A stretch of 64,000 nucleotides of DNA, taken from Perkinsus chesapeaki ATCC PRA-425 (taxonomy: Eukaryota; Protista; Perkinsozoa). The translations under genes were made by a program, and so were the position numbers. Location: assembly GCA_013115145.1 (NCBI GenBank), contig JAAPAO010000040.1, positions 45,983-109,982 on the forward strand. Reading direction: 5' to 3'. Positions 1-64,000 of the stretch are shown one piece after another; positions within the stretch are counted from its first letter, which is position 1; each line of letters starts with the position of its first letter. Below the pieces are notes generated by a model. It had not been told where the DNA came from, ran no database searches, and was given only the letters and a program-made list of their open reading frames with translations.

Positions 1-2498
1 CAGAGGTACTGTTCACTACATCCATAAAGGGCACTTGGTGTAGGAAATTCAAAATGATGAAAAATAGATCACCCCAACCATTGATGTAGACGACGTTTAC
101 CGATGCGATGCCACAGTTGACTAAGCTACTACCTCGACCCTAGCACCCTGCTTACCATAATAGTCCTTAATGTATCTTTACCTCTCTCTATTAGTTCCTC
201 CTTTGTCTTTACAGTCTCTTTACCAATACCATTCAGCCGCCCCGTTACACCACTACTCATCCCCTTTAATGATCCCTTCTCCCTATACACACTGTCCTTC
301 AATTCCCTTATTACTGTGTCCTCCGAATCATGAAGCACCTTACCAGCCCCATACACCTGTGGGCTTAGATTCACTTCAAGCTCTCGAATGAAGTGCTGTA
401 GTTTTGTGGTGTCCCCAACCATAGCATCCTCCAGCGCCCGAGCTCCATCCTTGCTCTTCAGAATGACCGATGCCAAGTCCCCCTCAATCGTATTGGCCTC
501 TGCGTGCGTTTCCCCCTCCAACGTCTGAGCCAGCATTACCAACACTTTCTCGGCGCTGCTCGAGTCCTGGCCCAGGGCCTGCCGTATCTTGGCCAAGGCG
601 TCGGTATCACCAGCACTCATCCGTTTGGTTAGCTCCTGTTGGTATGCTATATCCTTTTCGAGCTCAACCGTGATCTGGTTCTGAGCCAGTACAGCTCGGG
701 CGTCCTCTCTAGATAGATGGCCAACTCCACGGTCCATTTTATCGAATAGATCGCTCAGAGCCCTGTCGGTGAGTTTTCCTAGGCCCTGCACACCTATACC
801 AACCGCTGCTAGCTCCCCAGTCAAGTTGGTTTGGGCATCTCTTGTAAGCGATACAAAGAACTAACAAGATCGGAGCACTACTTTCGTATGGAGCATTAAT
901 CCTTACCTTGCTAGACTGTGACAGCATTCCCCTCATTTGCCTTGCCACCTGTTCCACTCTCATGTTAGCTTCCCGCTGGGCCACCTTTATCTTCTGGTCC
1001 AACAGTGCTCGATGCCTCTCGGTCAGCTGCCCCAGACTCTCGACCATTTCCCTACACACCTCCACAGTCATCAATCCTCATCCCACACACACTCCTTACA
1101 GGTTGAATGCCCTAAGCCTGGCCCCTCCCTTGGCCAGCAGCTTCTTAACATCATCACCAGCATCATCCAGCCCCCTCACCAGACCAGCTGTTTCCTTCCC
1201 CGCCTAAGCCCGCTCTTGTCCACTTCCCTATATGGCCCTCTATTACCATTGCATCAGCCTTTGCTATCTTCCTATCAACTCCACCTACTTCACTCATCGA
1301 ACTCCTCTGTCCGGCAGCCACCGCGCCAGTAGCAGCCTAAGTAACAGGATCGCCAAGGCGAATCACCTGGTTAAGGAGCCCACCTTAACCCTTGTGTCCA
1401 TATCATCATTAAGAGAGTAACTATTAACAAGCATCTGGTTGCCAAGTCCCTTCAACATTGCATTAACCGAGCCATGCAGCTGAAAGAGCGCACTATGCTC
1501 CTCCTCAGCAGCAGCAGCCCCAATGAGACTAGCTATTACAGATCCGATGCTCTCATTATATTTGCTTTTCGACATCCGCACTTCCTTTGCACCATTCTTC
1601 TGCAAATCTGCTAGAGTAATGAACAGCTTCGACATGGTAGTGTCCTGAACCACCACCGAAGGTAGAAGTATTAATAGCAGCTGCTGCTGCTGCTCACCAG
1701 TAGTTTGCCGATAGTCACCCCTGCAGGTTTAATCTCGTTGACTCTACCAATAAGGCCAATGTCCGCTCCTCCTCTTCCCTCAATAACATCCTCAACATCA
1801 TACCTAATTAACCCTACTATCAACTCCCCAGCCCACAGCCCTTTCCTTCCCCTACAGTAGCTGCTGTAGGACTCTGAGCTTATCCCTGGTGTCCTGTATT
1901 CTAATAAAACCTCTATCCGCCACCTGAAGCACGCTTAACCAGAACACCACCACTAAAACACGTTCCTACTGGCCGCAGGAATTCGTCCAATCTCTTTGAA
2001 AATCTTTGAATGAGCTCAAACTTGGCATGCATGCAATCATCGTTGCATCCGTCACCTGCCATCAAACCGCCACCTAACCCAATAACCCCATCTACGCCCA
2101 GTATTACCAGGCTCAAGATTCCTGATCGACACAGGATCCGTCATATTTTCCTGTATAATAGTCTGCACCCCCTGCTCGTCTACTTGGGCGCCAAATGGGT
2201 CCAGTGCTGAAAATGCCTTGGGCACAATAACCTCCTCCCCTTCCTGCCCCCCTTCGATAATACCACCGCCAGCAACAGCAGGAGCAGCAGCAGGAGCCTC
2301 GGTGGGGGTCGCGGAGGCAGGGGCAGCCTGAACCGCGGCACCGCCGTCGTCATTGTCATCATCGCCACCGCCAGGCGTAATAGTTGATTTGACTTTTCCG
2401 AGGCCAGTAGAGTCTGATTCATCCTGAGCCTCAACACTTATTAGTATTAGTAGCACCAAAAGATGGACAAGCCACCGCCTTATCTTTAATGATGTCAA
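1..2498 (-). CDS. Multi-exon secreted or membrane-anchored coiled-coil protein of unknown function; 3' end probably runs off the window
   Basis: ORF 2052-2498 opens with a hydrophobic signal-like stretch (WLVHLLVLLILISVEA), then a G/D/A/P-rich linker. Minus-strand ORFs 1363-1656 and 129-824 are helical, charged and heptad-like. A GT donor-like site sits at the end of the 129-824 ORF. Confidence 0.6.
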
Positions 2499-2949
2499 TT
2501 TGAAATCAGTAATGGCTGTCCATCGACAAACATTATCATCGCCGTCCCGTCGGATAACAGCACGACATGAAGCCTAGGTTTTGGAAACATCTAATGATAG
2601 CTCCGCCGAACACGGCGAAGCAACATTGAACAACCCAGCAGTGGCGTCATGGCGCTGAGCCTCCTATTGGTGAATTCATCGTGTATAATGCGTGCTACTG
2701 GGAGTGCTAAAAGAGCGGGCTCTAGAGGAGCCTCGGCTAACTAATAAACGAGGAGGAGGGCAGCGATCTACATCAGTGGATGCTACTGTCGCCGCTGCTC
2801 CAAGCATTATGATACCGACAGTATCTTCGACAGGCATCATCCCGGCCTAATTCATGGCCTAATCAAGCCACAACTTAGATGGCTACTCACTTTAACCTCG
2901 GGGGATCTTCGCACAGGTAACCTCCTAATCGAAGATATGGTGCGAATAG

Positions 2950-4520
2950 ATTCCAAGGCGATCTATAAATAAAGCCATATATATAAGGCCATCATCCTCC
3001 TTCTTCACCTCTGGTGTTGCAGCAGCTAGTCTAAGTCTCATGCTGCTATCAGCTGAATGATATGCAGTAGGTGTACTACCACTTGGCGTGGTTGAGGACG
3101 ATGATGATGGCGGTGCCCACGGTGAGGAGGATAACTTGGAATTAGCCTGCCATCAACACCATTAGTTATCTACATGCAAGGTCCTGTAAGAAGCTTCAAC
3201 CTATATAAGCCGTATACTATTATCGTATACTTCCCCTCTCCGACCGAGCCAGCTATTACCGGTGAATCCTCCAACGTCGCCAAACGTCGCTTGAACTCCC
3301 TCCTTTCAGGTCTAATAACAACAATGCCTTCCCTAACACCATACAGCCATGTCTACTCCAATACAGCCAATGCCCGTTTCAAAAGGGATCTCTCTCCACC
3401 AGCTGGTCTAGATGACCCCAGTGACGGCCGTGGCAAGCCCATGACCTACTGCCTACCGTGGCTCCTCCCTACCATTAGAGCCCTACTACCTCCTTCTTAG
3501 TAAGGCCCTTGCTGGTCTCACCGCTGTACATAATGAATAAACCCCCTAACCTACCCTGTAGAAATTGACAAGGCAACTCTAATAAAACTAATCGGAAACT
3601 TGTTCATTTTGTAACGGGGAGGGCTTGCTGCTCGCCTGCGCCGGTTCACCCCACCTATCTCGACATTTAACCTCAGAAACTATCTCACGCTAACACGACT
3701 AATCAATGCATATTGCTATCGACCAATACTACCTGTACTGCATTAACCAGCTCATCTTGAGCATCTACTAGGTTAAAAGATACCACTACTTGCAGCGGAG
3801 CGAAGCGCTTGGACAGCAACCTAATGCATCTCGTCTCCAAGACAGGACCGCTACCCCCTTCACCTTGCAATGGTAAGGCCAACATTCTGCTGGTCCATAT
3901 CAAGTGCATCGCTCGCTGTTCCACCTAGCCCTAAACAATACCGCTCCTTCCTCGAATCACCACCACAATACCCTAGTACCAACAGCAAGACTCTCTACAT
4001 TTGACGGTGCCGCTCCATCCATAACTAAAATCGTTAAGGTCCTGTCCAGCAGTGTATACCTACACACACTCAGTTCTTTAGTCAGTAGGAGGTCCTCTGT
4101 ACTACACAAACGATACCACCGCTCCGCCCAAGAACTTGACAACTTTCGTTCGAACAACGGCTCTAAGTTGCTCCATTGAGGTGAAGTAGTAGCTGAAGGG
4201 AATGAAGCCTTATTGACCGGAACACAAAGAGACACATTGGGAGAGAAACGTATAAATACATTCAGAAATTGGTCTCACGAGTGTGGCTCGATAGACCACA
4301 GTGATGATGATGCTGGCTGTAACCACGACGTCAGGAGAGGCCACTCGTCGATAGAAACTGCTGCTACTGCTGCAACCTTAATAATAATGCGCTTGTTGTT
4401 CAAGCTGCTTCCCTCTATGCACCCCACGGAGCTGAGGCGGCACCATTAGCAGTGTAATGGACACCATTCTGTAACGAGTAAGATACTCCATTTAATGACA
4501 ATGGCTTCAAACCAGCTACG
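2950..4520 (-). CDS. Hypothetical multi-exon protein, possibly with a C2-like beta-sandwich
   Basis: Spliceable minus-strand segments (WCRLSSVGCIEGSSLNNKRIIIK / VSIDEWPLLTSWLQ / TTSPQWSNLEPLF...LTILVMDG). The resemblance to C2 motifs is weak and by eye only; boundaries are uncertain. Confidence 0.3.
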
Positions 4521-4695
4521 AGCTCAGATGGGGAATGCGATAATACCTACACAGAACTCGTGAACCAAGCAAAGTCAGTCAGTAAGAATGGCGGCCAATG
4601 CTAATTAACTAAGCCCCACGCACTGCCTACTCAGATGTGATATCCTAGTCACATGCGAGGAGTAACCTTAAGAAGAAGAAGAAGAGACCTCACTG

Positions 4696-9500
<4,805 letters not shown>

Positions 9501-10423
9501 TTAGCCTATCATAATAACCGTCTGATTAGGACTTCATATCAATGTGTTTTTGCTTCCTATATGAATGTCTTAATGTTCTTTTATTGCCAAGCTGATAATG
9601 TCGAACACGGCAGTAGTTCAGGGAAGAGAAGGATGAGCCAATCGAATAGGAGTGGCGGGAAAAACAACTGATCAGCATCGCAGGTGCAAGAAAACCCCTC
9701 CATGGTCGTATCACGAATAACCACTCGCTACGCCAAATTGATCGATCACCTTCTCAAAAACCGCGCGCCCCGAAATCACTGACCGGCGCAGAGAGAATAA
9801 ATGATTCGTCTGTAGACTAATACAGTCCTCCAACTTAGAATATCACGATTTTCATCATGATAGAGAGGTCCCAGAGTGAAGCCTGTCACTGAGTTTCACG
9901 ATGCACACGGTGCAACATCATGCACCGATTGTAGCTATTTTTCCATTTCCCCGTGATCTCTCCTCAACTGCTTCACACTGCTCAATGAAACTTCGAGGGA
10001 TAAATACTGTATGTGCTAGGTTTCATATGCAATTAGAGTTATAATCAGCCTCTCCCATTTCGAGGGACTTCCTTGAGGAAAATCGTCATTTTAGGGCTGA
10101 AATTAAGGCATGTATTCAAAATTAACTTGGCATCCTTTCTGTGCCGACATATCAGCTCCCAATAACCAGACGCTGGAATACCTGGGTGGTATATTCGAGG
10201 CCCTATGTGAACGAGGCTCTCTGAGTTTGGGGCACAGAGTGGCCAATCTGGCAGAGAATGGTCATCACAAAAACGCGATATTCTAAGTTAATTTGGAGGA
10301 CTGTATTAGTAGTCCAGTAGATTAGCCTATGTGCTGCCTCGACTCTAGATCTAAGAGGCTTTACCACATTAAAGTATCAACTTACACTATTAGAGAGACT
10401 CTTTACCTTCACTCTTCAGTTGC

Positions 10424-11996
10424 ATGCCTACTCTCTCACCACCATTATGGCGTCGGACATTCAAACGAGTAACCTTTGTTTCCTCGTTATCCCTAACATC
10501 AGCACTACTCGGCTACTACTCCTACGATCCCGGTTTCCGCCGCGAAGTTGAGTTCTGGCGGCAAGTCTCCCCGATTGCTTTTCGCTACCTAATATACACA
10601 GTTCGCGGTCTCGACCTGTCCCCGCTTCATGGCAGATATTCTCCCCGTGCCCGGGATATCTGTGAGCAGCTTGGCGGCCTCTACATCAAGATGGGTCAGG
10701 TCCTCTCGGTTAGGCCAGAGATCCTTCCCGAGGCCTACAGACTTGAGTTTGCCAAACTACAGGATACAGCACCACCAGCCTCCTTCGACGAGGTCATCAA
10801 ACCAGTCCTGGAGGAATCTTTAGGTCACAGCGTGTCTGACCTATTTTCTTACGTGGACCCGGTGCCCCTAGGATCAGCCAGTATTGGCCAGGCCCACGCT
10901 GCCACTCTCCTTGATGGGCGAGAGGTCGTCCTCAAAGTTCAGTATCCGGATGCCAAGGCCCGGTTCAAAGTGGATCTACATTGCCTGTCAACACTAGCGA
11001 ATTGGATGACGCCTGCATTCTCGCAAATCATGGAGGAATTCGAAATTCAGTTCCTCACTGAATTTGACTATCATAACGAAGCCAGGAACATCACAGAGAT
11101 CCGCCGTGAAGTACTCGATGCAACTGATCAATGGAGAGGTCTCGTAAACCTGCCAGAGGTCATTCCCGAATACACCACAGATAGAGTGTTGTGTATGACG
11201 CTGGTGCCCGGTGAGAAGCTGGAGACTGTTATAAGGAAGGACTGGCAGAGGAGGGGGGTTGACATCGGGCCCGACTTCAAGGAATGGTTGAGAACGCAGC
11301 AGCGGCATAGACAAGAGATCGACACTAGGCTTCGTTCGGCTGCATCCTGCTGGCTGCTGCTGCTGCCTGCTTGGGCCATTCGAGCTGGACTGTGGGTCTG
11401 GAGAGCATGGTCTCCGTCTCACTCTGATATGAGCAGTTTCATAAGCACTGCTGTCCGAGTCCATGGCTATGAACTATTTGCATGCACACTCTTTAATGGC
11501 GACCCTCATCCGGGCAACTTACTAGTCGACCTCAACACTGGCAAAGTTGGCCTTATCGATTACGGCCAATGTAAACGCATGGATGACAAGACCCGTCTGA
11601 AGCTGGCCAGGTTGGTTGTAGCAGTAGCCGATGGAGTTCCCCAGGAAGAGGCCAAAGCTATGGTCGAGGCGGGCATCAGGACCGCTCGTAAGGACGAGCG
11701 TTACCTCTCTATCATTGCCAGACTTCTTTTTGGTCGTATCGAGCCCTACATGCTAGATCCACAGTTTCACCTGGACCTGCATAAGTCTGACCAGATAGAG
11801 TCCCTCCCTGGAGACACTCTAATGGGGTAAGTATACTGCCACTATCTTCCTTAGTATTTTGTCTAGGTACCGAGTAGCGATGCTCCTTCGAGGCCTGGCC
11901 CTAGCCACAAGGCACAGCATATCAGTGGCAGAGTTGTGGAAAGATGAAGCACAGAAGTGTATCGAACGTGGTGGGAGAACAGTTTTTAACACATAA
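10424..11996 (+). CDS. ABC1/UbiB/ADCK family atypical kinase (2 exons)
   Basis: GGLYIKMGQ, LQDTAPP, PLGSASIGQAHAA, VVLKVQYP, EFDYHNEA, FNGDPHPGN and GLIDYG motifs. Intron at ~11827-11868; last exon YRVAMLLRGL...TVFNT*. Confidence 0.92.
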
Positions 11997-12637
11997 CAGT
12001 TTCTGAATCCACCATGCATTTGGTTTCAAGTTCAAACCTATCTGAACCGATGGAGCGTGGGACGGTAAAGCGATTACAACGGGTTGATAGTAGGAGGTAA
12101 TGACAAAGGAACAAGGACCAGTGCGGCAACGACCGTGAAGGAGGGCGCCGCAGCAGAATTCCTCACCAACTTCGACCCACTGGAACAACTTACACCTCAC
12201 TGGAACAGCTCTTTAGTGTATCTGTGCACTACCCGGTTAGCGGTAACAACTAAAACACTGTTTGGCAAGTATGCTATGAAAACGGAGGAAAATAGACGTA
12301 CCATGTCCGGGGACCCGGTACACAGATAGGTAAACGTAGCGAGGCAGCAGCACCAGCATCAACAACAATCATCAACATATACAGCAACATACTCATTCTT
12401 ACTGTTATTAATGTATTAGTGATAGGCAGCAGTAATGTTACTACTACTTGGTAAAGACGTTTAGTACATTCTACTACCATTTTATCTACAACACTAATAG
12501 AGCAAGAACAACAAGCGCAGTAATGGCGGTGGTGACGGTGATGATGATGGCAAGTACCTCTGTTGGTGGTACAAGTAGTATCAGACTATCAACACATCTT
12601 GACTTATTATCAACTATACGTGGAAGAACGGACTACT

Positions 12638-14826
12638 TCAATCCGAGTCGGAGTCGTCATCATCGCCAAAGGTAGTCCTATGACCGGCGAACTCCTGGAT
12701 TGTTCCCTTTGCGGCCGCGGCTACGCCAGAGCCCTTTCCTTTACCCTTGCCCTTGCCCTTGCCTTTGCCACCCTTGCCCTTGCCGCCCTTGCCCTTTCCT
12801 TTGCCACCCTTGCCACTGGACTCGCGAGGCTGGTTGTAGTTGACTCTGATCTGTCGTCCCTCAAGATCGGTACCGCTGAGCTTAGTGGCCTTCTCGGCGG
12901 AGTCCTCATCACCGAAGTCAATGTAGGCGAAACCACGAGGGGCACCGGTCTCTCTATCAGTAGGCATGAAGCAGCGAGTAATGCTACCGCAGTCACCGAA
13001 GACCTCATAGAGCCAGTCCTGGGTCATAGAGAAGGGAAGGTTGCCAACGAAAACAGATGCAGACTTCTCGCCGAGCTCGTGATGGCCCTTACCCTTGCCC
13101 TTGCCGCCCTTGCCACCCTTACCGCCGGCGTGGTCGTTCTTAGGGAAGCTGTAGTTGATACGGAGATCACGGCCCTCGCAGTCCTCACCGTTCTTGGCGA
13201 CGGCCTTCTCAGCAGCGTCCTCGTCGGCAAAGTCAATGAAGGCAAAACCCTTGATCTTGCCGCTCTCCCAATCAGTGGGGAGACTGACACGCTCCATATC
13301 ACCGCACCAACTGAAGATCTGCTCGAGCCACTCCTTGGTCATAGAGAAGGGCAAGTTGCCAATGAAGACCGACTTAGACCTCTCAACAGAGTCCTGAGCG
13401 GAACCGTCATTCAACTTGGTCTTCTTGGCGGCAGGGGCCTCATCCTCCTCAGTGGTGGCCTCCGAGGCGGCGCGCTTCTTAGCAGGAGCTTCTTCCATTT
13501 CATCATCTGAAAGAACGAGAATAGACAACAACCGTGAGCAAATTCAATTTCTTACCAGAATCCTCGCTCTCCTCATCCTCCTCGGCGACGGCGGCAGCCT
13601 TGACCTTCTTGGGGGCCTCCTCTTCCTCATCAGAGTCAGAGTCGCTAGAGTCGGATTCCTCAGCGGCGGCCTTCTTAGTGGCGGCCTTCTTGGGGGCGGG
13701 CTTGGCCTCCTCCATTTCCTCATCAGAGTCAGAGTCGCTGGAGCTGGACTCTTCAACAGCGGCCTTCTTGGCAGCGGCCTTGGCCTTAGGGGCAGCCTTC
13801 TTGGCCGGGGCCTCGTCCTCGCTAGAGNNNNNNNNNNNNNNNNNNNNNNNNNNNNNNNNNNNNNNNNNNNNNNNNNNNNNNNNNNNNNNNNNNNNNNNNN
13901 NNNNNNNNNNNNNNNNNNNNNNNNACAGCGGCCTTCTTGGCAGCGGCCTTGGCCTTAGGGGCAGCCTTCTTGGCCGGGGCCTCGTCCTCGCTAGAGTCAG
14001 AGTCGCTGGAACTAGATTCCTCAACAGCGGCCTTCTTGGCAGCCTTCTTAGGAGATGCCTTGGCCTTAGGGGCAGCCTTCTTGGCCACGGGCTTCTTGAC
14101 CTCCTCTTCATCATCGCTAGAATCACTGCTGGAGTCGGACTCCTCGACAGCAGCCTTCTTGGCGGCGGCGGCCTTCTTAGTGGCCTGAACAGCAGGCTTT
14201 GTAACCTCTTCCTCATCATCACTATCGGAATCAGAACTCTCGTCCTCCTCCTTCTTAGAGGAAGCAGCTATCCGTGCCTTAGCATTGGCAACGGCCTTAG
14301 CGGAAGGAAGATCACTCGCATCAGAATCACTATCAGAGGAGGAATCGTCATCGCTTTCAACTACCTTCTTAGCAGGGGCAACCTTCGCCTTCTTGGCGGC
14401 GGGCTTCTCGTCCTCGCTGGACGAAGAATCGTCATCGCTCGAGCTCTCCGCGACGGCAGCCTTCTTAGCGACCGGAGCAGCCTTCTTGGCCTTCTTAGCG
14501 GCGGCGGGAGCAGCCTTCTTCTTGGGGGCTTCCTCCTCCTCATCGCTGCTTTCATCAGAGCTGGATGATTCAGCGGCGGCGGCCTTCTTGGTGGCAGCCT
14601 TCTTAGGGGCAGGTGTCTTCTTGGCTACTGCCTTCTTGGGTGCCGGTGCCTCGTCGACAGAAGAGTCGGAGTCGCTGCTGCTGCTGTCGTCCTCCTCGAC
14701 AGGCTTAACGGGCTTCTTCTTAGTAGCGACCTTCTTATGTACAACAGGTTTGGTAACAACCTCCTCATCTGATGAGGAATCATCACTGGAGGACTCGACG
14801 ACCTTCTTAGGCGCAGGCTTGGCCAT
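12638..14826 (-). CDS. Nucleolin/NSR1/gar2-like nucleolar protein: acidic-Ser/basic N-terminal repeats, two RRMs and a Gly-Lys tail
   Basis: MAKPAPKK start, alternating SSSDSDSD and AKKAA blocks. Two RRMs (VFIGNLPFS...KGFAFIDF; VFVGNLPFS...RGFAYIDF), GKG-rich C-terminus ending in FGDDDDSDSD. One intron at ~13508-13556. Confidence 0.9.
13729..14060 (-). repeat. ~99-bp coding tandem repeat (AVEESSSSDSDSSEDEAPAKKAAPKAKAAAKKA)
   Basis: Near-identical units flank the gap, with more diverged units on either side. Confidence 0.85.
13828..13924. other. Assembly gap (97 N) inside a coding tandem repeat
   Basis: Run of N. The same 72-bp string (acagcggccttcttgg...cctcgctagag) lies immediately left (13756-13827) and right (13925-13996) of the gap. 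Confidence 0.99.
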
Positions 14827-15618
14827 AATTAGTACGTACGAAAGGAACTGCAAAGAATACATACACAGTATGAAAGGTCATCATCAATAACCCCATCCCC
14901 GAGCTCAAGGGGGCAGTAGGGCACATAGGTATAGAGATATCATCGCCATAGCTTATTCTCACTAACAGATGCGGGGGCAATAATAACGTGGCGCAGTGAA
15001 ATGTCGTGACGCACGGCGGAGCGATGCACTGAGTGACACTTTTCAAAATCGCCGGCTCAAGGTTGCCTTGCGCGTTGTAATCGCAAGCACTGCTTGCTAT
15101 AGCTATATGAAGCACTAAAATACTATCAAAGGCGATAGGATATCATACCATTGTGCCACGATGAAAATATACAAGGACTGATCAGCAAATTACTTTTAGT
15201 AACCACCGATGATAACCGAGGCCAAATCAACGCATAGACAGCAATTACGTAACGCTAATCATGGATAATACTGAGCGTACTTGAATACACTATCGAATAG
15301 GCCACGGGAAGGTTAGCATGGTAGTGTTTATACTGCCTTCGACAAAGTCACACTAGCGCTGTTGGGCCGCCCAGCTTAGGTCTCGTAAGAGGGCTTAACG
15401 CGGACAAGGCTTCCGACTCGCAAATTTGAGGTAAAACAGAGAGGTGCCAAGAAAACGACGAAAAACGATTGCGATAACACTCGAGTGCAGTGTGGTGCTT
15501 GACAGATGAAAAGACGCAAATTGTTATAGCTATTTTCGGATCTTGGGTTCGGACGAAGCCCGAATGGCAGAAATAGCCCTTGCACGGACTCCATTGCGCG
15601 AATCACAGTTTTGCTAAA

Positions 15619-16810
15619 ATGGAAGCCTGCCCTGCCGCATTGGAACAGTTTTGGGACGGAACCATAAGGATAGCGAATTCTCGCTATGTCTCGAATCCCA
15701 GGTGCTTCCTTACAAAACTTGCTAAGGAATGCAGGCCCGAAATACAGTGCGATGCTTGCGATGCCCGAAGGTTGGTTGAGAAATACGTAAGTCTGACCTG
15801 GCTCGTCTGGAAGAGCAGATCACCGCAGTGGTGCTTTGTTCGTGGCGGCCACGGGCCCTAATAGACACTTCCGATTGCACTTTGATATGTCGTTCATTAT
15901 TTCGCACATGTAGTTCTGCTTGGATAAGATATTACGTCCCCCCAATCTTACCCCTTGGCCGTAATGCTGCCACCAAAGGAAGACTCGTAGCTGTTATAGT
16001 ATCAGGCATTGTACAGTGATACGTTATGGAGATCATTAAGATATCCACCACTGTGGTGACATGTATCTCAACGGCAACCACTGCTATTTCAGGTGATTAG
16101 GTGTGAGAAATGTCTTTCTAACTTCGTTGACGCCGAAGAACGTGACCACCAGCTTGAAACTTTTCTTTCTGATCTGGTGCACGATCACAACAGAAACTGG
16201 TAGCAAACTCCGTATAGAGGTGATCACGCAAACGTCACTGTTAGTCTGGAAGCTGCCACGGCAAGATCAAGCGTAGTTCCATCTGAAAACACCAGTTTTG
16301 AAGGTGAATCCCAAATCTTTCGCCCCTACGAATCGTAGGCTAGGATTCTAGCTGAACGCAGCGCTAACGTCACGTGCATCCCGCGTCAGTTTTCCCTTCT
16401 CAGATGAGTCTTCTTCAAGCCCCACCGCTTCAGGAACGCACGATTCTTCCAACGTACGGTCTCAACACATTTTTGCTCTTGCCATCATCTTTACAGATTT
16501 CCTCCTTTGCTCATGGAATCGATGATGATGTTGATGCCATCCAACCTCTGGGATGGACTCCACGTATGACACACATCATACCATAAGGAATTGACTTCGT
16601 GTTGTACCCTACAGACACTCAGTGCCTAGACCGACAATGGATCGATGACGCGGGGTTCAAAAGGGTCCGTGGCACGTAGGTCAACAGCACTTTGGGAAGA
16701 TTAACATTTCCATCCATCAGCTACGAGAAGAGCGAGATCTCTATGACGCCCACAAGAGCTATTCGGGACAATGGAGCAAAATGATGCGAGACGAAAATTA
16801 CGCGTAGGTT
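15619..16810 (+). CDS. Hypothetical multi-exon protein
   Basis: ATG at 15619 (MEACPAALEQFWDG...CDACDARRLVEK) followed by a gtaagt donor. Downstream segments read VDAEERDHQLETFLSDLVHDH and LREERDLYDAHKSYSGQW. No family recognised. Confidence 0.3.
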
Positions 16811-17516
16811 CGGAGGTTCTAGTGTTATAAATTAACCGGCTCGAATGGAAGTGTTGGAAAGCCCTTTTGGATAAGCACTTTGAATAAAAGTGGCGTCATG
16901 TGTTAGGAGAGACTCTCCCGTTTCAAAGGGGGCAGCATCGTCCTTCTGTTATTATCAGCTGCTCTCTTCTGTGTCCTACGTGGGGTACAAACTCCTTGAC
17001 AAAAGGCTTGATTGCGAGTGTGATGCAATACACAAAAACAATAACTGTCCTTTCCAGGACGGTGTACTCATTTGCAGGAAGACCGTACCATACTATCGCT
17101 GCGAAATGCTATCGCTTAACGGCTAATGGCCGAACAAAGGAACGGGAGATAAGGAGACCAATGAGGGAAAGGTACGCGCTGTTGATAGAATGATGTCACT
17201 CGAACAGCTTAGTCCTTTTTGACAACGGCTGCTATGGCTATTATTTGTTCTATACCATTCGAGCTAGTAAAATAGTTGCGCTTCGATCATAGAGATAATG
17301 ACTGTTCGTAATCCCAACACTGCTTTGAGTTGCCAAGTATAAATATTAACGACCAACGCAAACCTCGCCGGTACGAGACCACAGAGGGCCACCAGGCCGA
17401 CATAAAGGCAAATTATGAATCGCTCAATCCTCTCCTCCTCCTTCTCATCATCGATACCCCAAACAATGGGGATGATGGAAGAAGGAAGGTGATGATCGCA
17501 ATAAATGACAACAACA

Positions 17517-20500
17517 CTAATAATCGACGGTTTTATCACAGCAGCACGCCGTCGTCCGCTGGAAACGAGTCTCTAGTCGGTGGACCGGCGGCCCTCGCGG
17601 CCTTTGCCTTCGCCTCGGCTCGCGCGTAACGGAACCTATGCGAAAAGATATGCCCTTTGAGGAGCAGGCACTTACCCCGGAGGCAGAAGCCGGCCGTTGG
17701 GTGCAAAAAGGGGGCGCTCGGGCAACGATCTTGGTTGCTGCCAAGGCTGACTGTTCTGCCATACGGACGAGGAGGAGACCGACGTAGACGTACTCGTGTA
17801 AGCAGTCCATGGCAGCGCCGCCGGTGTCTGGGGCAACTATTGGTAATAATCTAAACGTCTACGGCCTACTGCTGTCGATGCCGCTGATGAGGATGAACCG
17901 CCAATCGGTGGAGCCGAGATTTGACTATACCAAGCCGCCGCCTGTCCCGACTGCTCCCATTCAGCCCTCTGACAGCGACTTCTGTGTCTGAGCGAGGCCA
18001 CTGCTCAACTGCACTGGAAAAGGGTTACTCACTTCTGACCGGCAATGTGGCCCTCAACTGATGCCCAGGCCTGTGGTCGAGCATCGCAAAGTGTACAATA
18101 GAAACAGTCCGGCCGTAGTTCAATGAATTTCGGCAGGTCTTCCTGTTTAATTACGGGAACGCCGCCGCCACCACTCTGCCCCGCCGAGGAGCTCACAGCT
18201 GCCGCTATCTCCTCCTTGGACGGCGACTGAGGACGGCCGTACTTAAGGACACTTCACAAGCCTTACATTGGTCAGCTGCATATCCTGGATGGCCTTCATT
18301 CGTGTCTCTTCCGACTGCAGCTGCATCCAACGCAGATACCGTTGATGTTTGTCCGACTGTAGATGGACGCTCATAATGTCGAAGGAGATGCAAGTCTTCT
18401 TATGACAGAGCTCGCAATAAAGCCAGCCCTCCTCCAGACCTACCACACCCATCCTCCATGCCCTCAACCACCGAACCTTACCATCGTATTTCTTGCCGTC
18501 GGACAAGCCAATAAAATTATGCTCTAAAATGGCCTTCTGATCTTTGGGAAGGCTGTCATAGTCCTTCTGTGGATCCCATCCAGGAGGCATGTCCCATGAC
18601 GACTTGGAGTAACCTACAAAATGACATCCTACCCCACATAATACGCCATCGCCTGAATGTATATCAACACTACTATCACACCCATTACACTTCACGGAGA
18701 CTGGAGACATTTCCGAGGAAATAACACTAGGGCCCTCCAGAGTAAAGACGAGACTACCGAGGGCTTTACCGGGATGAAGAAGTGTGGAAGGATTGATATC
18801 AACAACAACAGGAGCATCAACAACCCTCAGTGCTGCTTGCCATCCTAGCAGTACTTTTTCTATCATTCCCTCCGCGATCTTGATCGCGTCGTCTGTTCGG
18901 ATCCCAAGAGCTCTTCCACAGGCTGCCACCCAGTGCCCTGGAATTCGAAGGGGAATTGCTTCCTAAAGAGATATCTTATAGCCCCCACTCGCCTCCAGCC
19001 CCCTCATCCGGTATTCACCAACCGCCTAACCCTTACCCCATTTATCCGATTTCTTCCACGACGACGCACTTGGCTTCTGTTCCTCCTCTTCCTCCTCATC
19101 CTTCCTTTTACCACTAGACGGTGGTGGCGGTTTCTTCGTTTGTGCAGCAGCCTCTGACAACACCCAAGCGTTACACAACCTAAATGTCGGCCACTCAGTG
19201 TACCTTGCTCTGTCGGAGGCTCATTCTCCGGGCCATCGGCAGGGTAGGAGTTGGCGCCCCCTTTAAAAGGCTCCTTCCTAACAAAATCAGTGCAAGAACC
19301 CAGCCTCCTCCCTGTATTACCTAGCATCGCTGCCCACATCGGCAGCAACCGCTTGAGTCGTAGCCCCACTGAGTAACACTGGACGATCATCGCCGCGCTG
19401 CTCCACGGACCTGGGACGAAGTGAAGGATGAGCATAAGAGCTGGAGAGCCATCACCTGCCTTGACGCCCAATGTCGTCCCCCATAGAAGGCATGACAATC
19501 AAACGGGGGAAAATCAACTACTATGTTATTGCATCACACGGTGTTAACTCGACACCGTATACCACAACCACTACTACATATGATGGTGATGTTGAGGAGG
19601 CTGAAGGAATAATGATTGCCATTTCATGTCCAGCCACCATTTACAATATACTCAACTCAAAGGCCTTTGAAAAGCCCATAGGTAGTAGTAGTAATTCGAA
19701 TCCTTCCCCACGTTCTATCCTATTTCAGTCGATATCAACTCAACAAGGTATATTGGCATTGACACCATATGCATCGACTACACAGGCGTGATGATGCTGA
19801 AACATATTGCAAAGAGAATAATAACACTATCCCTCACGATCTAGGAGGATCAATACACCTCACCGTTCCAAGTAGCGGTTTTCAAAGTACATATGTTTTA
19901 CCATGAAGTAGTTGCGATGTCCTCCATCTGATGTCAGCAGCCATGCGATCCTCAGAATACCAACTGCCTTACCCTGGTGGAAGCATCACTCCATTACGAG
20001 CATACAACGGGGGCTCCTCCAATCGCTGCTTCAGGCGTTGTCCAGGCGGCGGTAAAGTGGGCTTGGGTGGCAGCAGTAATGCTGGCTCTGTAGGGCTGCC
20101 CGGCAGCGGCCCCACCTGCACAGCCGGCAATGTCGCTTAAATCCAGGCCAAGTCTCACGTGTGAGCAAGAGACCATGGTGACGGTTGGGCTATCAGCAGT
20201 AGTAGACACCGAGCCTATTGATGGTGGTGGCGATGATGCTCTTCTTGTTGATTGTTGGTTTAGTTTATCAAGCTTCTCCTGGTGCCTGAGGAACAACAAT
20301 TTCACAACAATATCTTCTCGCGACTTCCCCTCAGCACGAGCGTCAAGTAGCTCACCTCCTTCCCCTAACATGTGCCCACATATCGTTTATATTGTATGGT
20401 TTGGCGTCACAGAGGCCACAATGATAGTACCCCTCGGATCTCAGACACATAAACTCTGGCAACGGCACTTCGTCATCACCGATGACCACTCGTGGCCCCT

Positions 20501-23500
20501 CCGTGCTTATCTTCACACGACTCCCTCCTATCGTTATGCAATCCAGCAGCCCATCAAGGGATCCCTGAGGCCGAAGCGCCCTAAAAGCTTTCCAGGCAAA
20601 ATACTATTAGATTGCTGGCAAATCATAGCAATGGTAGTTCATTGTTGTTCGAATACCACCCCCTAATTCACGTCCCCTTTCTCGAACAGGTTACCATTCC
20701 ATAAAATATCATCATACCGTTTTAGCCATGACATAGATTTGCGAAAGCCACACCATCGAAATATTCTTCAGTTTATACGAATCCGTTAGGTCACGACTAC
20801 GATTGTTGTTGTCAGGGAACTTACCGATGCCAGAGTCCTCTCCGCCTCAGAACCTGCCGTGCCCCCCGGTAGAGTTATATTAACTATGACAGTAGTGCTA
20901 GTAGGCTTCACATCTTTCTTAACAGTCTTATTCACTTTATTATACCATACCTTAACACACAACAACATGCCTGAGTAGCAAAGCCTCTACTATTAGGAGG
21001 TACGCATGCACTCTAGAAACTGGCAATACCGATCCATTAGAAGTATTGATGCTGGTCGCGACAGACCTCCCCATGGTTCTAAGGACGCCCAATGTGTCCT
21101 CCAGCTGCTGACGATCACACACCTTCTTGTGCCTGGCAAGAAGCGCCCTCCCTCCCACTGGCTACTCGCTAAGGATGATACTTGAGGCTAGTTAGATGGT
21201 CTCCTAGGCTCCAAGCTGTCATGTATCCAGTGCCGCACAGTGTACAGATGAAACCCTTATGCGATCGAATGATGAACCATGGCAGGCCACCATCAGACTT
21301 GCTACCTTCAGATTCGACCGGGGCCATCACCTATGACATGTTCCGCGCGCCCTACATCCAGCCCCTACCTTATTCGAAAAAGCTGCCAACTTCGCACGGT
21401 GGCCGTGCGAGGCCACATGGCCAAGCATTATCTCATACCTGTTACACTTCTTATCACAGAGCTCACAGTACAGCCAACCAGCTGCTACATCTAAACACCT
21501 GATACTGTGTAAAAGGGGGACATGCCCACCAACCTCGATGCCGCTTTCCATCCGTTGTTAATATACAGTTGGCTGCCAAGAAAACTCGCTGGTCCTTGGA
21601 GAGGCCTAGTCCAAACCGTCCAATGACTAATAGAAGCTCCTCTGCTTACCTGCCTCTGCCGAAGGCATGGCCACCGACCCGCCACAGGAGATACCCCCAG
21701 AGCCTGAGAGTGCTTCCCAGCTTGCTATTGGCTGTAGCGGTTGCCCCATCTACTTGATTGATGATGCCAAGCTCCATCTGTGGTATCCGCCTCCGACACC
21801 GTCCCTCCTACTAAAGGCATGGGACCAATGGCACCACCTCATAATATTGTAGACTACTTCAACACCACCGGGAGAGGTAGGATGAATAAAAAACGACAAA
21901 GCACGGGGGGATACACGATTGAGGGAGCGACCGGATAGACTTAAGATTCGCCAAGTTGAGAACGCTGTCGAATCCACCACCGGTACCTGCATAAAGAAGT
22001 AACCGCCTGGGATGCCATAACCTACCCCGGAGGTAGAGGCCAACCGTTGGACCCGTACATGGGCCGCATATCCATTTCAAATAAGGACTGGGTTTTCTGA
22101 GACGGCCGATTCAATGGAGATGGCGGAGGAGGCAAAGGGGGCATTGATGCGGTACTCATGGCCGACTCGAAGCTGCTAAGCGCGTCCTGAAGGGGAGTGG
22201 CAGCACATCCGACATATCCTAACACTGAGAGATATCATATATCATAGACTTACACAAGCAAACGAGTAAATTTTGGTAAGGCTAAGGTGGGGAAAGGAGT
22301 CCTATTAAGAATTCACTAATTATACTAGCGAGAAGTTGGACAAGATGATGGAAAATCACAACAACTACGCCGAACCTCTCTCACTAGTGCCAATTACGAC
22401 CACCAAGCCGCCCAAGGCACATTAGCGATTGGTGGCGCAGGGATAGACCCGAATACACTGTCCCAAATCGACAGCTGGCCGCCTTACATCATCTGGCTCC
22501 TTAGCCACCACCCCGGGGCGCAGAAGGCCATGACCATCAGGGTTGCTCACGACCTCTCTCCGCCATGCCTCCCTCTCGACTGCTGATTTATGCCTAATAG
22601 AGAGCTACAAACTACGATGAATAAAGTATCACTTCTGGCCCTTTAAGTGACACTCAAGGCTCCACTCTGTGTTTGGGTGTTTATCGCACAGCGTGCAGTG
22701 GTACGTGCCGTCCGCCTCCTCCACTATAAACTCGGACAGTGACTCTGATGCCCCCGAAGCCTGTGACAATCCCTACCCAACAAGTAGGCCCTACGCTAGG
22801 AAGTGAGGCTGCTCACCGCTTTGGTCGAAACCGGCAGCTCTCCCTTGTCCTCGTAGTAGAGTAGGTTATGCTTATGCTTTTTAGACTGCAGGTGAGGTAG
22901 CATGACGCTAAATATGATATGGGTCTTCTTCTCACATACAGTACACACCAGCCATCCCTCCTCATCTACACGAAGGCACTCCCTCTCTATATCCCAGCAG
23001 TCACCGTACTACCTCCAATGGACACTCCGTCACTTAGGAATACTTTATTGTGCCTCAGTATCGCCTGCTCCTCCAATGTCATACGGTTAAACTCTGCCAC
23101 TGGATCATAGCCCTTCCAAGCTGACAAGTGGCAAGCTGAAGACTACCAAAACGAGCAAGGCCTCACCACTGCTGCAGCTAGTCGGTGGCCGTAGACCATC
23201 AGGAACCAGCAACCCAGACCATGTGGAGGTGTCAGCTACACTGGATGGCGCCCAGACACCTACAAGTCCACTATAGCAGGTACAGTATGAGTGTTGGTAC
23301 TACTGGTAGAGGGGTGCACAGTCGATATCTCTGAGGGACTGAGACCGACACTAGTATTCAGGGCGCCTGTGCCTAATAAATGCTCCTGTAAGAGTTGGTG
23401 ACTGTTGAGTATGACACGATGCATTACATATCCCTTATCCTTTCCAAGCAACATATTTACTATCAACCTCCCCATCTCCACAATAGGAAGCACAATATGA
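17517..23500 (-). CDS. Array of three paired U1/matrin/JAZ-like C2H2 zinc-finger units (one to three genes)
   Basis: Six fingers read manually: WLVCTVCEKK...HLQSKKH (~22890-22960), YHCTLCDKHP...HLKGQK|H (~22630-22720), WLYCELCDKK...HVASHGH (~21400-21480), YHCGLCDAKP...HVRGRR|H (~20355-20430), WLYCELCHKK...HLQSDKH (~18345-18430) and FYCTLCDARP...HIAGQK|H (~18035-18110). Confidence 0.75.
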
Positions 23501-24316
23501 GACCGGTGGTTTAGTCAATCAAATCCCTCCCTGGTTCCCCCACCCATTATTACCCCAAGTGTCCTTCTTCCCCCATTCCTCTTCATCCTTATAAAAAGTA
23601 CCCCGCCATCCTCCTGTAGACTGAGTAGCCATCGACTTTGTTGAGTCGTCAGATGTTGGCCAGCCCTGGGACCTGAGCTCACAAGCCTGACTACTGTACA
23701 TACATCCTTCTTGGGAGGAAAGTCTGCACTATAATATAGATAACGCTGTAGTGGTGCATTGGTGGTATATTATCTGCCTCTGGTATAACCCCTACTTAAT
23801 AGACCCCCAGACTATCACGCTCGTCCCCTCCCAGTTAGAATAGCTCACCACGAGTACATGCAAGCGATTGATCTGCGAATGCACATCGCCTCCCCTTTGG
23901 ATACTTACCTGATATTAGCCTGGTATCTCCTATCGTCACCACTGCCACTATTCGACATCGCTCCCCTACTGGATAGCAATGTTGCACAGAGTACCGCACC
24001 GCAGCCCTACCCATGCTCCATGTAAATACGTGTGCTATGATTAGATATACTTGAATCCTCTGGTATAGACCTGATACTGACACCTCTAGCCACGCAAAAC
24101 ACCAGTAGCTACCAAAGTGCCCCCGACGATCCTCCAGTACAATCTTCCATCCACAGAAATCGAGGACAATAAAAACAATCTAATGAGGTTAGCATGCTCC
24201 TACGAAGTTTAGCAGATGAGATCCACCGTTCGCCGGTACAGACCTTTCCTCCCTTTATAGTATTACAATACTCAACACAACAACAGACAGGATGTCTCAT
24301 GACACCAACATGTATA

Positions 24317-25292
24317 TCATACCTGAGTAATGCGTTGCTGGTTCTTCAGGGCTAAATGCTGGCCTAAGCCACGCTGGATGCCTATGAGGAAAGATTCATA
24401 AAAGGTTGGAATACAGGCCTACTGTTGCGAAGTCCAAAGACGTTCTCGCCATATGTCCCTCGGGCAAAGCCTGTGTAACTACACATCCGAATAGTCCGAT
24501 AATAACAACAGTACTTCTGCTGCCTACCGAGGGACATGCATTCCTATTGCAGGTTGCTCCAGACCGTAGCCCTCCTGGCCTGGTGACCGCCCAGCATAAT
24601 CGACATGAATTCCTATGAATCCGTTAACAGCAGCTAATAGATGTCCGTCTTACCTGTGAAGGGGCAAGTACTGGTTCCTCGTCGCATATGCATGTAGCTG
24701 CTACTATGGACCGGTATCTCCCTATGGCCGTCCGACTCTACTCTGGGGACCTGATGCTGAGGCCTCCCCTCAGGCCCTAGAGGGAAGTAGTTCACCATGG
24801 TATTATCATTGGTAAATATATAACCACTCCGAAGCTTGCCATCTCCCTCGTACGTTCCCATCTCGAAGGGCCTAACATGAAATTGCTAGGAACGTTGACC
24901 ACGGTCATCATACCGATTAATCCGACCAAACTCGGAGATATCATGGGCACTGAGGCTCCTGTTGAGGGTATTGGTCCACGAGGTGCCTATGGAGGAGCTC
25001 ATCACCGTGGAGCAGCTACAGGCAAGGGCTTCGCTACCAAAGACGTTCTCGGCTACTTTGCCGGGGACAAATCCCATGTATCCTGGAATGCCATCCTGGA
25101 TGCTAAGAACCTACTGAGAGCTTAGCGTGTAAGATACACAAGAGGTTGATTCACCGTCCTTGGCTGGAGTGGGGGAAGCTGGCTACTCGTAGCTATTCTG
25201 GATTCTCGGTAGTCCCCCGCAATGGGAGTAGATATCCCTGAAAGGAGCCTTCGGGGAAGCTGGAGCGTGGAGGTATTGCTCACCTCGGGCAT
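24317..25292 (-). CDS. PYG-repeat (FAM166/DUF2475-like) putative ciliary microtubule inner protein
   Basis: Two repeats after splicing: GIPGYMGFVPGKVAENVFG(TSW) at ~25040-25095 and HVPR|..YTGFARGTYGENVFG at ~24435-24545. Confidence 0.6.
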
Positions 25293-25878
25293 CCATAAGT
25301 GAATGAACACTCCTCCGAGTGGATAAGAAGGTAGATGACGAGCGGCTAGTGTCAACCTTAAAAGATATGCCGTGGAGTATCTTTGAAGTCGTTTCAACCT
25401 ATTTTGTGAATTTAGGTGATGACAGAAGATATATGTAATAACATTTTATAACGAAGCACCGGAATTCTACTGGAAGTTGGTCTCAAAAGATACAAAGTAG
25501 GTTACTTAGGCCACCTTCGGCAAAGTTCACTTCCCCAGTGATTCTGATTTAGGCTGTATGTCCTGCGCAGTATATTCTTATTCTATAGCCATAGTATCCC
25601 TTGCCATCCAGTCACGCGCCATTAAATTACTACCGTGGATCCACTTCTCCGTGATGTTCCTCTTGACCGAGCTGTCCTTTTGCTTTCCATAACTACTGCT
25701 GTTCAGCGAACAGGGCCGATGATGACGCCAGGTAATTTTGTGGCGCGTGACTGAGTATCGACATCGCGCACGCCCCAGGCCTGCTAAATTTTTGTGTGTA
25801 GTGTGGATCTCTCTTGACACTCTTACGTTTGTTGACCTATAGATACGCTCCTGATCAGGTGACTGTGTTTAGTCATCT

Positions 25879-28800
25879 ATGTCATATTATCATCAATCTC
25901 CTTTCGGCGGTCAAAGCTCAGGATCCGTCCCTGTACAGTCCTCCCCATTCCCAGGGGCACCACAGATGGGAGGAGGAGCCCCACCACTACCAGGCCAACA
26001 ACAACAACAGCAGATGGGCCCTAGTGGTACGCGGGAGGGAAACGTTGGGCATCGCACTATAAAGAATTTTCCGCGTGATATCTATTAGCTTGAATATCTA
26101 TAGGAATCTCAGGTCCATACGGTGTACCACCACCGATGCCTGGTGGACCACCACCAGTAGCGCCCCCAACTGGTCAGCCCATCATTGGCCCTCCTCCCCT
26201 GCCAGGCCAACAGATACCTGGGCCACCACCTTCCTATGGTATTATCTATTGTGCTTACTTTGTATATTTTATTATTAGCGTCAACACCCACGAACGCTGC
26301 ACCAGGCCAGGCATTCGAGTTTATGTCCGCACCAGCGCCTTCAAACAATCAGCCACCAGTCCATCATGGGGGAGTTCACCATGGGGGTGGTATGGCTCAT
26401 GGGGGTATGGCACCTGCAGGTGGACAGGTCCTAGAGGTAAAAAGGTTATTAAGGGAACGCAGAGGGAATGGGTCTGCTTCAGACCGCCGAATGCGATCCT
26501 GCTCTTAACGCTCGACCAGAGTTCATGAGGGGTACCTTCAGTGTCATGCCGGGCAGCGAATCTACGCAGCTTAAGGCGAAGCTACCTATAGGTAATGTTT
26601 GGGGATCGAAAGGTATCTGGTTCAATCCACACATCTGTCCTTTTAGGTTTTTTCTGTCAACCACTGGCCCCTACTGAAAGTCAGGTTCCTGTAGCTGATG
26701 TTATCCACAGATGCGCCCGATGTCGAACGTAGGCCTCTCTCTTGCAGCCAGCCTGCCTCATGAAGATCCCTTCAGGTACTTGAACCCGTTCGCGTCGTTG
26801 AACCTCCAGCTTCGACGGTGGATATGCAACCTTTGCGGCCACTCCAACGGCATTGATGTCTACGAGCCTCCGCCGGAGATGACTTGTGGCACGGTGGATT
26901 TCATCGCCACTCAGGACTATATGGTGGGGAATGCATTAGCCCTCAAATGTTAGGTGGTGTGTCGCGCAGGTTCGACCCCCGGTACCGCCTGTTTATGTGT
27001 TCTGTTTCGAGAAGAGCTACACTGCTGTTTCCACCGGTCTTGTCCGTGTGGCCGCCAATGCCATTAAGGAAGCCCTCCCCAACTTACCTGAGCGATCACA
27101 GATAGCGTTGATGACATTCGACGATAGAAGTGTTAGCGTATTTGACTTGAAGGTAGGAAAGCTGGTCAGATAGTAGAACGCGAACAAGGGGAAAGCCAGT
27201 AGGCAGACTCTAGGCATCGACTGCGGTGCCCTCCTATGTGTGATTGGAAGACTGTTGGGGAATTTAGGGCGGCTGGTTTATTGCTGAGGAGAGATAGGTG
27301 TATCGGTAACATAGGCATTTAGCATAAAAAGTGATGGATGATGAGAACCCACTGATATTGTTGTAATATCACTATAGATATTTAGTAATGCTAGACAAGC
27401 AATGGTGACAGCGTCTCGATGCAAGTGATCGTAGCATTACCACCGAATACCTGCATGTTATTTCAGAGTGCCAATGGTACAGAGTATGTCATCACCGATG
27501 TGGACGATCCCTTCCTACCACAACCGATGGATAGCCTTCTTGTGGATGTCTTTGATGATGCTGTGAGTGGCACAATTACTACCGTCTTGGATAGTCTGGC
27601 GGATATGAACCCACCCTCGGTAGCTAGCGATTGCTGCTGTGTTACGGCAGCGGTAAAGATGGCCAATCTTATGATGAGACATTTGGGCGGAAAGCTGAGC
27701 ATCTTCTCCTGCACCAAGCCGATCGAGCTCACACCGGCGAAACTGAAGAAGGAGGAGAGGGCCCCAGGTAGGAGGAGGAGGTCCTTGTCACAGTGGCGGT
27801 GTAGCTTATGTTTTAGATGCTACCAGCATGGTCTCGCCAGCAACTTCTGTCTTCAAGGATATGACATCGGATCTGATTGCAGTCCAAATCACAGTGGAGC
27901 TATTCGTTGCCACGGACAACTTGCATATGGTAATTGCGGGGTGTGGGATTCGAACCTGCGCCGTTCAATTGATGGGTTAGGATCTCGCCTCGCTGGCTCC
28001 ACTAGCCAAGTACACTGGAGGTGATATGCGGTACTATCCACTATTCCGAGAAGCGTTCCAGGGAGAGCAGCTCCGTCAGGATGTCATCCACATGCTCACC
28101 CGTAAGATTCTTCATCTCTTTTAAGTCCGTCATTCCCCCTCGTTCAGGTGAGACTGGCTTCGAGGCTGTTATGAAGTTCCGAGTATCACCAGGCTACCAG
28201 CTGAAGAGTTACCATGGTCATCTCTTCCAACGGTAGGTCTCTCTTCTGTGGCCATTGGCTCATTTCTGTTATACAGGACACGAGATCTATTGGTGGCCCC
28301 GAACTGCACTGAGGATGAGACCTTCGGCTGTATTGTTGGAGTCAATAAAGACGTACTAGCCTTCATCATACCGCCTCGAACTTGTCCTCTCATCAGTTCT
28401 CGGGCCCACAAGCGCGGTCAGTGTGCATACAGGCGGCCCTGCTGTACACATCATCAGCAGGCGAGCGCCGCATCCGAGTGAACACGGCTCAGTTCCCGAA
28501 GTCACTGGATGTAGGCTTGATGTCAAAGTTGAGTGGGGGAATGAGTATCTTAGGTTGAAGCTGTGATGGCATCCTGTGATGCCCAGGCAACTGCTATCAT
28601 TATGGGCAAGTACGCCATCAACGAGTCGAGGAATGTCAGTGATGCTCGAAAGTAATGGACGGCCTTTGGGAATAAGGGGGCAACGAGTGACGGTCTGCTT
28701 AGGTATCTTCTGGACACAACACAGGCGGTTATGTCCGGCCCTAACGGTCGGTTGGAAAACCTAGACCAGCTTCCAGGGTAGGTGGTTGCCATAGAGAACA

Positions 28801-30203
28801 CTGAAGCAGCTGAGAGCATATTGTTTAGGCTTGTTCTTGGTCTGTTAAAGAGCGATGTCTTCAGTACAGCTGGTGATATTACTAGGGACATGAGAGCCTA
28901 CGAAGCTCACAGGTGGGAGGAGGAGGCTACGACTATCTGCCGGCAATAGCATGCTTGATAGGTTCGAGTCCCTGCCTATTACGCTCGGTGATGCCCTGGC
29001 GAGCCCTAGGATGTTTGCTGTAGGTCACTTTGCGATTGTCGAGGTGTCAAGGATACATCAGGTCCATAACCTAGCTGGCACTCGTGCAGGATACCCCATC
29101 GAGGGTGATGAAGGGGAGCGGATAGAAATGCCAGAGGAGGTGATGAAGTCACCATTTAGGGCGGCGGCGCGTCAGGGGCAACTGTTGTTGTGTTAGATTC
29201 ATCCTCTTTCGGCATCATCTATGAGCGCTGATGGAGCCTTCATGATTGAGGATGGCGAGAACATCTTCCTATGGTATGTGCATGCGTGCAGCAGCAGCAG
29301 CAGCTTGACTGTGATGCCGGCCTTTTGATATTAGGTTGGGCCAAGGTATATCAAGTCAATTTTTGAACGGAGTGTTCGGTGTGGGTTCCCTAGTAGAGAT
29401 CGCCACTGAGCTGGGCTCAGGAGCTATCGTCAGCACGGGGGATGACAACTGTAAGAGTTGAGGAAATGTCGGTATGGGGAGAATGTTCACTGTTTTTAGC
29501 ACTTCGAATTGTTAATATAATAGAGCAGATTAGACGGGATCGTCATCATTACATGCCTCTGATCATCCTGCCTCAAGGACACCCACAGGAGAACAAGTAA
29601 GCAGCTTCGGAGGCCTCGGGTTCGATTCCTTGTTACGACATTATTCCAGGTTTTTCGAGAGGCTTGTTGCAGACCGTACAGCGGGTACACAGATATCCTA
29701 CGAAGAGTTTATGCAAAGACTAGGGGTAAGGAAATACCACATAGAAGGTCTCGCTGGGCAACTCTCTGTCAGCTTCGCGGACAAGGCGTACCGGGAGCCA
29801 CAGCCGCCCCTATGGGCAACTTCCCACAGCAGCAAATGAATGGTCCGCCGTCGGCAATGCCTCAGCAACCGCCACATATGGCCTCTCCACCTCAAGGAGC
29901 TACTGGAAGAAATACACCGATGGCTGCTATGGGTAAGGCTAGGGTAATCTAGTGATGATTTGACGAAAGTGTGGTATGATGTTAGCACCGCCCGCTCTGG
30001 CCGGTAAAACTGGTATGGCCCAAGGCCCTCCACCGCCTCCGCCGATGATGTCAGGAACTCCTGGTGGTAACTATGGCCGTCAGGTAGCTGAAGTGATTGG
30101 CATGTAAAAAGGAAGCTGGGTATGTTCTTAGGCACCTCCTCCTCCACCGCCACCTATGGGAAATAACTACTCCCATCCCCCTCACCAGGGTTACAGACAA
30201 TAG
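25879..30203 (+). CDS. SEC24: COPII coat subunit Sec24, divergent paralogue 1
   Basis: P/G/Q-rich N-terminus; zinc finger RCARCRTYLNPF...WICNLCGHSN; YM|VRPP; trunk domain (DVDDPFLP); GFEAVMKFRVS; RDLLVAPNC; gelsolin-like region; Pro-rich tail ending HQGYRQ*. Confidence 0.9.
27930..27980 (-). other. tRNA-3'-end-like fragment (T-loop plus acceptor 3' strand), antisense, filling a 51-nt intron
   Basis: Reverse complement reads GGCGCAGGTTCGAATCCCACACCCCGCA. There is no D-arm or 5' half, so it is not a tRNA gene. Confidence 0.55.
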
Positions 30204-30637
30204 GGCCTTCAAGTTATACCAGACTACCGATGATTGTCACCTCGCCTCCCATGGAAGGATTATACAGGCGTATCGTTGTTGCTGCTGCTGTAAGCTTATA
30301 AAATGAAGAGTATACTTGTTCCTCTCCTACTCCTGTCTCCATTGTCTCTGATGATTCTGTCCTTCTCCTACCGTCCTCTCATCACAGCCGCCCCACATAA
30401 GGGTGATATTGTTTATTTGGTTTCATCAGAAACGGAAACCCTACTGGAAAGTGGTGGCTGCTGCTGCTTGAGGGGATGTCACTGGTTTCGGCGTGTTCGG
30501 TTTGGAGTTTAGTTGAGTAATTCTAGAGTAATTAGATTGGCGGCTGTTACTCAAGTATCTGGATGGCCTCCAGGATCGGCTGGATGGCGACCTCCTCTTT
30601 GTTATTGTTGCAGTCGCTTTTTTGGGTTGATTTTATC

Positions 30638-33600
30638 ATGCAACCCCAACCACCTGGTTACAGCAGCAATCCATTCGGGATGGCTGGGGGAGGAGGAGGA
30701 GGGCCGCCACAGACCAGTCCGTTCGGACCTGGTGGTAACAATGGGAGTGTCATAAAATGGAATGATCACCAATTTGGGATGCGTCGCTCCGCTAAGGGAT
30801 TTAGTAGGTCCAACAATGGCAAATGGGCATTCCCATGGTAGCGGCGGAATGGCGGCTCCTCCACCACCGATGGGGGGAGGTATGCAGTATCAACAACAAC
30901 AACAACAGCAGCAGGGATCGGTATCACCTCCGATGGCCCCACCGCCAGGGGTAGGAGGGGGCCAATTCGGTATGCCACCACAAGGAGGGGTAATACTAGG
31001 GGGCGTCATACAGGGGGAGTATTCACGGCTTTAGATGGGTCATCACCCACCGCCACCAGCCATGGGGGGAATGTCACCGGGTGGATACGGTCAGCCGGGC
31101 GGCGGCGGCGGAGGCGGGCAGTCCTTCCAAGGGGTGGGGTTACTTTGACGTATAGTGGTGCTTAGTGTTGCTGGTGTTCTTAGCCGGGATCGTTTATGAA
31201 CCAAGGGCCACCGGTACCTGCTGCATTTGGTGGTCAGTCGGATTTTACTAACCAACAGGGAGGCAGCATGCAGCCTCAGCCAAGTACTGGCAGTTCGGGG
31301 AGCTCTTGGGGCCATCACAGCTCGCATATCAGATCAACTTCTCAGCGGCGGCTTCGGAGGGGCTCAAACGGAGGCCAGGGATGAGCAACGGGTAACTAGC
31401 ATAATATCGTGGCGGATGATGATCATAGTATGGCAGATGGCGGACAGTGCTGAGTTTTCGTCTCCTCCCCACTTTGTTCGAAGCAGTGTATCAAAGTTCC
31501 CTAACTCTTCAAGCGTACGGTCTAAGACTAAGATGCCTATAGGTAGTACATGGGGATCTCCTCATGGAACTTGGGGGCTCGTACAATCACTAAGCTGTTA
31601 CTTCGGGAACGATTTTTATATTCCTCTTTTGCCTCATAAACTGCGTTACTCTTCTCCTTTTTCCCCTTATAAAGTGAGTTATTCTTCTCCCTTTCCCCCT
31701 TATAAAGCCTCTTCCGTTTCGTGTCTTCCTGCTGCATTATAAAGTGCGTTAGTCTGTTCACCTCACGGTATCTATTATTTCTAAGGTATCTACTTCCAGC
31801 CTTTGGCTCCTGTCCCAGTTGGCTGTCCAGAAGTCCCAACAGTTAACTTTAATGCTGTTGGTGTCAGCACTGTGGTGCGATGCAAGAGATGCCGCTCGTA
31901 GGAGGAGGCGTTACTGCTGAATCTGGCATAGTAAGTGTGTTCAGGTATATCAATCCATTTGTGATTTGGGACCAGAATGGGCGTAAATGGCAGTGTAATA
32001 TGTGCGGTTATGTGGGGGACACACCACAGACGTAGGAGGATGAGGGGAAAGTGTGGTATGGGAGGGAGGGGAGGGCTGTCATCATCCAAAGGTACTATTG
32101 CCATTTGGATGATACTATGCGACGTGCGGATCGCTATGAGAGACCGGAGCTTGTAAATGGCAGTGTTGATTTCATCGCACCGGCTGAGTACATGGTAGGA
32201 ATATGCATGGAGTAGGGAGGTGAGATCGTGCTGTGACAGGTTCGACCCCCACAGCCACCAGTTTTCATGTTTCTTTTGGAATCCACGTAAGTTGCGTATG
32301 CATGCAGAGTTAGGGTCTCATACCATACTTTGATCAGATATCAAGCGGTAGCCTCGGGGGCATTGGCGACAGCCGCTGCAGCCATTAAAGAGCTCATCGA
32401 TAACCGAAGCTTTCCAGGAGGGGAGAGAGCTCTAGTGGGGATAATGACGTATGACTCCTCGGTAAGATGCAGGGTGCCGGGATCGAACCTGCGTGCTTGG
32501 ATTGACATTCTAGATTCATTTTTACAATCTCAACTCGAGACTATCGCAACCCCAGATGTTGGTAGTGTCCGATCTAGAGGACCCCTTCCTGCCTCTGCCC
32601 GATGATATCCTGGTGTCGGTAAGCCACTCGGGAATGACAATGCAGTATCGGGGAGACTGTACTCTTCTTAGGCGCAGGAATGTGAAGCCCAGCTCTCACA
32701 GTTGCTCACTAATCTGCCGGAGATGTTCCAACAGTCTAGGTATGGACTACGGTGAAGTCGGTAGTGAGGGGATGTGGGCCGTGGTCAGATCAAACGAGTC
32801 CTGCCTGGCGGCTGCTGTGAGAGCGGCGTGGATGGCTATGAAGCATGTTGGAGGGAAACTCATCATTTGCGCAAGTGAAAGACGGAGAAAAGGATGGTGG
32901 CAGCAGCTTATGCGTGGGAATCAGGTACGATACCGTCGGTGGGGCCGAGTGCGTTGAAGTCGACAAAGGAGAATCTGAGGCTGCTGAATACTGATAAGGA
33001 GATTGATATGCTCAAGCCAACCATGGAAGGGTAGGAACGAGCCGATCGCGGAGTAAAAGAGAAGACTGGTGTGATTAGATTCAAGGAGCTTGCTGGAGAA
33101 TTGGCCCGGGTTCAAATCACGGCGGAGCTATTTATTGCTACCAGCATGTATATGGTAATACCCCTCCCATGGAACAGCAGCATATATCGGATCCTTAGGA
33201 CCTTGCGTCAATAGCACCCTTGGCGCGGTATACAGGCGGGGATATAAGATACTATCCAGGTTTCAGGGCGGACGTTACTGGTAAGCATTTGCCTGGCCCG
33301 GCGGTGGCCCTCCTACAGGGCGGTGTGATTAGGGGAGAAGCTGCGGGCTGAACTGCAGCACGTCTGTACGAGAGATATGGGCTGGGAAGCGGTGATGCGT
33401 GTGCGAGTCAGCAAAGGATGGAAGATCACCAACTTTTATGGCCACATGTTCGTCAGGTAGTGGCCACTTGGATGAAATCGATTTTTGTTGAGTTATTTTT
33501 TAGGAGTCGTGACCTCCTGGTGGTCCCCAACTGTCACGAAGACCAAACTTTTTCTATAACTCTTGAGCCGGACGCTGATGTAGGATGCCTGGAGGTGCGG

Positions 33601-35556
33601 GAGGTTGGATAGCTGTGTTGTCAGGGCAACTCGGGGGCAGGCGGCGGAGGGCCAGTGGACCCCTTCGTATGTGTCCAGTGCGCCTTACTGTTCACCAGCT
33701 CAAACGGTGAACGGAGGATACGGGTTCATACTATCCAGCTGCCGACTACTGGCAACATCGATGAGGTGCGCTCGTTTCGCCAGACTTAAAGCGAGTTCCT
33801 TTCGGTGCAGGTTTTGGATACGACCGACCCCGAAGTGGCGACAGGTCTGATGGCATCTCTAGCCTGCGATAAGGCTATGGAGGCCAACAGCAAGCTGTCT
33901 GATGCTAGGAATCTGGTGAGCTAGTATCGGTAGGCATAAAAGAGAGGACGTCGTCTCAGATACAGAGTACGATATCGCAGATAGTCTCGTCAACTCCATC
34001 CCACATTGAGGCGGTGCGGCCGCTCCCACTACACGTAATCGGTTTACTCTACCTGTGTCTGGGGTGGAGTAGGTATGTATTGTAGGTGTTGGGATTGTTG
34101 AAATCGCCTATGTTCCGGGCTACCAGTGATATACCGTCTGACCAGAGAATCTATTACTGGACGAGGTGTGACCATTCGCAGTCAGCAGTACTCTACGGAC
34201 AGCTGGCCATCTCAGGCATGAGTCGATATCGGTACCGCTTCAAGCCGCGTTGTTCTATCCACGAATGTTCGCAGTGCATCAGCTTACTGGTGATGAAGGT
34301 ATAAGCCGGCTCACCTCCCTGGCGGATAGCAGTCTTCTTGGTAGGTACTGAGGACCCGAATACCCACAGGATTGTTTTGCCGCACACTATAGCATTGAGT
34401 GCAGAGAACATGACAGGGGTGAGGCATCATCTAGGAGTTGGTTGGCTATTATCATTGTTCCGTTGCTCAGGATGGCATTTACCTTCAAGAAGATGGAGAA
34501 TCAATTATGATGTGGATTGGCAAGGCTGCATCGCCGCAGCTTTTACATTCACTTTTCAACATAGCCTCGTTAGACCAGCTCAGAGTCGAATTCGGGGTAA
34601 GTTACCGAGAAGCAGAAGTAAAGTGTTATAGACTCGGTTGTTGGCGCGGCTTGCTTTATGATGTTCGTGGTGGCACCGGCGGTTCTATGCTCGTTGGTAG
34701 TGTTGCCGCCTTAGCTCTCTTGGCATATTACCAGCTCGGTGCCGGTTATGGCTTAGTAGCAGATCTCATCTCTTTTTGCTTCAGGAGGGGTGCCTTGTCC
34801 ACGAGTCGGCGGATGATACATGTAAGCCGGGCAGATGTCATTGACCGCATCTCCTATGAATAGTCATCCCCTCAGGCCAGCGAGTGCTCTCCATTATAGA
34901 CCAACTCAGATTGGACAGGTCGCCTCCGATGATGCAGCTCATACTGGTTCCCCAAGGGAACCAATACGAGGTTCGGTTCTTCTCCAATTTGATAGAGGAC
35001 AAGACGATCGGTGGGGAGAATTCTCAGCCTTCATTGGGCCTTACGTTGTACTGCCTCAGGTATGCAGATGAGTTATCAGGAGTTCCTTCATCGGATTGGC
35101 GGTGCGAATCAACCGAGAGGTGAGCTTTCACTCCTTCTCAAGGACAACGGTTGCGAGGAAATTAGACTTGTTAGTAAAAGAATCAACCTATTGATATTTT
35201 GATACATGTCGACGTTACCTGATCCGCTTTTCTGGGCAGGCCCCCTCTTTCAAGGAGTGTCCGCTCGCCCTGCTGTAGGCACCCCTCACAACCCTAGCCA
35301 AGCTCCACAGGCTATGATGCCCGGCCCTGGGCCTGCACAGATGATTGGATCGCACGGAGGTGCGCCCATGCCTCCTCCTCCCGGCGGAATGTATGGAGCT
35401 GATCAACAAGCAGGCAAATATATGCCGTCAATGCCACCGATGGGCCAAGCACCGATGGCTCCGCCTCCAATGGGAGCTCAAGGCCGTACCGCACCTCCTC
35501 CGGGAGGGCCAATGGGCCCGCCTCCAATGGGTCCGCCGCCGATGGGGAATACGTGA
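30638..35556 (+). CDS. SEC24: COPII coat subunit Sec24, paralogue 2
   Basis: MQPQPPGY start; SKTKMPIG|IYFQPLAP; VVRCKRCR; WQCNMCG; EYM|[14 protein letters not shown]; [18 protein letters not shown]; MKHVGGKL; [11 protein letters not shown]; RDLLVVPNC; [12 protein letters not shown]; Pro/Met/Gly tail ending PPPMGNT*. Confidence 0.95.
31635..31752. repeat. Intronic minisatellite, ~33-37 bp period (ttataaagtg(a/c)gtta...cttctcc)
   Basis: Two near-complete units plus two partial ttataaag-headed units in a ~245-nt intron of Sec24-2. Confidence 0.75.
32462..32513 (-). other. tRNA-3'-end-like fragment, antisense, filling a 52-nt intron
   Basis: Reverse complement reads GCACGCAGGTTCGATCCCGGCACCCTGCA. 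Aligns to intron 27930-27980 at 35 of 52 positions with a single 1-nt gap (manual alignment). Confidence 0.55.
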
Positions 35557-35867
35557 GTTTGAAATGCAAATAAGTCATCTATCTCACTTTTGTCTAGGTA
35601 CCGGTGATAGAGTATCTACTGCTTGTTCAACATTGTTTTCTTGCCACTTCATAACTGTGTGCAGTTGGCGCGGTTTTTTTGCTGAGGTTATGTTGAGGGG
35701 GTGACATATTATGACCTTTGCAGTAGAGAATAGAGAGGGTGTTGCGTTCGTCGGCGTGTTCATTGCGCTGGGGTCCCTATGCAGCCTAGCTCATTACCCA
35801 GTTCTACTGCAGCTTGAACTCTCGGAGGTTTTTCCGCAGGTTCTTTTTCTTTAGCAAGGGCTCCTCA

Positions 35868-38400
35868 CTGATCGGCTCGCCGATTACCTTGTGTGACCGA
35901 CTCAGTCATGGATGCAGCCCGACTACTGGTCAGCCCTAGTCGGCGACTAGAGCAGCCCGAGATTGAGCGTCTGACACATTGTGTCTCAGTTGTATCAACC
36001 TTGCTCACGTATTCTGCGTAGCGAATCGTGACAAGGCGTGTTGGCAGTGCCACTGCTCTGAATCAGAGGATGTTATACCGTGGCCTTATCCCATACGCCT
36101 ACTAAGCTAATAAACTATAGTACAGGACCTGTACTGAGTCAGTACAGGTACCAGTACCAGTACTACAGGTACTGTACATTGGCATACATACAAAGAGCGT
36201 GTTGCCTGGACCAGGCACCCTGGTCACTATTTTCCACCGGTAGCTGAATCAGCTCTGAGTTTTCCGAGTTTTCTTGTCAGGGCTGTCAGGTAGAGCGTCC
36301 CAACCCGACTTGGGACTAGGTTGCCGGTCTAAACTAGGTTGACCGGGTCTTCAACAACGTTCCTTTTTGAACTGTGTGGGTCTGACTTTTATGGTCCATT
36401 AGTCATGGAACTCCAATGACGGAGTCGCCTGGCCGTTGATTTGCAAGAACCTCCACCTCTCAGTTAAACTGAGTCAGTTTGGTTGGAACTTGAGTACTGT
36501 ACTCAGCAGACCTGTCTGGCAGTACCTGGCAGATAATGCCTGCTGGAAAATGGCTTTCGCTTTGCCCATCGTGCGTTATCGGCCGAGGTGGGGCCAAGCT
36601 GTCAGCGAAAACCGACGACCACCATGGGATTCCGGTCTCGACTCGATACTATCGAGGGCTATGTCTTAAGTGGGATGAGTTTTACCAAGCAATGAAGCGC
36701 GACTCTATCTAGCTTTCTGTTGTTCAAGGCATTATAAAGAGAACTCTCGATATCGCGGTCCCGCTCCTCACTGCGAGGCAAGTCTCAAAGTTTGAATTAA
36801 ACTGACTTCGAAAACTATTAAGATCTCGGCAAAACTTCTCCAAATTTCTCCTAGATTTCTCCATCGATGGAGAAATTCCGATGTTATCGATCGATAGTAT
36901 CGATCGATAACTCAGCTTTGCGGAGACAACGTCACGCCCTCCAAGTAAGCAGCGCGGCTCATTTTAATCTCGCCCAATTATTGGGCGATGATGTATTTGG
37001 CCCCAATACATTGACCGAACAAGTATGTGATTAACTAAGAGTGGTCCTCGACCGCTAGTGTTGTTTCCAAAGAGATAGCGCATGGAGAGGTGGTAAGATT
37101 TGTGGCGTGCGCACTTTTCAGCACACAACTAAGGGACAGAGCTAGGCTAGCGGGATCATCCTATGCACATTCCCAGGACTTCCGCTTGACGCCAGTTTAA
37201 CAATATCAGAATCCCGTCCCAACCCGCTCCGGAGGAGGCCTGCGGCACGTTCAGCCGTGCGATCGGACCCTGTTGTTCACAGGTCAGTCTCTTCGCACTG
37301 CATAATATGCTGCAGGCTGCCACGGTCGCTGATGTGTACTGGTGTAGCTTGGCACGGTTTCGTGCCAGCCAACTACTCCCGGTGCACTATCAGTGTCCGG
37401 CCTACGGCTCCACTCCACACCCTCTAGAGCAGGCACCAATGAGAACAACTTTATTGTGAAGTCCTGTACTACACAGTTTGCTGCAAACAGTTTGCCGTGG
37501 AATGTTTGGTAACTGCGACCTTTTCGGGCACCCTTGAAGACTAACTTATGAATGATGCTGCGAGAGATAAGGCTAATGACTCATTAGTAATGAGCCATTA
37601 GTAATGACTATCAGTATCGGTGTCAGCCACTCGTTAACTACCTTCTCCGACGTCATGCAAGAAGCCTTCTCGAAGAAGGCGCACGAGAGGATTCGAAGGA
37701 GAGTATCGGCGACGACTCGAAGACCTTTACGGTTAGACCAATACGGTTAACGATTACGAGAACTTTATCAGTGAAGTCGGAGGTTCTAAATGTATACTCC
37801 TCATCATCTCTATGACGTAGTGAGCATCGGTTAAATAATGCCTACTGTCACTATACACTTTCCACTTGTTACGAGAAATCGAACGGTTCCGACAGTAAGT
37901 TTACTGTCAATCCGGCAGACCAACACCCCCGTCATGGTGATGAGGTGATATGGTGTTGTATATAATCTAAAGCGTGATTCCTGATCAGATCAGTCTGATT
38001 ATCAAGCGGATATCATTGCTATGATAGCAATGCTATCCCACTGCTCCGAGGATCTCAATAAACTGTAGGGTCTACAGTTACTGTAGTACAGTCTGTAGCC
38101 TACGGAATGTACTACAGTGACTGTAGGCATCCTCGGGGCCCTAGTGGCTCGGAGCCTATCCGGACTCCGACGCTCAGTGATTCCGAGTCGGGGATCGAAG
38201 TTCCAGTTTCGAAGTTCCATTTGTTAGTGTTAGAGAAAGACTCATAAAATTTTTATGTTGGGGGTACCCAAAATGCACATTCACTGCCTATATCAGATTC
38301 ACATTTGATATAGGCTACCGCGCTGAATAATGCAACTTAATAAGCTGAGCCTATATTTGTATTATACAGAAATATAATATAGCAAGGTAATTGCGTTAGC
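35868..38400. repeat. Dense field of short perfect inverted repeats (mostly odd palindromes with a 1-nt centre)
   Basis: At least 21 hand-verified palindromes with arms of 6 bp or more and a 1-nt centre, e.g. 36127-36149 (11-bp arms), 36883-36911 (14-bp arms), 36970-36988 and 38014-38032 (9-bp arms), plus an even 22-mer at 36855-36876. No credible ORF. Confidence 0.9.
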
Positions 38401-39356
38401 GATTCCGGGAATAGGGCTGACTCCGTCCGGGTCTCGGGTTTAACTGTTGGTAGTTTACCCCTTGAACCAATAGACATACCTCGCGGCTCGATCGTTATGC
38501 ACTGTTTTACTAGCGATTTCGTAACATGTATATCACAAACAGGTCATCTTTCCGAGAAGTTTTCATCCTTTTCGATATGCTCGTATTTACTCGGCTTTCG
38601 CGTGTGTAAGGAAATCACATCGAATAGAATAACTTACATGTTCAGCTCGGAGTTATGTGCTGTCCGAGTTGTGCATATTTCGCACTTCACGTACTAGATG
38701 GAACACACAGCACCGGCTACCAGCACGTCATGTCTCATACTCTAACACGTGCATAGACGTATACTACAGCTCCTGGGAGTTGATCAGCTTGATCAGATCA
38801 AGTTAATTACATTTACCACCGTTTCGTGGGATGATTATACGAGCATTGCGGTCTTGCCCTTCAGACACTGCCGTACCACAGTTTCTCTACGACAGGTACT
38901 ACTATCGCAAACCAGCTTGTCCGAATGGTAGGTGATCAGGAGCGCATCGGCACTCCCAATGCTTGGTAGCAAGTTGGTAGGCGCTCCGAACGGGGGTAGG
39001 AAGCCCCCATTCCTTCAAGTGGAGCGTAATGGGCATTACTAATAGCGGAGTATTCACATGCAGTGCGTAACATCATACCGACGTTTAGCCTGCCATACCC
39101 GTAGAAGTGGTCGCACTTGAGGATGCCCCATACAGTCATGATCTGTCTGATGTCTTTTGATAGTAGCAGTGCATTACCTGATCGATGAGGCTTGAGTGTT
39201 GAGTTGGTTCGAGTATTTGCGGGTCTACCTGTGGTTGCTGACTTAATCTGGGTTATTTTTCGTATCTGTAAGATCCTAATCGATCACCGAAACGGTTGTG
39301 CGAGCGGTTTAGTGTCGCTACTGAGAATCGATCCCGGGTCGTCGCAGTTGTGCAAT

Positions 39357-44561
<5,205 letters not shown>

Positions 44562-44582
44562 AACACACTACCAATTCCCAAC

Positions 44583-45074
44583 TCAACGGGCTTCAGTCTT
44601 ATTGAGCTCAGCTGTACAACATTTCAGCAGCAATCGACAGCGATCGACGACGTTCCAGACGGTGTTTTGATACTTCTGCTGATCAGGCTCAACGAAGAAG
44701 CCGCGGAAACGGAAACATGATGGAGAGAGCTCACCTGAAGTGCAGCCGAAGAAAAAGGCGAAGGGCCGTGGGAAGTCCGGTAGGGTGCTCTTACCTTTGG
44801 AGTAAGCGATACACTGCTCTACAGCTGCCACCACACCTGCGAGGTCTCGAGGAAGCCAGCATGACCGGGTATCAGTTAAATCAACGGACTCTGCTGCATC
44901 CAGTAGGAAAAAGAAACCTACTGTCAAACGTAACTGGGATACTTGGCGCTCCTTCGCCAGCAGTGCAGCCCTCGCAGGTTCAACCTCTAAAGCCAAGTAA
45001 CCCGTGCCTGCCCGAACCTCCGCCCCCCCCCCCCACTGTATCACTGTCACATTTGCAGGCGTAAAATTGTTCAA
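44583..45074 (-). CDS. Possible small hypothetical protein
   Basis: 163-aa ORF converging on the ISWI 3' end; contains intron-like segments; no family recognised. Confidence 0.25.
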   Translation of the reverse strand: MNNFTPANVTVIQWGGGAEVRAGTGYLALEVEPARAALLAKERQVSQLRLTVGFFFLLDAAESVDLTDTRSCWLPRDLAGVVAAVEQCIAYSKGKSTLPDFPRPFAFFFGCTSGELSPSCFRFRGFFVEPDQQKYQNTVWNVVDRCRLLLKCCTAELNKTEAR

Positions 45075-45155
45075 GGAGCGTTTCCTCGCTACGTCCTCTC
45101 AGGACTGTGGAGTTTGGTTTGCCAAAGTGTCATAGTCGCGCAGACAGCGTTACAC

Positions 45156-47109
45156 ATGCGGATCGTGCTAAGTGTGGTAGCACTGGTGGGTGCTGCGGCT
45201 GCTGCTTTCGACCCATGTGATGAGCTCGGGCTCCCTTTGGCACGGGAAGGACAGTACGTCCGCCCGTCCGAGTACGCGAAGAGAATCAACAAGTTTTTCG
45301 AGACTAATAACTACACCCGGTCTGTAGGGAGGAGGGGTCGCTTTACCTTCCACAACGATTCTGATATGCGTTATATTCTAATCGGCGGCATAGGTGACGC
45401 TTTGGAGTGCATTCCAGACTGGAGCCAATGTGACGAGCACGCTGATGAATGCCTCGGAGCTTAGGTTCCGCGGTACCTCGACCATATTCCAGGCCTAGTC
45501 TTTGCCAATGCCGAGGAGTTCAGACATAATTGCCCTCAATTGGTGGGAAACCAGCCACGGGCTCCCAGTCATTTCACACATCTCTCAGCTGTTACTGTGT
45601 TTGCTGTTGGATGTTGAACGGTCTCTCGAAGCGACCTACGCCTCAGTCTTCACCGACGGTGCTACCCATCTACTCGCTACAGCCCAACGGCGCTGGGACG
45701 AGCTAATACACTGGACGCTAATTCGTTGACCGAGCAATGGAGCATGATAGATACTCTCGATTGCGGTCGAGCGATCCGGTAGTCATCGGCCACGCGGAGC
45801 GATTCCCCCTGAGCTGGCTCGGCTGGCCGATAGACGAGGCTGAAAGGCGCGCACGTGTGGGACCGAAAGGTCGCGACTGTCTTCGACAGGGTTTGGTGGA
45901 TCAGGCATACTATCGGCGAATAACAAGTACACTTGACGATCCTAAGAAGCGTGAGGAGTTCTTCACACTTTTATACAAGATGGGCGACGTGCCCTTGTCG
46001 GACGAGGTGGAATACACCGCACGGTGGAGAATTAGCTCACTTGTCAGCAGCTTTGGGAAGAGGGCTTTGCTGAGGTATTAGATGCACTTGATTCCGTAAC
46101 AGGAATCGAGTATTTCCCATATGGCGGGACGCTCCTGGCATTGGTGAGGTGAGGCTGCAGCTAGTTCGCCCAGGGCTTCATACTCCCGCCTCAGGTACGG
46201 AGCTCGGACGGGAATCCTTTCCGAGGGGAAACAGGATGTGGTGAGTCCCACAATCGCTAGTCGATGCAAGCAGCGGAAGTTGTATGCTGGCAGGTTGAGC
46301 GCGATGTGGATATACTCATCGGCGTGACATCCGCAGCTGACTGGTCCAACAGAGTAGCCTTCGACCTCGCTACAGCGCTCACCGATCACCGAGGGTGGAA
46401 GGGCTGCTATCAGAAGGCTTCGATACCTTTGGACGCCATGGTTGCCGGTATACCATACAGAAAGGACCTCCTACAGTGTTTGAAGGTAATCCTGCTAACG
46501 GATCCAACATCATGAAAATAGTTTCTCATTTCCAGACTAGCCCTGACGGGCAACTTCTCTTGGCCGATTTCTCGACGTACATAATTGTGAACGACTCAAC
46601 TTCCGACACTCACAGCTACCTCCAAAAAGGCTGTTCACAGGATGGGCGGTGCGCCACGGTAGAGTTTCTGAGCCGCCTGGCGAACATCTCGAACAATGAG
46701 GGGTTGGTGTATCCCTTCGAGAAGTGCAAGGCGTACAACAGGACAGTTAACTGCCCGAAGAGGCCTCTGGATGTAATCGAAGAATCGCTACCAGGAATGG
46801 CAGTATCTTCAGTTCACTCGAGCCTTCCACAACTTGGGTCAGCATGACTGCCTCGCCATCCCCAGTCTGTTCAGCCGTGATGACCGCGATCCTCGCAATG
46901 TCGACTTCACTAGTCGTGGCCTCAATGCTCGCGATCTCGACCTCATCGAGGCTTCGTCTGAGCTGTTGCAAAAGGGCGGCTTTCTCTCTATGTATGACGA
47001 GCTGCAGTCTGAGAGATGCGCACAGGTTCGGCGTTCTTTAGATAGCAACATAACATGTGTAGGATGTGGTGTTAGTTTGCAGAAATATGTTACAGCTGCA
47101 ACAAAGTGA
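45156..47109 (+). CDS. Secretory-pathway LicD/fukutin-like nucleotidyltransferase-fold protein
   Basis: Signal peptide MRIVLSVVALVGAAAAA. Spliced core GIEYFPYGGTLLALVR|YG...QDV|VERDVDILIG matches the LicD GGTLLGxxR...DxDxDI pattern; Cys-rich C-terminal part. Splicing of the 5' exons is not fully resolved. Confidence 0.62.
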
Positions 47110-47342
47110 ATGCGGTCTCTTATGGCGATATGTCGCGTTCAGAGTTCTTGCTAATATCCTTCCCGTCCATATGGCGATGAGGGGTGATCGTCCGGACGGC
47201 CTTCGCAGTTAGGCTGGTCGTGCCCAAAGACTAATGCAACGCAACAACTGCTTCAAGTACACTGAAAGTGTTCTTTCCTCAACTCTGGTTTGGTCCATAA
47301 GACCTTAGTTTTATACGGGAAAACTCGATCCACGAATACACT

Positions 47343-48296
47343 CTATTGATTAGCGAAGTCAACACCTCTTTGAATATCCCCCTTCAGCTTCTCACACACT
47401 TCCTTGATTCTCTTGCTCTCGTGTTCGTTGAGGTCCTTAATCTCGTGAACCTTTTGGAGCCCTTCAGGGCCGAAGTCGCACTTGTAGGCGAAGAAAGGCA
47501 CATCGTTGTATGGGACGTTCACGAAGGCGCAAGCTGAAGTCGTGGTGCCCCTCTGTCCTCGGATGACAACATCAGCGAACTTGGCAGCAGCCAAAGCCAT
47601 GGCGAGAGTGGCAGATCCAGCACCAGCCTTGGCGTTCACAACATCGGTACCGGCGTTCTGGACATGGTCATCCAAAGCAAGGACGGTGTCGTGGTCGATA
47701 TCGACCTTGGGGGTGGCATGAGAGAAAACGGGCATGATAGTCACACCGGCATGACCGCCAATAACAGGGACATCAACCTTACTGACATCGAGCCCGAACT
47801 TTTCAGCAACGAATGTGTTAGCGCGGGTAACATCCAACAAGGAAACTCCAATGACCTTACGATGATCGTAGACACCGGCCTTCTTATACACTTCGGCCAC
47901 CACAGGCACTGTAGAATTGACAGGGTTGGTGACGATCAATAAGGTAGCATGAGGAGCGTACTTAGCACTAGCCTTGGCGAGATCACGAACGATACCAGCG
48001 TTGATATTGAAGAGGTCATCTCTTGTCATACCGGGCTTCCTTGGAACACCAGCAGTGATAATAACAACATTCGAGCCAGTGAGCGCAGCCTCGATCTCCC
48101 CCTCGCCAGCATATCCCTTAACCTGTGCTGGAGTGTTGATATGGCTAACGTCCTCAGCAACACCAGCGGCGGGGGTGCGGGCTTGAGGGATATCATAGAG
48201 GGCCAACTCAGTAATCATAGGGTTCATCTTCAGGAGCAATGCTAGCGGTTGACCGATACCGCCAGACGCGCCGAGTAGAGCCACTTTGGTCGACAT
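47343..48296 (-). CDS. MDH: Malate dehydrogenase (MDH2/bacterial-like clade), intronless, 317 aa
   Basis: [76 protein letters not shown]. Confidence 0.98.
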
Positions 48297-48794
48297 GATT
48301 TACAAAGTAATCTAATCCTGAACGAGCCTCATAGGAGTTAATTATAAATCAAAGGCGCTAGAATGGTGCAATGAGCGACGAGGCTACAGCGGATGCATTT
48401 GCGTGCAGCTGTTTATGCGTGCGGCACTGGCCACACACACTAGGAAAGAACTCGACTACTACTTGCAAAAGGTTGAAGACATTAATTTATTGTTGCCCGA
48501 CTATATTCCTCCTGTCGTGCTCGTTCGTCGGCCACACTCGCGTTACGTAGGGAATAGTTAGAGACGATCCGATGGAGCGAGTCGTGTGTATGCGTGCTGC
48601 GTTGGGATCAGTGCTGGCCTCGTCCTCCCCTTAGAGGGAGTGCCACTAAGATATGAGAGGCATACGAGCCCAGCAACTGATCCGTCGCGATTATGGGCTC
48701 AATTGCACAAGAGCTGTCTCCTGCTGGTCCCTACCAACTCAAAATAACTCGACAACTATTTGTCCGTTTAGAAACTATATTAACGTTTCCCACT

Positions 48795-51061
48795 CTAATC
48801 ATCTCTGCGCTGTCGTTTTCTCTCTCGGCTGCGCTCTCTATGGTCTCGATCCGAAGACCTGCGATCTCTGTCTCCTCTTCGATCTCTATCCCGATGCTCG
48901 CGCCCGTGGCCTCTACCACGATCGCCGTCGTGTTCTGAGGAAGGCAGCATTCCTGCAGAATTTCCCACGTGCGCCGGCAGCGATGACTCACCTCTACCAG
49001 ACCGAGATGAGCGTCTGTCAAAGTCTCGATCCTCCTCCTTGACAGGAGCTCCCCAACCTCTACTGAGGTTGCCGCCTAAGGATGCCATAACGACGTTATA
49101 CGCAGGACTGAGATTGTGTACGTGAGGAAGGCTCTCTCCAACTTCTGGCATCTCCCCAGCTGCTTCGTCCCTGCTCAGAACGAGAACTGCGAGAGGATTC
49201 TCTGTCATCTGATGAAGGCCAAGCGTTTGAATTGAAAGCTGAGGGCTGCGGTTACGAGAGAAGGATCTTCGTCCGTGGCCGCGATCTGCACGATTCCAAC
49301 TCCAATCGCTCCTGCCCCTGAAAGAACGAGTTTGCGAGAAATCGTTCTACAGTGGCGCACCTCTCTTCCCCTCCTCCGTGACTCTGGGGAGCAGCCCAGC
49401 CAGTACCGCTGGATCTAACATTAAAATTTATTATTCGTCCGGACCGGAGGATCTAAGTTACCTGTTCGGTTGCTGCCTAAGAGCTGCCCAACCACCGGGG
49501 CTCTTCTCGTCGCCCTATAAGGATGAATGTAGAGGGGCGGTAACAATGGGCCACTCACATGGCGTCCTCCTCTCGAAGGAGCCCCCCAGCTCGACCCGCC
49601 CTCGGCATTTTCCCCCCTCGCTGGTCTGGAACCCCAAGCGCTGGTCGATCCTTGGCCAGTCCATCCTGAAACACCATTCCTCAACCATCATTGTACCACA
49701 ACTTACCTGAGTCTTGCTTGGGAGGAGCGCCCCACGCTCCTTTATCTCCAGCCGGAGCTCGCCATCCCTGCTGCTGCCCTGGTGGTGGGGGAGGTGGCGG
49801 TGACGTACCCCGCATTGATGTTGGCGGTGGAGGAGGAGGAAGCCTGAAGGGCGGCATCCCCATGGCTTTGGTATCATCTCTATACCCTCCATCAACGCGC
49901 CTGCTCGGTGGCGGTGGAGGCGGCGGCGGGGGAGGGGCCGACGGCTGCTGATGTTGATGGCGGCTCGGCTTCAATTCTTGGATGGACGATCGAAGGAGAT
50001 CCTCGGGCATCCTCGGGACATATTCGAAGACGTTGGGCACACATTCGCGGAGATACCAATCTGGCACCAGATCGGGGAGCATCTGCCTTCCATGCCTGAG
50101 GCAGCATCCAATGGCCATTGCCACTGAGCAGCAGCGATGACCCTACTTTTCATGACGCAGCCGGCACATGTTACCCAACCGACAGAAGCCATACTTGTAC
50201 CTGTTAAATCAACTGCGGCATTCCACAAAAACATGACCTTACTTCTGGCACTCCACGGTTTCGATATCATGCCGGAGCTCACAGTCCTTCTCAGTACATC
50301 GGCCATGCTTCACCCAAGCCACACACTCAGGCATGCGATTGACGTCATACCTCAGTGAGACTAGCATTAAGTCCAAGCATACTCCATCACCCTTACTGGT
50401 GGAGGAAGTCGCATTTGTCCCCCTTCATACAGAGGGTCTTAAGCCAATGCTTGCATACACTGAAGTACCTGCCTCGAGTTCCCGGCCGAGATTCCAGCGA
50501 ACCTGCAGCAGGCACAGTCCAGCGGGCAGTAGAGTGGGTAAATGGTACCTAAGCTGCCGACTTCCTTCAGCATAGCCTCGCTCTTGACCTCATCAATGGC
50601 TTTAAGATCCTCCTCGAAATCGAACTCGACCGCATCTGACAACAAAACCTGCTGCACAGAGAGTCGTAGAAGAAGTACAAATCCTTCAAGAAGGAATGTA
50701 TTCCCATCGAAGCCCCAACCGCTTCAATCTTCAACACTTCGTGGCAGCCCGCCTCCCGTGTCGTGCAAGACTCCTTCCGTAAGGGTCCCTTCCTTACCTT
50801 CATCGGTCGTGTCGATATCAGCATCCTCGAAGGAGCTCTCCTCTGCTATAGGAGACGGCACTGGAACATAAGATCTATTAGCTGTCGGAGGCGGCGTGAC
50901 CGGAGGAGGCGGTTGAAAGTGCGACCGAGCCTGCTAAACAGGATCACGAAGCCGCTTTCTGCGCGTCCTCCCACCTGCATCATTTTCCCCGGTGGCAGTG
51001 GAGGCGGTGGTGGCTGGTTGGGATTGGCTGGCAGTGCCGATGGTGGGAGGAACGACGCCAT
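48795..51061 (-). CDS. Hypothetical Pro-rich protein with an Arg/Asp/Ser-rich C-terminus (splicing-factor-like low complexity)
   Basis: MASFLPPSALP start at 51061 splices in frame to QARSHFQPPPP. Poly-Pro tracts; terminal exon DRDRRGDRDRRSSDRDHRERSRERKRQRRDD*. Confidence 0.5.
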
Positions 51062-51175
51062 AAGGATGCTGCCAACCTCTACTAAGACCGGTGGTTGCCA
51101 TTAAACACGGACCGACACAGCCTTCCAATAGGAAACTTAATGCTACAGGGTTTGTACTATACGTTTAATCATAGC

Positions 51176-52359
51176 CTATCGAGGAGGAGGAGGCTGTTGC
51201 TGCATAGGGGCTGGCCGCCAGTCCCAGTAGTCTCGCTCGCTCAATGCCACACTGTCGGGATCGTACCTGTGATAGTCCTCCAGCACCACCCATCTCCTTG
51301 TTCCTTTAAAGCACCTTTGATGAGGCAGTGTAGTGGTCCGCTGTATCTCCTCGGTGATACCAAACTTGTCGAACATCTAATGAAGCAGATACGGACTTCC
51401 ACCACTTCCCCCAGGTGTCACCTCGTCCGTCCACTTGGGGTTATGGAACTTCCTATTGGCCATTAAAAACGCATGAACATATCTCCCAGCCTGAGCCTGC
51501 CTCTTCAGGTTGGCTACGTTCTTCTTGGCTGCCACAACAACATTATAAATTGCCGCCTCCTGAATCCCACCTTCGCTCGAACACCTTCCCGCAGCGCTTG
51601 CCTTGGCTTCCTCAAAATACCTGTAAAACCATCTCCATACCCGAGATGTTGACACTTACGCATGGGCGGTGGGGGCCTCTTTAATCCGGGAGACCTCCTC
51701 GGGCGTCGACGGCTCGCTGGACGGGGAAGCGGCCATCGAGACGGATATGGACTGAAAAGCAGTAAGAGTTGGCCATAGCATCTTGAAATCGTCCTCTACC
51801 TCGACGGCTACGGACTCCCTGACCCCATCGTCACTCTCGGTTTGGGAGCCGCCAGGGAGAGTCGATGGCTGGCTGCTAGGGAGCACCTCCGAAGAGCCAT
51901 CCACCTGCCACTACTGGTTACAGTGAGCCCATTAAGTACCCCACTAACCTCCATCGGACCAGCTCCTATAAATTCCTCTCCAGCTTGGCTATCATCTTGT
52001 GAGCTCGCTGTAGATACTCGAGAATGGTCCTGCTGCGGTGGTGCCCTTGATGGGCTCTGACTGGGCTCCGGGGTGCCCCTAAGACACTCAAATCTACCAC
52101 TGTGAAGGTAGACAACTGCAGCCTGGTATTTCCGCAACAACCAGTAGTGCCACTATGAGCCCTACGGCCGCTACTGACTGTCACTATGCCACGGAGGCGC
52201 GGCCCACGCCTCCCAGGAAGTTTCCCCCGGCCACTACTACTGTTGCTCCATAGACGCCCCTCTTTGCTGACGTTCAGCAGGCTGTGTCTCATTATCACTG
52301 CCATCCTCAGAGTCACTCGAGGACAGGGAGCTGCTGCTTGAATAGCCACCGAGCATCAT
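51176..52359 (-). CDS. SAP30BP/HCNGP-like protein
   Basis: N-terminal LGGYSSSSSLSSSDSED. Spliced core LKRQAQAGRYVHAFLMANRKFHNPKWTDE|MFDKFGITEEIQRTTTLP resembles the HCNGP G..+..+...F.NP...+.+...I.E..T..P pattern (recalled, by eye). Confidence 0.55.
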
Positions 52360-52542
52360 CCTATCAACAAAGCGAAGTGCTTAGTAATAGACATTCAAAC
52401 CACCAACCATGTTAGATAACTCAACCCCGAAGAGAGACGGCATTAAAAAATATTCAACAAGTAACCTACTGAAACTATTACCGTCACTTTCCCAACTGTG
52501 AGGGCCTACCAGCCGCATATCTGCTCCACAGACCTTCTCAAT

Positions 52543-53319
52543 CTACGTACAATCGTCGGCTTTGGCTACTTTTTTCAAATACACCTTTGGTGGCGCAGAA
52601 AAGGACCCTTCTGCCTCTAGTTTCCCACCATCCGTCGACTGCCCAGCACTCTTCCCTTCATCAGCCTCCCCGCTCAGGAACGCCTTCACTACCTTCATTA
52701 TCCTACTGGCCCACACCGCTGAGATCCCTAGAATAATGAGGCAGCTAGTCTTAACCTCTATGGGAGTCGTAGGGCTCCCACAGAGGTAAACGGCCATGTA
52801 GGGGGCCACCACCATGCGACCGATAAGGAATAGGATGGCAAAGACAGCTTGGGCCACCAAAGCTAGCAGAGAGCCTTCTGGAGCCAGGCCCGTCTGGAAG
52901 AGATAGAGCCACGGCGTGGAGAGCTCCGCTACGAAGAGGAACCATGCGAGCTGATAGCCAGCATAGCCTGTGTACAGGGCCACTAGCTGGCCCCACACTA
53001 CCGTCAAGTGATGGAAGGATCCCTCAAAGTCCCGGAGGACCAGCAGACATAGCAGAGCGTCCAGTATAAAGTAGGCAAGGGAGAAAGCTAGCATGTCCGC
53101 TTGGAACTGGCTTGAAGGGCTGATAAAGTCCCACTCGTCCTTGAGAATTATACAGCCACACCAGAGGGATATTATTATTGAGTGGGCCACGGACATGCAA
53201 ACTGATGCCTGGAAAGCGGTGAAGTTGGCCGCCTTCTCAGCGAAGAAATATATGGAGGAGAAGAACGCCAGGGAGCCAAGCGTGGTGCCGATGTGCCATG
53301 TAAGGGATGGATCGAACAT
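52543..53319 (-). CDS. TLC-domain (TRAM/LAG1/CLN8; TLCD/TMEM56-like) membrane protein, intronless
   Basis: Multiple TM helices; SLAYFILD, FHHLTVV, LFVAELSTPWL, FLIGRMV. Likely start MFDPS at 53319; the ORF extends to 53355. Confidence 0.9.
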   Translation of the reverse strand: MFDPSLTWHIGTTLGSLAFFSSIYFFAEKAANFTAFQASVCMSVAHSIIISLWCGCIILKDEWDFISPSSQFQADMLAFSLAYFILDALLCLLVLRDFEGSFHHLTVVWGQLVALYTGYAGYQLAWFLFVAELSTPWLYLFQTGLAPEGSLLALVAQAVFAILFLIGRMVVAPYMAVYLCGSPTTPIEVKTSCLIILGISAVWASRIMKVVKAFLSGEADEGKSAGQSTDGGKLEAEGSFSAPPKVYLKKVAKADDCT

Positions 53320-53989
53320 TATCAAACCGGCTGTCACGATATAGCGGCAGTGCACGATAACTCGGAAAATTTAACGTGGGATTGGAAAGCGACCCCGAAT
53401 CGGAGATATGCGACAAACCTCAGTAGACTGGAACTAGTATAACAGCGTCGGAAGGATATTTCCCAGGAAATTACGATTGTTGCGTTTGTAGCATTCAAAA
53501 ATGCACTTCTTATAGCCACTTGGTGAGGGCCTTTTAGGGAAGGCCAGTAACAGCAATTCCCACATAAGCGTTCGCCTAAATACAGGGCAGCTTCTGCACC
53601 ATCTATATGAGCTTATTACTGTCGCTATCAATGATATACTGCCGCTTACGTCTACGGCTCAAGCAAATATAGGCTAAGACCCAGTCCTCAGCCCAATATA
53701 CTAACGCAGAGCAATTGCCGTCACCCTATCCAACCGTTACTACCTCTTCCCACCACGGACCGTCATCCAGAGGTCATCTCCACTGTAAATAACTGCCGTA
53801 AGGTGCTTCTGGTGTTCCCCACTATCCGGTGCCCTCCACTGTACCCATCAAACTCGACACTTTCCAAATGCTAATGGTAGCTAACTGATTGTGGCGTGTC
53901 CAGCGCGCACTGTGTGTATAAAGGAAAGTGCCCCTAACGAGCTCAACAAGTGTGATGACAACAATCTGGGATATCAAACAGCAATACTA

Positions 53990-54769
53990 TCAGCATCCGG
54001 CGGTTCCGGCCACGACAGAGGCGGTCGCGGCGGCCTCGGACAGCTTCTCCTTCTGCGGTGAGAAGATACTGGCGAGGGTCTGCCCAGCAATCCTGAGGAT
54101 CCTGATGGCCCAGAGCACCGAGATGGACATGAGACCCACGCATGATAACTTAGCCAGGAAAGGGACATCTTCATTGCGGAGGAGGTAGTAGGACATCACA
54201 GTGCCAGCTCCAAGGCGGCCACCGATAAACAGCACCGCGAAGAGGCCCTGGCAGACCAGAGCTGCCAGACTACCTTCGGGAGCAAAGCCGGTCTCGAAGG
54301 CGTAGAGGAAAGGGGATGACAGCTCCGCAATGAAAAGGAAGGCTATGATGATGTAGCCCGATAAACCAGTGTAAAGGACGCCTATCTCCCCGACCACGCA
54401 GAAGGTATGGTGAGCTACGGACTCCCAATCCTTGAGGATGAAGGTACAGAGGAAAATATCAACGATGAAGTAGCCAAGGGAGGCTGACAGGAGGGTCGCT
54501 TCCTCCGGGGTAGAGGCTCCGCTCACGGTGGGCTCGTCACGAAGTAGGATGGAGCCGCCCCAGATGATGCAACCCAAGGCGTGTGTGAGCGACATTGCAA
54601 CTGTAGCTCGCCAAAGGGTGGATGTATGCCTTCGAGCAAAGGCGCAGAGAGAAGCGAAGAATATAGTAGAACATACGGTGAGGCCTATAGACCATGTCTC
54701 CGCTGGATGGAGGGGGAGGCCTGAACTTACTATATTGTCAATGATGGCGGAGGAAAAGGGAGCTGACAT
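53990..54769 (-). CDS. TLC-domain membrane protein, tandem paralogue, intronless
   Basis: SLGYFIVD, AHHTFCVV, LFIAELSSPFL, FIGGRLG; shares GLAPEGSL/GFAPEGSL with the neighbour. Start at 54769 or 54820. Confidence 0.9.
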   Translation of the reverse strand: MSAPFSSAIIDNIVSSGLPLHPAETWSIGLTVCSTIFFASLCAFARRHTSTLWRATVAMSLTHALGCIIWGGSILLRDEPTVSGASTPEEATLLSASLGYFIVDIFLCTFILKDWESVAHHTFCVVGEIGVLYTGLSGYIIIAFLFIAELSSPFLYAFETGFAPEGSLAALVCQGLFAVLFIGGRLGAGTVMSYYLLRNEDVPFLAKLSCVGLMSISVLWAIRILRIAGQTLASIFSPQKEKLSEAAATASVVAGTAGC

Positions 54770-55070
54770 AGTGACAAGAAACTGGCAGACGGCGGACTTC
54801 CTCTTCTGCAGCATTCTCATTCTTTTACTTTTCGGCGACCGAATCTCTTACAGGCTGGCAAGAAGCATATTTCCGAGGTCTGAGTCCAAGCATTGATCAC
54901 TGAGTCGAACTCAAGCCGCATTATCAGGTAGCACCGGTAGCCAGTATGGCAGTAGCGGCGCAATATAGAGTATAATCAGTAGCAGCAAAAAGGCTATCAT
55001 CCACCTGCGATTTAGGACCCACTACGCTTGGGCTGTGAAAAAACATCGAAATTCATGTTACATTGTTCCA

Positions 55071-57682
55071 TCAGCATGTGCTGCTGCTGTCGTCGTCGTC
55101 CTCTGATAGCTCCTCCTCACAAAATCGCATCCTACTAGTACAGTAGACACTGAGGAGAGAGCGCAGAATCTCAGGAGACCAGCAGCAGCAGTAGAAGAAG
55201 CAGTAACAATATAAAACATGACAGAGGAGGGGGGCACCCCCGAAATGATCGAGGATACCCAGAACGTTGAGGATAGTACTAGTAGTAGACAACATATAGC
55301 TAATTAGTAGGCAGCAAGCAGCACTGTCAATCAGTGCACTGCTGCTACTGCCGTGGTCTTCAGGCCTCATCGCCATGTGTTGAAGACAGAGCTGCTGCTG
55401 TTGTTGTTCGACATAAGGCCGTCTTTGGACAGCGCTGTGACCTTGGTGATGAAATCCTTAGTGGAACGATGAACCGAGAGATCCTCACTCCGGAGAAGCC
55501 TGAGGGACCCATGCCAGCAGACTGCTGCTGCCGCCGCTGCCAGACAGGGAGAACTCACCATCGCCTCTCGAAGGTCCCATCATCGAGAGTCGAGTCTCGT
55601 ATAAAGCCAGGACTGGTAATGACCTTCATGCTCAATGGGGCAAGCCTCTCCGTGTCCAATCGACGAGATAGCACAAGCTTAGCCGTACAACCCGGGACGC
55701 CATCTGATGATGATGATGATGATGATGACAAGGACTACTAACCATGATTACTAATGCTGACTGTAGATAATGAAGCTTGCCAAAAGGAACGCCCCGTATT
55801 GTATTACCAAGGTTGTCGAATAGCTCAAGACTGCCCCCAAAATATGTCGCATACAACCGCGACAAAGGCAGACCAACTCCGTATCCAAACAGGGAGCACC
55901 TACCGACTCATAGGCTGCCGACACCACCGCTGGGGTAGTATTACCTCTCATCATCGAGACCACTCCTCGGGGTCATACCGGCATTGAAGAACTTCCACAT
56001 ACCAGCGGTATCAGCTGGGCTAGTGGGCAGTCCAACACCTGAGGAGGCCCATCCTACCATCAGAACGCTCTGTCTGAGCAAGCCCCTTGAGGAGCTTAAG
56101 GGATGCTAGGAGTTTGGTATTGCTCTTGTAGCACACAGTAATAATGATAATAATGTACATAGTGTTGTGTCTTGGATACCCCCGAGGCAAGAGATAGAGT
56201 CACACTAGCCCAGTTCTGCTGCCGTTGCCTCGAGATGCTGAGTGGATGTGAAGTAGTAGTACCTTCATCTCTAATATGCATAACTACATCATCATCCTCT
56301 ATTCTAATATGGATACCAAGAGGAGGCATCTCTTGCATGAAGTCAGACGACAGTGCCGCATCAAAATCATAATCTAAACAGGACACTTTACCACAACACA
56401 CATGTGATGATGCTCACTGATCTTTGCCAGATGAGCATCAAGCGTTGACTTCGCTGCGTTCTTCAACAGCTCCAATAGAATATACCGCAGGTGAGATGTC
56501 ACGTACCTTGCCGGCCAATCAAAAACACCGACCTTCTTTCTTGATACTACATAAATCTATGTGGTGAGTTCTTCTCGGCTCCACGTCCGTCCAGCACCCG
56601 AATCCTGGCTTCGGGTCCCAAAAACCCATACTGCTGCAGACACAACCGTTCTGAGGGTGACAGCGGTAGTAAAGAGACCGATAAATAGTGCAACTTACGA
56701 ACGTCAGATGCCGCAGCCTCGGCGATACTGCCGGGGGAGCACTGCGGGTCCACTATGCTTTCTGGCCGGCTTAGCACGCTCAGTGTCAAGAATTGACTTG
56801 CCAGACAGCGCATCTAAAGCAGCACGATGATGATCGGGTGATACTAGCCAATGGAGAATTGGTGATTGAAGACACATCCTCCTTCATCCCGTACTACCCC
56901 TATCAGAGATAAAAAGACTCGTGAAACGACCAAATCCATATTCCTAAAATTTGTATCACTGCCAGCGTTCTCAAGTGCACTGAAAGAGAAAGCCACCATT
57001 TGAATAATACCGGCGGCCTGCTTGCTATTGCCCACCTTGCCGCGCACTCACTGAGCGACCTGGGCGTTGCCTTCAAAGTCTCTGTACGAAACTTCCTTAC
57101 GACATCCGTAAATAGGTCGACATCCTAAGCTCATGACCAGATCCTGTCCAAGCCGATCGATACCAGGCCTACCGAGGGCTTCTCCAATGGACAATGATAC
57201 ACCTCACTAATACAGTCTACATATCTGATGATGAGGAGGAAGAGTCAAGTGATGATGAAAAGGATAGGTGTTACTTCTCTAAAAGGTGCTTTAATTTACT
57301 ACTACTAGACAGTGCGAATTTAGGATCAGCGATTTCAACGGTACGCTGCGATAATCGTATGGGCAGTTCTAGCCGAAGGAATCTGAAAGGTCGCCATTAC
57401 TGGATACCGATAACCGTTAGTGCCCTCGCCCACCTAGCCAGACCAATTAAGCTGGGCTTATCGGCAGATTCGTGAGCGGGCAACCCTTGCTTTAGGCAGG
57501 GTTCTACTGCTGCTGATGACGGTGATGCCAGAGGGGATACAAACTCCCGTGTACGGTGTAGGTCTCGTAAAGGGACTGCTGTGGCTGGTAATACCGATAA
57601 TCTTTGAACCTAACCAAAATAGACCATTTCGGACGAAACCCACAACAAATGAGATAAGCCAAGTCTGGGCGTATTGGAGCAC
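55071..57682 (-). CDS. Mitochondrial alpha-ketoacid dehydrogenase kinase (PDK/BCKDK family), multi-exon
   Basis: MRCLASQFL, HLRYILLELLKNAAKSTL (N box), VVMHIRDEG (G1), FGYGVGLPLSRLYATYFGGSLEL (G2), GCTAKLVLSR. Both termini are approximate. Confidence 0.85.
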
Positions 57683-58108
57683 TTCAAAGGGGATTCTTAA
57701 TCAACGCCCACAACGGCGATAATATACGCGATAAGACCATACCCGGAAAAGCGGGTAGCTCAAAGCAGAAGCTGCGCAGTAGATTTTATCTCCTATGTGG
57801 GTGACCCAAAGCCACCTCTATAATTTCACCACCCTCCTGTACTACTACCAATTCCCAGCTAGTCCGCAAACTCATGCTTGATGACGAGGAGGTCCAAAGA
57901 TAAAAACAACTGTCAGGGTAAATGCTGACTGCTCACAGACCCCAGCCTACTAACAGTTATTACTGCTCACACGGAGGTTCATGGGACAAACACAAGGCTA
58001 TTACAGAGATAAAAAATGGCTGATAATGAAAATTCACATGAAATTCGACAACAACTACACTACAACAAATCCGTGATAGTAATAACAACTTCCCTTCAAC
58101 TATTCTTT

Positions 58109-61100
58109 CTAAAGTCTCGACTGCTTCGGCTGCTTGCTCTTCACGGTCCTCCTAGCCTTGGTAAGGATGTCCTCGGTGTACCCATTAGGGGACTTGGTTC
58201 CATCAAACACTAAATCTAAAGCGGCCTGGAACGCTGTACCAGTGCCCTTCATCGCAGTATACCTGACGACGATTGCTGCAACTCAAAAAAGGGACAGCGA
58301 CACAATGGACTCAAAGTGAGAGAAGACAGCCGTGGACACAAACGCCCCTTCCGGTACTACTGAGCATCGCCCTTGTTCTGCTGATCTACCACTGCGCTCA
58401 TTCTGGTAAGAGTCTCCTTAACCTGAGCTTCGCTGACGATACCATGTAGCAGCCAATTGGCTATGTGCTGGGATGATATCCTGAACCAGACCCTTTCAGA
58501 AAGCCTACCCGAATTATACTCACCGAAGTGTAGCGCGGTCTTCCATAAGCCCCACGTTGTTGATATCAGGCACTTTGCTACACCCAACACCAAGATCCAC
58601 CCAACGGACCTGACACCAATCTCCGAATGCATCGAGAGTGCCCAACTACTCACCACGTATCCGAGGATGCCCTGGGCATTGTTGTCAAGCTCGCGCTGGA
58701 TGTCAGCCTTCGGTAACCTAAACCACCAGTGCAGCAGAGTGCAGGGGCAATCGGCAGCAACTTACTTGGCGGCGGAAGCATCAAAGGGAGGCTGGAGGAG
58801 CTCATGACGGAGCTTTTCCGCGGCGGTGGGATCGGTGGAGATGGTCTTTTGGACCTGTCAGCCTACTTGTATGAACTGAAGACGGCAACCTGCTCTTACC
58901 GCTGAGACATCAACCATGTGATAGTGGAGCGCGTGCAGAGTAGCGGCTGTCGGAGAGGGTACCCATGCCGTGGAGGCACCTGCCAACACTCCTTCGATCG
59001 TCGGGGACCGCTCAAGCCAATCTTGCCTGCTAAAGGATGCCCTATCTTCTGCTCCAGCATAGCCTTCATAGAGTCAGGCTCAGCCCACATTCCCTTGCCT
59101 GATCAATGGAAAAATATCATCATAACTAGTTAACAAATCTCTTTTGATAAAACTAAGCCACAGATACCAATAATCTACCGGCTCCCGAGGAGAACACAGG
59201 CTGATAGGCTCACCAATCTGCGCCCGCATTCCCATGCCAGCCGATAGTCCCTCAATAACATTGAGCTTCTCATATGCATGTATCCATCCAGCCTTCTTAA
59301 TAGCCCCCTTCGGGGCCACCGGTGACTTGGAATGCATACAAGTGTGGATCTCATCACCAGTACCTGACAGTCCAGAGTTAGCCCAATCGCCCAATTGAGG
59401 ATTGCATTACGATCTAGGAACCCTGTGTTGATGAAGACAACTCTCTCACGAGCGACATGGATACATTCCTTCAAGTTTGCACTGGTTCGACGTTCCTCAT
59501 CCATAACCTGAATGACAGAGGGACCAGTAAGGTGATGACACAGCTTTAAGGATCCTGTATAGGAGGAATACTGCATTTACTAGGAAGGCTTATATCGATA
59601 GACAATAGACTGCTGCCATCTTACCAATTAACGATTACCAATTTTCCACCAAAACACGCTCACCAGAGTACAAAAGCTTCCTGTTCGCACAGTTGTGCGT
59701 GACGACGCAGAATCTATCGCGAAGCCCTCCTTGGCAACTGAGCTATGTATACTAACTACTACACAGCGGTGCTCAGATTCACACTCCCTATTGGAAGGAT
59801 CTATAACCATCTTACCCCGATCTTAATGGTCTTAGGTCCAAGCCCTAGCATCTCCTCTACACGGTCAAATACACGGCAGGCGTATCCTACTTCTACTGGG
59901 CCATGCAACTTAGGCTTCACAATGTATATCGACCCTGTGCCTGATAACACTTCATTCCCCTCTCCCTTAGAGAGGCGCCAGATTCCTACGACTGTTGCCA
60001 CCGATCTCCCTTAAATCTAACAATCCTGCTGCAGCAGTGACAAGCGCGTCTACTAGCCCCTCATAGGCCTCCTCTCCACGGTATCTATAGTCATCATCAT
60101 CAATCAACCCGACAGCATGGTACATCCTACAGGACAGCATCTGTCTTCATGTGAATGCCAACGTTCCTAACCAAAGCCACCACTCGCCCTAAACAACAAT
60201 CAGCCATCTCTCAACAGCAGCAGTAGCCCCACCTGTGAGAGTTAAGACTCCTTCACCTCCTGCCCTCCTGAAGGTAAGGTCAGAGTTTAGCTGACGAGTA
60301 ACAGTCTTGCCGCCCTTCTTGAAGCTGGCTTCGAGGTTGCCTGTCATCGTTCACTCGTGCGCCTCCCATGGGCATGGTTCATTACCCCTCATGAGCCCAG
60401 CCCAGTTGGAATAGACCCTGGACTTGTCCTCGGCATCAACCGCTGCTACAGAGTCCTCACAGTCCATTATGGCAGTTAGGGCCGCCTCGAGGACAACATC
60501 CGCCAGTCCCATGCTGTTCTGCTTTCCAACCTGGCAAGATACCAATTTGAGGGACAAGGCAACCATCACCACCCTGCTGCAATAAAGGGTACGCCAATCA
60601 ACTACGTACTAGGGGCCTCCCGATTGAGAAGGTAGATGGAAGGAGTGTTATACGACTCGGCAATAACAATGTGTGGGAGGGAAATACCGCCACAAGGGGA
60701 GAAATGGTCGATCTTGTCCTACCTGTGAGCTCTTATGGATCTTCGTTATGATATGTGTCCCGTTATGGACAAAGAGGAGCTCGCCCATAGCAGCATGGCC
60801 TCGGTAACCCACGAACGCAGAGGGCGACTTCAGACCTTACAACACACCATCAGCAACGAACCACAAGCTTCCTACCAGTCGATTTCCCACCAACCGTAGT
60901 CGCTACCAACTGGCCTCGATCATCAACCCAGATATACCCCAGGTCGGACCACTTAGCGTCAACAAGAGGGAGGATACTGTCAAGCTGCTTGAATGCAAAC
61001 CTTATGATAACAACTATTCGATTGCCCCGGCCAGACACTTACTCCAGCACCGCCAGGCCTCGGGAAGGATCGTATCCCCCTGGACGAGGGCGACCCGGTA

Positions 61101-61749
61101 CCACATCAAAGCCGTAGACGGCATCGAAGAGGGAACCCCACCTACGAGAAGGTAAGAGTCTCAGCACTTGCCGACAAGGTGGCTACCTGGCATTGGCGGC
61201 ATTAAGGGCATATCGAGCGTTGTCCACCGGAACCACCAACTGGGGGCCTGCTAACTGGGACATCTCAGGGTCTACATTCCTCGTCGACACAACAGTCTTC
61301 GTGGCAGAGGGCTCAACTAGGTATCTATCATCGCCAAACATTCGCCATAGGATTGAGCCGCTAAAGAAGTCAAGCACGAAGTGCGAATGTGACGATGGAG
61401 TTCCTGCTCCTGCTCGTCGCCCCGAGACCCTATCCACTGACCCTATCCTCTTCAAGAACTTCTCCTGGTCCTCTTTGCATCCTTCTCGATACCACTCATC
61501 AATGGCCGACTGGAGCTCATCACGGTGGGCTAGCAGAGCGGTATTCTCATCAGAGAACTCCTTCAACAACTTCTCCAAGTTGGTCCAGAATTCCGACGCC
61601 GTAACTCCTGTGCCTGAAGGATCTCTGGGCCGACCACCACAATACTAAAAGGTCTTACCGGGCAGCACCTTCTTCTCCACAGCGTCCTTAAGGATCTCAT
61701 GGACCTGGATATCGCCAAAATCGATGTATTTGCCGGTCTCGGTGAGCAT
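58109..61749 (-). CDS. glcB: Malate synthase G (GlcB type), many introns, C-terminal SRL
   Basis: [127 protein letters not shown]...KQSRL*. Confidence 0.96.
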
Positions 61750-61999
61750 AAAGGGAAGGGGACGACACGCGTAAAGACTACACAAAAAAGTAGACAACAA
61801 GGATACCACCAATAACCAGCAACAGCAGTCCTGTTGAAACCAAAACATGCTACTCATGCAACAACAACAACAATAACCATAACCATACGACCATGATGCT
61901 GAGATGCTCGTGGTCAAAATGCTACTTGCACTGAGTTGGTCTTCGGTCCACATAGGTGGATGACCCCCTCACTGATGTTGATGACCCACATAAGATGGT

Positions 62000-63535
62000 G
62001 TGTATAATCCATAAGGACCTTTGATCTCCTCACCACGTCCGCTTCATCAACGATACCTCCTTCAGATCCACCAAGCATCGAATGATGATGTAACTACCGA
62101 ACTAGCTTTAACGTCATCACCGATACCCTACTTGACGCAGATTTCGCCCCCAACTCCAAGCGGTCGCGGTTAAACCAGCAGCAGCACTGACGCTGATTAG
62201 AGGACCGTTATCGAACGGACCAAAACCAACATAATCCACAGCGTCTCTCGCTGGAGCCATCGATACAGTTCTGTGAGCATCTATGGCAGTACACACCGGA
62301 GATCGCCTACTTGATTTCATCGCCATCGATATTCATATGAATAACGGCACCCTTCACCGCCTCTCCTTCAAAGATTCTCAACAGCCCAGATGCTTCACCC
62401 GCGGCAAACAAAGGGCCATTCGAGATGGATGAGGAAGACTACTGCAGCACCCACGGAATACCAGCAGGCTAGTCTCAAAGCCTCACTTCAAACCGGTCAT
62501 TGGATATACGCCATCGACAACGAGGCCGGCACAATGACGTGACGCGGGTGATGCCCAGGAGCTCCTCGTGGGGCGCTATCCGAGCCAACACATCCAACTG
62601 CCTGATGCCCAGCACCTGTGGAGCACATGCAAGCAGCCTTCTACGACTATTTATCAAACTACTAATATCGATGATGTTCGATGTTCAGCATCATCAATCT
62701 TGCTATAAGCAATGTCATCAAATGCCAGATAGACCAACTCAGCCTCGGCTGTCAACGCTGATATACCAGCTGGGGCTGAAGGGCCATTTACCCAGTTACA
62801 CCGTGATCATCACGTACCAGAGAAGGATCCAATCGGTGTGTGGTGGGCAGACTTCTCCCAGACCTTTAAGTCAAAGCCGAGTGAAGCTACGATATGGTCA
62901 TCAGTGACCGCCTGTACCCGATAACGTGGCACCAACGTGTACATGAAGCATCCTCACCATTAGCCCCTTCACTGCATCACTTAGGCAAGACTCCCCCAAT
63001 ACCAGGTCCTGGCAGAGGGGCTCAGTGCCCTACAGTGAGAGATGCAGCGGGCCGTAGGGGAGGGAGGGACTTACCAATAAAGCAGTGTCGAGGACTCGGA
63101 TCATAGTCTCAGTTTTGTTACCATGGTCAACATCAATGTAACAGCAGACATAGCTAGGATGAGGCTCACCGAAGTACATGACATTGTGCAGGTAACTTGG
63201 ACGCGGAAGCCCGGTCCTGGGGAAGGGGTACTTCGACTACTAAGGCAGCAAGCCCACCCGGAGTTGACCAGCTCGACGCTTAAATTGGTCCCATCAGACG
63301 GCGACCACGATACATGATATCTGTTGCCTAATTCGCGCCTTTGTTGAAGAAGTTCGCTTACATATAGAGCATAGTAGGACCGTCGCAGTTGCCACATACA
63401 AGCTCCCAGGATACCTAAACCACCCAGGCACCAGTGCAAGCGGCTAATACAGCCATATCTCACCCGGCGAGCTGGATCGGTACCTTTGGGCTGATACAAT
63501 TGCCGAATATCTACAGCGACTCTGACAGTGGACAT
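62000..63535 (-). CDS. Hypothetical multi-exon (possibly membrane) protein
   Basis: Minus-strand ORFs 63101-63535, 62475-62657 and 62117-62326 with hydrophobic stretches and splice-like junctions; no family recognised. Confidence 0.35.
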
Positions 63536-64000
63536 GGTGGGCTATGTGATGATATACCCTACATTGGGTGCTTCAACTTGTGAGTGACTAACAGACCAAG
63601 TGGCCAGCCTGCCGCCGCTGCCGCGGGTGAAGACTGTGGGCCATCTTTAGACCGTCTAACGCAGCATGTGAGCTGTGAAGGTGCAGAGGGTCCTGAAGCA
63701 TGAGTAGTTCGGATACTGTTATAGAGACCTACGGGGTGATTGGGCGGAGAAGGACGACCCCATGGTCGATAGAAAGTAGGTACTGCAATGTGAAGGCTGC
63801 GGCACAAACCAACTTGATCCAAAACCTCAGCTATATCTGCGGTCCAATAAGCATCACTAGTATTTCAGGTAACGGGGGTCCCCTTATGGGGCCATTCCGT
63901 CAGAAACTTTGGCGCGGCACTCGTGATAGTGTTAGCTAAGTGGCTAAGTATCTTGATATCTTGATATCTTGCTTTCTCACTTTTCTTTATTATAGCTTAG

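Follow-up and report, generated by a model that had tools for sequence, protein, structure and literature searches.

Insertion of hAT transposons duplicates an 8-bp target (PMC10368747; PMC4423477), and Hermes, a member with 8-bp duplications, prefers targets of the form nTnnnnAn (PMC10368747). The formation of hairpins on the flanking DNA is established for hAT elements (PMC4763223; PMC5499845), and the footprints of Ac/Ds contain a palindrome centred on the complement of the base adjoining the element (PMC5873905). In Candida albicans, 28 different Ac/Ds footprints were reported (PMC5873905), and in rice, excisions were nearly always accompanied by deletions or filler DNA (PMC4423477). For Ds in Saccharomyces cerevisiae, palindrome arms of up to 20 nt are attributed to Yu et al. 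(2004) and Lazarow et al. (2012) in the summary given by PMC5873905, according to which the hairpin was opened far from its tip in these studies and the ends were joined by microhomology. A dense field of palindromes in the genome of Perkinsus chesapeaki is described here, and it is probably a pile-up of excision footprints of hAT-type cut-and-paste transposons.

The window that was analysed is a 64,000-nt stretch of P. chesapeaki (assembly GCA_013115145.1, contig JAAPAO010000040.1), in which the field is bordered upstream by Sec24 and downstream by ISWI, both on the + strand. A domain scan identified Sec23/24 trunk and gelsolin domains in the upstream ORFs and SNF2 and SLIDE domains in the downstream ORFs; the annotation places ISWI at 39435-47212 (+ strand). 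P. chesapeaki is a parasite of shellfish, and Perkinsus is related to dinoflagellates and apicomplexans. On the left, homology to P. olseni reaches 35748; on the right, it restarts at 39312. The longest ORF of the interval 35868-38400 encodes 77 aa, and searches of the field against Rfam and for tRNA genes gave no matches. No homologues were found for the ORF at 39192-39716, which is probably non-coding. Contigs from two independent samples reproduced positions 35627-37138 and 37384-38431 without a single difference, and the palindrome field is therefore not an assembly artefact.

The original prediction, made from the letters of the window, had pointed to at least 21 perfect 1-nt-centre palindromes whose arms measure 6 nt or more at positions 35868-38400, where about 0.6 would be expected by chance. 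All 21 of the listed palindromes proved to be perfect, and four others (36044, 36203, 37483 and 38243) were found, giving a total of 25 compared with an expectation of 0.6-1.8. The stratification by loop length that it had called for was carried out on the whole window for maximal palindromes with arms of at least 6 nt. Loop 1 was represented by 46 palindromes, 25 of them inside 35868-38400, and each of the loop classes 0 and 2-8 by 11-18 compared with approximately 15.6 by chance, which restricts the enrichment among loops 0-8 to loop 1. The arm lengths of the 1-nt-centre palindromes peaked at 7 nt, with 13 palindromes of arm 7 and eight of arm 6, versus 0.14 and 0.77, respectively, expected from the rest of the window. 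The chaining of palindromes was also borne out, with paired centres exactly 7 nt apart at six sites (36466/73, 37482/89, 37580/87, 37987/94, 38023/30 and 38079/86). The field extends to approximately 38810. A satellite or other repeat family was considered and rejected, in agreement with the earlier remark that the arms differ: the arms are mutually unrelated in sequence, no direct-repeat family was found, and the window contains no second copy of the interval. A second, weaker cluster, consisting of seven 1-nt-centre palindromes, was observed at 14-17 kb of the window.

About half of the palindromes in the field are parts of one exact 22-bp structure, referred to here as a scar, in which an 8-bp word T is rewritten as T[1-7] + revcomp(T) + T[2-8]. 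Word lengths of k=4-13 were scanned for this arrangement with 50 dinucleotide shuffles as the control, and k=8 was the only enriched word length, with 3, 7, 12 and 23 matches at up to 0, 1, 2 and 3 mismatches, respectively, compared with 0, 0, 0.18 and 2.6 in the shuffles. When word length (k=6-10) was varied together with offset (0-3) in a grid, the combination of k=8 and offset 1 alone was enriched (9 matches versus 0.03 in shuffles at up to one mismatch), and offsets 0, 2 and 3 were at background. A weaker signal at k=10 with offset 3 has the appearance of the 22-bp scar itself, extended by 1 nt at either end. The arm-length peak of 7 nt equals the target length minus 1.

The distribution of the scars was restricted to non-genic DNA. 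At up to two mismatches, 14 of the 15 scars in the window fell within 36203-38802, that is, in the 3.6-kb intergenic gap, and the ~19 kb of genic sequence that follows on the right contained none. Iterative collapse, in which scars were folded back stepwise to their 8-bp word, resolved the field into 13 events (three perfect, six with one mismatch and four with two) with a net gain of 182 bp, including nested events at 37573-37608 and 38072-38126. In the former chain, the inner scar (37573-37594) is perfect with the target CTAATGAG, and the outer, older scar has the target CTAATGAC with one mismatch once the inner scar is collapsed; the latter cluster, taken whole, is an imperfect palindrome with 27-nt arms. 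Scar density is approximately 4 per kb of intergenic DNA, with nesting. The features of the field are listed in the table.

Table. Features of the Sec24-ISWI interval, in order of position in the window
Feature	Positions	Basis or remark
Species-specific intergenic interval, Sec24 3' end to ISWI 5' region	35749..39311	entire scar field inside
Solitary palindrome, arm 7, no third arm (1/7 matches either side)	35936..35950	
Further solitary palindromes, together with long-arm ones	35973, 36044, 36056, 36242, 36491, 37981, 38243	
Compound pair, arms 8 and 11, centres 11 nt apart	36119..36149	sequence reading
22-bp scar, target TGCCTGGT, 1 mismatch	36203..36224	
Perfect 22-bp scar, CTCAGTT + AAACTGAG + TCAGTTT, target CTCAGTTT	36459..36480	
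22-bp scar, target GTATCGAG, 1 mismatch by majority rule	36635..36656	
Perfect palindrome, 14-nt arms	36883..36911	
Perfect palindrome, 9-nt arms	36970..36988	
Dispersed repeat, ~5-14x single-copy depth, without palindromes or scars	36990..37470	read depth
22-bp scar, target AGTTTGCA/C, 2 mismatches	37475..37496	
Five-arm chain, two nested events	37573..37608	
22-bp scar, target CAAGAAGG, 1 mismatch	37658..37679	
Decayed scar with 3 mismatches; its two palindrome centres are separated by 7 nt	37980..38001	
Four-arm chain including a perfect scar of TTGCTATC at 38016-38037	38009..38037	
Nested cluster, three successive scars by iterative collapse	38072..38126	
22-bp scar, target CAGCTTAT, 2 mismatches	38333..38354	
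High-copy short repeat, ~40-160x single-copy depth	38405..38510	read depth
22-bp scar, target TGATCAAG, 1 mismatch; final scar of the field	38781..38802	

After the collapse, 13 solitary 1-nt-centre palindromes were left, compared with approximately 0.8 expected by chance, and these are not accounted for by the full 22-bp scar. Their arms are mostly 6-7 nt, with a few of 8, 9, 11 and 14 nt, and a third arm was sought at all 13 and found at none. Arms that end at the target length are not what one-sided fold-backs nicked at random distances would be expected to give; the third arm may have disappeared at a later time, or the fold-back may be made by copying the target copy of the other end until the template ends. 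The compound pair at 36119..36149 corresponds to a standard scar of GTACAGGT with 8 additional nt, TGAGTCAG, and no derivation from nested standard scars that was attempted for it worked. The palindrome at 36883..36911 is either a long-arm footprint or a compound event.

Read depth indicated that only two parts of the field, ~36990-37470 and ~38402-38509, recur elsewhere in the genome. No flanking duplication was found around the first of these repeats. On either side of the high-copy repeat (38405-38510) stands an exact 8-bp direct repeat, TAGCGATT, at 38397-38404 and 38511-38518, and a search for terminal inverted repeats within the high-copy repeat found none. An exact 10-mer, TAGGGCTGAC, present in inverted orientation at 35929 and 38412, was dropped as a candidate element boundary because its copies face outward and its count at up to one mismatch is at the level of chance.

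Comparison with the orthologous Sec24-ISWI intervals, which the original prediction had suggested, was carried out for P. olseni and P. marinus, and the interval 35749-39311 had no homology to either. Downstream of the Sec24 orthologue in P. olseni (L002), the 1.27 kb beyond the end of homology is unrelated in sequence, yet it contains three scars and four 1-nt palindromes. Palindromes and scars were also present upstream of ISWI in the P. olseni assemblies L005 and L007, where they differ between the assemblies; the middle of the interval could not be aligned between these two, and alignment was obtained only in or near genes. Across the alignable 15.7 kb, mostly genic, no 14-bp indel separated the L005 and L007 haplotypes; within the intergenic fields the two did not align. 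L006 was 99.96% identical to L005. A whole P. olseni scar field is contained in a 2,988-bp segment, bounded by the 5-bp repeat CACCC, that is absent from another haplotype. In P. chesapeaki sample S1, a second contig of 5.9 kb and similar depth, from a second haplotype, tracks the window only to 35732, with six differences in 106 nt, and then departs from it. Among these P. olseni and P. chesapeaki haplotypes, no pair of filled and empty alleles differing by 14 bp at an 8-bp word was found.

The complete Sec24-ISWI interval of P. marinus (L008: 16470-18919) contains no scars and only two 1-nt-centre palindromes. At an unrelated 19.9-kb P. marinus locus, eight scars were found at up to one mismatch (two of them perfect) versus none in mononucleotide shuffles, and 11 of the 12 scars at up to two mismatches lie outside called genes. 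The scars are thus genus-wide and tied to dispensable intergenic DNA rather than to the Sec24-ISWI locus, and the DNA that hosts them turns over fast. In P. olseni, an element of 827 bp was identified whose terminal inverted repeats measure 11 bp and which has an 8-bp duplication; a search of Pfam gave no match for it.

The targets of the scars are not random. Twenty-one non-overlapping scars from four loci in three species provided 42 half-sites, of which 21 had C at position 1 and 21 had T at position 2 (p=4e-4 each); 14 of the 42 began with CT (p=5e-7). The target consensus derived from these half-sites, 5'-CTnnnnAG-3', is a subset of the Hermes-type nTnnnnAn. The word length of the scar equals an 8-bp target duplication (12 matches versus 0.18 at k=8 with up to two mismatches), and the centres of its palindromes are the complements of the outer target bases, matching the rule for Ac/Ds. 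The 8-bp word, the complement-centred palindromes and the non-random targets together argue for a hAT-type origin. A scan of the whole window for 8-bp duplications combined with terminal inverted repeats gave two matches, the same number as in the reversed-sequence control, and none of the 26 ORFs scanned in the window contained a transposase domain. The earlier suggestion that the interval might be the body of a non-autonomous element was not upheld, since the window holds the interval only once and it shows no terminal repeats accompanied by a target duplication.

Since Mutator-like elements (MULEs) share flank hairpins and may also have 8-bp duplications, the superfamily call is one of geometry and target motif, which suggest that the transposase belongs to the hAT superfamily. 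Excision footprints of another superfamily that forms flank hairpins and 8-bp duplications, mainly MULEs, would be consistent with Muta1, which makes hairpins on the flanking DNA and duplications of 8 or 9 bp (PMC5499845), and with the 827-bp P. olseni element; MULE duplications span 8-10 bp and are typically 9 bp, a range that includes the 8 bp seen here. This origin is nevertheless unlikely, as the word lengths usual for MULEs, k=9 and k=10, gave no signal, and the target motif matches the hAT preference. Furthermore, Ac/Ds is on record as having a tip base complementary to the flanking base, and no such record was found for MULEs. More than 90% of Muta1 excisions are precise (PMC5499845), whereas the scars are imprecise, with 14 bp added, although this is a weak test because host repair could differ. 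The uniformity of the scars, which is unlike the footprints in other hosts, counts against the hAT reading. The uniformity and the confinement to intergenic DNA, together with the lack of any element at or near a scar in the window, could also be accommodated without a mobile element, if a host nuclease (domesticated hAT-like or RAG-like) or recurrent break repair produced 8-bp staggered breaks that were repaired by fold-back. We know of no such host nuclease system, and we consider it very improbable, because the target core is present twice in the scar in direct orientation, as T[1-7] and as T[2-8], an arrangement whose geometry would require a pre-existing duplication and hence an insertion; on the same grounds, a single copy cut with a stagger would be expected to re-anneal or to gain 8 bp.

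The original prediction had listed transposase hairpin footprints, formed by hairpin opening and fill-in, alongside fold-back or template-switch synthesis. The footprints were retained, in the form of a fixed 22-bp scar on an 8-bp target, and free template switching was not, because it cannot account for the fixed 8-bp length and the target motif. Template switches during replication, or snap-back of a polymerase, could occur at random sites and would need no site-specific cut. Such events are able to produce inverted duplications, but there is no reason for them to yield exactly 8 nt with a 1-nt offset each time, as the exclusive enrichment of k=8 with offset 1 indicates, nor would they be expected to favour CTnnnnAG targets or to spare ~19 kb of intron-rich genic DNA, and there is very little likelihood that they are the source of the scars. 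The prediction had also considered a functional locus, such as an origin, a centromere-like region, a transcription boundary or a group of dimeric-protein sites, at which cruciforms or binding sites are under selection. Palindromes are typical for dimer binding, and the field follows one gene and precedes the next. However, the arm sequences are all different, the orthologous intervals are without homology and that of P. marinus lacks scars and holds just two such palindromes, three species carry identical structures in intergenic DNA that is unrelated, and a P. olseni scar field belongs to a 3-kb segment that another haplotype lacks. Presence in unrelated intergenic DNA and fast turnover argue against a conserved origin, centromere or boundary element, and this idea was judged extremely improbable.

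For excision of hAT-type elements, the following route is consistent with the geometry of the scars. An element would insert and duplicate its 8-bp target T = xDy; on excision, the transposase would nick one base into each flank and seal each flank as a hairpin, with an unpaired tip complementary to the outermost target base. No trimming of the hairpins near the tip by the cell would take place, and a full fold-back copy of the target would be kept at each end. Because both fold-back tails would be revcomp(T) and complementary over 8 nt, they could anneal over this length, and the gaps would be filled. Each event would convert an 8-bp site to the 22-bp T[1-7] + revcomp(T) + T[2-8], lengthening it by 14 bp, and leave two overlapping 1-nt-centre palindromes with 7-nt arms and centres 7 nt apart. 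A polymerase snap-back step may contribute to the repair. It is proposed that at least 13 such events, some of them nested in earlier scars, accumulated in the 3.6-kb gene-free gap.

A more tentative possibility is that scar accretion reinforces itself and supplies new intergenic DNA, that it underlies the complete turnover of such DNA between species and even haplotypes, and that the single outcome is due to a lineage-specific pathway. As CTnnnnAG is its own reverse complement in form, each scar would triple the target-like words on the spot, and the re-created sites could promote further growth of the field. Approximately 3-4 nested events were counted in the field compared with ~0.6 expected in a rough hand estimate. 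In the lineage-specific pathway, one broken end would be copied to the 5' end of the target copy on the other end, and the tails would anneal over 8 nt; copying to the end of the other target copy would also explain why solitary arms stop at 6-7 nt.

The underlying chemistry is already known, and it is the uniform 14-bp gain and the nested density of approximately 4 per kb that differ from Candida and rice. A literature search found no paper describing the 22-bp scar in Perkinsus, and one on end-joining genes of the genus gave no useful result. New from this window are the grid in which word length was varied with offset, the CTnnnnAG target motif, the three-species comparison of the Sec24-ISWI interval and the class of solitary palindromes. 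If excision of hAT-type elements is the correct explanation, Perkinsus genomes would contain a countable record of single transposon visits, recognisable without any reference sequence. Most organisms lose a record of this kind, either by erasure or because variable repair leaves it unreadable. One genome would then be enough to estimate rates of transposition and the choice of targets, and bursts could be dated by scar decay. The share of intergenic DNA built by repair would also be measurable, and here the clear scars alone would contribute at least 182 bp, or 5.5% of 3.3 kb. The scar fields would explain why intergenic regions of Perkinsus cannot be aligned between haplotypes or species, and the repair of hairpin-capped breaks would be unusually uniform in this relative of dinoflagellates and apicomplexans. 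P. marinus can be cultured.

In comparison with known systems, the Perkinsus scars resemble Ac/Ds, Tam3 and Hermes in the 8-bp duplication, the putative flank hairpins, the nTnnnnAn preference and the P-nucleotide additions centred on the complement of the base adjoining the element. They differ from the footprints of these elements in that the whole 8-nt fold-back is present on both sides, with a presumed join over 8 nt of complementarity and always a gain of 14 bp, and in their unusual density of ~4 per kb with nesting. The hAT footprints of plants, yeast and animals are heterogeneous, usually with a palindrome of 1-3 nt and often with deletions, whereas one outcome dominates in Perkinsus. 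The P nucleotides at V(D)J coding joints (RAG/Transib) are similar in that a sealed flank hairpin is opened off-centre and palindromic nucleotides are left; RAG and Transib make 5-bp duplications and short P tracts, and a k=5 signal was absent from the window scan. In synthesis-dependent microhomology-mediated end joining, as outlined in PMC2943611, templated inverted insertions likewise occur at break junctions; in Perkinsus, the template length would be set by the target duplication and the break would be made by a putative transposase. The long Ds palindromes of S. cerevisiae form a subset of many experimental products in the studies summarized by PMC5873905, whereas the Perkinsus scar is a fixed natural pattern found across the genus.

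A second P. chesapeaki contig of 5,895 nt was present in one of the two independent samples (depth 72 vs 90). It differed from the window at 6 of 106 nt over 35627-35732, departed from it at 35732 and made contact again only at 38906, for 26 nt. This contig probably represents a second haplotype, in which the intergenic DNA is different throughout.

Within the scar field, the intergenic interval between the Sec24 and ISWI genes, the ~106-bp repeat was found at ~40-160x single-copy depth in the reads of the genome, had no terminal inverted repeat and had no second copy within the 64-kb window. Possibly, this repeat represents a mobile element that has remained in place in the field. Another stretch of the field lacked scars and was covered at 5-14x single-copy depth, and is therefore a dispersed repeat; one contig skipped 326 bp of it, joining 37073 to 37400, and no target duplication was found around it. 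The two copies of the 13-mer TCGATA-N-TATCGA, 248 bp apart, have complementary centre bases and each forms the core of a palindrome; this sequence may be a preferred target word that was used twice.

Coordinates of repeats, scars and neighboring features in the window and in P. olseni loci
Locus	Position	Feature	Sequence
Window	13828-13924	97-N gap	
Window	14131-16906	Weaker cluster: seven 1-nt-centre palindromes, one scar	
Window	16325	Scar, 1 mismatch	target CCTACGAT
Window	36643-36655, 36891-36903	13-mer, two copies	TCGATA-N-TATCGA
Window	36990-37470	Dispersed repeat	
Window	38397-38518	~106-bp repeat	flanking exact 8-bp direct repeat TAGCGATT
Window	39192-39716	ORF, 174 aa	
L004 (GCA_013115125.1)	3868-4710	827-bp element	terminal inverted repeats: 11 bp, perfect, ATACCCTGTCT; target duplication: 8 bp, exact, TGGAGGTT
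L005	1510-4497	2,988-bp segment	5-bp repeat CACCC at bounds
L007	4453-4457	Segment missing	

Elsewhere in the window, the weaker palindrome cluster lies downstream of a low-complexity region with long ORFs on both strands (12.5-14.9 kb) and the 97-N gap. The 174-aa ORF, located directly upstream of the annotated ISWI start and overlapping it, is probably non-coding; neither homologues nor a Pfam domain were found for it.

In P. olseni, no Pfam match was obtained for the ORFs of the 827-bp element, and its terminus was not found in the P. chesapeaki window or in comparison loci L001-L003. The two P. olseni assemblies of the ISWI-upstream interval (L005 and L007) differ by the 2,988-bp segment and by an adjoining difference of 371 bp, and all scars of this intergenic interval are located within the 2,988-bp segment.
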